Assembly: GCA_964106915.2 (NCBI GenBank)
Contig: OZ066914.1
DNA from: Podarcis gaigeae
Lineage: Eukaryota
Length of the DNA stretch: 64,000 nt
Direction: 5' to 3' (one strand)
The notes under the pieces: model-generated
Seen by the model: only the letters and a program-made list of their open reading frames with translations
Told to the model about the DNA's origin: nothing
Database searches by the model: none
Program-made: the position numbers and the translations under genes
Shown here: positions 1 to 64,000 of the stretch, one piece after another
How positions within the stretch are numbered: the first letter of the stretch is position 1
Layout of the letters: the number at the start of each line of letters is the position of its first letter

Positions 1-249
1 TGAGTGAGTGAGTGAGTCAGGCAGTTGAGAAATTACAAGTGTGAGGGGCGCTCTCTGATCTTCTGAGCATCAATTGCAACCATTCTCTCTCTCCCCCCCC
101 CCCCGCCTTCCTCAGAGATCTTTGTGGTTTCTTGCTCCTTTCTCCGCTTACTTGTCCTGTAGGTGCAGATCAGGACAGGACAAGGGGTTAAGCAATGGCC
201 TGTAATCTCAGACACATGGACCACTTAGAAGTCCTTGGCATATGAGACC

Positions 250-365
250 ACTGCATTGCTGAAGCTGATCTGATCTAGGTCAGATGGATGAGTGACCCTC
301 TCCCACAGAGCTATCTGTGTGCCACCTTGAATTCCATAATGGACGAAAGGCAGGATATAAATGTA
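250..365 (+). mobile_element. Degraded SINE, possibly 5S-rRNA-derived with a LINE-like tail
   Basis: ctgaagctgatctgatctaggtcagatggatgagtgacc loosely follows the 5S internal promoter region, then a gccaccttgaattccat...gaaaggcaggatataaatgta tail. Confidence 0.35.
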
Positions 366-2484
366 GGAAAACAAACACTTACAAACCTCTCTCCTGCATG
401 AAAGGTAGAAATGCAGTTTTTATGTGCACTGTCAGGGTTTTAAAATGATTGGCCATGCAGGAAAGTATATTTACAACTGCATTTCAATCTTCTTTCATTT
501 TCATGAAACCTGTGAAGAGGTGTTCTACCTGAAGTGCTTTTTTGTTTTTCAGTCTGCCATTTCACATTTTTTACATTTTCCCTGCAGAAAAGTGATGGGA
601 GGAAAAGCTTTTTCAATTTCACCAATATTGGGAACAGCTTCACCCACTCTTCCTTTCCCTGCTGCTCCATAGCTGCTGCTGCTTCAAGAAAGAGAAGAGG
701 GGAGTTTCCTCTTCAAAAGGGCATGTGGGGGATGCATACTGATTCCCCCCCCCCCCCCCCCGAACTGTCAAGGCCCTGTTTCCCTAGAGAGCAGAGAAAA
801 GGACAGTAAAGAAAATAGTTGAGCAAGCTCGGAGGATATCTGTGGGGTTGCATCATAGTCTAAACCAGAGCAAGGTGGAGTAGGCAAATGCCCTTGAGGG
901 GTGTCTTCTCCCACGGCACCTGGGATGGTTATGGTATAACATTTAAAGAGGTGAAAACACAACCTGTGAATAGTGAAAATGTGGCATTAACAGGTAACTA
1001 TCATTTTACCATTTGTGTCCAGTGGAAGGAATCTAGGATGGCCAAATTATTACTTTTTTATGTCTGGCTATGAAATAATTTTGCTTGAAGGAATTTTCTT
1101 GTAGGTCATTCTGTTCATGATGTAAAAACTGCCAGATTACCGTGGTTTTGTATCACTTCTGTTGGTTCTGTCTAACACTAGTTTTATGTGCAATGTTGTA
1201 CAATCATTATTCTATTCCTCCTAATCACAATCTTATTAAGCAGGTCATTGCACTCCTTCCCAACTAAAATTGTGAGGGAGATACTCTTGGCAGTGATACC
1301 TAAGGAATCCATGGTGACAACTGGAATTTGGACCCAAATTTCCCTAGGTAGTCAAGCAATCCACTTTGTTGCATTGGCTCATTGTTCAGATGTGTTTATT
1401 TTCACAGTGAGGTTCCAGGAAAATGAAGGTGTAGTTACTGACAAAGCAGTATGCAAACACTAAAGGAGATGCTATATATGCCTCCCCAGCTATACAAATG
1501 TGGAACCATAAAACTGCTTCAAATATTAATTGTGTACTAGCCCAAAGAGCTATGGTAGTGCTCAACGTCCTGCTAGCATGATTTGTGGAATGTGTATTGC
1601 CAAAATAGATATGATTTCCTTACATATACTTTGCAGCTTCTGATTGTAACACAGATCTATCTACCTGGCCTCTGTAGGTTAGGTTAACAACATAGTTGCC
1701 TTAGTTTAATTCAGATGCCCAGACAGAAAGGAAAGCGATACTGACAGCTGTTGGTTGATGAATGTTCTTAGGTTGTCTTTGGTTTGTGTGCTGTGCTCCT
1801 CCAGACTCTGGAAGTGCTCCAGTACACCTTACAATGTACACCTCATTGCAATTCACTGGGTGTCTTTTTCATCAGAGAGGTTTTGAACTAAGTAAGCTAG
1901 AGGGAATTTCCTAGAGAGATGTGTCTTCTGCAGTACCAACAACATAGATGAAATGGCCAGCTTTGCTTGTTACCAATTCCCTTGACAACACACATATACT
2001 TCTGTCTTATAGGCAGGCAGGCACACTCATCCAGGCATGCTCCTCAGTTGATATACTGGAAGATCAAATAGCATGTGTGAATGAGCAATCGAAGACATGA
2101 AATAATCTTATCACCTCATTTTAAAAGAAGTCAGTGGAACTGGTTTACATATTCAGCTGTGAGTAATCAAGTGATGTATGTGAATGTGAGAACCAGCTTT
2201 AGTGATGAAACCTAGAGAAATATTCATTATGTATTAACGTGATCCTCTAAATGGAAAGTGGATGACTTCTTCTAACAAAACAGATCCATTAGCCACCAAC
2301 AGTCAACTTACCTACAATTTGTTGTTCGTTCTCAACTTTAACTGTGTGTAAATTACCTATCCGATACTCCTCAAAAATACCGGTAAGCAAGATTTTATAT
2401 AGCATCACATTCACTGTAAGGAAGATTTACTTTTTTCAGTGTACCCCACCAGTAAATTTCCCATTGCAATGGCTCATGAACTCG

Positions 2485-2570
2485 TATGCTTATCTGTAAA
2501 ATGGGAATAATTATGACCTAATGCAGGTTTGTGGCAAGGCTGAATAAGAGTTTGTAAAGCATTATATAAC
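2485..2570. mobile_element. MIR/CORE-SINE-like fragment
   Basis: atctgtaaaatgggaataat core motif followed by ...tgtaaagca. Confidence 0.45.
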
Positions 2571-3399
2571 ATAAGAAATTCATCATATAATCTACTGGAA
2601 GGTTGTTGGCATTGGCAAATATCATTTGTCACTTCATCTTTGTCATATTGTTAAATCAGTAAACATTTGCAACCAAAATGTGTGTGTGTGTTACTTTTGG
2701 GGTGGAAATAGGCTTTACTATGAGCCACATTTGATAATCCTCAGTTACTCAAAATGAGCTGACCTGTAGATATGTACAGGAACAATAAGAAATATTAGTC
2801 CTCATCAAGACTATGGAATAGATCTCAAGAGGAGATAGATCTATGGAATAGATCTCAAGACCTTTAATGCTAAACAATGCAAACTCTGCACATTTCTGAT
2901 GAGAAAAATCAATTTATTTGTTGTGAATCTCTTCCCCCCCCCCCCCAAACATAGGGCATGAATCTTAAATGGTAACTTTCAGGTATTTCCATTTTGATGA
3001 AGAATGTTATGGGTTAAAAGTCAAATTATCTTAATTCTTGCTTTGCTACCAGTACATACATACTGAGAATTGAGATCCATGGTCGTGCATGATTAAAACA
3101 TGTAACTATGAAAGCAAAGATACCAGAATTCAAATGCAAGCTACTTAAGCAAAGTATGAAGGCTTTGCATTAAAAAAAAATACAAGATTAGATGCTCAAG
3201 TGCTGTAAAGTTTTGCTAAATATAAAATAACCAAGCACATAGGAGAACAAGTCTTGCTTACACAGCCAGCATAACTTCTGCAAGGGCGAGTCCTGTCTCA
3301 CAACCGATTATAAGTTATTTGGGAGTTTTAAGTATACTGATAGCTGTTTCAGCTTGCAGAGTATACTTGGACTTTCAAAAAGACTCCTGAGGTAAGCTT

Positions 3400-3897
3400 A
3401 GTTGAGTAAAAAGATGCGAGGTTCTGTGATTCAAGGGGACGGAGCAATTCCCTATGAGGAAAGCATTCAGGACCTTTTAGAGAAAAGGCAAGGAAGTGGT
3501 GACTTGCATGCATGCAAGGAATTGTTCATGGCTTGGAGAAAGTGCATGAAGTCTGCCTCCTCAACACTAGAACTCGGGGACATCTCATGAATCGGAATTT
3601 TGGAAGGTTCAGGAAAGGTGATAATACCTCTCCAAGCATTGGTGGCCATCTACTTAGGTGGCTTTAAAAGAAGATTAGACGAATTCATGGAGATAAGGCT
3701 ATCAATGGCTGCTAGCTACAATGGCTGTGCTGTGCCTCTAGTTTCTGAGGCAGTAAAGTTCTGAATACCAGGAGTCAGAAACCATAGGAGGGAAGAGTGG
3801 TCTTGTGCCTGGCTCCTACTTACTGGTTTCCCACAGGCATCTGGTTGGCCACCGTGAGAACAGGATACTGGATGCATCAGGCTGTTATGTTCTGATG
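3400..3897 (+). mobile_element. CR1 LINE 3' remnant
   Basis: Decayed ORF2 end (cctatgaggaaag, tagagaaaaggc, ggctttaaaagaagattagacgaattcatgg), then a 3' UTR ending ttatgttctgatg. Confidence 0.7.
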
Positions 3898-4001
3898 CAT
3901 AACACTATTCGATTGGAGAAATAGCCACGATGGTACTGTAGTGCTGTAAGAATTGCCAATGAAGGCCGTTTAACTTCTTAAGAATGCTTTTGACTAAGAT
4001 A

Positions 4002-4206
4002 CAGTGGTACCTCGGGTTAAGAACTTAATTTGTTCTGGAGGTCCGTTCTTAACCTGAAACTGTTCCTAACCTGAGGTACCACTTTAGCTAATGGGGCTTC
4101 CTGCTGCTGCCGTGCTGCATCCTGAAGCAAAGTTCTTAACCCGAGGTACTATTTCTGGGTTAGTGGAGTCTGTAACCTGAAGTGTCTGTAACCCGAGGTA
4201 CCACTG
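4002..4206. mobile_element. Tc1/mariner(pogo)-type MITE, family A copy 1
   Basis: TIR cagtggtacctcgggtta...taacccgaggtaccactg; TA on the left flank; internal sequence shared with copies at 12529, 39817 and 42251. Confidence 0.9.
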
Positions 4207-5087
4207 TGCTCTGATTTATTATTCTTCCTTTTGTCATTTTGGAGAAGGCAGGTTGAGACACCCTGCCCTGCTCCTAATGTGCGCCAGAGTCTCTTGACTA
4301 TGCCAGTGGGATCCTAGAAGAATGTAAATAGCATTTGGGGCTGAGAGCAGTATGTTTCTGAAGCACCGGAAGAGCACATGTTACTTTCACATCAATGTAA
4401 GCAGAGGCTTACATAATGCTTCTTAAAATCAGTTGGCAGGAAATTCCACTGGGATAGAGAACTTGCTCATCCAGAAACAGTCAGAATCTTTTGATACAGA
4501 ACAAGAGCCACTGAAAAAATAATAAGGCGAATCCTAAACTCTTGTCTCCCTGCTATTAAGTGTCTGTTGCATAGGACATGCGTCCTTATGGATTTCTTGG
4601 GTTTTGAAGTTACACTGCTTGACTCATTTGCAGTACCCTAAGCATGAGACTGTTTGAGAGCAGCTTTGCTTATCTGGATGGCCTGGTGTGTGTGGGTGTG
4701 TTGACACAAGGCAGCGGCAGAGATAACAGGCTTGTATTGTGTGTTACTGAGTCTTACTTCCCTGATTGAAATGCTCTTGTTTAACTTGATTGCAAGCCAT
4801 CTGCCCAAAGATGATGAGCCCTCTTGGCTAAAGCAGCACCTTCTAGTATATAAAAAACTCCTGTTTGCACATCACCTGGAAAGGTGCTGGAGTCAGCCAG
4901 GTCTCTTCCTCCTGTACTTTAGACCTTGGATTTATGTAACAGGCAATTCCTGAAAAAAGACTTGGGAAAGCTGGTTGCAAGAAACCCAACATACAGAAAT
5001 TTGCACTGCTGCTACATAGTCTACCTTTTGGTTTGTCCTAGATTACACGGGAAGGCCAAGCCACATTCTTGGCTGGGGTGGGTGCTC

Positions 5088-5190
5088 TCTGGTCTTCCAG
5101 ATGTTGCGGGACTACAACATCCATCATCCCTGCTGGCTGGCTGAGGCTGATAGAAGGCCAACAGCATCTGGAGGGCCACAGTTTCTCCTT
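5088..5190. mobile_element. Degraded palindromic non-autonomous DNA transposon (ggactacaactcccatc type)
   Basis: tccagatgttg...ggactacaac...cagcatctgga inverted arms; similar to copies at 6365, 50725 and 57655. Confidence 0.6.
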
Positions 5191-6364
5191 TGATTGTGGC
5201 CTCAATTTTAACTCAGTATTTTGAGTTCTGGACCTTGCAGAAATGGCAGGTATGTAATACATGGAGGTGCCCAGCTGGCGAGGGAGGAGGATTAAGCTGG
5301 GTGAGTTGGAAAAGAACTTGAACTTGAACTTCCATTTTCAAATTTTTCTAGCTGCTGCAGGAAGAGCAAACTGGCCACCTCCACATAAAGAGCAAGCAAC
5401 ATCAGGCAACCACCACACTTTATAGCATGCTTGTTCTCTGTAGGGTTCTTCTCTCCCATTGGCTAGATTTCCCTCTGTGATGTGTAGGGAGATCTGTTGG
5501 CCCTCTCTTCCCCGCCCCGCCATATCTCCACATTGTGTTTAGTAATGCTGGCATAATGCGTTGCTCACTGCTTCCATGAAATGCGCAGCTTACTGCATTG
5601 TTTACTAGGAAAGCATCGAGCGCAATAGAAAGTGACTGAAGTCTGATTGAATCTGAAATAAGCTTACTAATGCTGCTAGGAACTGATGTTTACCATCTTA
5701 AAAAAACAAAACTAAAAAAACAACCAAACTGGTGACCTTACCCCTCTGGTATGACTTCATCAGCTATTGGAAATACAACATATCCACCCATGTGATGTTG
5801 CTGCTCAACTGTTCTTTGTCTAGCTGGCGGGGGGGATGCCTGATGATGCCCACAAAGAGATGATTTGAAATCCCAGCTTGGACCATGAAAGTTAAATTCT
5901 ACTCTGTGTAAAGAGAGCAGCCCTTTGCTTGTTCATTAATTTTTTTTCTTTGGATAAGGAATGGCTTTTGAAGAGGAGACACCCCCCTCCATTCCCCATA
6001 CTCCCTCCCTCACATACATAAAAATCTCCTCAGGCTCCATCTGTGTTCTTCCTGGTATCTTTGGGGCAGCGCAGAAGCTAAAATCAGATGCTGACTCTGT
6101 ACAAATTATTAAGCTTCTTGTAGCAGGAGGGAATCCAGTTATGAAAGCAGAAGTAAACTCACCTCCTGCTGTGGCCATGATTCCTTCCGAAGGAACCCGT
6201 CAGGGGCAAGTTCGTGGCTGCACCCTGCTGGCAGCAAACAGCATCCTTACATGCTTTTGTGAAGAAATCTTGGTTCATTCCCAAAAGGGATTTAGGTGAG
6301 AAAGAAGGGGGGGGGGGAAACAAAGCAAAAATAAAATAATAAACTAAATGGCATCTAGCCATTA

Positions 6365-6490
6365 CCCCAACTTGGTAACCTCCAGATGTTTTGGAGTATG
6401 GCTCCCATTAATCTTGACCAATGGTTGTGGTGCTGAGGGCTGATGGGGATTGGAGTCCAAAAACCACTGGAGGGGACCACTTTGCTGGCC
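6365..6490. mobile_element. Degraded palindromic MITE (same type as 5088)
   Basis: cctccagatgttttgga...tccaaaaaccactggagg inverted arms. Confidence 0.55.
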
Positions 6491-9400
6491 ATGGAGTTCA
6501 GTGACCACTGTGAAGCAAGTATGGTGACGGGGAGAGGACCCACGAGAGGTGTCCTTCCTGCACCACCTGCAGTTGCCAACCCAGTTTCCTTTACGCAAGG
6601 GTTCATCTTCTAGAATGCTGCAGCAGCCTTTGTACTTCCTGCTCACAAGATTTGGGAAGTTAAAGCTTGTTAGAATGGGCTATGTAGCTCACAGTTCTTT
6701 GTCAAGATATATCCGTCCACCATCCAAGGATGTCATCTTTTTGTCCAGACGTCATGTATCCCAGAGGATATATTTAGATGCCAGCTAGCTGTATGCATGA
6801 TTATTTCCAGGTATGGCTGGTCAAGTGGGATCAAAATGTCTCACAGGGAAGACTCGCACATGGAATTTGCACAAGATATATATGCAGCAATGACTGCATA
6901 TATAAATAGTTATTCGTTAAATAACTATGAGGTTGAATTCTCAAATATGAAGGAAGCAGAACTATCTCAAACTGGAAATTGTGGGTGTTAAAACTTGTGA
7001 GGAAATAATGTGTTAAAAAATGGGAATGATTTTCCAGAGCAAACTCCATTTGAGTCCTAACAGGAAAAGAACGATACAAGGCTTTGTCATAGTTACGTAT
7101 GTGGTTGTAAATACCTATTTTACCATTGAGTTTCCAGGATGAAGAAAAGTATTAATCTGATGTTGCTTATTAGGGCCTTCACAAATCTAGGACAGGATTT
7201 TGGGGGAATTGTGTTGCTTCAGTGCTGAGTTCCAAACAGGCGGACTGTTGCTTTGCCTGAACAAATTTCCATGCTAGGAGGCATGTGGCAAGCCCCATCC
7301 CTCTTAGGAACTGTGTGACAGAAGTAGAAAGCTTGAAGCATAACCGTTCTGCAGCACTAGGCCTTTCTCGTTTTTGGCTGAGCATTCAGCCCAATACTTG
7401 GCCCAGTGTAGAAAGATGGCGGGGGCGAGGCACGTTTATCAGCTACCAGCCTTCCCACCAATAACATTTGCTAATAACAATGACTTGTAGGGGCTCTTGT
7501 GGAGTCTTGTCTCCTTTCCCTTGTGATTACTAGCACTGAACAGCCAAGGGCATTCTGCTCATGTCTAACCCAAAGCACCCTGGTTCTTAGCCTCAGTCAA
7601 TTAAATCCTCTGCCTTACCAGGCTTTGAAATTTTAATCTGTGATTTGCGAGTTGCTTAAACAAGAATGGCTTGGAGCTGCTGGCCCTCTGACCCATTAAT
7701 TAGACTACGGCTTCTACTGAAGTCACAAATTTTGACCAAGAGGCAAAGTGGAGAGGAGAGGCCTGTATTATGGGAAGTTCTGAACACCCGTAGAACCTTT
7801 TCAAATGTCAATGGCTTGTTCCACTGGGGTTTCTAGAATCAACAATGGATGGATTCAACTAAGGATGAGCACATCATGGACTGCAAGTAAAGTGTTGCGC
7901 TGGAGCACCTCGACTTTGGCTGCTGTGGCCGATGCCCACATGGAGAAGCACAATTGGGCTTGCTGCCACAGAATACCTCAGGAAGGAGCCAGCTGAGGCA
8001 CTCAGGGCTCAGAATCTTGCTCAAGCCCTTCCTCCTCACGATCTCTTCATTTTCCACACCATGCTTAAGTAATAGTTTGTTGTACGGTGGCCAGCAATTC
8101 CTTTCCGCTGCTCTGTAGTGGTTGGGGGGGACGGGACCAGAAGCATCTCCCGTGTAGTGAGGAGGCTTCTCCTGTCAGGCATAAAACTTTAATCAGAAAC
8201 AGTCATCAGCCTTGAAATGGGAACAGCAAGCTGCAGAAGTCAAATCATCAATAAAATATTAAATGGCAGAAATGTATTATTGACGCCACCTCTACGCAAA
8301 GCTCACCCCCCCCTAAAAAACCACACCCAAAGGAGGAGGAATGTAGAACATGGAGATGTTCTGCCTTTTTTGTCATAGATGTGCAGATGCTTTTAAATGA
8401 GAGCATATGCCCATTGTTCATTGGCTTTCAGGAATAATAACCATCCATCTAGCCTGCTACTGGTGTGATGAAGTGAGAGCAAGAGATTTGTGAGGCCCAC
8501 CAGCTAAGGAAAGCTCTTTAACTTGACTGGTGGCATGTCACAAGAAGTACAGCTTCCTCTTTACATAAATAGCAGAGCAGAATGGCTTCAAGATGCTTGG
8601 GGCTGAAGTGTTTCTCTCTCTCTCCCTCTGCCTCTCTGCTAAGTGAAGGTATCTTGTTTAAAGGTGATACTGGGCAGAAGCAAAGCGATACTCTACATTC
8701 TGTAGAGCAGTCTTCCCTAACCAAACTGAAAGAATGAGAGGAGAGGGCTGCTGTAGAGAATTTTGGGAGTAGGGTATTTGTGGAGGTCTTTCGTGTTCTT
8801 CAATGAGATTTTCTCCTACCACTAACATTCACAAGGTAAGACTGCAGTAATGGTATCCTGGGCAAAAAAGGCCCATCTCCCTGTTGAGTGGGGTAGTCCG
8901 GCAGCAGCGAGAGCTCCCATGTGCCATTTTGGAGCCCTTGGAGTGGGTTTTTTTCTGGACTTTTGGTTCACTGATGTCCTCTTTGGGCTCTGAGGAGGGT
9001 CTCCTTGTGAGGCACAAAGACTTTCAATCTCCCTCCCGCCATTCCAGGTTAGAATTTATTTATTTATTTCCCAGCACAACTGGCAGAGACGCCTGTGCCT
9101 GTGCTGTTTCTCATGCCAGAACAGAGGTATTCAAGGGTATTTTATCCTTCTTACCATGTTTATGTGAACATATGCGTCTCTAACTTCCCCCAAACATCAT
9201 GTGCAGGTGTTTCCCTGAGAAACTAAATTCCAAGTCCACCCAGAAAACTAAATATAAGTCATCTACACGCATATTCAACACTCATTTTAAGTTGCAGCAA
9301 GCCTTTAAGTCATCCCAGCATGAAGGTTGCCTACATTTCTAAAGAAATCTGTGTCCCGTCTGACCCAACACGGCAAATAAAAATGGTTTGTAGCAGAGTT

Positions 9401-10386
9401 AGCTGTTTGCAAACCAAATCCAATTAGCTGGCCTTTGGCACCATTAAAAATGTTGGTTTGAGGATGTGTTGCAGAATGTTCTTGTTTGTACAATGCCTCT
9501 AAAAGATAAAACAGTTTAAAAATAAATGTCAGTTTTAGACTTAGTAAAGCTTTTGCATGCATAAATTAAATGTCATAAAATATTCACTGTCAACGTACTA
9601 TTGATTAGTTGTGATGAGGGGGTGGAAATAGGTGATTACCTTCAACTAATTTGTTTTAGGTATAGGAATGCAGGTTTTTGAGCGGCACAGAATTCATGAG
9701 CAGAGAACTAAGGTCTGTCAGTTTCGGGAGGGAGATTCTCTTTAGTCTTATGTGGGCTTACAGGAAAAAAATTAATACCATTTGCAGGAGACCTGAATCA
9801 GATCAGGACTATGGTACTGGGGGCACAGAATCCTTTGCAGTGCAGACCCCTACAACTGGACTCCTCAGATGCTGTGTTAGTAGCCCATTGACTTCACAAA
9901 GCGTATAGGGAAAGGGAGAAAATAATCTCTTTCATGGAGCCAAAACGGACACATCTTGCATTCTGCTTGGCCCTGGTTCTATTTTTTTTTGTACCAAATG
10001 TCATCATAAGGCACCAGCAGCCATTATTCTATGGATTTTATTAGCATATTAAACTCAACTGGCTTTGCAGCTATTCAGCTATGTTTTATAGCTAACCCAC
10101 AAAATCTCCTAGACAGCAGCAAGAGTAAAATACTAAGTAGATGGCAGTAGTGTAAACACCACTTTCAGACTTCCCTGACTGAGGGAATTTCAGAAAGGCA
10201 AAATAGTAGCTATAATATCCTGAAGGGTTCATTAACAAATCCTGTCCCATAGGACAGATTTGAAGTTGATTTTACTTTCTCTAATTTAGAGGATCCCACC
10301 CACCCCCCAGGCAGGTAATGTCTATTGTGCTGCTGCCACAACAGGTTCGCAGAATCCATTTTGTCAGAAATCATTAACACTGCAGC

Positions 10387-10522
10387 CAGTGCTTTTTCTG
10401 GGGGTACTCAAGGATATGCAGTACTAGCACCTCCCCTCCCTCATGTTGAAAGTGTGGCACTTATTATAACAACTTCATGGTGCATACAGGGACATAGTTT
10501 TTTCTAAACAAAAAAATCACTG
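10387..10522. mobile_element. hAT-type MITE with perfect 8-bp TSD
   Basis: TIR cagtgcttttt...aaaaatcactg, flanked by actgcagc at 10379-10386 and 10523-10530. Confidence 0.85.
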
Positions 10523-11499
10523 ACTGCAGCCATCTCAAAATGCACACAATGAAGGAAAATTAGACATTGATGTGATGTTTTCTTGGAATTTCCATATTAC
10601 TGGGGATAAAGCCTTCAAAAGTTAAAATAAAATAAATGGGGGGGGGGGGGACACAAAACACATGGCACATAATGTGGACTCTATCCTTGGTGGCTTATGA
10701 ATACATATGAGCAGAAGCCCGTGATGTGTGCTGTTAACCATCAATACTTTCTGTGACATTCTTTACAAAGAGTTATTGAGCTTTGTTTCCCACTGCAACA
10801 GCAATGGAGCTGTAGGAGGGTACGTGTAAGACAAGACGGTTTTATTTCTAGAACAGTTTGATGGGCTGGATCGATAGTCAGGAATTGCAAGCATCTTAAC
10901 TGTCTTGTGTGCAAAAGCCAAACAATGGCATCAGAAGCTGACTTGATATTGTTGGTGGAGTGGCTCAGTGGCACTGTTCTTAAAGCAATTTATCCATTTG
11001 ATGTGCTTACAAAGGAGATTATTTTGTGGCCCTATTTTGAACTGGAAAACCAGTGTAAAGCACAAAGGGAAGATCCAACACATTGCAGGACACTGTGGAA
11101 TTTGAATGGCTTATATTGGCCTCAAAACAATACAGGATGGAAGGGCTATGCAGACAGGAGCATGCCCAATTTGCAGTAGTTCGTACTGAGTTGTATGGTT
11201 TCAGCTGGGAGACTTTGAAGTTTTTCTCTTGCTCCTGGCACTACTGCCAGGGATGCTTACATACTTCTTCTGACCCCATTTGGTATGATACTTGCGGTGT
11301 TCATTAGAGACCATACTGTTTTCAAGTGGACATGCTAGGATTTGAGTATGGGACAAAGCTTTTTCTCTGCTACTGAGCCATGGCCCCTTCTATTTCAAGA
11401 TCTTTGTTTTTTTTCCCACTGCATCTTGGTAAAAGTTGGATCTAGTAGAATTAAAATGGATCCTGCTTAATTTACATTTTGGTCTTCAATAAATTACAA

Positions 11500-12290
11500 T
11501 CTAGAGCCATTTCACTCGGGGTTCAGGCCCAGTTTTGACACAGAAACTGCTTTGGTTGCCTGGTATGGTAACTTCTGTTGGGAGAGAGAAGGGTAATGTG
11601 TCTCTGTTAATTCTCTTTGACCTCTCAGCAGCTTTCCATACCATCAGCCATGGTATACTTCTGGAGGAAGTGGTGGTTCCCGTCCTACTTGAATGGTTGT
11701 TTCCAGAGGGTGGTGCTTGGTGAATGCTCTTTGGCCCCATTGAACCATCAATGTGGGGTTCCTCAGAGTTCATTTTTATCCTCAATCTACATGGAACTGC
11801 TGAGTGGGGTTATCCAGAGTTTTGGAGTATGCTGCCAGCAATATGTGATGACACACAGCTCTGCTTATCCTTTACATCTGCAGGTGTGGCAGTGGATATG
11901 CTGGACCATTGTGGTGCCTCTGGGTTAGATTACTGCAATGGGTTATATGTGGGGCTGACTCTGAAGATGGTTTGGAAACTTCAGTTACTGCAGAATCAGG
12001 TGGCCAGCAAGATGGTTTGAGCATATTACAGTGTACTGGCTGCCTATTAGTTTCCATGCCCAATTCTAAGTATAGGTTTTGACCTATAAAGTAATAAATG
12101 GCTCAAGACCGCTATACCTGAAGGACCGCCTCCCCCCATATAAACTGTCCCAGATTCTGCATTCATCTTCTGAGGCCCTTCTTTGTATGCCTCCTCCACA
12201 TGAGATCTGGAGGGTGGCAACACAAGAATGGCCTTTTCTGTGGTGGCTCCCCATTTGTGGAATGCTCTGGCCAGAGGCTCACCTGATGCC
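11500..12290 (+). mobile_element. L2-clade LINE remnant with decayed reverse transcriptase
   Basis: Frameshifted RT motifs SLLILFDLSAAFHTISHGILL and CGVPQSSFLS, then LDYCNGLYVGL and YKVINGSRPLYLKDRL typical of L2 ORF2 ends. Confidence 0.85.
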
Positions 12291-12528
12291 ATGTAAAGAG
12301 TGGGCTCCACTGGTGGCACTGGCATGTAGAAACAAATATTTGTGAAAATAAAAGAATTATTTGAGCAGCTGTTTAACACAGCACCATGAAATCCACCCAG
12401 ACTCTCCTCCCACTGGGTTTCTGGACCTGCTATTTAGTGCACTTTTTTTTTTTTGCTTTTTAAAAATTCCTTTCATATTATTTTACTCCCTCCCAAGTAA
12501 CCAAGTGAGTGCCTCCAGGTTGACAATA

Positions 12529-12771
12529 CAATGGTACCCTCAGGTTAAGTACTTAATTCATTCCGGAGGTCCGTACTTAACCTGAAACTGTTCTTAACCT
12601 GAAGCACCACTTCAGCTAATGGGGCCTCCCGCTGCTGCCGCGCCGCCGGAGCATGATTTTTGTTCTCATTCTGAAGCAAGGTTTTTAATCTGAAGCACTA
12701 TTTCTGGGTTAGCAGAGTCTGTAATCTGAAGCGTATGTAACCTGAAACATATGTAACCTGAGGTACCACTG
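12529..12771. mobile_element. Tc1/mariner(pogo)-type MITE, family A copy 2
   Basis: ta-caatggtaccctcaggtta...taacctgaggtaccactg-ta. Confidence 0.9.
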
Positions 12772-12987
12772 TAATGGAGTCCAAATAGGGCCCTCGAAAA
12801 CAAAAGAGCAAGCTCCAGTAACCCAAAGTGTGCCGAAGTACAAAAGGTGGCTCTATGAGGCAAAACCTCCCAAATGCAGCCCAAGCATGCTCAGGAGCCA
12901 CAAAGTGTTTCTGAAAAATTAAAACTGAGTGCAGAGTGTTAATTTGTTTGCTTGTGCCCCTAACAGCAGAAAGGGCGGAGCAGTCCT

Positions 12988-13369
12988 CCCCACCAGAGAA
13001 GAATGGCAAATTAAACTATTGGACTATGCTGAAATGGCAAGACTGATTGGGAAGCTCAGGAACCAAAAAGACCAAAACTTTAACAAAGAATGGAAAAAAA
13101 ATATATAATTTATCTTGGAGACCACTGTAAGCAGATAGAAACATTAGCAGGATTACAATAACACTTTCAATGTAGCAAGTACTATGAAGTTAATGGAGTT
13201 ATATAAAATATGGTCTATTGAAAAATATGCAGTTGAAAAGGTTAATAATAGGACCCATGGAGGGGAAATTGGGAAGTCCAGAGATTTGGAGGAATTTCCA
13301 AATGTGTATGTGTATGGTTGTATTGTTATAATTTTATATTTTAAAATCAAATAAAAATTATTTCAAAAA
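12988..13369 (+). mobile_element. 5'-truncated L1-clade LINE with A-rich tail and 20-bp TSD
   Basis: Encodes PTREEWQIKLLDYAEMARLIGKLRNQKDQNFNKEWKK (L1 ORF2 C-terminal style); aataaa and A-rich end; TSD agaaaggg(c/t)ggagcagtcct at 12968-12987 and 13370-13389. Confidence 0.85.
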
Positions 13370-14153
13370 AGAAAGGGTGGAGCAGTCCTATGGAAGGGCA
13401 AGGATCTAATGCACCTTTTTGTTGCACTTCCCACTTGTGTGTCTTCTTGCCAACATACCACTCCAACAGTGAGGCTACTTCATACATTTCTTTTGATGGG
13501 ATTTAGCACCATTGTCACTAGATGATTCTACCATTTCTTCACTGCTTGGAATGCAAGCCTCATTTATTGGTTGCTGGAAAGGGCCCCCAAGAGACCACCT
13601 TTCTACTGTCATCTGTCCATCAGTCCTGGATTGCTGGAGCCATAGTAGCAGATGGAGTTCCAGTGTTGATTGACAGAGTTGGGGAGAGGATAGAATTAGG
13701 AAAGAAAAAGATGCTTAAATTTAACCATTAACGATGGCAAAGTCCTTTTGCAGAAACAGACCAACTTGATTAGATTACTTTTGAAAAAGGAGCCTGCAGA
13801 GATTATTAGCTTTGCTTTTGGGGGGGGGGGGAGAGGCACGTAATGTGCTCTGCAGGAGGAGCCTGCAGAACAGGGAGGTTGTTTAGTGGGAATGCAGTTA
13901 AACACAGCATCTGTATTTGAGCAGGGTGAACCAATGTTGATTCAAATGGCCTGCTGTCTCTTAGAACACAGAATGGTGTCAGATAAGATCACATTGCCTT
14001 CTCTGCACTGCAATACAGCTGATAGGACCTAATCTGAACCAGGGTTCTTGACAGTATAAGCCCAGAGGCGGAACTCTGAGACGGAAACATCTAAAGCAAG
14101 CAAGAGTACCTTTGAGAACGTACAGCCTGCATTTTCATCACTCTAGAATAGAT

Positions 14154-14401
14154 CATGGGTAGGCAAATAAAGGCCCGGCGGTCAGATCTGGCCCAATTGC
14201 CTTCTAAATCCGTCCTTTGGATGGTCCAGGAATCAGCATGTTTTTACATGAGTAGAATGTGTCCTTTTATTTAAAATGCATCTCTGGGTTATTTGTGGGA
14301 CGTAGGAATCCATTCATCCCCCCAAAAAAATAGTCCAGCCCCCCCACAAGATCTGAGGGACAGTGGACCACCCCCCTGCTGAAAATGTTTGCTGACCCCT
14401 G
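14154..14401. mobile_element. hAT (Charlie-like) MITE, family B copy 1
   Basis: Ends catgggtaggcaaa...tttgctgacccctg; flanks gaatagat/ctctagat; reverse-complement copy at 29112-29367. Confidence 0.85.
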
Positions 14402-15029
14402 CTCTAGATAGCTACAACTATTCTACATATTCTTGAGCAGTAAGGTATTTTGGGGTAAAGGTGGCAACCTACATGGACTACTAAACAAGCCAACAGCTGT
14501 GCCTACATTTCTGGCCAACACCCTTGTTTCTGCATACTGTAGAGGCATCTATGTGTTAGAGACACATCACCATCCTTGTGCTAAAAGGAGATGAGGCTCT
14601 GGGAGTGACTGACCTGAAAAGTGCTACAGCTATGAGGTTTGTAAAAGTAACCACAATGTGTTTTGTTTTTGCAATTCATCTAGATCTAAAATCTTGCTTC
14701 TCATCCCAAGATCTTAACCGGCACCCGAATTTTATCATATATTTTTTTAGACTGGGGAAGGTAAGCCACCCCAACAAGAGGAGTGTTCTACTTTCATTCT
14801 TTTCTAACCCACCTGCAATTGTGTTAATAGATGCCACATGGCAGTGTGATCACCACTCATGCTGATAGGGATTGTTGGACGCAGGCCATTCTGCAAGTGG
14901 CAGTGCTGCAATGATATCTTACTCCTCCACTGCATTTCCAGCTCAGAGCTATAATGAAATGTGTGGATGGGCTGGTTGTGACATTCAGGTGGAGTCATCG
15001 CCCAGGAACAAGGGTGGGGAACTCTCTTT

Positions 15030-15077
15030 GGTACGCAAAGACACACCTTAGAGCAAAATATTTTCAGGAATTTTATT
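15030..15077 (-). terminator. Polyadenylation signal AATAAA (15077-15072) with downstream GU-rich element
   Basis: Minus strand reads TGTAATAAAATTCCTGAAAATATTTTGCTCTAAGGTGTGTCTTTG; UGUA motifs lie upstream. Other AATAAA copies (~15475, ~15785, ~16263) could be alternative sites. Confidence 0.6.
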
Positions 15078-16567
15078 ACAATTTGAAACCAGACAATGCC
15101 AGTGCATGGGATATACATTCATACAAGGATTTTTTTTCCTAATCAGAAAACAAGTCATATTTCTTATATAATACACAAAAGACATTTTAAAACAAGATCA
15201 GGGCTCCCAGAGCCATTCACAGCCTCCCACTCAAACATCCATTCAACCCTCCCATGCCAATTTGCCTCTCTTGGTTTCACAGTGAGAATGCACATCAGCT
15301 TTGGACATTATAAATACACAAAAGATGCACCTTAACTGGCCAAATAAAGAGTTCAGCAAGTAATGCTACCAATAATTGTTATTTCATTCTCTCCATCATA
15401 CTCCAATACACGGCTGTTAAAAAGCAGCTTCCATCACACACTTTGAAAATTGGAGTTAAAAGTTTATCCTTTTTTTATTTGAAGACCAAATTAATGTATG
15501 TTAAATAGACTCAAACCTATACAAATGAAAGGGGTTCTATCTGGTTCCATCAATGCAACAGTCTAGGATGTTCGGTGCTACTGTCCTAGAAAATGTGGAA
15601 TGTGTTTGGAAGCAACTTGGGTTTGCAACATAAAAGTGTTAGTAAAAATTCATTACTGGTTCCACTCAGACCTGGTAAAAAAATGAGCAACAGCTCTCTT
15701 TTTAAAATGTAAGCACCAAAACAACAAGGGTTTTAAAAATGTTGAAAGTATTTTCCAACTAGTTTGTAAGAAGATAGGGTTATTTTTATTGGCTGCACCT
15801 TTCACCACTGAATCTAAGGAATGTCTCTGCATTTTTTGTTCTTAATTTTGAACTTATGCAGGACAGAAGCTTTATGGGTGCAGCTTAAGTTGCAAATGGA
15901 GAAATGATAGCATTCCATCCATGTCCAAGTAATTAAGAAGATAGTAAAACAGAAGACTACATTATATTGGGAATTGTTCTATCAGACCTCTGAGGTCCCA
16001 CCTAGTAGGCTGAATATTTAACAAGGTGGGTTTCTTCCACATAACTTTACATGCTTCGGCTGATTATTTGCAGTAGTATATGATCAGCCTCATAAAGGGA
16101 AGGTGTTCAACATAGCAGTTCTGAAGCTATCCTTTCTTTTCTTAGGATTCTGAATAACCAGCATCAACATGATGTGAAAATGCCACTTCATGTATGAAGC
16201 TTCTCCAGGGATGTATTGGGGGCAGGGGGAGCGGCATTCTAACTTGTATAAAGTCTCCCATTTTTATTTTTAAAGAAGTCTTAGATAAAGAGAGTGTTTA
16301 AAAAAAGCAGTTAAATTACAGCAACATACTGCATGCCCATATTGAAGTTAATGCTTCACAGTCTACTCTGATCACCCAACCAAGTCATATTAACTAACAA
16401 TGCAAGAAGCTACTAACTAAGAGTGTGGGAGATGCGGGTGGGAAGAATCTTTCCCCTTTCAGCAACCAGAATGCCAATTTTTACATTGGCAATCTGACAC
16501 ACACACACATGCAAGCATGCATATATTAACGTACATCAATACATGCTCTCCTGCACTCTCACCTCTC

Positions 16568-16640
<73 letters not shown>

Positions 16641-18100
16641 TTTCTACTTTCCCCAGATTAAGCTCAACAGCATGTCCTGTGTAATGTAACTTGAAAGGAA
16701 ATTCCTGTTGTGAATTGTAAGGGAAAGATAAACTCATTACTGCCACTACTGCTTTGCGTTTCCCTCCTCCCTGCCCTCAAAATCCTTGAACAGGGACTCC
16801 ACACCCATCTGATAAGGCCCACAACAAGCAGAGGCCAATGTACAGGAGATGTGGGGCACTGGCATAAATGTGAAAAGGGGTATAGACCTAGGGTTCTCAT
16901 TTTTTAATTTATAGCAGATGCCTTGAGCATCTTAAGCCACACTTAATCGAACCTTGAGCTTACAATGTGTGTTCTCTCCGGACGACATAGAGGCTTTTGC
17001 CAAAGCAGAGGCCACTACAGGTAAGTCATTTGAAGAGCAGCATTGGGCTGATCTCATATGCAACACAAAAAAGCAGCCTTGCAGAAGCTACTTTGCAAAG
17101 GAGAAATATCAAGATACACAAACCCAGGAATTGGCCACTCAACAACAAAGGAGAACTCTCTTAGTTTGCAGTCCCCACTGGAGTAATTTCACAGTTATCA
17201 ACAATTGGAAAAAATCTGGGAAAACCCGCTTGGAAAAGTTTAGTTTTGCCATATGGGCCTTGGAACAGTTTAGAACAGAGGACTACTATACATTCCTTCA
17301 CCAAACTAGGCAGAGAAATATACCTGGACAGGATAAAGAGAGTCGATTCTCTTTGTGTAATAGTGGATGGTGCAATACTTGGCACGAGGCACAAATGGCA
17401 AGATACTGCTAGCACCTGAATCCCATTTTACCAGATCTGAAAGGTCCTTAGTATGAAAGGGACCTGTTGATGGCCACAAATTCTGTCTCAGGGCAACATT
17501 TCTTCATCTTTATATGTTCACCAAGAATAGAACAGTTTGTTTATCCCATTCCAACTTAAAAAAGAAAGCAAGATGTGCATCTTCACAAAATACCAAACAT
17601 ACAAGGTAAAAACTGCTATCATGCACACGTGGCAGCACTATAGTGCGTTGGTTCAGTCCAGTAAAGACGTCTGGCTGATAAAATACCCTTTCACTGTATG
17701 GTAGTAGCTTGCGGTATAACCTTCTGAATGGACACAGAGGACTCGTGAGTATATACTCTGGATAGTTTTGTCTCCAGCAGGTTTCACACCCTTCCAGGGC
17801 AGCTGCCATTTAGTCCTCTTGTGTGATGAAGTTTTGAAATAGAAAGGTTATATAAATTTTCAGAGAAGCCACAAACAGCATCTTCATTTTAAATGATAAC
17901 AAACAGGGTAGTAGTGATAAAAAATACAACCGGTCTGTTTCTTCCAATGCGTTAAGTTCTTTTTTTAAAAAGTCTGTAAAAATATTTTGCACAACCTTCT
18001 ATATCCATCCATTCATGATAAAAAGTCAAATACATGAAATAGGGTTTTATTTCTATACAGTTATACTCGCAAGGCAATCAGTCCTCCTTGGCTGGCCTTT
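15055..18100 (-). other. RASSF7: Predicted RASSF7 3' UTR (~3 kb)
   Basis: Follows the exon 6 stop, is AU-rich and nearly free of transposon fragments, and ends at the best-supported polyA signal. Confidence 0.6.
16571..16636. repeat. Compound microsatellite (CT)19(CA)14 in the RASSF7 3' UTR
   Basis: Read directly from the sequence. Confidence 0.97.
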
Positions 18101-18132
18101 TTACCTCCAGATGCTCTGCTTTGCTGACATGA
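18101..18132 (-). CDS. RASSF7: RASSF7 terminal coding exon 6 (alternative C-terminus VMSAKQSIWR*)
   Basis: Pyrimidine-rich acceptor atttatttttatatgtcttgcag|TC; phase 1 matches donor GAGG|gtgtgt at 20644; TAA at 18103-18101. Resembles the S...WR* ending I recall for non-mammalian RASSF7 (not verified). Confidence 0.75.
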
Positions 18133-20629
18133 CTGCAAGACATATAAAAATAAATGAAGTGACCCCATTATGATGGCTTAGTGTTTGATAAACCAGAAGA
18201 CGAAGACAGAGAGGAAGGCAGGGGTGGGGAGGGAGGATATGCTATTCCATGCAATTGCAGATTCAAACATAAATAGCGACAGATTCTTCATGAAAGCATG
18301 ATCAAATTGAAATGATCACACAAGAAAATTTCAGAGGTGTACCTTACTGTAGTATCACAAAATGGGAAAGCCCACCTAATCTGTACCATAAGCATAGAAA
18401 ATTAGTTTAAGTCAACAGAGAATTTCATGATCATTTGCTCCGATATTCAAAGCAAAGTATCAGCATTCTCAGAAGCCATTCTCACCATTAAAATATGCAG
18501 AACTCTCCAAGAACAGAATACCAGCTTGAGAAAACCAACTCTGATTTAATATAGCACAGCCAAGAAAATAGATAGAAAGGCTGTTGTGATGCTATAACTG
18601 TAAAGGATTCCTAGCTCTTTGTTGTGATAAGACTAAGATTCCATAGCCATCAAAAATGGTTATGGGGGTGGGAGGGAACTGCAAGCTATAGTCAAGATAA
18701 TTTAAAGCCCCAAAAACTGCACCTAGATCGCTTCTGAAATAACTTCTGATCCGGCTTTTAATTTTAACCCTCTCTATAGACTCAGTCAAGAAGGTTGCCC
18801 ACAAAGTGAAGGTTGCTGGGATGAGGACCACCACCACACTCTAGTGGAGCATTCCACAGGAATCCTTTTTAAAAAGAGAACCCACTCAAACAAATGGGAC
18901 CTGCCCAGGACAAGTTAACAAGATATAAATCTATTTGCATAGATAAAAACGTTCAAACTGGATATTGGGCCCATCATCATTGGCCAATTAGATCACCAAA
19001 CTATTATTCCATGGGTTGGGTCCTAATTCCCACAAAGTGATATCTTCACCAGCATCACCATTCAAGGGTTTAAAAACTGGTCTGGAAAGACAACGTGGAC
19101 ATACTGCATTACTTGCCTTGCTGTGACTCAAAGTTGCTTTGACTAAGGTCCATAGGGACAACACTGTGGAATACACGGATTGCATTACAAAACACTAAAT
19201 GTTCTGTCTGTCTGTCTCTGTCTCTCTCCCTCTCTCTCATATGACACCACTTCACAGGATGTGAGTGGCAACCTTATACTTTGTGCTGGTTTTCAGCCAG
19301 GCTGTCTAAAATTACCATTTGTTTCCTTCAGAGCTAAAATAGTTCTTGGCATCCACCTGTCTTGAGAGACAATGGAGTGCACCTCTGGGGGTGAAGTCAA
19401 ACCACTGCAATAGCAGCACCAAAGTGACCTCCCTAGGGCACAAGTCTGGGCAGTGTGCATGAAGATCCTGGGCTGGGGTCTGTGGGGCATTAGGGGAGGG
19501 GTAGCTCCGGTGGGGGACACATCATGCTCCTTCCAGGGTAATTTGTTCACCTTTGGTTCCCAACATGTACTCATGTGCTCACCTGTGGCTCTTAGAAGCT
19601 GTCAGCATGCAACAACAGCCATAACCCAGGAAATGGCTTCAACTGACCAGCTAAACCAGGAAGCTAAAACTGTGTCTTATTAAAACAAGGAATGGGAACT
19701 TCTGGTCCTGACGTCATATGCGGGGAACTCGATCACACAGCCGATCCATGCAGAATGCAGGGTAGAACTCACTGCTGGACAGCAAGTACAGACTAGCATT
19801 TTAAAATTGTACAGACCAGTTCTGGTGCACTTTGAAGCAAGATATTTCATATCCTCAGCATACGGGATTAAAATTTACATTTGTCAAATGAAACTAACAA
19901 TGGTGGATGAAGAAAGGGGTGCAATTAATCCATCAGGGATATCCAGCCACACATTCTGTAAGAGTTTATAAAAGAGAAAAGATCCCCTTGCAATCAACTC
20001 TTTAGGAATCTAAGCTGCTAACTAAAATATGAGACATTAAAGGAATTTGGCAGAATGACCTTGGGTGAAGGACAAGCGAATTGCATATGCAGGGCTTTTG
20101 TCTTTGCTAGTGAAGTTTTAAATAGGCTTGAACTAGCAAACATCCTCAGCTGAGTAAGCAATACTGCACTGTGTAGCTAAAGCAACTGCTCCGAGACAAA
20201 ATGCCATCCTGCAAGCGATCAGACTGTTACTGGTGAGTGTCTATTGATCTCTCAGCCACTGCACAGTGGAGCAGTCTTGGCCCAAGCCTATCATGTCATA
20301 TGGCAGGCATAACTTCCTGTTATTCTCTGCTTACTCCCACCCTCAGCTTCTCTTCCCTTCTCTTTGGTTACTGCTGGCCCCAACATGCTACAGTTTATGG
20401 GTACCCCCTGCAAAACAACCAAGCTACTAGCTGCTGATTCAGGGAGCAGGGAGAGAGGAGGAGGAGGAGCACAGAAGGCAGGAGAGAAAAACTGAGGAGT
20501 AGAAGAAGAGTTTGTAGTAACAGCCACCTCCTTGCAGATGAAAGCTGCCCCCCACTATAGCAAGATTAGGATGTCTGGAGGACTGCTTGACAAGACCAGG
20601 TTTTCAGCACACAAGAGGCTTAGGGCAGT

Positions 20630-20751
20630 TCAAACATACACACCCTCAGGGTTCAAGCTGGACACCAGGGGGTTCTGAAGGTTTCGTGGATTGCCGAGGA
20701 ACTGCTTGGCTGTGGCTCGGGGAGGTGAATCTGTGCTGGGCTCAAGTAGAT
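20630..20751 (-). CDS. RASSF7: RASSF7 exon 5, read-through form ending ...SSLNPEGVYV* (spliced form ends at 20644)
   Basis: Acceptor ttttccctag|AT (phase 1); encodes DLLEPSTDSPPRATAKQFLGNPRNLQNPLVSSLNPEGVYV then TGA (20632-20630); resembles the RASSF8 C-terminus (LQNPISSGFNPEGIYV, from memory). Confidence 0.87.
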
Positions 20752-21954
20752 CTAGGGAAAATAATCACGGTGACAGTTCAGTTATCCAAAAGTACAACAA
20801 AATAGCCTGAATTTTCAGGAGCAGCACTTCAATACACATTTCCTTAAGCTCAGCCTTTCTGGAGTCATACCTCCTTACATTCTTTGGGTTTCTGAACTTT
20901 GGGTATATATATGTAACTGGACTTTATGCAATGCACTGGAGTTACACCTTTGGTTTTGTTCTCCACCACCACCACCACCCTGCCCCATTTGTAGCATAAT
21001 CAGTACACTGTAAGTACACACAATGCTCCCAATTCGTTAACCAGAGTTAAGAGGTCAAGAGATGGCCATGTGATTCAAGTTCCCTTTCCTGTCCAGTACA
21101 TGGCAATGAATCTGAACATATGCAACTGAGTATTGCTTCCCTGTTTATCCCTCCCTCCCTTTCCTCTGTGATGAATTTCAGATAGCAAGCTGCTCAGGGC
21201 AGATACCTTCTCTCTTATACTCTGTACAAACAAACAACAACAACCAATGTTTGCATAAACTCACGCTACAGCATTACCATGGTCTGCTTCTGCTGATTTG
21301 GCTGGCTATGCAGCCATGGAAACACTGCTTACCACATAACTAAACAACAGACTGTTGTCTCCCCCCCCCCCAAAAAAAAAACACCCCACCATTATGGTAA
21401 ACTTTAAAGCTGCTTAATTGGTATGTGGCAATATGCTTTCTTCTGGCAAAGGATCTCAGACTTTTTAAGGCACCCTTCCCCCTCATCAGTGGTGCCCAAC
21501 ATGCGTCCTGTGCTGCCACTTCTAACCCACATTTGCAGTTGGTATCTCTGCTATTTCATCCCAATTCAGCTTTCTCTGGCTGGATAAATCACTATCGATC
21601 GTGGAGTACTAGTGGACCCAATTTCTGTGACCAGGCAGGCAGGCAGGCACCAGCATTTGCCATTGATTGATTTTGTGGAAGGCCACACCTTATTCTGACA
21701 CCACATCAGTGTGAAAAATCAGTAATAATTGTGTATTGGTGCAAAAAGAAAAACAACAACACCCAAGCCTGTTCCATACATGCACGCTGTCAACTTCAAG
21801 ATTTTTCTTGGAAACTAGAAAAATTTATACCTGAGGTGGTGCTGCATTGTGCAGGTCATGCCAAGACAGACCCAGGGAACTACACTGCTGCAATTGCTGT
21901 CCACATTCCACAGCAAGAGCTTCCGCACAGGTGGGTCCCCCCCCCCCCAAAAAA

Positions 21955-22075
21955 ATGAGCTGTATTCAGCTAAGTCTTACTCAGAATAGACCCACTGAAA
22001 TTAATGAACCTAAGTTGGTAATGTCCATTAGAGTCAATGAGGCTGCCTGGAGGAGGGCAAGTGTTGAATATCATC
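21955..22075. mobile_element. Degraded palindromic MITE (Harbinger-like), related to 57948
   Basis: gtattcagctaagtcttactcagaatagacccactgaaattaat...gttgaata; shares its core with 57948-58057. Confidence 0.5.
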
Positions 22076-23077
22076 CAGTTAGTTTCTCATTTAGGCTGGC
22101 CTGTATGCAGCGGCTGCAAAGTTATGGGAAGGCTAACATATCTTCAAAGACTGGGCTAGCTAGCTAAAATACCATAGGATGCTGGGCTTTGAGAATGCCA
22201 GATCTCAGTAGAACCCCTCTCTCTGCCCATGAAAGCGTAAATCTGTAGCATTTAAGATGTCACAATACTCTGTGTTGTTTTCCCCCTGAAGCTGAGATAG
22301 GCAACTAGCAGAACAGACCTCTAGTCCAGACCATTTCCCGGAGGCTGCCCACCCAGATACTATGTTAAAGGAAATATTCTTGAATAAGTGGGAAGGGGAC
22401 CATATTTCAGTTGACACCATCACTGCTGTAGTTGTGGACCTTTGTAGTGCTTAACGGCTTGATGCTACCTTACCACACAAGGCAAATTCAAAATCTATAT
22501 AAATGCTTTTAGACATCTACCCTGTTTAAGCTGTGTTGCACTTCTTGTAATATGTGGGAATCCAGAGTTTAACATGGAGCAAGTTCAACAATCAGAAATT
22601 GACTTTTTCCTTTCTTAAATAGTTGTGCTAAATGTCCCACTTTGAACTTCCAGTTTTTCTTCACATTCATTTTTAGGTATATTTTCAGAGGAAGCTCTAC
22701 CTAGCACAGTGTTTGGATGCAAGATCCATACAGCAGAGTTCAGGCAGATGCCCAGAAACCTATCCACCTTCTCCCCCCACCCCAACTGCTATTCCCTGCT
22801 ACTGCAGTATAGATTTATGGATAAGTTGTATCTGCTGTCCATTTGTTTCTCCAGCCAGATAATTTTAAAGGGAGGCTTCAAAGAAAGCCACACCAATGCA
22901 TTTCCATGGGTTGCTGATTGTTTGCTGATGTCACAACTAGAGGCCAGAAAACTGGGGATATTGACATTCCCTACCAGCTTACATGAGAGGAAGCACAGTA
23001 GGAGGCCTCAACTAAAGTGAGGTCTCCTGCCTCCCCTCTCCCCCCAACTTTGCCCACCCTTTGACTTGTGTTCCAAC

Positions 23078-23246
23078 CTCCGGTTCTCTGGTGAGCCAGC
23101 AGCTCAGAGCTGGTTTCATCCAGCTGGGGTTCCGCTTCTGATCTGGGCTGTGGGGAAGTCACCATGGCTCCTGTCTGCTGGATGAACTGCTGCAAGTTAC
23201 ACTGCCTCAGCTCCTTATTTAGCTCCTCCAGCTCTTGGTTCTGGGC
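23078..23246 (-). CDS. RASSF7: RASSF7 exon 4 (C-terminal coiled coil), 169 nt
   Basis: Acceptor atcttgcag|GCC; encodes AQNQELEELNKELRQCNLQQFIQQTGAMVT...HQRTG plus 1 nt. Donor GAG|gttgga is weak but is the one that keeps exon 5 in frame. Confidence 0.88.
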
Positions 23247-24564
23247 CTGCAAGATATAGGAGGAACAGGCAGAGTGAACTTATCTTCATCTGAGATATGA
23301 AGCTGCAGAAGAAGGGCTTCTGATCCCACCCCAGCCTCCTCCAGCTCGCTTCTCTCTGCTTCTTGACCATTAGCAGAAATCTACCAGAAACTACATGAGC
23401 TGACAGGAATAATATGGTAGGTGGCTAGATATTCATTCCTGGATGCTTACACATTCCAAAAGCTTCTTTATCATGAAGTCAGCATCTGCTGGCAATCTGG
23501 TGTGGGTCTTTGTGGTGGGTGTTGGGGTGCAACTGAAGATCTATCCACCAGTTCTAGACAACTTGCTAGCAAAGCATCTAACCCCAAACAATCTCAAGCA
23601 CACCCCCACCCCACTCAGGTGGCCCATTTTCCTCTTTGCTAACAGAATGACAATATTTTCTCTTCCTTCTAAATGTGGCTGAAGATGGAGACTGAAACAT
23701 AAGAGCAAGATAACCCTTGTATTCTGACCGTGCTATAAAGACTGAGCATAGACTGAGAAAAGCACAGACCTGCAGACAAACAATCTATCTGATTCTCGTA
23801 ATGGCTCTTGTATGTTACGGTAGTCTATTTATTTAGCTCTCAGACAGTGAGCGTGCTGCTTAATTGCTCCCACTTCATTGTGCCCTGCCTGCAGCCAGGA
23901 GAAACAAACCCACAGATGTGCATGGGCCTATTATTATTCTTACAGTTTGGAATTATTTTAATGGGTCCCCCACAAACCCATACACGATCATGTCCTTATA
24001 ATCAGAGTCTGACAGAGGCAAAAGAAAAAAAAGTACAGTACAGTACACAGAATTTCCTCTACTTGGCCATAAGATGGCACCAACGTCTAGGCAACAATTA
24101 AACAAGAACCAGGAGAAGACTCGGGACTATTACTGCTGCTTAAAGCAAAGAACAGAAAAGAAGCAACAGCTGCCTGTGTTTTGAAGATGCACATAATTAA
24201 CATGTTGCTATAACACCTTCAAACACAGATTTCTAATAGCTAAATTAAACTAGAAGCAAACACGAGGATACAGTACTTTGCTTTCCCCGGCAATGTTCCT
24301 GAGCAAAATCACAGTTCTGAGCTTCCCTCCTCCAAAGGCAAATAATTCTGCTTGTGTTGCTGCTGCTGCAACGGAAGTGACTAAGCTGGGTGAAACACAC
24401 CTGATGTATTGAATGACATGCCTGCAGTGCAAGCAGGAAAAATCAGAGAAGTGATTCATGCAGGGATACAGCAGGCTGGTTCTGCTTTGGGCTCACAGAC
24501 GACTAATTTTTATTTCAAATATTATTATTTTTACCACACAGTAGTGTGCTTGGTGCACAGTTTG

Positions 24565-24909
24565 CATACCCTCCATCATTTCTCTAATGAAAATAGGGAT
24601 AATGATAAATAATGATAAATTATACTATTTATACCCCATACATCTCACTGGGTTGCCCCCAGCTGCTTTGGGTGGCTTCAAACATATATAAAAACAAAAT
24701 ACAACATTAAACATTTTAAAAACCCTTCCCAATACAGGATTGCCTTCAGACGGCTCAGGGGTTGGATAACTTCATACCCTCCAACCTTTCTCCAATGAAA
24801 ATAGGGACGTCCTAAGGAAAAGCAGGACATTCCGGGATCAAATCAGAAACTGGGACAGCTTCTCTAAATCAGCGACGTCCCTAGAAAATAGGGACACTTG
24901 GAGGGTATG
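24565..24909. mobile_element. Composite hAT-like MITE containing an inverted L2 3' tail and a duplicated left end
   Basis: TIR cataccctcca...tggagggtatg; left end repeated at 24774; 24625-24750 is the reverse complement of the L2 tails at 45560-45680 and 36435-36550. Confidence 0.8.
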
Positions 24910-25807
24910 GAGTTTGGGGATTACTCTACAAATACAGTGGTAGCTGGTTTGATGTTGGCAAACAAGTAGCCGTTACCATTATTTAATGGTTTTATTTCTA
25001 CATTTGTTCCAAAGCAATGTTCCTTTTACTGTAGGATGCTTTCAGGGTTAGATTACATGCAAATGACCATTTTGCACACTCAAAGTGTGTGCACACAAAT
25101 GCCCACAAATATAATTCCTATGTAAACCAACACATCACAGTACTATGCCTGAAGGACTGCACACCTCATAACCAGGTTCAATTCATGTCTGCAAGAGTTG
25201 CAGTATAACTTTATTAGGCCCATTCTATCAATTCGGGCACAGAACAGCTTTAATTCCTTTGGGTTTGATGATCTTGCAAGATGCTAATCTCCCTCGTTCC
25301 ATCCCAGCTAAACCACATGATAATCCTCATGGGAAGAGTCCTCAACTAAGTTCAACAGAAACAACCAAGAGCTTAGTGCCCCATCTCAGAACATACAACA
25401 TTGTGCAAGATCATTTCCATTTGGTTGATGTAACAGCTACACATTCTATTAAGATTCCAGAACTCACCTAATCTACTGCTAAACGCCTGGAAGGGTAGAA
25501 TTCTAAGGAAGTCCAAGGCTGCAAAGGAGATCCCAACACAGATTTCCTGTAGCATTTTGTCTTATGGGGATGTACTTTTTTTTGCAACTAGACCTAGTAT
25601 CCTAGTCTAACAGATATACTATTAACTGATCCTTATTCTGCGCCCAAGTAATTTAAATTGCAAAACAAGTAAAAACAATGCTCAACTGCATTCTGAAAAA
25701 CATTTAGAGGCCTAAAAACATGGGTATGCAATCATGCATCATGGAATGCAACCACCCATCTAGGGATCCCCTCAGAAAAAGAACATTATTGTGAAGTGCA
25801 TACATAC

Positions 25808-26706
25808 CTGAAGGCTTTGCTCTGCTTCCTCCAAGGCCTTTGCCACAGTTTCCAGGCTGCTCTCCAGGTGGGCACTCTGCTTGGCCTTAGCTTCCAGATC
25901 CCTTTTCATTTTAGCTGCCATTTCTTCTAGTTCACTCGGGCTCTGCCTCGGGGCTTCCTTGGCCCTCTTGGAAATCTCCCACTGAATTTCTCTCTCCAAG
26001 GCCTCCGTTTTCACCATAAGCTCGTGTATTTTTTGCGTGTACTCCTCCATGGTAGCCCGCAGGGTGTGGACTTTCTCCTGGCGCTCCCTTTCGCACTCCT
26101 TCTCTGAGCGCAGTTCACTCTGCCAAAAGCCTTCCTCACCCAGCTCACTCTCGTTTTGCCGAATCAGCTGCTCCAGGTGCAGGATCTCGTCCTCCTGGCA
26201 GGAGCCTCTGTTGTGTTCCCAGTGCCGGAGGTCCATTTCCAAGGCATCCCCCTGCATCTCCAGGGAGTAGAGATGCTCCTGTTGGTGCAGTATGGTCTTG
26301 AACAGTTCCTCCTTGGAAAGCAGACCCCCACTAGCACCTTCCCTCCAGCCCACGCTGTCCTTCTTGTGTTGCTTCAGCTTGTTCTTGGCAAGCAGGTCAC
26401 TGGAGGCCATAGGGCCCAGGTTGAAGGTTAAGGATTTTTTGGGCTGCCTGGGCCTGGGCACTTCTGTGCCGACCAGCCTGGGTTTGATGGGCAGGCTAGC
26501 CCTGACAAACGTCCTCTCGGGTACCTGGGGAGCACTGTCTGAAGAAGGTCTCTCGGTGAGGCTGGGGCCCGTGCGCTGCAATATGAACTGCACGTCATTG
26601 GCATACTGTCCGCACTTGGCCATGGACTCCACAGGGCATTCATGTGGGAGAAGCTGCCTCTCTTTCTCACGTAGTCTTTGGATGAGAACATAGCGACCTG
26701 TTTGAC
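25808..26706 (-). CDS. RASSF7: RASSF7 exon 3 (rest of RA domain, linker and coiled coil), 899 nt
   Basis: Acceptor ctcttctcag|GT (phase 1) gives GQTGRYVLIQRLREKERQLLPHECPVESMAKCGQYANDVQFIL...ALEEAEQSLQ; donor CAG|gtatgt; contains ORF 25772..26632. Confidence 0.96.
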
Positions 26707-29111
26707 CTGAGAAGAGGAACAGGCGTAAGTGGGGAGCATTTCTTCACTACAGAAACACCAATAACCCTTCCTGCCCCGTTCTAGCTGCATCACACTCACA
26801 TTCCACCCTAATATCCCTCTCACAAGGACAAGTCCATTACACCAGAAGGCTAGATGTTTTTGGGGTGGGTGGATGCTGATCATTTATAAAAACTGATAGA
26901 TCTGTCAACAACTTAAACAATAGGCAGTCTTGCCAGTGACCCTCAGCCCACGCAGCTCCCATTCCAAGTTGGGCCACATGTTTTTAGCTCAACATTTAAC
27001 ATGGAAATTCTATCCTTGAGAACTAGTTTTACCCTACTGCTCCATCAGAAAGCAGTTCTGGTTTAGAAGGTAGCTTGGACATTCACACCAATTTATCTTC
27101 TTATAACTCAAGGTTAGGCATGAACTTTATCATTTACACCTCAATGTTTACACCCACTAGGGGAGGAAGTAGGAAGCATTCCAAATGCAGCAGTTCCGCC
27201 TCCATTTGTACCCTGAGCTAGGCTTTGAGGATCATTTCCACACATGACAAGCTAGCAACATGCTTAAACCTCTTGCTAAAATAGACTCCTTTGGGAGTGA
27301 TGGGGAAGATGTGCCTTTTGGGGAGTGTGGGCAGGATTCGGCTAAGTGGCCGAGCCTCACTTCTTCACTCTGGAGGGTTGGAGAAAACCCCAGAACAGTG
27401 GGGTGCTATGTGAATGGACCTCATTCCCCATTTCAAAGCCCTTTTACCGCAACACTGAATCCCATACCCTGTGTTTGATCACCTTTCAAAAATCATGAAA
27501 CAACCAGTTCCACAAGTCCTCCTCTTTGACCCTGTCAATAGGTCCCCAGGCAAGGAAGCAATTAGTTTTCTCCTGGCAGCTGACAGGCTGATGACACCAG
27601 GTGGCTGGAAATCTTCTTCAGACTTTTCCTTGGACAATTGGTGCAGCCCAATTTAGTGCTTAGCGCTATCTGAGAAGTTAACCCATGCTGTCAGGTAGGC
27701 AAAGGGTCAGTCTCAACCAGAGGTGTTCTGACACTGTTTGGTTCCTACTCATACCATTTATTAATCCATTGAGGGAATGTAACCACCAAATTCTCAGAAG
27801 GGTTTTTGGAGAGATGCTTTATGTTGAGGAGCATCATATCTGTGGATTCTATCTAGTTGGAACTCCCTGACCATCCTTGCTCAGGGTATTTGCAAATAAT
27901 TCAGTGTGAGACCTTTAGCTGTTTATTTCACTGTTAGTTTTGTCATTTGTTATACATTTTTGGGGGGGAACCAGAAAGGGTTCTTTATCTTCTCCCACAC
28001 TTGCTATATTGCCTGCCTCCCAAGGCCTCCTCTCCTCTCCACAATCTAACATTTTAATGCACACACTTAGTATCTGGAATGACTTTGGAAGATTTATTTC
28101 AAATTCCATTAACATTTTTTCTGGCTGCAGTTCTTGGGAGCATTTTAATGCAGGAACCTAAACCCTTTTAGGCAAAGTTATCATTAGCAAGATTTTGTGA
28201 GCTCCAACAGCTTCCAGTAGTGAGTCAATAAGCTGCTAGCCCACAAGGTTTTTGCCTTAAAAGCCCTGATGATTCCTTACCAGCTCATGGAGTACTTACA
28301 TAAGCTGAAACTGAAACCCTATCTTGCAGAGTCAGGACACAAGTACCCCTAAATCTAGTTAAAGGGCAAAAGTGGAGGCTAATACAAGCTTCACTTGCTG
28401 TTCCTAGCACATTTCCACATCAGAAAACACAGCGTAAGCCTGAGTACTGATCTGCCCAGAAAACAGTTAAGGGGAAAACAAACATGCAGGCTCTGAGTCA
28501 TCCTTGTATGTTGCAAATGTAAATTAAGGTTGTGCTCTGACCATGTGAAATGCAGTATGACTGCTGAACGTGGGAGGTGACAAACAATACCCAAGCTTCT
28601 TGTATATGGCAGAAGGCTTCATGAACAAACACCAGAGCTGCCCAATCACTACTTTAGTGCATCACTCATTATCTACTCGGGAAAATGTGTTATGGGAATT
28701 GAAAGCCAATTGTCTCACAAAGGACTTAAAAAGACGTATGAGGATAAATGAAATGCAGAACATCCTACTATGCAGAAATAGCAACCCAACTATAATTTGA
28801 GGGAAAGGGGCATCAGATAGCATTTGTCCTCACTAGCAACTTGCACATGCACACACACTCACTCACATTTCATAAATTCCTCAGGCACATGCAGAACATT
28901 TCAGGAAAAGGCAGAGATTTCTCTTCTTTGCACTGAGTTATAGGGAAAGTTAAGAAAGAGCAGGAATTTGCAAGGGAGTACCCATATGAGAGACTGGCTC
29001 TTCAAATCTCCCTCCAACTCATTTCCCCCTTCCATGTATTCTCTGACAGTTTTTATTTGTTATATGCTCCTGCAGTGCAACTCCCCGCTCCCCAGAATTA
29101 GAAGTAAGTGC

Positions 29112-29367
29112 CAGGGGTCAGCAACCTTTTTCAGCCGTGGGCCAGTCCACTATCCCTCAGACCTTGTGGTGGGCCAGACTATATTTTTTTTGGGGGGGGG
29201 GGAATGAACGAATTCCTATGTCCCACAAATAACTCAGAGATGCATTTTAAATAAAAGGACACATTCTACTCATGTAAAAACACGCTGATTCCCGGACCGT
29301 CCATTGGCCAGATTGAGAAGGCGATTGGGCCGCATCCGGCCCCCGGGCCTTAGGTTGCCTACCACTG
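29112..29367. mobile_element. hAT (Charlie-like) MITE, family B copy 2
   Basis: caggggtcagcaacc...ggttgcctaccactg; reverse complement of 14154-14401. Confidence 0.85.
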
Positions 29368-30089
29368 AGTAAGCCCATTTCAGGTGGAGGCTGCTTAGGA
29401 GGAATTGGCAGTGGAGAAGTGGCCAGAAGGGGTAAGCTACTCTTAATCAACCCCCTCACCACCCAAAAGCCTCTTCTACACCTGCATTAGTTCAGCAAAT
29501 GTGGTTTTTGGAAGTGCGAGTTTGCTGAACAATGTATAAGCAGTGACAATATGAAGCGCTTTATTAGCTTCATTAGTGATTGTAGTGGAGCCAGCTGTCT
29601 GTCCCTATTTTCTCCTTACCCCAGTGCAAACTTGTGTCCAATCCCCCTTTACCTGTATTTCTTCCTCCCCCCATCCACCAAGCCCACTAGCTTCCCCAAA
29701 TGAACCCAAGAGTGCTTAGAAGTCAAAAAAAATAATGCAAAAATACAAGAGGGAAGGAGTGAGTGGGGAAAATGGAGGGAAGGTTTATTTTTTCAGCATA
29801 AATCTGGGAAACAAGCCTACCTGTATGCCCAGACACACAAATGATTTTCACACAAAGCTTTGTAATATCCCTTCTATAAAAAAAAATGAACGTAGTGACA
29901 AAAAAGGTAGCTGGAAGCTATGCATATCAAACATGGCAACATTCATGTATCTCCCATGTATTACAAAACAATGGCCATCCTTATTAGCATAAGCTCCATT
30001 AACTTCATTTGATCTTGCTTCCAATGAAACTTGTAAAGGATTAAACTGCAAGCTTACTTTTAGACCAAGCAAGTGTAACGATTACTTAC

Positions 30090-30192
30090 CAATGGCACGT
30101 GCCAATGCTATGACAACCTCCTGGCATGTGGTCTGTTCGGAGACACCGCATACAACCCGCTGGACACCATCCACCCAGACCTTTAGCTCCAT
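30090..30192 (-). CDS. RASSF7: RASSF7 first coding exon (exon 2 spans 30090-30240 including 48 nt of UTR); N-terminal RA domain
   Basis: ATG at 30192 in strong Kozak context (GTG ATG G); encodes [34 protein letters not shown] plus 1 nt; acceptor tctttgcag|G at 30241/30240; donor G|gtaagt at 30090/30089. Too short for the ORF track. Confidence 0.96.
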
Positions 30193-30207
30193 CACCAAAA
30201 CAGTAGA

Positions 30208-30225
30208 TTAAACTTTCTGGATCAT
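30208..30225 (-). promoter_or_regulatory. uORF MIQKV* in the exon 2 leader
   Basis: ATG ATC CAG AAA GTT TAA, in frame with the main ATG and ending 15 nt before it. Confidence 0.6.
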
Positions 30226-33200
30226 TGCAGTAGGTCTTCCCTGCAAAGATGTTTAAAGAAAGAGGAGTTTAAGCTTGCTGTCTGATTTCATTTTCTTGCT
30301 CCAGATTGCTCCAAGAGCAAAAATGCTAATTGGCTGACATTCAAGGAAGTTCTGAGGTGTCTATACCTCTTCTTCCCACCTCTCCAATTTCTAGCCCATC
30401 TGCTCCAACAGACGGTTCTAGGTTTTCTTAGAAAAAGCTTCTGGCTCAAAAAGAAATGGCAAACAATTCCCCCCCCCCCTTTTTTCAGTTTCACAGCTTC
30501 CGAGATCATCTATCCCATCTATCCAAAATGAAATACGACAGTTAGGACAGGACAATTCAGAATGCAGATGTGACATTTCACCACTCCAGATAGGTCAGCA
30601 ATAGCCCCCTGCTAATCACGAACTTCAGAAACCAATAAATTTATGTAGCTAACTACAGTTTATCCTGTTCATGTTTCTGCTTGAGTTTCCAAAGATGGAC
30701 TGTATGGGGTAGCTTGCATGAATGAAGAATAACAGGAGTCTAAAGCATAGTTCTGTTTTATAACAGGGTTGCCATATTTCAAAAAGTGAAAATCTGGACA
30801 CAAATGTTGTTGAGCTTGGCATTGCAACAACAATCCTAACACATTGCCTAGATGTAGCCAACCAGCACGAGAAAACCTAGATGAGATCAGAGATGGTGCT
30901 CAGTTTAAGACTGTGCGGGACACAAGAGGGTAGAACTGCTACCAGAGCATCCATAAGAAATCGTACAAACATATGCGTATAGTAAATTCACCTTCTATCT
31001 GCTTTAGCTAATACAGTATTCAGATAAGCAAAGTCTGCAATCATATGATAAGCCGCAGCATATAAAGCAGCGAGGTCATACAGTTTGAATCATATGAATA
31101 GAAATACAGATCTGCATTAGGCCATGTGTCATTAATGGACTAAAACAGGTTCCTGGAGATAATAGGTTAGGCTAACCGGCTAAGAGATTAGTGAAAATTG
31201 CTTTGCCCTTTTCAAAAATTGCCTGACTGAAGTGGTATGCTGCACACACATTAATCAGCTCCTGTTCCTTCTACTTCTCACTTCATCAACATGATGAAGT
31301 CTTTTCAGAGTTATTCAAGATACATCACTTAAGTCTTTAGAGAAGCATAGTTCTGTTTATCAGGATTCCGGATAAATCAGAGGATAACTACATTTACTGT
31401 TGTATTTCTGACATGAAACTTAAATGGAGATGAATATTAACATTTGGGTAAGTCAGAGAACAAGCTATTTTATTTTAAAAGCATTTTGGAAATTGTATGT
31501 TTGTATGTTTAACCCAAAGTCTCTGCAAGTCACATTTCCTCATTTTTTAGTGGTGTGCAACAAGCCTGAAGAACGCAGCTGGCAATGCTTCAGCAGCCCA
31601 GATACCAGAGAACAAGAATGCTGCAAGTTAAATATTAAACAGTGCTAATCTGGTGTTAATCAGCTGCCTACCAGAACTATGAAAAGAATGAAGGGTTGTG
31701 GCTTACTGGCTGGATATCAGCCTCTTGGATTCCAGCCCTTCTTACAAAGTCACCTTTGGCTGACAGTGCCACACCTGAAAAATGTTCTTTTCTCCCAGCC
31801 AGAGTGAAGTGCAAAAGTACATCACCCGGAAAAAGGAAAAGAAAAGAACACCCACCCCATAATATCACTACAACATGCCAAAGAGCAGGTTAGTTTTGAC
31901 ATTGTTAGTGGTGCATTTCAGATTTCTCAACTCACACCTAAGATTTACATGGAGTTCTCCTTATAGTGCTAAGAGAAAAACATTAACCATTTCAGGTGTT
32001 GTTGCACAGAATAGTAGAACAAAAGAATATGAGAAAAGGAGGATCAACCATAACTTTTTTTTCAGCCCAGCACAACCCCATTTCATACATACATTCTCAT
32101 GAGTCATGAAAATAAAACGTATTTTAATTTTAAAATTATACCACAACCCACGCTGGGGCTCTTCTCTTACACAAGAATCTCTGGGACTGCTAATTGTTGG
32201 GAGCTTGTCACCTTTTGCTGCATGGGGCAGATGGGGGGGGGGCGTGACAACTCCCTGATAGTCCACATTCAGAACTCAATGAGTCTGGCAATTGAATATG
32301 ACTTCACCACTAGTAATATACAGTGCCCTCTACCATACTTGAAGGCAGAGACCTAACTTTGGTAGGGCAAAGGGGAAGTTGCATGGCACACAGTGCCATG
32401 CAACCTCATTGCTGTTCCCCAGCATGTTGTCTGAGGTGGTTGCCTCACTCTACCTAATAAGAGGGCTGGCCCCAAGCAAAGATTCAGTGCAGTGGGACAC
32501 ACAGCAATTAACCTCAACCCACCAGGGTCTTGGCTTGGCTATCTGCTTCTAGAGCAATGGGTATGGGTAGGTAGGATCAGGTAGGGTCGCTCAATCCAAG
32601 CCATGATACATCTCTGTGTCCCAGTGCTCCACCACTGGCGCTCCACCACTGGACCAAAGAACGTGTGCTCAGCACCTGCTACTATCATCAGACTGAAAAC
32701 CCTAAAAGTATAGCCCATCCACATTGGCAACAAATTGCTAGAGAGTTTCAAGCAAAACATGAAGCAGGCATATGTTTTCACATCTCGGTTTTCCACAAAT
32801 ATGTAAACTAAACATTTCAGGAATGTTCTGTTTTTAAAAGTGTAATGCTTATATGCAGTAATTATTGAACTATTTTTTTTTTTTTTTTTTGGTAGAGATT
32901 TCCAGTATAAACATATCCCTGCCAACATTTCACAGATGAAAACTCCTGCATATTAAAGGGTGGGGCTAGGGGCTAAATCCAGCAGTGTGGCTGGGAGACA
33001 AATGGTACATGCAAACTCCAGATGACAAAAGCAGCAAGGCAAGCCAGATACAACAAGGCAAGAAAAAAGGCACGTATACTGTACTGCATTTATACTATTT
33101 AGATAGGACATACAAATAGGCTCCATTTCCCCTGTCTTCCCCGTTCCACACCCCTGCAAGCTTCAGCTGCCATTCTGACTGGCTCATCTTTTCTAACAGT

Positions 33201-34189
33201 TGCTATTTCATTCTCTGTCCCTCCACCTCTTCCAGGTGCAGGTATTTTCCAATCTCAGCAGGCCAGGAGAACAAAACAGACACATCTAATCTGCATTTAG
33301 TGCTGCACCTTTGAGTAGAAAGTATCAGATGAAAAGGGCGGAAATCATTTTAATATAAAAGAATACATTTTATGTCAGTTTCTCTGCCTGCATCCGTAAA
33401 AAAAAAAGTGAAAATAAATTATGATTTCTCAACAAGGATGTTTTAGTCACTAATGGGGATTTCCATTCAATCCAATTGCCTGTGTGGAAAGCGGCCATTA
33501 TTTCTTCATCAGATTAAAAAACAATCCAGGAAGCAAATGCAACACAGATGCTGAAGTGATTGATCCTGTTCCAGAAACAGATGTAACTTAGAAATATTTC
33601 CATCAGTAATATTGAACTGATATTGTTTGATCTTGGTACATGCTCTGTTATAAATATTGAAAGTAGCTTCAGTTCATATTAAGTGCTTGTATCGCAGAGT
33701 TAAATACCAAATTACTAGAAGGACTTGAAAGGGATTGATTATTCATAATTTATTGTTCATGATGGCATGTCAAAACCCAATCCTGGTCTAAAATTCAGCA
33801 CATAGCAGCAGCTGGCACAAACACAACTGGCTCAGCATGGCTCAACATGACTGAAGTCATCATGGGATGACTTGCAGACATCTGCCAAGGTCTAAGAGAG
33901 TTGTGCAAATGGCCCCTAATCAATAAACTTTATTTGATTACTGTATCTCTAGTTGTTGTGTTATGTATAAAAACATGCTACAAAAAGAAGGAACCAGTTC
34001 ACATTTCTCTAAACCTCCATCAATTCATCACAGCTATTTCTTTTTGAAACTCAAGTCCTAGTCCTGGAAACTTCTTATGTTGGAATTTTAAGATTTTAGG
34101 TCTTTGATAATTTTGTTTTCTACCAGGTTACTGTTTTAAGAGCACTGTGCTTGAAGGCAGCTCACTTATCTGGACTTTTCCAACAAAAC

Positions 34190-35095
34190 ACATAGAATCA
34201 TAGAATCACAGAACCATAGAACTGTATATTTGGAAGGGACCCCATGGGTCATCTAGTCCCATGTTGTTTTTGCTGTGTTTGCAGCACTGAAGTGACCCCT
34301 CTGGGTTGCGAGCATCGACAGTGTATATGGAGGTCCTGGGCTGCCTCGCTAATGTGATCCAAAGGAAAGCAGAGCAATATGTTTGGCACCAACTTGGCTG
34401 CAGGAGTTGCCGGAAGGAGGCATACAAGACATCGTCTAACCACCTTAGGGACTCCACTCCAGATTTGTGTAAGGTTTGCTTCTTAGCCTTTTCTTCTCCC
34501 GAAGATGTTCCACAAGGCAGTGGGTACAGATTGTTCCCCAGGATTTGCTGCCATGAATGAGTATAGCCACAAGGCAGTGGAGGTTTAGGATCAGAGTTTT
34601 CCTTCTCTTAGGCAGGCTACCTTCCCAGGTTGACGAGCCCCATCTGCCCCTCACTTCCCTGTGCAGCGCTTGCAGAAACCACCTTCTTGACCACTGGACC
34701 CACTATTGGGTCTCATCCGTTTAATCTGCTGGAGTCTGTCTTCACATGCAGGGGATAGAAAAGTCCCTAACATACCAAGGGATCAAGACCCATTGGCTAC
34801 CCTCACCTGGTCAAAACCGTTACCTGGGGGTGTGGCCACTGTTGCAGATTGACAGCTTCTAGGAGCCACAGATAACAGCTGATCACAGGGACCAATGGTG
34901 GACGAACTACCCAGAAGAAGCACGATATATGCCCCACCAAAGATACCACCCCTCCCCTAACAGCCCATAATGCAATCCAGGAATCTCAGCTAAAGCATCC
35001 ATGACAGATGGCCGTTCAACATTTTGCTTCAAAACTTCCAATGAAGGAGAGTCCATAACCTCCTGAGGGAAAGTTCTTTCTGATATTTAGTTGTA
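34190..35095 (-). mobile_element. CR1 3' end split by a ~700-bp insertion
   Basis: (catagaat)n tail plus ttggaagggacc...catctagtcc at 34190-34261; resumes as tgcaatccaggaatctcagctaaagcatccatgacagatggcc at ~34970. Confidence 0.75.
34263..34962. mobile_element. Nested insertion, probably RTE-derived non-autonomous retroelement
   Basis: Interrupts the CR1 tail; contains ccttctcttaggcaggctaccttcccaggttgacgagccc, resembling RTE 5' regions; class assigned from memory only. Confidence 0.5.
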
Positions 35096-36314
35096 AGGCA
35101 ATTTAGATGGTTCAGCATGTAAAACTGCTTATTGTTGAAAAATGCTTCTTTGTGTATCTGTCTTATTCATAGCAGCAAGCATGCAACATCAGTGAAGAAC
35201 CGCACCACCTTATTCACTTGCAGACTCTCCAGGCAAGAGAAATACTACTTGCCACTCTTAGGGGAAATATAGCATTCTTTGCAAAATGGCCCAGCTTAAA
35301 CTCTATCACAGAAATGTGACAAAACATTTAAAATTTCCTGGGATTGGTAGACTTAAATGCTGCCTCGGGCTGCATTACGGATTGGCATCAGTGGCGCCAT
35401 AAGCACGCCAGCTGTTAAAGAGGTTGACATTATATGAAGTGGTGGCTTTCAGGTGCTATAATTTAGGTTTGGCTGTAAATCCTGACATGTCTGACTTAGT
35501 AACTGTGCTTATTTTTGTCTACAGATGAGGTCTAAATGTCTGGATGAAATAAGGCACTTCCTGAGAAATATAAAAAGGCAACTGTAGGGAGGAGGAGGGA
35601 TGTGTGGGGCACTTATGAATCTCCCCATTCTCCCCCATTTCAAATATTTCATGAAGCTTTCAGTAAGGTGGATATTAAGCAATAAACAGGAAGCACCAAT
35701 AATGAACCGCACTATGAGCTGCAGAGCACCACATAAAGTTATTTATGGTGGTTTTGCTCTTTTAAAGATGTACTTCCGTTTTATTATTTTTTAACACACT
35801 AGTGTTTCAATAACTCACTGTATGGATTCTATGGTAATACAGCTATTCTTCACAAGAGTGACTTCAGACAGTTTTGACAAGTGAAGTGAGGAGGAAGTAG
35901 TTCTATAAATCATCAGTGGCAGGGGGAAAGCTGGTGGATTTCAACGAGTAAGTAAGAATAATCCCTTTTTTGCAGTCAGATTTGACTTTTATGATGCATT
36001 TTTTAAAATGTTCTTTCAATCCTAGTACATAGCTAATATATAGTATGCAAAAAGCTTTTTAAAGCTGCACATGGTGAAGAAAGAAGTAACAGGAGGCAAG
36101 ACAACTGCGACTATAAAAAGAAACATTTATTTCCTGAAGGAGTGGGGGAAGGGACAGCATCTACTAAGCAGCAACAATCAAGTAATGCACGGACCATAAA
36201 GTTGCTGGATGCTTGCTAATTCAAAATTGGGACATACATTGAAAATATCTGGTAAGTTAGTAAGGCCTAGGATATCATCTTCAGAAGTGTTATTAACTTT
36301 AACTCTACCTTTAA

Positions 36315-36575
36315 TACCTGAAGGAGAGTCTCGGGAACCAGGAAGAGGGCCTTCTTGGTAGTGGTGCCCTCCCTGTGGAACACTCTCCCTTCAAATATCA
36401 AGGAAATAAACAACTATCTGACTTTTAGAACACATCTGAAGGCAGCCCTGTACTGGAAAGTTTTTAATCTTTGATGTTTTAGTATGTTCTGATATGTGCT
36501 GTGAGGTGCCCAGAATGGCTGGGGAAACCCAGCCAGATGGGCAGGGTATTATTATTATTATTATTACTAAGACTA
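36315..36575 (+). mobile_element. L2-type LINE 3' end with internal deletion and (ATT)n tail
   Basis: Colinear with 45355-45700 apart from a ~85-bp deletion. Confidence 0.8.
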
Positions 36576-38424
36576 CGACTACTACAAGGGCAGCATTGCT
36601 GTAATATGAAAGTGCTAAGTCGCAATCTTCTGAGTGAGACTATTCACTCTTCCTTAGCAGGAACAAAGGCAACTAGATTCCCTGCTATTCCCCTCCTGAA
36701 TAAATTCAATAGTACTAATCCCTTCTTTGTACTGGTAATCAAGATTTCCCAAGGGTATGATGTCTTCAAATAAGCCAATATGAATAGCCTGATATATTCA
36801 GATAACCATCTGAAGACAATTCCCATGCTCTCCTTCATATTGTTGCAAGGCACAGTATCTTGTAAATCAAGGATGCATCTTGCACACTTCAGTCTCCCTT
36901 GTTAAGTGCCCAGCTTTTAAAAGGCACCTGCATAAGTAGGTTGGGGGAGGGGGATTCCCTTAAAGGCTCCTTATCAAAGACCTGTATGTTCAGCACCACA
37001 ACCTGACAGTAAGCACCCTTTTACCACAGCAGGAGGATAGCATTCTCGATATCAGCAGTATAATAAAGAATCCATAAACTCTGTAAATCATCTGCTTTCC
37101 AATAAAGTTGAAACAGCCACATTTCACAACAGTCTTCAGGCAGAGTGAACAGACTGTGCGTGGACCGCAGTTGTCAGACACAGCAGCTGAGGCCTCTTTA
37201 CACAAGCAATTTTGACATTAATAATCCAATTCTTCTCCAAGACCACAAATTTAAAAGGTCTGATGCATGGGCAGACAGGCTTAATTGCAACCATGTGTGT
37301 AAAAACGGCATAGTTATTCTTTTGGTGAGTTGCACAGAGAAACAGAACCTGCAGTCAATATCTAAGGCTTTGTACTCCTAGTTAACAGGAGTCAAAGTAA
37401 TCCCATGCCAGCACCCTGACTGGCCTAGGTCAGCTATAAGACTGCAGGATTCAATCATGTAAGAGCAAGTTCAGGGCGCACAATTAAAGTTTATTTGGAG
37501 TTTTTGCATAGCAAACCTGCTTCCCCTGCACGTGCACATACACAAACCAGACTTTTTTCCAATAAGGGTAAAACACTGAAAATGTGGGGTAAAACTTTCA
37601 TGACACAACATCATCTAACCTCCCTGCAAACAAATTAGAATGACCACTTAATCAATTGCTGGCATCATCTAACCTCTCCACAAACTTTGAGCAAACAATT
37701 TTGGATGAATGCTCAATTAACAGGTCATCCAGAAACAACCTAAGATAAATACGTTTGCACTGCATTTGTACACAGACAGTTCTTCATCTTTATAAGGCGT
37801 TTAAGTAATATTCTTAAATCAATGAAGCTGAATGCTGGAAAGTCCAGGATAGACCAAAGATCACTCATAAGTTCTGCTCCAGTGGTGCCTACCTAGAATT
37901 CACGGGTTGAATCCAAGGAAGACGTTGCGTGAGTAAAACAGCTTCCCAAGCACAACAGAATCTCCTACACATATGAACCTCAAATGTGTTTTGGAGGGTT
38001 TTTTGGCGGCAGGCAGAACCCAGAACAGATTTAAGAGGGTGCATCAGGAGTTGTTCTGTAGTGCTTGTGAAGCTGCTCCACTTGTGCAGTGATTTAGTTT
38101 GATATGACTCGTGGTCTCTAGCATGTCTACAGTTCTAACCATTAATGGGCAGTTTTAGAAAGCTGCATACGTTTAAGTCAACTAACTTGCAAGACAGAGG
38201 GCAGAGACTGAGAATCAGCAACTTGCCCAAAGCTCCAAAAACCACTTTGAGGGTTGTTGTTGTTTTAAAAATCAAACGGCATATAAATTTTATTAAATAA
38301 ATTATGACTGCTGCTCTCACCTTCTAAGTAGTAATTTTTCCTATTAAATTCTTTCATAAAATCAGATCACATCCTTATCTCACTATGGGTTTGTGAGCAG
38401 TGGGGAAAATCATCATGCAGAAGG

Positions 38425-38659
38425 TAGGGTTGCCATGTGTCTGGAATTTCCTGGACATATCTGAAATTCTGCAATCAGCAGCAGTGTCTGGCCAGAAGTC
38501 AGAAAAAAATGTCCAGGAAAATCTGGACATATGGCAGCCCATGGCAGCAGTTTCGTTTCTGCCAATTTCCCATTAATAAAGCTCCAAAATGAATTCCTGC
38601 CTCCATGTTTTTGCCGAAAACTGTTCCGGATTTTCACTGTTTGAAATATGACAACCCTA
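38425..38659. mobile_element. hAT-like MITE
   Basis: TIR tagggttgccat...atgacaacccta; subterminal ctggacatat repeats; flanks cagaagg/cataagg. Confidence 0.8.
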
Positions 38660-38797
38660 CATAAGGAATCTATGAATTCAAAAAAGGGTAACTTGACAAG
38701 TTCAAGGTAGAAAGGAGAAAAATTATAACATTTAGTATCTGGAACATAGAGGAGTAGAAACCCCCATAGGTTTTGCCTGAGCTCTCATATGGAACAG

Positions 38798-38928
38798 TAT
38801 GCTGGCCACAAGACCCGGAAAAACTGTCTGCGGACAAATGCCGACTCCCTCAGCCAGTAAAGCGAGATGAGTGCCGCAACCCCAGAGTTGTCCGCGACTG
38901 GACTTAACGGTCAGGGGTCCCTTTATCT
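38798..38928 (+). mobile_element. Sauria SINE 3' fragment
   Basis: atgctggccacaagacccggaa...gagatgagtgccgcaacccagag...ggtcaggggtcccttta matches the reverse complement of the full copy at 54929. Confidence 0.85.
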
Positions 38929-39559
38929 AACATCTTTGTAATTTGTGGATCTTACGAAATCTATCTTAGCAAAGCTTAACAAGCTTGCCATTAAAACAAC
39001 ATAGTAACCAGCCCTGTCATTAAGTTACTGTCCTAAATTTGTTTTGCCAGCAGTGAAATAAAATTTAGCTGAAATATTATAATGAACTATTGCTGCTGTT
39101 TTGTCAATTAAAAAAAACAGACTAAGCATAAAATATAGTTTAAAGTTGCTTGTGCAATCTTATGAGGCAAACAAGAGGCATTTTTGTTGGTGTTAAGAAG
39201 TATTCGTATTCTGAGGAGGATCTAATTTCTCAAATTAATCTAACTTGCACAAAACAATTCAGATAGACAGCTTTTTACTTCCTCCGGCCTACTTGTCACC
39301 AGCTAATCCAGCATTTAAATCAACCTCCTCTGAGGTGCAGGTAATGTTCTTAAACAATTTTTGCACACTCAAATCAAGAACACCTACGTGTCCAGAAAGC
39401 AAAAGGAAGAGGTCATTTAGAAGTTACAAACCACTGCCTCTTACTATTTTTATTGGAGAAGTAACATAAATGGCTTGGAGAAAACCTCCACTAAACAGCA
39501 CAAACACTGCAGCAAAGTGCAGCTAAGCCTTTTGTATGTTCAGGCATGAAAAAATAACA

Positions 39560-39780
39560 CAGTCATGCCTCAGGTTAAATGTGCTTCAGGTTGAGTGTTT
39601 TCAGGTTACACTCCGCGGCAACCCAGAAGTAGCGAGGCGCCACTCGTGCATGCGCAGGCGCTCAAAATGACGTCACACACATACGTGGAAGCGGCGAATC
39701 GCGCAGTCGCAGGTTGTGTTCACTTCAGGATGCAAACGGGGCTCCGGAACGGATCCCGTTCGCATCCAGCAGTACCACTG
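39560..39780. mobile_element. Tc1/mariner(pogo)-type MITE with related TIR and a different CpG-rich interior
   Basis: cagtcatgcctcaggtt...gcagtaccactg-ta; 36 bp from family A copy 3. Confidence 0.75.
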
Positions 39781-39816
39781 TACATTTTTGAATGCTTGCC
39801 AAGTTTGTTCCAGGTA

Positions 39817-40029
39817 CAGTGGTACCTCAGGTTAAGAACTTGATTTGTTCTGGAGGTCCGTTCTAAACCTGAAACTGTTCTTAACCTGAGGTACCATTTT
39901 AGCTAATGGGGCCTCCCACTGCCGCCGCACAATTTCTGTTCTCATCCTGAAGCAAAGTTCTTAACCCGAGGTACTATTTCTGAGTTAGCGGTCTGTAACC
40001 TGAAGCGTCTGTAACCCAAGGTACCACTG
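39817..40029. mobile_element. Tc1/mariner(pogo)-type MITE, family A copy 3
   Basis: ta-cagtggtacctcaggtta...taacccaaggtaccactg-ta. Confidence 0.9.
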
Positions 40030-40389
40030 TATTTTTTTTTTTTTGAGGGGGGGAGAAACCCACTTGACTGCTGCTTGCTGCTGCCCTGCCCTGCTTATTT
40101 ACCCTTGGCAATCATTAATCAGCAGCTCCTCTATAGTACTTTCTGCAAGTACAATGTAGGAAAAACAATTTAACCAACAGCTATGTTTCACATAGTTGTT
40201 CTTACTCCTTAATTGTGGGTGGGGGGACACCCTATATACACTGGGGAAAGGGTGCAGGGAAAGTGGTAGCTCTAATTAACTTTATGATTTAAAAGAACCA
40301 CATGCCATTATATATTTTTCGTTATTTGCCCTTGTAGATTCTTAAATGGGTAGCAGCAAACAGCTACCATTAAGTACCACTAGCAAAGC

Positions 40390-40565
40390 TGTGCTTGCCC
40401 CCCTCTCCTCCTGCTGCACCCCCTCCCCATTTGGCTTGGGCAGTGTAGTAGGAGAACCCCCAGAACAACACGCAGGGGGAGGAAAGGGGAGATTGTTCTA
40501 TCTGGCAAGCATAAACGTTTGCACTGAGGGAATAATTGTAATAGCACAATGCTGAACTTCTCCCA
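40390..40565. mobile_element. Old interspersed repeat (probable MITE); second copy at ~46035-46185
   Basis: Both copies share ctcctcc...agaacccccagaa...atctggcaa...tgctgaa(c/t)t(t/c)ctccc. Confidence 0.55.
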
Positions 40566-41744
40566 TACCTTAAATCCTGTAAAGTAAAGCTGCAACTTAA
40601 GAGAGAATTACGAAAAATGATTACGATATGTGGCTTCCATTCTGCCTTATCCTTCCACTACCCAGAAAACTGATTAAGTTGCACAAAACGTATAGTGAAT
40701 ATCCAAAATTATTACAGACATGCGAGGCATTACAATAGAGTTTAGTCTGCTACCACAGTTTTCTTTTTGCTTTATCTAGATAGGGATTTTCAGAGAACTT
40801 CTAACAGGCTATTGCGGTCCCGCCTCTCCCCCCCCCCCCCCATTTCTCCCTCTCCTTTGTAACCAAAAGCAGCAGAACAATTAGAATACAAGGCCCATTA
40901 ATCCCTTTGTAAGCGTGTGCAGAGTTTATCTTCAAATTTCTATCACTGGGGTTTAATTAAAAGACTCCCAAAAGGCAGGAAAAGCCATACCAACATTCCC
41001 CACATGTACATTATGTTGTGATTCTTAGCAGCAGGTCACATTGACAGCTGGATAAGGGGAAGTATTACTCAAACCAGATGAGCTAGTGTGTTTACATTTA
41101 AACAGGTTCTTACATAGATAAAAGCCTACAACCCTGCTTCAAAGAACAGGTATTTCAGGTTGCTAGGAAACATCAAGTCATCTCAGATAGGCTCTGGTGT
41201 GTGTGTTTGTGTGTTTTATAAACCACCAGATCACAGACAACACAAACCTCTTTATGTTGCCCAGCTGTGTTGCTTTCTGTTTACTTAATCCCTAATCCCT
41301 AGAGAGGTTCACCCATTATACTAATGTACTTTCCCACCTTTAAAAGGTGCACTTTAAAAGTAAATTAAAGATTATTGTCTTTTCAGATTGGTAAATACAT
41401 CACACACTCCTGTTTCCGTCTTCATGGTGTGCTCAGAGATTATTATTAGACAGCACTTCTTTAAAAATACATACTGAAGAAGGATATTGCCTATACAGAT
41501 TCAGGAGAGAACAACGGGTAACCTACTGTTTGAGTCTCAAAGGCAAACATGGCCCCCATCAAGATGCTTAAGATGTAGGAAATGGGCCTTTAGTGTTGCA
41601 GGACCTACCCTTTGAAACTCCCTCCAATTACTTGTCAGAAGAAGAAGAAGGTTCTCTATTGTCTTTTGGGCACCTATCAAAGAACTTCTTTTTTCAATTA
41701 GCCTTTTAAGTTAATGTTTTTATATCAGTCTGATTTGTATTGGA

Positions 41745-42125
41745 TTTGAAAAAAGTTTCCATATATGAAATTGTTTTATATGTGTTTTTATTTTTTAGAC
41801 TGCTTCAAGATGTTTCATAGGCAGTGATTCCTAAGTGGAATGGGGGGGGGGGAGCCTGCCTTATTCTGCCTGTAAAGAAAGAAAAATCTCATTGTACCAT
41901 TATAACAACCCCATTATAACAAGAGTCCTTATTCTTTGAAAAAAGTTTCCATATATGAAATTGTTTTATATGTGTTTTTATTTTTTAGACTGCTTCAAGA
42001 TGTTTCATAGGCAGTGATTCCTAAGTGGAATGGGGGGGGGGGGAGCCTGCCTTATTCTGCCTGTAAAGAAAGAAAAATCTCATTGTACCATTATAACAAC
42101 TCCATTATAACAAGAGTCCTTATTC
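41745..42125 (+). repeat. Near-perfect tandem duplication of a 190-bp unit
   Basis: 41745-41934 and 41935-42125 differ, by eye, only in G-run length (11 vs 12) and one C/T. Confidence 0.95.
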
Positions 42126-42250
42126 TGTCATGGCAAATTGACCTGCATAATTGCTAGATCCCTGGATGAGGTAGTGCCCCCCAACTGAAAAAGGTGGGCC
42201 CACCTGACAAGAACCATTGATGCCCGAGATTTGGTATGGTATACTAAATA

Positions 42251-42462
42251 CAGTGGTACCTCGGGTTAAGTATTTAATTCGTTCCGGAGGTCCGTTCTTA
42301 ACCTGAAGCACCACTTTAGCTAATAGGGCTTCCTGCTGCTGCGGCCGCGCCGCCGGAGCACGATTTCTGTTCTCATCCTGAAGCAAAGTTCTTAACCCGA
42401 GGTACTATTTCTGGGTTAGCAGAGTCTTTAACCTGAAGCGTACGTAACCTGAGGTACCACTG
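42251..42462. mobile_element. Tc1/mariner(pogo)-type MITE, family A copy 4
   Basis: ta-cagtggtacctcgggtta...taacctgaggtaccactg-ta. Confidence 0.9.
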
Positions 42463-43241
42463 TATAGTATCTGGAAAGAAACTAGATCAAGAGGAAGCCT
42501 CCTGTTTCAATTTTTCTATTGTTTCCTTGCCCCGTCCCCCCTTTTTTTGAAGCCTGGGCATCTGGGCATTCCATTAACAGTTGATTTGGCTTTGAGTGGG
42601 AAGTCTCCATTATTAAGGAGACAGTTTATCATTTGGGGGAATAGCTGAGTTTGGAGAAACAATACATTTTTACAGAGTCTTCGGTTCAGGTACAGAAACC
42701 TTTTCAAAACATGATTAGAGAATACACACTAAAGCACATTCAAATCATAGTCTTCCTCACAAATAATTCCAGACGCTGTGGTTTACAAATCCCAGCAACC
42801 CATAACAAACTACAGTTCCCAGAATTCAGGACACAGTCTCAATCATTCTCTCTAATGCAAATCATCAACATATTAACACAAGAAGAGTACAAAAACTAAG
42901 GTGGCTGTGTTGATTCATTCTTGCACACATACCAGCAGCTGATAGCATAAACACCCATTCCTTAGGATCAGTATAACTGCAACCCTAGCACAGCTTCCTA
43001 GGATTAAGCTCCACTGAATTCAGTGCTGCTGAATTCTACTGCAAAGGTTCAATTTGTAAAGCCTGTTGAGCTTTAACCAAAGATTTTCACCCTTTGGTTT
43101 TTAAATTAGAAATGCAAACAATCTTTCAAAGAAATATTACCATTTAAACTAGAAACTCCATAAAAGAAAAATAAGAAAGGATCTGACCTCTGCTTATTTC
43201 CCATATTCTCTTACTTTCTTTAAGCTAATATGTCACAAAAA

Positions 43242-43369
43242 AAAATTTCTTCCAGTAGCACCTTAAAGACCAACTAAGTTAGTTCTTGGTATGAGCATGC
43301 ACACGAAAGCTCATACCAAGAACTAACTTAGTTGGTCTTTAAGGTGCTACTGGAAGGAATTGTTTTTGT
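43242..43369. mobile_element. Palindromic insertion with perfect 48-bp arms, probably derived from a Penelope-like element
   Basis: Arms 43249-43296 and 43309-43356 are exact reverse complements around a 12-nt loop; flanking direct repeat tatgtcacaaaaa; gtagcaccttaaagaccaac resembles reptile Penelope-like termini (from memory). Confidence 0.75.
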
Positions 43370-45229
43370 TATGTCACAAAAAGTGCCTCATCGTCAGCTT
43401 ATTCACTTGCAAAAGTGAGGAAGGTCCAGTCCATTATAGCTGGGAGCTGAGACAATAGTACAATCACACCTGCTCTGAAAAAACACACCCCAGGCCTGCA
43501 TCCCTTCCAAGATAACATTGCATAGGGAGGCCTGAATCTTAGCCAAGCAATATGGCAATAAGAATGGTCTGATTTTGGGTACTCCCAAAAAGTCTCTTTA
43601 AAACTATTCCAGTTTGAATTCTAGCCGATAATCTACAACTACCAATAAATTCAAGATAATTTTACTAGGCCAGGCAAAAACATCAATATGCATCCCTAAT
43701 GCTGACCTTAAGAAGCCAGTGAAACAAAGGAGGCTAAATATCCCTGAACTCCATTTTTATTTGGTCTAACCTTGAGCATAGCCTTAGAGCTGGTTTTACT
43801 TTGGAAGAATTCCGGTGACAATGACATTAAGGAGAATTCCAGTCCGTCTTTTACTCTGCTGAACTGGAATTTAACATAAGCCCAACACTACAGTTCATTA
43901 GAAAAGCAAACTTCAGACGTAAACAATCCCAAAACTTGTAAAATCATATTCACGTTCACAGTGACTACACTTCTGCTGCCAGACAGCCCACTCTCGTAAA
44001 ATCTATGTGCATCACGTAGCCAGTTCAGTTTAAGATAGCTGCTCAGTCATCATTTTAGCTTAATAAAAAGGCTATGGGCATGTGGCCATGACCATTTGGT
44101 GCTAAGCATAACTATTTTGAAGAGATTGTGTATAATAAAGTTAGACAGAACTGTCAAATTTTGGCTCAGCCTCCCATACAAGCAGCATTCCAGATTGCTG
44201 ACGTGTAAGATAAAATGGGAGAAAGGCTTTAGCTATTTGGTTTCATTCTGCTAGAATGCAGTGTCTGGAAGTGGAATGGTTGTCAACACCAACAGCAATA
44301 GGAGGAAGCAAGTTTCATTTTGTCTGTTAACTGCAGCTTCCTTTTTTCATGAAGTGGTGTTTGGAGCCCACATCAAAGGCTTCCACAGATGGGGAAAATG
44401 TTTACACCTGAAGGCATTAATAATACCTGTGCATTCAGTTTCCAAGCAGAGCCAAAGCTAACCCCAAAATAACAGTATTCTTGTTCTGAATCCAGAAATC
44501 ATGTGGGGGGGGGCATACTGGTTTGTTTGTTTTTTTGCTATGTAAGCCAATTATATCAAGAAGCACATTTTTGTTTTTCAAAATCCCAAAATATGGATAC
44601 TTAGGACAGGGAGAGCTGAGACAGATGGCAAGATGGCACAATCTTCTGGATGATGTTTTCACATGGCCTCCTAATAAAATGGAAAAACAAATGGGTGTGT
44701 GCATGTGCAGTGTTCACACAAACTATGGGTAAGAAAACATATAAAAAGCATTTACTGTGATATCATTCCTATGTGAAAATTCAAAATAGCAAGATTCCCC
44801 ATTTTACTGCTATCACTCCACACAAAGGACTGATGTGTTATTCAGAAGGCTTGCAATGTATAGTTTTAGCATTCTTCTGTTATTTTAGTGTTCTTGGTGT
44901 TTGCATGTATTATGCTAGTCTGTCTAAATTAATTGTTTGAATAGTCTGGTGTTTGTTATAAAATGAGGACTGAGAAATTAATAAAATGTAGGGTAGCAGC
45001 CTATCTTTCAGAATATTACATGCTTTAAAGAACAGAAATATAGATTAATTTAGTGGTAGTACCAATCAAGCCTGTGCCAGCATAGAAAATACCTTATTTA
45101 TTTGCTGAGGTGCTACTGCATCCTAATACTGCTATTGGGAAAATAACTAATAATGTAGAGCGATTGTGAGCTTGACCAAGGTCTGAATTAAATTAGTTAT
45201 AAAATTGGAAATTTATTTGAGAAACAGAA

Positions 45230-45231
<2 letters not shown>

Positions 45232-45278
<47 letters not shown>
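45232..45278. repeat. (TG)n microsatellite
   Basis: About 23 uninterrupted units, read directly. Confidence 0.97.
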
Positions 45279-45284
<6 letters not shown>

Positions 45285-45296
45285 GAAATCTGCTTT

Positions 45297-45712
45297 TGAG
45301 CACAATTCAAAGTGTTGGTGCTGACCTTTAAAGTCCTAAATGGCCTTGGTACTGTATACCTGAAGGAGCATCTCCTCCCCCATCGTCCAGCCCGGACACT
45401 GAGGTCCAGTGCCAAGGGCCTTCTGGTGGTTCCCTCACTGCGAGAAGTAAGGTTACAGGGAACCAGGCAAAGGACCTTCTTGGTAGTGGCGCCTGTCCTG
45501 TGGAACACCCTCCCAGCAGATGTCAAGGCAATAAGCAACTATTTTACTTTTAAAAGACAACTGAAGGCGGCCCTGTTTAGGGAAGTTTTTAATGTTTGAT
45601 GCTGTATTGTTTTTAATATTCGGTTGGAAGCAGCCCAGAGTGGCTGGGTAAACCCAGCCATATGGGTGGGGTATAAATAATACATTATGATTATGATAAT
45701 GATGATGACGAC
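45297..45712 (+). mobile_element. L2-type LINE 3' end (relatively well preserved)
   Basis: ORF 45312..45599 LVLTFKVLNGLGTVYLKEHLL...RTFLVVAPVLWNTLP is an L2 ORF2 C-terminus; followed by a 3' UTR and ATT/ATG-repeat tail. Confidence 0.9.
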
Positions 45713-47929
45713 TGAAAAGAATTATGTAAATCTAGTACAGTAATACTTTACACAGCGGAAGTATATTCACAGGGTTTTTTTTCTGCTATTGGAGACCAGG
45801 AGTTACAGTGTCCAAACCAAGATAATATGATTACCTTGGTCAGGATCCAACTCACTGGTCTGATTCACACACCACTTAAACCATAGTAAAAATCAGCTAT
45901 AGTTTAAAGTGAATGAGCAGTGTGTTGGTACATGTTGCTGAAATCTCAGGTACTTCTCTACAATACCTGAGCTGCTGGAAAAAACCAAGCCACATAGTCA
46001 GATTTAACTAAACTTAACTGCTAGCACAAACATAACCCAGTCTCCTCCCCTGCCCCCTCAAATTGGTTGGAGGAGGCAGAAGAACCCCCAGAAGAGTGCG
46101 GGTGGGGGGATAGTTCCATCTGGCAAAAACAAATGCTTGTGATGGTGGAATTATCATAACAGTATGGTGCTGAATTCCTCCCATAGTCTGGTTTGTTGCG
46201 TCCTTCCAAGCCCAGGATCATGGGTTGTTTCTCTCCAGACAAACCACAAGCAGAAACAGAGGTGTGTTCTTGGTTTGCCACCTGCAGTTTGTTTGGGGAA
46301 GCAAGTCAAGGTTTTATTTTAACTATGGCTTAATGCAGAGGTAAGAATCTGTCTATGCTGTCCATGCCCTCCTTGCAATGGGTCCTGTGATGCTGTATTC
46401 TGCTTGCCAGCATAAAGGATGGAAAGGTATGTGTGGTGCCAACGTGTGTGGAAATCCTTGACATTGGCCTGGCTAAAATGAACCCTACTGTACTATTGCT
46501 CTCCCACCATTTTACTATCTTCTTGCCTTTCCTAGCAAGCACAATTTTCATCTTGCATTATTTTCTCTAATCCATTTAAGGCAACCGTTTTGGCTAACTA
46601 CTATTTGGACTATTTTAAAAAGCTTGGGAAATTCAAAGCTTTATTGGATCCACAATGTACACATTTCCCACAAAGTTGTATATGTTTCTTTATCCTCCAT
46701 TTAAACAACTGGGAATTATTGCATTAACTTACCCTATTTAATTATGGAAAATTTCAAAATTTGGAGAAAAGAGCTGCAATGACTAGTCTCTCTGTGTGTG
46801 GCTGATCACAAACATTTTAAATCCCCTTCCCTCTACTTCTCTTTTGTAAAACATGTCCTCATGAATGTCAACAAAATGTATGCCCTCCTGAACAGCCAGC
46901 TACAGAAAGACTGTTTACTTAAAGGCTCTATATGGAATGGACATATCTGTCCTACAAAAATTAAAATCCTAAAATCCAAAAGCTGATACCTACATTCGGC
47001 ATAAAGTATGCAAACGAACCAATTTGCATAATTTCTCAATTTTATTTTGCAATTTTTACTGTTTAATTTCTCTTAAGTCTTAATTTTGCTGTATCACCCC
47101 ATGAAGGATCAAAATATGCTAGAAAACTACTGCCTCAAATTGTGGTCAGCAGAAGCAGAGCACCTTTTTAAATCTTTATGTCGTTTCTTACAATATAAAT
47201 AGCAATTATATAGCCACACTGAAAGGGTATTGGCTTGATTATTTCAAATTTTCATCTTGGAAAAGATTGGGAGAAACCTGTAATTTTCATGCGGCAGAAG
47301 ATTAGCTGCTAAATTGACTTTCAGGGTCAACAGCCTCACAAACTCAGAAATCCACTATCTTGGCCCAGAATTGTTATGATTACATTTACTGGGGTTTTTA
47401 AAAAATGCATTTGCTAGGATCATTATTATAAATGAAACTGGCATTCTCAGTCATTTCTGTCATCAAGATTGAGCAACAGTCACACCAAAATTGCAAACCC
47501 TTCAAAATCTCTGTGCAAAACCCTCCTATACTGTATTTGCAAGCACACCGGGTAAAAAACCAGCTACAGTATGCTGCTCCAAAAGGATAAGCACAGAAGT
47601 GAGAATCTAGTTTCAACTTCAGTGTTTACTTCAATTTCCATTATTTGTTGTGGAGAGTTGGACTGTTCTGCACTGTTAATATACACATGGATAACTTTGC
47701 GGCATAAATACTTGAATTATTATCACCCCTTATGCATTTGTCGGTTTTACTGCATTCTCTGAATGAATAATATAATATAAGCAAAAGAAATATTCCTATA
47801 TGTGCTCACACAGAGCAAACAGAATACAAGCTTGGCTGCTGTGGGGAAAGAGAAAGGGTGCTCCAAGAAGCATGTTAGCAGTCAGGGTTCCTCCAATCTG
47901 TCACTCCAAGAGCAACTGATTTTGTGTTG

Positions 47930-48012
47930 TTCAATGTATGTTGTGAACTGCCCTGAGATCTATGGATGAAGGGCGTTATATACATTTAATAAATGAATAA
48001 AAATAAAATAAA
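47930..48012 (+). mobile_element. Short LINE/SINE 3' tail
   Basis: ttgtgaactgccctgagatctatggatgaagggcgttatatac followed by an aataaa-rich tail. Confidence 0.55.
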
Positions 48013-49182
48013 TAGAAAGGCAGCAGTCCTGTTTCGCATACCATACTTAGAAGAAACAAAGGTCTACAGTTGTGAAACGGCTACTGTTGTGATTATTTTT
48101 ACACTTCAAAAGTGTAGGTCCCTGTCTCAAGGATCTCACCATCTAATATGACCACAGAAGACACAGGAAAGGCAGGAGCAAATAGAATAAGAATGCAGGA
48201 CTATTTGAGTTGCATTTGCTGAGTTACAGAGGTGCTTGAAAACTATCACAGCAGAATTTATTCAGAGAGTGGCTCGTGCACAAAACTTTATTTTCCACGA
48301 CACCAGTTCATTCCAAACTTCCTTCTTACTGTACTTTCAAAGCAGGAGAAGCCACAGCTTGTAATGAACAAAATAAAGCTGAAACTGCTACAGTGAGTGG
48401 TTACACTATACAGAACGTTTCTTTCTGTGTAGGAGATCCAAATAAACACTGCCTTTTAAACCCCTACTGCAACTTTACCCAGCAACATAATCCAAGAAAC
48501 TGATTAAATGTGCATGTACTTGTATATGCAATCTCCCATATATACACACAAACTTCCGGTTTTAAAGCTGTACTTGTCTTTTAAAGCTCAGACAGCACAT
48601 GCAGATTCTGTAATGTTGCATTTGATTCAATTAGAAACAGCAGTGGCTGGGTGGACAGGTTCCATAGTCCAAATTTCTTGAGACTATATTAGATGGCAGA
48701 CGATTAATAGACAAAAGGTAAGATAGTTGATTAACAAGTCTGTGTTAATTATTTGAGAAACCATCTACATTTTTTGTTGCAGTGATGTTGCATACATATG
48801 TATAAGGCCAGAAAGCAGGCTGCAAAAATGTTTCCGTACACCCTATATGTGTATATTATCATCTTGCTCATATGCTGGAAAGTCAGCATGACTCCTTTTC
48901 AGACAAAGTGTCCTTTCATTCAGCTCATGTTCACTCCAGTTTATCTGGTTACTCAAGCGGAAGGTTAATTCTACCTGGCCATTCTCTCGTGTAACAATGG
49001 CTGTTTATGTGAACACAAATAGGGCTTCAGCAGCAGATTCTGGGAAAGTTCAAAGCCAATGGAGTTGTTGTACTGCATTGGTTCCCTATACTGTATGGGT
49101 TTTTACTTTAAAAGCAGGGGTAACTTTCTTTCAATTCAGGTAATATAACAAGTAGTCATTCCGCATCCTCTTGAAGAAAAAA

Positions 49183-49301
49183 ACAGGGCTCCTGCACCTT
49201 TAATAGTTGTGCAAAAGAGCAAATTTAATCAGGTATATCTTACATGACAAGTTCTACCTGCTGAAATCTGCTCTTCTACATCAAAGGTGTAGGAGCCCTG
49301 T
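49183..49301. mobile_element. Palindromic MITE remnant
   Basis: acagggctcctgcaccttt...aaaggtgtaggagccctgt arms; tcctcttgaa repeated at 49166 and 49301. Confidence 0.65.
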
Positions 49302-49606
49302 CCTCTTGAACTAGTTGGATATGTTGTGGCTGAACCACAGCTCCTATTACAAGAATGTATTGGCATACTGAAGCATAATGTCACACAACTTCAATTATAA
49401 AAGGAACAGAGGTAGCCACATTTTAGAAAATGACATAATGTCTCTCTGTAATGATTCTGACAGTTGCTTAGGCCTAACTATTAAATACTTATTTCCACAT
49501 TAGGAAAAGGAGTGGTATATATAATTAACAAACCAATTTTCTCAGTGCAAAACAGGCAGACCTCCATCAGCTTAGCTAAAATTCTACTATACACTTTAAG
49601 AAACGT

Positions 49607-49789
49607 TAGCTCCCATTTTAAACGGTGTTTCCGTGAGCTGCTCTGGTTCGCCAGAAGCGGCTTAGTCATGCTGGCCACATGACCCGGAAGCTGTACGCCG
49701 GCTCCCTCGGCCAATAAAGTGAGATGAGCGCCGCAACCCCAGTCGTCCACAAGTGGGCCTAATGATCAGGGGTCCCTTTACTTTTACCT
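49607..49789 (+). mobile_element. 5'-truncated Sauria SINE
   Basis: tttccgtgagctgctctggttcgccagaagcggcttagtcatgctggccacatgacccggaag...ggtccctttacttttacct. Confidence 0.9.
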
Positions 49790-50724
49790 AGAATTCTGCC
49801 TAGTTTACTGTTATAAGATGGTGCAAAGTTTTCCTAAAATTAGGCATGTTTTAAATTCCTTAACACAAAGAACACACATTTAGCTTAAGCCCAATTTGTG
49901 AAAATACCTCAGGAAAACCCCATGAAATCAGGGTAAATTAAGCTACCAGACATAATACACATCAAATGAAAATGACAAGTGAGCTGTCATAATAATTATC
50001 TACTGACTTTCACTAACATTTGTTGGCCTGATCCTGGAAGCTAGTTACATCCACAGATAGCTATTCTTCCCACGACAACCCACCAACTCTTCAACACCTC
50101 TGCTTGGGCTCCTCACATAGCGGGAAATGATGGCAGGAAGAAGAGAAAGGGCATTTATGAAAACATAGCTAATACTTGTGCCATATTTATTACTCCTGGG
50201 GATCTTATGATAAATGTATTTGGAAGAATCATACTGAGACAGAGTAGTATTGTTTTGGTAAAATAAATCAGCAGAGACAATGAGAAAACAAGGATTCAAA
50301 GGTAAAAGTATGATCCAGTGATAAAATGCACTTCGGCTATTCCAGGTGATATTGACAGGATAAACAACTACCAGAATGAGAACAGAATGAGTTGGTAATG
50401 AAAGGCTGTATGCCAAAATCCTGAATGTGCACTACCAGGAATAGTGACTCACGGGTCTGTTCTCTTCTGTGATCAGTGACATGCTAGAAACTATTTAAAG
50501 ACTTTCACAAACCTTTATATAGAAGCCACTAAGCAGTGGCTGCTATGGACCACATTTGGTTCATGTGTGCAATGTTCTCTCCAGGATCAAGCTCAGGAGA
50601 CCAATTTGCAGCAGAAACCAATTGCAAAATGAGGATGAGCTAGTTAGTGCCTGTGACTTCAAACCTCCCCTCCTTTCTTTGCAATTTTTTCCGTTTCAAA
50701 AAATTCATAGTTAGGATCACCCTG

Positions 50725-50822
50725 CAAACATGGAGGCTTCCAAATGTTGTTGGGACTCCCAACTCCTTTCAGCCCAAGCTAGAATGGCCAAAGCCCAGGG
50801 ATGATGGGAGTTGCAGTCCAGT
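50725..50822. mobile_element. Partial palindromic MITE (type of 5088)
   Basis: ttccaaatgttgttgggactcccaactcc...gatgggagttgcagtcca. Confidence 0.55.
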
Positions 50823-53800
50823 TTCAATTACCTTCTGCTTTTTGAGCCTTTCAAGAATTCATTATATGGCCCAGACAGTTACTACAACAAATCCTATGGA
50901 CAAAAAAAAAAAAATGCCCCTGAGCTGTGTCTGACTAAACATCTGTATTTCTAAATGTATTAAATCTGCAAGTCACAGGTTAGATCAGAGTATCCTGCCT
51001 GCAGAGAAGGAAAGATAGAGAAGCAGCAACTCTACATTTGACTTGACCACACATACTTAATGCCCAGAAACCATAGATGGTATAAAGAAAGCTCATGACT
51101 AGTGCTCACCCATAAGAGAGATCTACTTCTGATTCCGATCAGAAATTATCTTCAAAAAGGGTTGAGAGAAGCAGCAGCTCTCAGTTTTCATGTCATCCTC
51201 TTCCTGGGGTTTGACACTGCAACATTGTGTGCCCTTGCAACAATGGGAGAGCACCATTTTATACTTGGTGGTAGGAAACTGTCTTAGCTGGAGCTCTCCA
51301 TAGTTATTTTAGCAATCCCGCCATGATGCAAGTGTGTTTGAAGCCAGATCACAGTTAACTGTATGAGGACAAATGCTTTCAGTTGGAGAATCACTCCCCT
51401 CTCAATAGATAAAGATGACAAACCATCACAACCACTCAATCAGTGTCATAGCTCCTCCACTTCGGAAAGCGGTTCCACAATATCTTGCATATCATCACCC
51501 CTCTTTTATTTCCGAAACCTTGGGAAAAGTTGTCTGACTAAGACAGAGGGATGCTAGTAATAGATAACAAATATCCAGGGACTACAAGATCTCAGGTATA
51601 GTAAATGAGAATTTGTGGAGAATTGCTAAACCTCTTGAGTTTATTTCTTTCAGTTTATTCAGGTTTATTTCCTCCCTATTTATTTCAACTGAATCTACAA
51701 GACAAGGTTGTGGGTTCTGAATCTGCTGAGCCCCTGGTAGATGGGAACTGACATCCCAGTTCTTCTTTCATCTCCTTTTCCTAGTTTGTAATAAACATTC
51801 TGAATCACCCCAAGACACTCACTGAACCAGAAGCAGACCCTGCCCAGCCTGGATGGCTCCTGACTGGTAGAATTCCATTGATCTGCCAATCATTCCCCTA
51901 TCTAGTCACCCTGATGGGGAGGGCTATTTACTGTGTTATGTCATCTCTTATGGATCACTAGGGAGAGGCCCTTGCATCTGGCAAGCCTGATGCTGATCTT
52001 ATGTAAGTCAACGTAAGTATACAATTTAGAATTCTGTATGTTCTTTCATTAGTCTCTTTTATTGCTATCTTTTATTGCTTTTAAATACACTTTGTTAATT
52101 TAAACTCTGGGGTTGGGTGGATTTGCTTACCCACCAGATTGGCTAGGCAAGCAGGTGGAGCAGTCTTGGGATCACATGCAAGGCTTAAAAGGACAGGTAA
52201 ATGGGAGGAACAGGATTGTGCCCTGATTTGCAGTGACCAGTTGTTTTCTTCCTCTCAGGTGACTAGACTACCCTCGAGTCCAGAGGTTATCCTTGACTTA
52301 CTGCTATGGTGCACAGAGGAATGGCTGTAACAAAAAGGTCCTGATCTCTGTCCTCCATGTCTTAGGAAGAAAGGCTTGTCTTTTTCCAAATCCATGGGTT
52401 ACAGATTAGAATGCCTAGCAGAGAGGCAGGGAAAACCCAGTGGTAATTAGCTGGAAACCACCAGTGGTCACTCAAGGCTAACTGGGATACAGAACATTTT
52501 AAAATGTGCTGTGCCCATACAGTCTTTGTCCCCCACCATCAGAAAACCTGCAACTAACCATCTGTGTTGTTTTACTTATGAGGAGACCAGAAGTCTGTTT
52601 TAATTAGAGAAGGAAAGAATAGCTAGATGGTTCTTTTTGGTTTTTTCACCTTGAAACAACACTCTGCTTTGTGCCTATTGTCATCTTCTTCCTTGTTTAT
52701 TTTTTTAATAAATTTTATATAAATTGGCTGTGGGGTTCTTGGCTGTGTTAATGCAATAATCCATAGAACTGGCAATCTCCCACATGCCTACACACTGGAC
52801 GCATACTAGTGGTGTGAATGAGTGTGGCCTGACCAGGGGTTGTGGGGAGCAGGCTGCTCTGATCTCTGGGATGGGAGCTAGCCCTGCTTTCCCAATAAGT
52901 TGAGAAGAATTTGCCCAGGAAGCACAGCTGTCATTTTAAACATACATGCTTTGGACTGCAAGAAATCACTTCCACCTGGGTGCAGAGGGTACTAAAGGGG
53001 AGTGTGGTGGCAGCAAACCAGGTAGCTTAATTGACAGTTGTGCAAAGAAGGCCATAAGCAGACACTCTTTGCCTCCACTTTCATTACAGTAGAAAACTTA
53101 CTTGTGAATAAATTCACAAAGCACTTCCAGTCTGGCTTGCATCACAGGGTGGGTGGAATGGTGTTCATGACAATATTGCTCAAATACCACATGAAAGTTG
53201 TTGTTACTCCTGCTATTGTCCATTTAGCCTGTCTCAGCTGGAACTGTTTATTATTATCATCACACCACCATCTTTAATAGTAAGAGACGCATATTGTACA
53301 AACATAGAATATGTTTTTTAAAAAAAATACTGCTAGTCCAGAGTGTGAGTTACAATTCAGAACATTAAAAGGAGATACGATCTTGCCTTTTGAAGTACAC
53401 TACCTGGAACCTAAGAGATATGCCACCATTTTCAACTCAGAGTGCGGATTGTATGATCCTGAGCAGATTTATTGTTCTGCAATTGTGTAAAGTTAGTTAA
53501 ATAGGTAACAGCACTCTGGAAAAAGGGATTTCAAAACTCTATAAACAAGACAAATCCTTTAAAATAAGGAGGTATCCATCAATTCCAAGATGAGAAAAAG
53601 AAAGGTTAGAAATATCCTCCAGTTGAAACAGACCCTACATGGCAAACCAGTGAATGCAATTACAACCATTTTGGGTTTGAATCTGCACTTTGTTCTCTCC
53701 CCACTGCACCCCATGATAAAAGTTTTCATCAAATACTGTACTGGAAGCTTACAAGCTGCAGAAACTCATCTCTCAAACTCTACTCTAAACATGGTGCAGT

Positions 53801-54928
53801 CTTTAAATGTTATCTTTACTGAATTCAAGCCAAATACAGTACCCAAAAAACAGAAGCTGCTGTACACTTCTTCTGTCTTTTTTTGGAACTGATCAAAAAC
53901 ACAGGCATGGTTCTGATTCCCAAACATGTAAAAATTTGGCAAGCATTTGAACAGTGAGCAGCACTAGCAATGTATCTTTTTATTTATTTACTTTTTCCAC
54001 TTTCAACAAACAAGCATAAGGACAGGGGAGGGAAAATAATGTAATCTAGTGGAAATTGCACATCTTTATCATGAATCATTCTGATAAAGTAATGAGTCAA
54101 GAAAGTAGTTTTGTGTTGCTCCATATAACTAATCTTTGCAGCAATTCTAGGAATCACAATGTTCTTGCCATTTAAGAATCAGGCAAATAAATGACTGGCT
54201 ATTTCTTGCCAGGTTAAAGATAGCAGCTGTTTGGGGACCCTGAAAGCCACAGCTGACCAGGGAATAATGCTGCAACTACAATAAATTGCTTCTGAAATCT
54301 AACAGGTACAGGTGTTAAATAGTAATTTACAACCAGAAAAAGCAAGATACATAAATAAAATACCCCATTCAGCATTCTCCCCACCATTTGCCAAAAAAAC
54401 GGTTCTGAATATTTGACTCATTGTTACTATTAAACCAGATTTGAAGGCCCTGGAGGGATTGGCTGCACTACAGAATTCCTTGCTGGAAAAAGGTGCACAT
54501 ACAGTTATTGTTTTCAAAAGTGAAATTGGGTAACTTATTAGAGGGAAATTTAAACATTATCAAACAGAATTTTAAAACACTGCCAATATATATATTGTCT
54601 GAATTGACCTCTAACAATGCTGTGGCCCACACACTGTTTTGCGCTCCCCAGGCTAACAAAGAAACTTTGTTCTAACAACCCACATTTTAGCCAGCAATGC
54701 ACACATGCGCCCCTGCTACAGCAAACAAGATACAAAATCACTTGGACATAAATTTAAATATGATAATTCCGCCCTAAGGAAGAACTAGCTATAATCAATT
54801 AGTAATTAATAGCAAAGGATGAAAAGGCCACATGTCAAATCAGACTTCTCACACAGGTCAATAAAGAAATAGGACGAGGGAGAGACCCAGACTTTTTATG
54901 CCAGACTAGCAGGGTGATGGCATGGCTA

Positions 54929-55268
54929 GGTAAAGGTAAAGGGTAAAGGGACCCCTGGACCATTAGTTCCAGTCGTGACCGACTCTGGGGTTGCGGGGGC
55001 TCATCTCGCTTTATTGGCCAAGGGAGCCAGCGTACAGCTTCCGGGTCATGTGGCCAGCATGACTAAGCCACTTCTGGCGAACCAGAGCAGCGCACGGAAA
55101 CGCCGTTTACCTTCCTGCCGGAGCAGTACCTATTTATCTACTTGCTAGGTTGGCAGGAGCTGGGACAGAGAAACGGGAGCTCACCGCGTCGCGGGGATTT
55201 GAACCGCCGACCTTCTGATTGGGAAGTCCTAGGCTCAGTGGTTTAGACCACAGCGCCACCCGCGTCCC
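54929..55268 (-). mobile_element. Near full-length Sauria SINE with TSD
   Basis: Minus strand starts GGGACGCGGGTGGCGCTGTGG (tRNA-related head, B-box-like GGTTCAAATCC) and ends in (ACCTTT)n; TSD tggcatg(g/c)cta at 54918-54928 and 55270-55280. Confidence 0.95.
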
Positions 55269-57654
55269 TTGGCATGCCTACAAGGTACCAATAAGGCACC
55301 TTCTCCATGTTAGAAGGATAAGCATAATAGCTTCAGCCACTCACTAAGGCTTGATGTTTATGCAAGACTACTTGAGATGTAGTAAGCATCCAGGGCAGAA
55401 GTGAGGGAAGCAGATGACAGTGTGTCTTTCACCCTCCTCTTATGCATCTGCCTCCAGCAGTGGTTGTAGCTCTTGCGGACCCCTGCTTAAGAGCATGTGC
55501 CACTGAGCTCTGTGGTACCTCTGAGGTAAATGTGCATAGAGTCAAGCTTTCAAGGTGACAGTGTAGTTAGGCATTAGTTTTGTGGTGTGAGGTTTTTGTT
55601 TAATCGATCACTTTTAATAGTTACCATATTCCCATGTAGGGTTTTGTTTTGTAGGAACACAAATTTCACATATGTGTATTCAACAAGCCTTCAGGAACTC
55701 TTTAAGAATCATAGAGAGAGAATGTTTCTTAACAAATCCAAGTTTCATGTATGCTTGAAGGTTTTTGCTACATTTTTTCCAGTAATGGTGTGCAAACACT
55801 TTCATTAATATTCATTTACAACAAGAAGTTTTAAAATCCGTAAAAACCAACCCTTTCAGAGGACTGAACAAGTAGCCAATCATTCATTCAAGGCTGAAAT
55901 ATTTGGTCAGGATACTGGTGTGTTTTGCAAGTGCCCACTTTTGGGAGCAGTGTATGTTATTAATTAGTCGGGGGGGGGGTCATAAATCCTAATCAGAAAA
56001 CATTCATAATGGGTCTCTCCCCACCCCCCCACCCCCGCTCAAACTGAGCCATGCCTGCAGTTAAGCAATTCAGTCTGTTATCTTTCAGAAAAACTCACAG
56101 CGTTATCTCACCCTTCACAAGCTAAGCAGCTTGTGTTCAGCTGCCAAAGTACAAATCATTGCTTCTCAGCAGGTGGTCTTTTTAAATTGAACAGAGAGGA
56201 AAGGTATCACAGAATAGCTCCGAGTAATCATGTCAATGCTGCCGTTATCAGATACATTTATTTTACCTGTGCTCTTCATACTTATGCAACAGCAACAGGG
56301 AAAGATGTTTCAAGCATAATGCATAGCACGTCTCCCATCTCCTAGGACTTGGCTTGCATTTTCCCCAAAAATAAACAAACTGGTTCTGGTCAGTGTCTAC
56401 CTGTCACATTAGGGCTTAATGCTCAACTGACATTATGTTGCAATTCAACTGAGTGGAGGTAGAAGCCTATGTGCAGATCAAATGCTACACAGCTTGTTTT
56501 AATGGTGTCCAGCTATACAGCCATAACCATAGTTCTATCTATATTGGCTGATGTGTTGAATTGGCTTTTAACACCCAATCACAATCTGTTGGAGTGGGAG
56601 GGTCAGCAACTGACACCAGGTGTCAAAAACCAATCTGGACTTCATCAGCATACAAATATCAGCTCAGCTTGCAATACAACATGGTGAGAAAAAAATAATC
56701 ATATGATGGCCAGAAGGACTGTGCAGATAAAACTGACATGGTAGTGCCCATCTTCACAAATATTAAAATCCTAAAGAGATTTAGTGACCACTTCAGCAGT
56801 CTAGTAATCAGACAATGAACCAACCCCTCGCATTCCCAGTTCTAAGATACCGACATAACGTCATCTATGCACAAACCTATACCAACTATCTTTACATTAA
56901 AAAGTCACTGCATTGATTCACAGCATCCCAAATACCTGATAGTGCAGCAAAACCACTTTGGATCCTAAAATAGCACTTTATCATATTATTCAGAAAGTGT
57001 TCAACAACTTTCCCACTAAGATCTCAATCTCATTACTCACCTGATGACTGCTATGTGGCTTATTATTGCAAGGTATTGGAAGACTCTAAATACATACTTG
57101 TTTGAGATATGAATCACACAACTCTGCGACTTAATATTAACTGACAAACTGACAACCCATGTCCAAGAGTCAAACAGACAAGAAAAGTCCCAGAAAAGGG
57201 TCGTAATCAACATAGTGGAATGCAATCATTTACAAGTATTCTGAGTTAAGACAATGCTCCTTTCTCTGCCTCAGCTTCCCCTTCTACACTTTGCACATCT
57301 GCCTCATCTAGCTACAAACACAGCTGCTGTCAGTATTATATCCAGATGGTGGAGTGTTACCTTGATATTTTCAAACATTATGTTATAAGCTCAGAGAAAA
57401 TGTCAACATGGAACTGAAGGGAACAATTTCTTTTCCCTTAGAGGGGAGAAATATTTATCCATTATAGGGGAAGGGTGGGAAGCCAGGGATTTCGGTTCTC
57501 AATAGCCTCTTGAAACAAAAATATATTCCTCAGACAGGCGTTTAGCATAGATATACCCTCATACAATAACGGCTCTCCAGTACTGATCTTTTAACCAAAT
57601 CACAACACTGCAACAAACTATTCACGGAGAGACGAAGATACTACTTCGCACACC

Positions 57655-57775
57655 AGGTTCCCTTCAGACATTTTGGACTACAAGTTCCATCAGCTCCAGC
57701 CATCACAGTGCTGGCTGGCATAGTCAACAGCCAGAGTCCAACAGCATGTAGGGGGCCACTTGGTCCCCATCCCTG
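57655..57775. mobile_element. Palindromic MITE (type of 5088)
   Basis: ccttcagacattttggactacaagttccatc...gtccaacagcatgtagggggccac...ccccatccctg. Confidence 0.55.
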
Positions 57776-57947
57776 CTGTACAGAGTGTCACCTGGTTGCC
57801 ATTACTTCATACTGAAAGAAAAGCTCTTCTGCATAAATCCACAACCATTCTTATTTTCTAGTACTTCATAACTTTGAGGACTGAACACTAGCAATGAAAG
57901 AGGTTCATTGCTCTCTAGCAACATAGGCTCCAGACCCAATATTTTGA

Positions 57948-58057
57948 GGGTGGTAGTCAACGAAATCTTACCCACTGAAATTATGATAGTTAGCTCTGTC
58001 ATGTTTATTAATTTCAATGGGTCCACTCTTGAGTAAAACGAAGTTGAATTACCACCC
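57948..58057. mobile_element. PIF/Harbinger-like MITE
   Basis: TIR gggtggtagtcaac...gttgaattaccaccc; 3-bp flanks tga/tta. Confidence 0.65.
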
Positions 58058-59630
58058 TTAATCACCAGTGGCAATTTGTGCTCTTGATTAGATCACTTCC
58101 ATATCAGGAGCAAGGCATGCTGGTTTTGTTCCATGGGGAAAGGAAACAAACCTCTACTTTTTGGTATATCAGGAATTAAACAGTCAGCTACAACCTGAAG
58201 ATCATAATTAACGTATTGTGATTTGGCAGCATACCCAAGCTACTCCCACATATTTCACTGAAGTGAAATCCTTATCTCCCTGCGCCTATTTCTCACTGAA
58301 GCATAAGGGAAAACTCACAAGAGCCAAACACGTATAACATCCAGATAAGCAAAGAAATCAATTGTTCTAATCCGATATATTTAACAGCAATCTTTTGAGA
58401 TGCAAGGACTACCTTCAACATGACACCCACATTTATTTCATTTTTTTTTAAGTTTCTGTCTCCCATTTTGACTTTCATTTGAAGCAGCCTAGTCAATGAC
58501 TTCTGCATCAATACTCACTTTAGCTTTTCTTTTCTTTTCCCCTAGCATGTATAAGCTCCTTTTCCTTTGGGCCTGTGTGTCATTCATAACAAATCAGCAG
58601 CTAACAAAAGTGGTGGCAGATTGACACTTCCTGAGAAAAGCAACTTTCATGGTGTCTAACATGTTTTGGAAAGGATTCCCTCTTTCACCAGGGGCTGTTC
58701 TATAAAGAGTCAGTTTTTCTCTCCTGTTTTTGTGAGAACCACATGCAGACCACACAGGGCCACTCATGAGTGACCCAGTGACTGATCACAACCCACCAGT
58801 TGACATATTTTAATAGCATCCTACCCAATTTAAAATTTAGTGTAATAGAGATTAGTGCTTCTTTTTAATGATTTAGCCCAATTCAAATCTGTATTCATGG
58901 AATGAAATGAACAACACTGTCTGTCAAATGATGACCTTAGCATGTACATTCTGCAGCAAAACATTGACAGCCATGTTTCCCAACCAAGACTCCACCTACA
59001 ACTTGCTAGTTAGTTCAAGTATCTTTAATCTTTTCACACACAAGCTTTTACATAACTTATATTCCTCAGCGCACAAACCAAGTACACACACACATGCTTC
59101 TCTCCCACACCTCTACATATCCCAAATGTTGTAATTAGTAACTGCTAGTCAAAACTACAGTTTTTGGACTACAGATGTAGTGGGCACACAAATCTTGATG
59201 ATGACAAAGTGTACTCAAAGCATATGCAATCAAAGAGAGCTTGCCTATTTACACCATATTCATTAATCATCAAAGGATATCTTCATATTTTTAGCAAAAT
59301 AAATAATTCTAACAGTTACAGATTCTAGGGCAACATCCTGGAGCTTCATCTTTCACTTTGCTATATTCTGCAATCAGACAGTAGCCAATTTAAAATGGTA
59401 TTGTTAAGTCAATACAATTCTGAGCAAATGGTTCAATATGAACAGTATGTGCATGCTAACTGAGAATGCATTCTCAACTCTGCCTTGTATGCAGATGGTA
59501 AATAAAGAAGCTTTCTCACCTCTGTCCTGTAATAGCTTTGTTATGGACTTTCATTATGAGACATACTTTGCATGTTAAGCATGCCTAGTCCCACAGAACA
59601 CCACTCATCTTAAATGCTCAACTGCACTTA

Positions 59631-59889
59631 CCGTATTTTTCGCTCTATAAGATGCACCAGACCGTAAGACGAACCTAGTTTTTGGAGGAGGAAAACAAGA
59701 AAAAAAAGATTCTGAATCTCAGAAGCCAGAACAACAAGAGGGATCGCTGCTCAGAGAAAGCAGCGATCCCTCTTGCTGTTCTGGCTTCTGGGATAGCTGT
59801 GCAGCCTGCATTCGCTCCATAAGATGCACACACATTTCCCCTTACTTTTTAGGAGGGAAAAAGTGAGTCTAATAGAGCAAAAAATACGG
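59631..59889. mobile_element. Tc1/mariner(pogo/Tc2)-type MITE, family C
   Basis: ta-ccgtatttttcgctctataaga...tctaatagagcaaaaaatacgg-ta; internal ~30-bp-arm hairpin at 59721-59789. Confidence 0.9.
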
Positions 59890-60817
59890 TAAATCCTACA
59901 AATGTCAAGAAGGCACATATACATAATGAAATAGTTTTAACAGCATTCTAAAGGAACTTAATTTTTCTAGCAACACATGTCAAGTGGTAGTTTCAATGGT
60001 AATTAAGACTGAATCCTACAATTACTTTCCTCAATTACTTCTGAGTAAACTACATTTAACATGAATATCTAACAGATACTTTGAACATCGGGGGGGGGGG
60101 AAGCATCAGAAGCCAAGGCTCAGTAATCGTAACCCTATTTACCAGAGATTAAATCCCCTGCATTCAATAGGCCTTGCTTCTGAGTAGACATGGTTAGGAA
60201 TGTGTTGTGATGGCACTTAAATCCCACAACACTTCAGAGATACATATCATCAGCATTAAGCAAATCTATGTGAACTTGGAGTAGCTTTTTGCCATTAGTA
60301 AATAGACTTGGACCTACTGGCAGTCTATCAGATACAACAGATTACTGTCTTATTCCATAAGGACTTCCATTAAACATACCAAGGTAAATACATCCATCCC
60401 ACAGTGGTCACTGAAAAGACTTCACCAACGCATGTTGCTCCCTTTTGTGAATCCCCATCAGAATTCTTCTCACGCACTAATCCAATCTCATGTAGAGGGG
60501 TAGTAACACTAAGGACTCAGCTACACAGCTGCAAATAAAACGTTTTAAATCTGTTGTAAAGTGCAATATACAAATGTGACACTAGATGGTGACAGTGAGT
60601 TATGCAAAATTCAATGTATTTTTCAAAAAAAAAATTATAAAAGCATTTTGATACATGCTGTGGCTTGGTCTAGACATAAAATTTCCTGTTCCTTGAGCAT
60701 GACTGAAGCATATGAAAAAGGCCACATAGATACAGTGTAGCATTTTGCTATAACCTGTTAAAGATAAACTCCATATCTATTATATCTATCATACTGTTGT
60801 AATAAAAAATAGAATTA

Positions 60818-61049
60818 CAGTGCTACCTTGGTTTACAACCATAATCCGTTCCGGAGGTCCGGTTGTAAACTAAAATAGGCTGTAACCTAAGGCGTGCTTT
60901 TGCCAATGGGGCCTCCAAAAAATGGGTTGTAATTTAAAAAAAAGAAAAAAGATTGTAATCCAAAAAAAGGGACACACACTTCTGAGTTTGACATGGTTGT
61001 AATCCAAAACGATTGTAATCCAAAACGGTTGCAAACCAAGGTACCACTG
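60818..61049. mobile_element. Tc1/mariner(pogo)-type MITE, divergent relative of family A
   Basis: ta-cagtgctaccttggtttac...gcaaaccaaggtaccactg-ta; shares cgttccggaggtcc and aatggggcctcc with family A. Confidence 0.85.
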
Positions 61050-63681
61050 TACTGTTCCTTTAGACAAGGAGGACAAAAAATGTAAGGCATTCCCTGTTTA
61101 AGTGTTTGTACTATCAAATCAGAATATATTTTAATACCTTTTCATTCAGCAATTTCTTACAGCTTTGAGTAATCTACATACAATGTATACAACAAATTAT
61201 TTAAAGATAGTATTCCTTTTCATTAGATTCTGCTTATACATTAGAAAATATTAAAGTTGGAGCCATGGTTTATCCTTTCAATATTGCATATGCCCCATAT
61301 TGCCTTCTAGGCTTTTTACTTCAACTGTCTATCTTTGAACAGTGTTGTTGGATAGCTGGAGTTGGAGAGAACGTTTTGCTATAGCCTTTGTAGTACATTA
61401 GACAGTGATGCAGCCCAGAGCCATAGCTGGGAGGGGTAGCTGGGGGTTTTTTGCAGGTGATGCAGCCAGCGCCACCACTCAATACCTATGATTTCCTTAT
61501 CTCAAGGAATCCTGTACTCATTTGAGTTTGAACAGTGCACATAAAACTCAACATATGGTGAGCTCTGGAATACATTCACTGCATTACCCACCTGGAACTT
61601 GCTCATCTCCATAAGGTCAGGATAGTATTTGCCTCATTTTAATTCCTTCCTTCATGCTTTTTTTTAAATTAAAATGTCTACTGCATGTTGCACTGAGGCT
61701 TTCACTGACCAAACCTTCCATAACAACCGCCAAGCCTCTTCTGGGTGATTATAATTAGAACCCAATAAGGTGCATGAGTAAATCAAATGAATCCTTTTGA
61801 TGTACGCTACCTTGCTTTTGTCAACAGAAGAGTAATTTGTGTAAGGTCACAACCCAAGTCAGTAACGAAACTCCGCACAAACCCCCAGAGGGTTCCAACC
61901 CAGGGTCACATGATCCAACAATGCCACCTAATACAGGAAGTCACTTGGGGAAAGGGGTTGAGCACAGGACAAGCCCAAGGGGAGCAGCCAGATTTACACA
62001 ACAGGCATAGCTGTTTATGGCAGATTCACACATGTTTACCTTATCCAGAGAATCTGCTTATAGGTATCACTTCTAAAGGGGCTTATTCTACTCCATGGAC
62101 TGACTAGTGAAGCTGCTGCGTGTCTGCATCAGGAAAAGGGAAGCACATGCAAATTGGTCTCTGCTGAAAAGTCGCAAATATTACATTGTTAGCCAAGCTC
62201 TACAAGATGCCTTCCTTCTACTCTCAGTTTATTATGTCTGAAAGTCAAAGCAAATGCAAAGCAACTGGCAGTTCAGCATTGGTTGCAAAGGGATTTATTA
62301 ATGCAGGGAAGTGTATAAAGTTACATAATGGAAAAGGCTGTTTGTTTCATCTCCTTAACTTTAGATGGAGCCTCGCGGAAAAGCAGAAAACCTGTTGCCA
62401 GGCTGAGTGTAAACACAACAAGTGCAATTAAAACGAAGTCTGCTGCACTGTTGGTGCCACCTGTGCCTACTCATCCTCGCCTCCTACCAATCACTTTGAT
62501 AGTTGCTTGGTACAGTAAAATGTTTCTAATACAAGATGTTCTTGAGCAGATAGAGAACTGTGTTGGGGGGAAACAATTACATTTTCAGAAGAAAGGAGGA
62601 GGAGAAAATATTGCACCAAAGTCTTAAACACTGTACTTCCAAATAAGTACAGAGGATTGCAGTCTTCTAGCCTACTGTTATGCACGTTTACTGATAAGAG
62701 GTTTCTGGTACAGCTCACATGCATTCACAGACTGGTTTCTTTTTTTATAGCTGTTGATACATGCTCTGAGCCTTAGGGGTAGGGTGGGTCAAATAGCAGA
62801 GTTCAAGGAAGAGGCCACATGCTTATAAATCTAGCGCAACAAGGAACATGTATGCATAGCTGAGCCTCAGCTGACTGTAAATCACAATACATTGCGGTGC
62901 ATTTGGTGGGTGTTTGCGGTTCAAGCTTCAATGGCCAATGCGTGCTTCAGTTTCAACATCGCAATGAGATCTTCTCACGGTTTGGGGGGGGTAGGAAAAA
63001 AATCAACTAACTTTACATAGGGAGAGGGAAGCCCATCCCGCCGCGCCGCCAGAAGAATTAAGCCCGCAAGGCCATATAATCTGATTTTACGGCAGGCTGA
63101 GCATCTTCTGAAAAGCCCAGGAGCCAATAGGCAAACGGCGGAGCCAGAGACTCGGTCCTCAAATATGTGCGACTCTCGGGGGCCGAAGCAAAGAGACGCG
63201 AGCAGGTTGAACAGGCTAAGCCGCTCCGCCGAAGGCTGCGAGCGAGTGGATTTTCCCCAAGGAATGGAAACGGCAGGCAGATCGCGAGGTGGCCCCACCC
63301 TCCCCCAGTAGGGGACCAGCAGGGGGAAATAAAAGTGCCGGGTGATTCGCCCAGCGGCTGAGTCCCAACTTGTGGAAGGCGCTGCCCATGGCAGGAGGGG
63401 GCCCACAATACAAAGGTCCAAGGAAACCAAGGGAGAGCGAGAGACGTTCCCGGCGACCAGCGGGAGAAAAGAAGAGGCATCTGTTGCGGCTCCCGCGAGG
63501 GAAGCGGGCGGAGGGGGGTATAATTGTGTGAAGAGGCGGGACTGGAGAGAAGGGGGTTCTGGGGCTCCAAAAGTAAAGGCAGGAGGCGGGTAAATCGCAC
63601 GGGACAACACGGAAACGGTGTCCGTGTGGGAGGCAGGGAGAAAGAGCGACCCGAGAGTCCATGGCGCGCACACTCCCTTAC

Positions 63682-63990
63682 CTGGCCGAGTCTCCGCTCG
63701 CTTAAGCCGGGACAGAAACAGCCGAGCAAATCCTCTTTCCCGAGTCCAGCCCCTCCGGCGGCGGCTGTGCGGCTTCTTTCCGCCTTCTCTCGGCGCTGGC
63801 AGAACTGCTCCTGCCTCCCGCGGCGCAAGGTCACCCGCTCCCCTCCAGTGGGCGAGCTGGCCCCTCGGTGTCGTCGTGCAGCATTCCGCTTCGCTCTTCT
63901 GGCTCCGGGTTTCGTAAAGCGCCCCCCACGGCCACGGCCCCCCGCGAGGGTTGCAGCAAGTTGCTGGCTCGCTCGCTCGCTCGCGCACTA
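63682..63990 (-). other. RASSF7: Predicted non-coding exon 1 (5' UTR) of RASSF7
   Basis: Strong donor CAG|GTAAGG at 63682/63681 inside the CpG island, with a GCGA-repeat leader near 63965-63985. The TSS is not determinable and may lie beyond the window. Confidence 0.7.
63831..63884 (-). promoter_or_regulatory. Candidate uORF MLHDDTEGPARPLEGSG* in exon 1
   Basis: The only minus-strand ATG I found in the predicted exon 1; G at -3; valid only if the TSS is upstream of 63884. Confidence 0.4.
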
Positions 63991-64000
63991 GGAGCCTCGG

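Follow-up and report, generated by a model that had tools for sequence, protein, structure and literature searches.

In the RASSF7 gene of Podarcis gaigeae the same few bases can be read as the 5' splice site of the last intron and as the last codons of a shorter protein, which raises the question whether the choice between splicing and keeping this intron gives the protein a predicted PDZ-binding tail or takes it away. The window analyzed is a stretch of 64,000 nucleotides (contig OZ066914.1), in which the gene lies on the minus strand. The spliced protein is identical to Podarcis lilfordi RASSF7 at 434 of 439 residues, and a separate RASSF8 paralog ending in GIYV was located on G000:C21 of the same genome; thus, the gene is RASSF7. 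Pfam finds the RA domain (PF00788) on exon 3 and at residues 2-80 of the near-identical protein P0124, and an HRAS-cluster synteny look at four neighbouring ORFs gave no Pfam match. The RASSF7 of the window is without three residues (ERA) at about position 281 in exon 3, which are present in five other lacertid RASSF7s. Positions 62001-64000 are CpG-rich (96 CpG in 2 kb, GC 0.525) and are a likely promoter. The features used below are the following:

30090-30192, minus strand: first coding exon (exon 2), with the ATG at 30192 and the start of the RA domain; N-termini match named RASSF7 proteins.
25808-26706, minus strand: exon 3, with the remaining RA domain (Pfam RA PF00788) and most of the protein; Zootoca RASSF7 is 95% identical.
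23078-23246, minus strand: exon 4, with the ELEELNKELRQCNLQQFIQQTG block; an alternative donor extends the exon to 23058; seen in junction reads.
20644-20751, minus strand: exon 5, with the conserved FLGNPRNLQNPLVSSLNPE segment; a second frame ends in WCPA-stop at 20655-20653.
20630-20643, minus strand: dual-use bases, the 5' splice site of intron 5 and the (G)VYV-stop codons; seen in sequence, junction reads, stranded depth and conservation.
18133-20643, minus strand: intron 5 (2511 nt), mostly spliced and in some transcripts retained as 3' UTR, according to the depth in run X24.
18101-18132, minus strand: coding part of exon 6, (V)MSAKQSIWR-stop, homologous to the tails of teleosts, frogs and mammals.
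16972-18100, minus strand: 3' UTR of exon 6, reaching at least to 16972, the edge of the read-mapped interval; stranded depth 2.4-14 in X23 and X24.
19346-19614, no strand assigned: dispersed-repeat-like stretch in intron 5 with unstranded depth and loose ends, which draws reads from elsewhere.

The minus strand reads AAC CCT GAG G/GT GTG TAT GTT TGA across the end of exon 5 (the slash marks the splice site), with the TGA stop at 20632-20630. The acceptor, TTGCAG/TC ATG, lies at 18133/18132, and the stop codon of exon 6 at 18103-18101. When exons are joined by coordinate, the unspliced form has 430 amino acids and ends in NPEGVYV, and splicing from 20644 to 18132 yields 436 amino acids ending in NPEVMSAKQSIWR. 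The original prediction had proposed exactly this double reading, and its donor-acceptor pair and both protein lengths were reproduced. Class II PDZ-binding motifs are defined by hydrophobic residues at positions 0 and -2 of a free C-terminus, and the V-Y-V-stop end fits this pattern, as had been proposed. With the base composition of the intron, the chance of [VI]-[YFW]-V-stop following the GT is 5e-5, and that of [YFW]-V-stop alone, counting codons from intron position +6 on, is 4e-4. The donor AGG/GTGTGT agrees with the consensus at 5 of 9 positions and is only moderately strong (introns 2 and 3 have donors with 7/9 and 8/9). The acceptor had been called strong; with 12 pyrimidines in 16 positions it is an ordinary one, within the range of 11-13 of the other acceptors of the gene. 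A scan of the whole intron confirmed that minus-strand AATAAA is absent from it and that two ATTAAA variants are present (18550-18545 and 18762-18757); the next AATAAA lies in exon 6 (18051-18046).

To compare the two forms at the RNA level, four raw-read runs of a related species, chosen by species label from 24 listed runs, were placed on the interval 16972-23451, with 6-12% of each run read. Reads across the junction 18132-20644 (skip of 2511, CT..AC) were found in two of the four runs: X23 has 2 of them, and X24 has 10, which begin at 8 starts. The support thus comes from two bulk runs of one study; X21 and X22, both single-cell runs, gave no usable information. The preceding junction, 23078>20751, was covered by 3, 8, 0 and 2 reads in X23, X24, X21 and X22, respectively. 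In X24 the sense-strand depth is 3.43 across the 216 nt adjoining the donor, compared to 17 exon 5 reads at 20734, and it amounts to 0.7-5.3 in every non-repeat bin of intron 5 versus 0-0.5 in the non-repeat bins of intron 4. Retention of intron 5 is therefore roughly 20-25% in X24 and selective for the last intron, an estimate that leaves out reads at 19346-19614, ~21361-21391 and 21978-22016 (repeats or poly-G). The stretches at 19346-19614 in intron 5 and at 21978-22016 in intron 4 are repeat-like and draw many reads from other loci. In X23 four bins beside the donor have zero sense-strand depth, but exon 5 has just 5 reads in this run, a depth so low that a tissue difference between X24 and X23 cannot be claimed.

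The short form had been suggested to arise by retention of the last intron. Depth running through all intron 5 bins, with no end site listed, supports this over polyadenylation within the intron; the low depth, which dips to 0.73 after the ATTAAA at 18762 (small counts), weakens it. The suggestion that such an mRNA escapes NMD holds in part: no junction was seen downstream in the RNA runs, but the argument is incomplete, since a 3' UTR of 3.6 kb or more on the retained mRNA might still lead to EJC-independent decay or to retention in the nucleus. Within the 3' region, reads of the RNA runs continue past the canonical AATAAA at 18051-18046, which lies 50 nt beyond the spliced stop, and AATAAA motifs at 16268, 15790, 15479 and 15077 are candidates for the real transcript end.

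Sequences of other species give independent hints. Six of 28 hand-picked Logan-only non-mammal proteins end in GVYV; they lie on contigs of 1.5-1.9 kb, which must join exons 2-5, pointing to spliced RNA. For Xenopus laevis, Q2T9I1/AAI11513.1, a record named as an MGC clone, ends in GVYV, and ABR21988.1 ends in EVLSSREASWT. In the Hyla cluster, 51 contigs carry the spliced form versus 3 with GVYV among the Logan members listed, and none of the lacertid records (best 15 of 17) has the GVYV end. The spliced form is the commoner one. Taken together, junction reads and stranded depth show both RNAs, as expected from the original prediction, and we are nearly certain that both are real.

A moderate donor (5/9) could also simply be leaky, so that the two proteins arise in a more or less constant proportion and GVYV is a functional minor isoform which backs up RASSF8, without any regulated switch. 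The roughly 20-25% retention of X24 agrees with this explanation, the zero out of about 5 reads in X23 could result from an equal rate, and the tail is lost in birds and mammals (see below), where RASSF8 could cover for it. Set against this are the six of 28 Logan proteins that run into the intron and the Mobula and mormyrid entries, for which only the unspliced end is found among the records listed; both hint at sample-dependent ratios. We consider a fixed ratio unlikely. That the ratio is regulated by tissue or stage is in our view close to an even question, leaning slightly towards no.

To follow both tails across vertebrates, proteins were collected in three homolog searches (best 120 of 248, 1243 and 1210), three cluster look-ups and one representative search (best 150 of 653). 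Altogether, 547 records were put into clades by hand, from names or cluster neighbours; they include several isoforms per species, so that the counts are those of annotations and not of independent events. The unrelated short members P0393 and P0638 and unnamed representatives were left out of the clade counts. P0532, which is labelled Lampetra planeri but has a teleost RASSF7 tail and is possibly a contaminant or mislabel, was counted under teleosts.

An end in GV[YF]V-stop was found in 46 of 321 records of fish, amphibians and non-avian reptiles: lepidosaurs 4/70, turtles 4/25, crocodilians 1/15, amphibians 16/66, lungfish-like 1/2, teleosts 17/135 and cartilaginous fish 3/8. It was found in none of the 76 bird and none of the 150 mammal records. 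The spliced tail is present in 25/70 lepidosaur, 2/25 turtle, 0/15 crocodilian, 34/66 amphibian, 0/2 lungfish-like, 102/135 teleost, 0/8 cartilaginous fish, 24/76 bird and 70/150 mammal records; records with neither end are truncated or other isoforms. Both ends, 6 amino acids apart, occur in one species in Xenopus laevis, X. tropicalis, Eleutherodactylus, Hyla, Esox and Cyprinus. The ten-residue spliced tail can be aligned between teleosts (VLTSRESSWR), frogs (VLSSRETSWT) and mammals (VAPMRQNSWR), and a 14-3-3 or C-degron role of its SWR/IWR end is conceivable. Rays and mormyrids show a conservative change of Y to F (GVFV); ray records have the GVFV end only, and the elephant shark has GGVFV and, with a doubtful relation to exon 6, GEFHHWRE. 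Exceptions are one caecilian record ending in PEGWL and one skink record with PEGVLPALS.., which may be losses or other splices.

The original prediction had confined the switch to reptiles. This was too narrow, and a reptile-only reading was rejected: teleosts and frogs have both tails, and the GVYV end occurs in a lungfish-like record too. Outside birds and mammals, the comparison of orthologs showed a conserved V-[YF]-V-stop in the bases that follow the GT. Two outcomes had been named in advance as speaking against the prediction, a single expressed form and bases that are not conserved; neither was found, except in birds and mammals. All 14 bird read-throughs are without V[YF]V-stop and keep a trace of the motif (GAYVPAGLRE, GAYIPGEGLR, GVYVPVSPSE), and mammalian read-throughs (GMSIPH, GTSASP, SMSCLP) show no trace of it.

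Birds and mammals splice at the same position without the YV-stop bases, so that splicing does not depend on them; where they are kept, selection at the level of the protein is the best explanation. This bears on the possibility that the retained form is a slowly splicing or detained pre-mRNA which is never translated, with GTGTATGTTTGA preserved for a role in the RNA, as part of the splice site or in regulation, and the resemblance to RASSF8 as a relic. Last introns are often spliced late, the donor itself constrains intron positions +1 to +6, and the long 3' UTR could cause decay, all of which would be in line with an untranslated RNA. However, all the way from teleosts to lizards the codons past +6 and the stop have been preserved, with Y to F as a conservative change, whereas birds and mammals use this splice site without having them, and the X. 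laevis record Q2T9I1/AAI11513.1, named as an MGC clone, ends in GVYV. We regard this explanation as very improbable and hold it to be highly probable that the GVYV protein is made and selected.

The ancestry of the tail was investigated in RASSF8 and the wider family. RASSF8 of this genome ends with AAC CCA GAG GGC ATT TAT GTA TAA; the peptide class is shared with RASSF7 and the third bases are different. Since its Gly codon is GGC, RASSF8 does not have a GT donor at the tail position. Among 146 further family representatives, 45 end in [GS][VIML][YWF]V, with GVWV the commonest and GIYV also frequent; a lamprey record ends in NPDGIYV, and distant family members end in NPEGIWV or NPHGVWV. This agrees with the proposal of an ancestral RASSF8-like tail, and the occurrence in these representatives and in lamprey suggests that the tail predates the split of RASSF7 and RASSF8.

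Conservation is not confined to the last residues. For the 22-residue segment preceding the tail, the median number of identities is 22 in lepidosaurs, 21 in teleosts, 15 in birds, 12 in amphibians and 7 in mammals; the control blocks beside this test gave 18-22. A joint decay of segment and GVYV was not used as support, since frogs keep GVYV despite a drifted segment (median 12/22). The extent of the conservation allows a different reading, in which GVYV is translated and selected and is not a PDZ ligand: the true motif would be the whole end of ~25 residues (LGNPRNLQNPLVSSLNPEGVYV), recognised either by RASSF7 itself or by a domain other than PDZ. Conservation indeed reaches ~20 residues upstream, past the 4-5 residues of a canonical PDZ-binding motif (PBM), and the segment is recognisable in the distant members with NPEGIWV or NPHGVWV ends. 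When exon 5 together with the tail was compared to the PDB, no solved structure matched the segment at E<=10. In addition, RASSF7/8 baits did not recover PARD3 and DVL, polarity proteins found with RASSF9/10 (PMC4019981). On the other side, the 45 of 146 representatives preserve the terminal Val and a hydrophobic -2 position at a free C-terminus, and the C-termini of paralogs are demonstrated PBMs. The ESLV end of RASSF10 is needed for binding of MAGI-3 (PMC7954791), and the PBM of Meru, its last four residues, is needed for binding of Baz (PMC5493435). A non-PDZ ligand is quite unlikely in our assessment, and by analogy with RASSF10 and Meru the partner of the GVYV tail is probably a PDZ domain.

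Further literature was examined with respect to partners and localisation. The end of RASSF8 is termed a potential PBM (PMC7954791), and the binding of Magi and RASSF8 in the fly goes through the WW domains of Magi (PMC4830575). RASSF8 is an afadin-proximal hit (PMC11810119), and a centrosomal role is described for human RASSF7 (PMC2922839); the words isoform, splice and PDZ do not occur in the main text of the latter paper. The idea that the tail toggles RASSF7 between junctional and centrosomal pools is unsupported: human RASSF7 is a junction-proximal hit (PMC8423818) although GVYV was found in no listed member of its cluster, and the missing polarity partners of the RASSF7/8 baits undercut the idea as well. 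No description of a RASSF7 tail switch was found in the literature searched, with most subscription papers and supplements outside its scope, and a search for the tail motif gave unrelated matches only, among the matches listed.

RASSF7 has additional C-termini. A third one, missed in the original prediction, uses the second frame of exon 5 and ends in ..HETFRTPWCPA. It is reached in two ways: by the alternative donor of exon 4 (junction 23058>20751, 3 reads in X24), as in 432-amino-acid lacertid isoforms, and by skipping of exon 4, as in 369-amino-acid isoforms of reptiles and birds. With its stop ~10 nt short of the exon 5/6 junction, this form would escape EJC-dependent decay. A comparable end, RCPA, was found in eight marsupial records. 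WCPA was rejected as a CaaX box, since its Cys is at -3 and not at -4. When the great-ape records P0647, P0648, P0655 and P0457 are compared to P0650 and P0432, the apes end in ..QPRPRGGPHDAELLEV..QPQAL and the colobine record in LGPEVAPMKQNSWR. Judged from these protein ends, a change of frame in apes seems to affect both the end of exon 5 and the last exon, so that the SWR tail would be lost as well.

We propose the following explanation for these observations. The ancestor of RASSF7 and RASSF8 would have ended in NP[ED]G[IV][YWF]V. No later than in the bony-vertebrate ancestor, a GGT Gly codon of the RASSF7 branch could have become the donor to a new last exon. With a moderately strong donor, part of the mRNA would keep the intron, have no downstream junction and be translated, so that the retained-intron mRNA likely makes a protein with the ancestral NPEGVYV tail, a predicted class II PDZ ligand; in the commoner spliced form, four residues would be swapped for a younger tail of ten. 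The YV-stop codons, kept over the about 430 million years of bony-vertebrate divergence, may be under selection for a free hydrophobic C-terminus that the short protein requires, probably together with the ~20 conserved residues before it. RASSF7 is a member of a complex with ASPP and PP1 (PMC6377682), and the splice ratio would set the amount of RASSF7-ASPP-PP1 scaffold with a PDZ handle. As a whole, the explanation that splicing or keeping the last intron switches a predicted PDZ tail off or on is the one we favour, with reasonable though limited confidence. A wider version is rather doubtful: here an ancient C-terminal motif would be seen in the middle of its replacement, regulated retention of the last intron would dial a PDZ handle on RASSF7-ASPP-PP1 on and off in fish, amphibians and non-avian reptiles, birds and mammals would have independently fixed the "off" state, and apes would have shifted the replacement tail out of frame.

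In RASSF7, 14 bases have been donor and end of a protein motif since the split of bony fish and tetrapods, and the losses in birds and mammals provide natural controls. For work on N-RASSF, ASPP and PP1 in Xenopus and zebrafish this means that there would be two RASSF7 proteins, one of them RASSF8-like at its end, and results would depend on the isoform. Loss of the tail suggests one reason why mammalian RASSF7 and RASSF8 behave differently; if the switch is indeed regulated, the two would differ largely by the lost isoform. The significance is bounded by the facts that splice control of PDZ motifs is known, that both tails are already annotated and that humans are without the switch.

Several known systems can be compared to this one. 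In SYNGAP1, too, alternative splicing at the 3' end decides on a PDZ-binding C-terminus (alpha1 with QTRV versus alpha2, beta and gamma; PMC9064290). SYNGAP1 uses alternative acceptors and reading frames and has a class I motif, whereas the predicted class II-like motif of RASSF7 lies in the first 14 intron bases, overlaps the donor and is exposed by retention. RASSF8 and the single RASSF7/8-like proteins of invertebrates share the RA domain and the NP[EH]G[IV][YW]V tail, and human RASSF8A and RASSF8B differ through a different C-terminal exon (PMC2586335). RASSF10 and Drosophila Meru, also N-terminal RASSF proteins, require their last four residues to bind MAGI-3 and Baz/Par3, respectively. 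The ESLV of RASSF10 is a class I motif that was tested by deletion, with no splice switch mentioned in the part of the source available, whereas GVYV of RASSF7 is class II-like and predicted. Human RASSF7A-C are known C-terminal splice variants (PMC2586335); they are not this switch, because no mammalian record examined has GVYV. The RASSF7 isoforms X1 and X2 in RefSeq and UniProt already contain both tails in frogs and fish, annotated automatically and without interpretation. A splice-switched C-terminal PDZ motif is thus a mechanism that is already known, and RASSF7, with its predicted motif, is a well-conserved case of it that is new to the literature searched.
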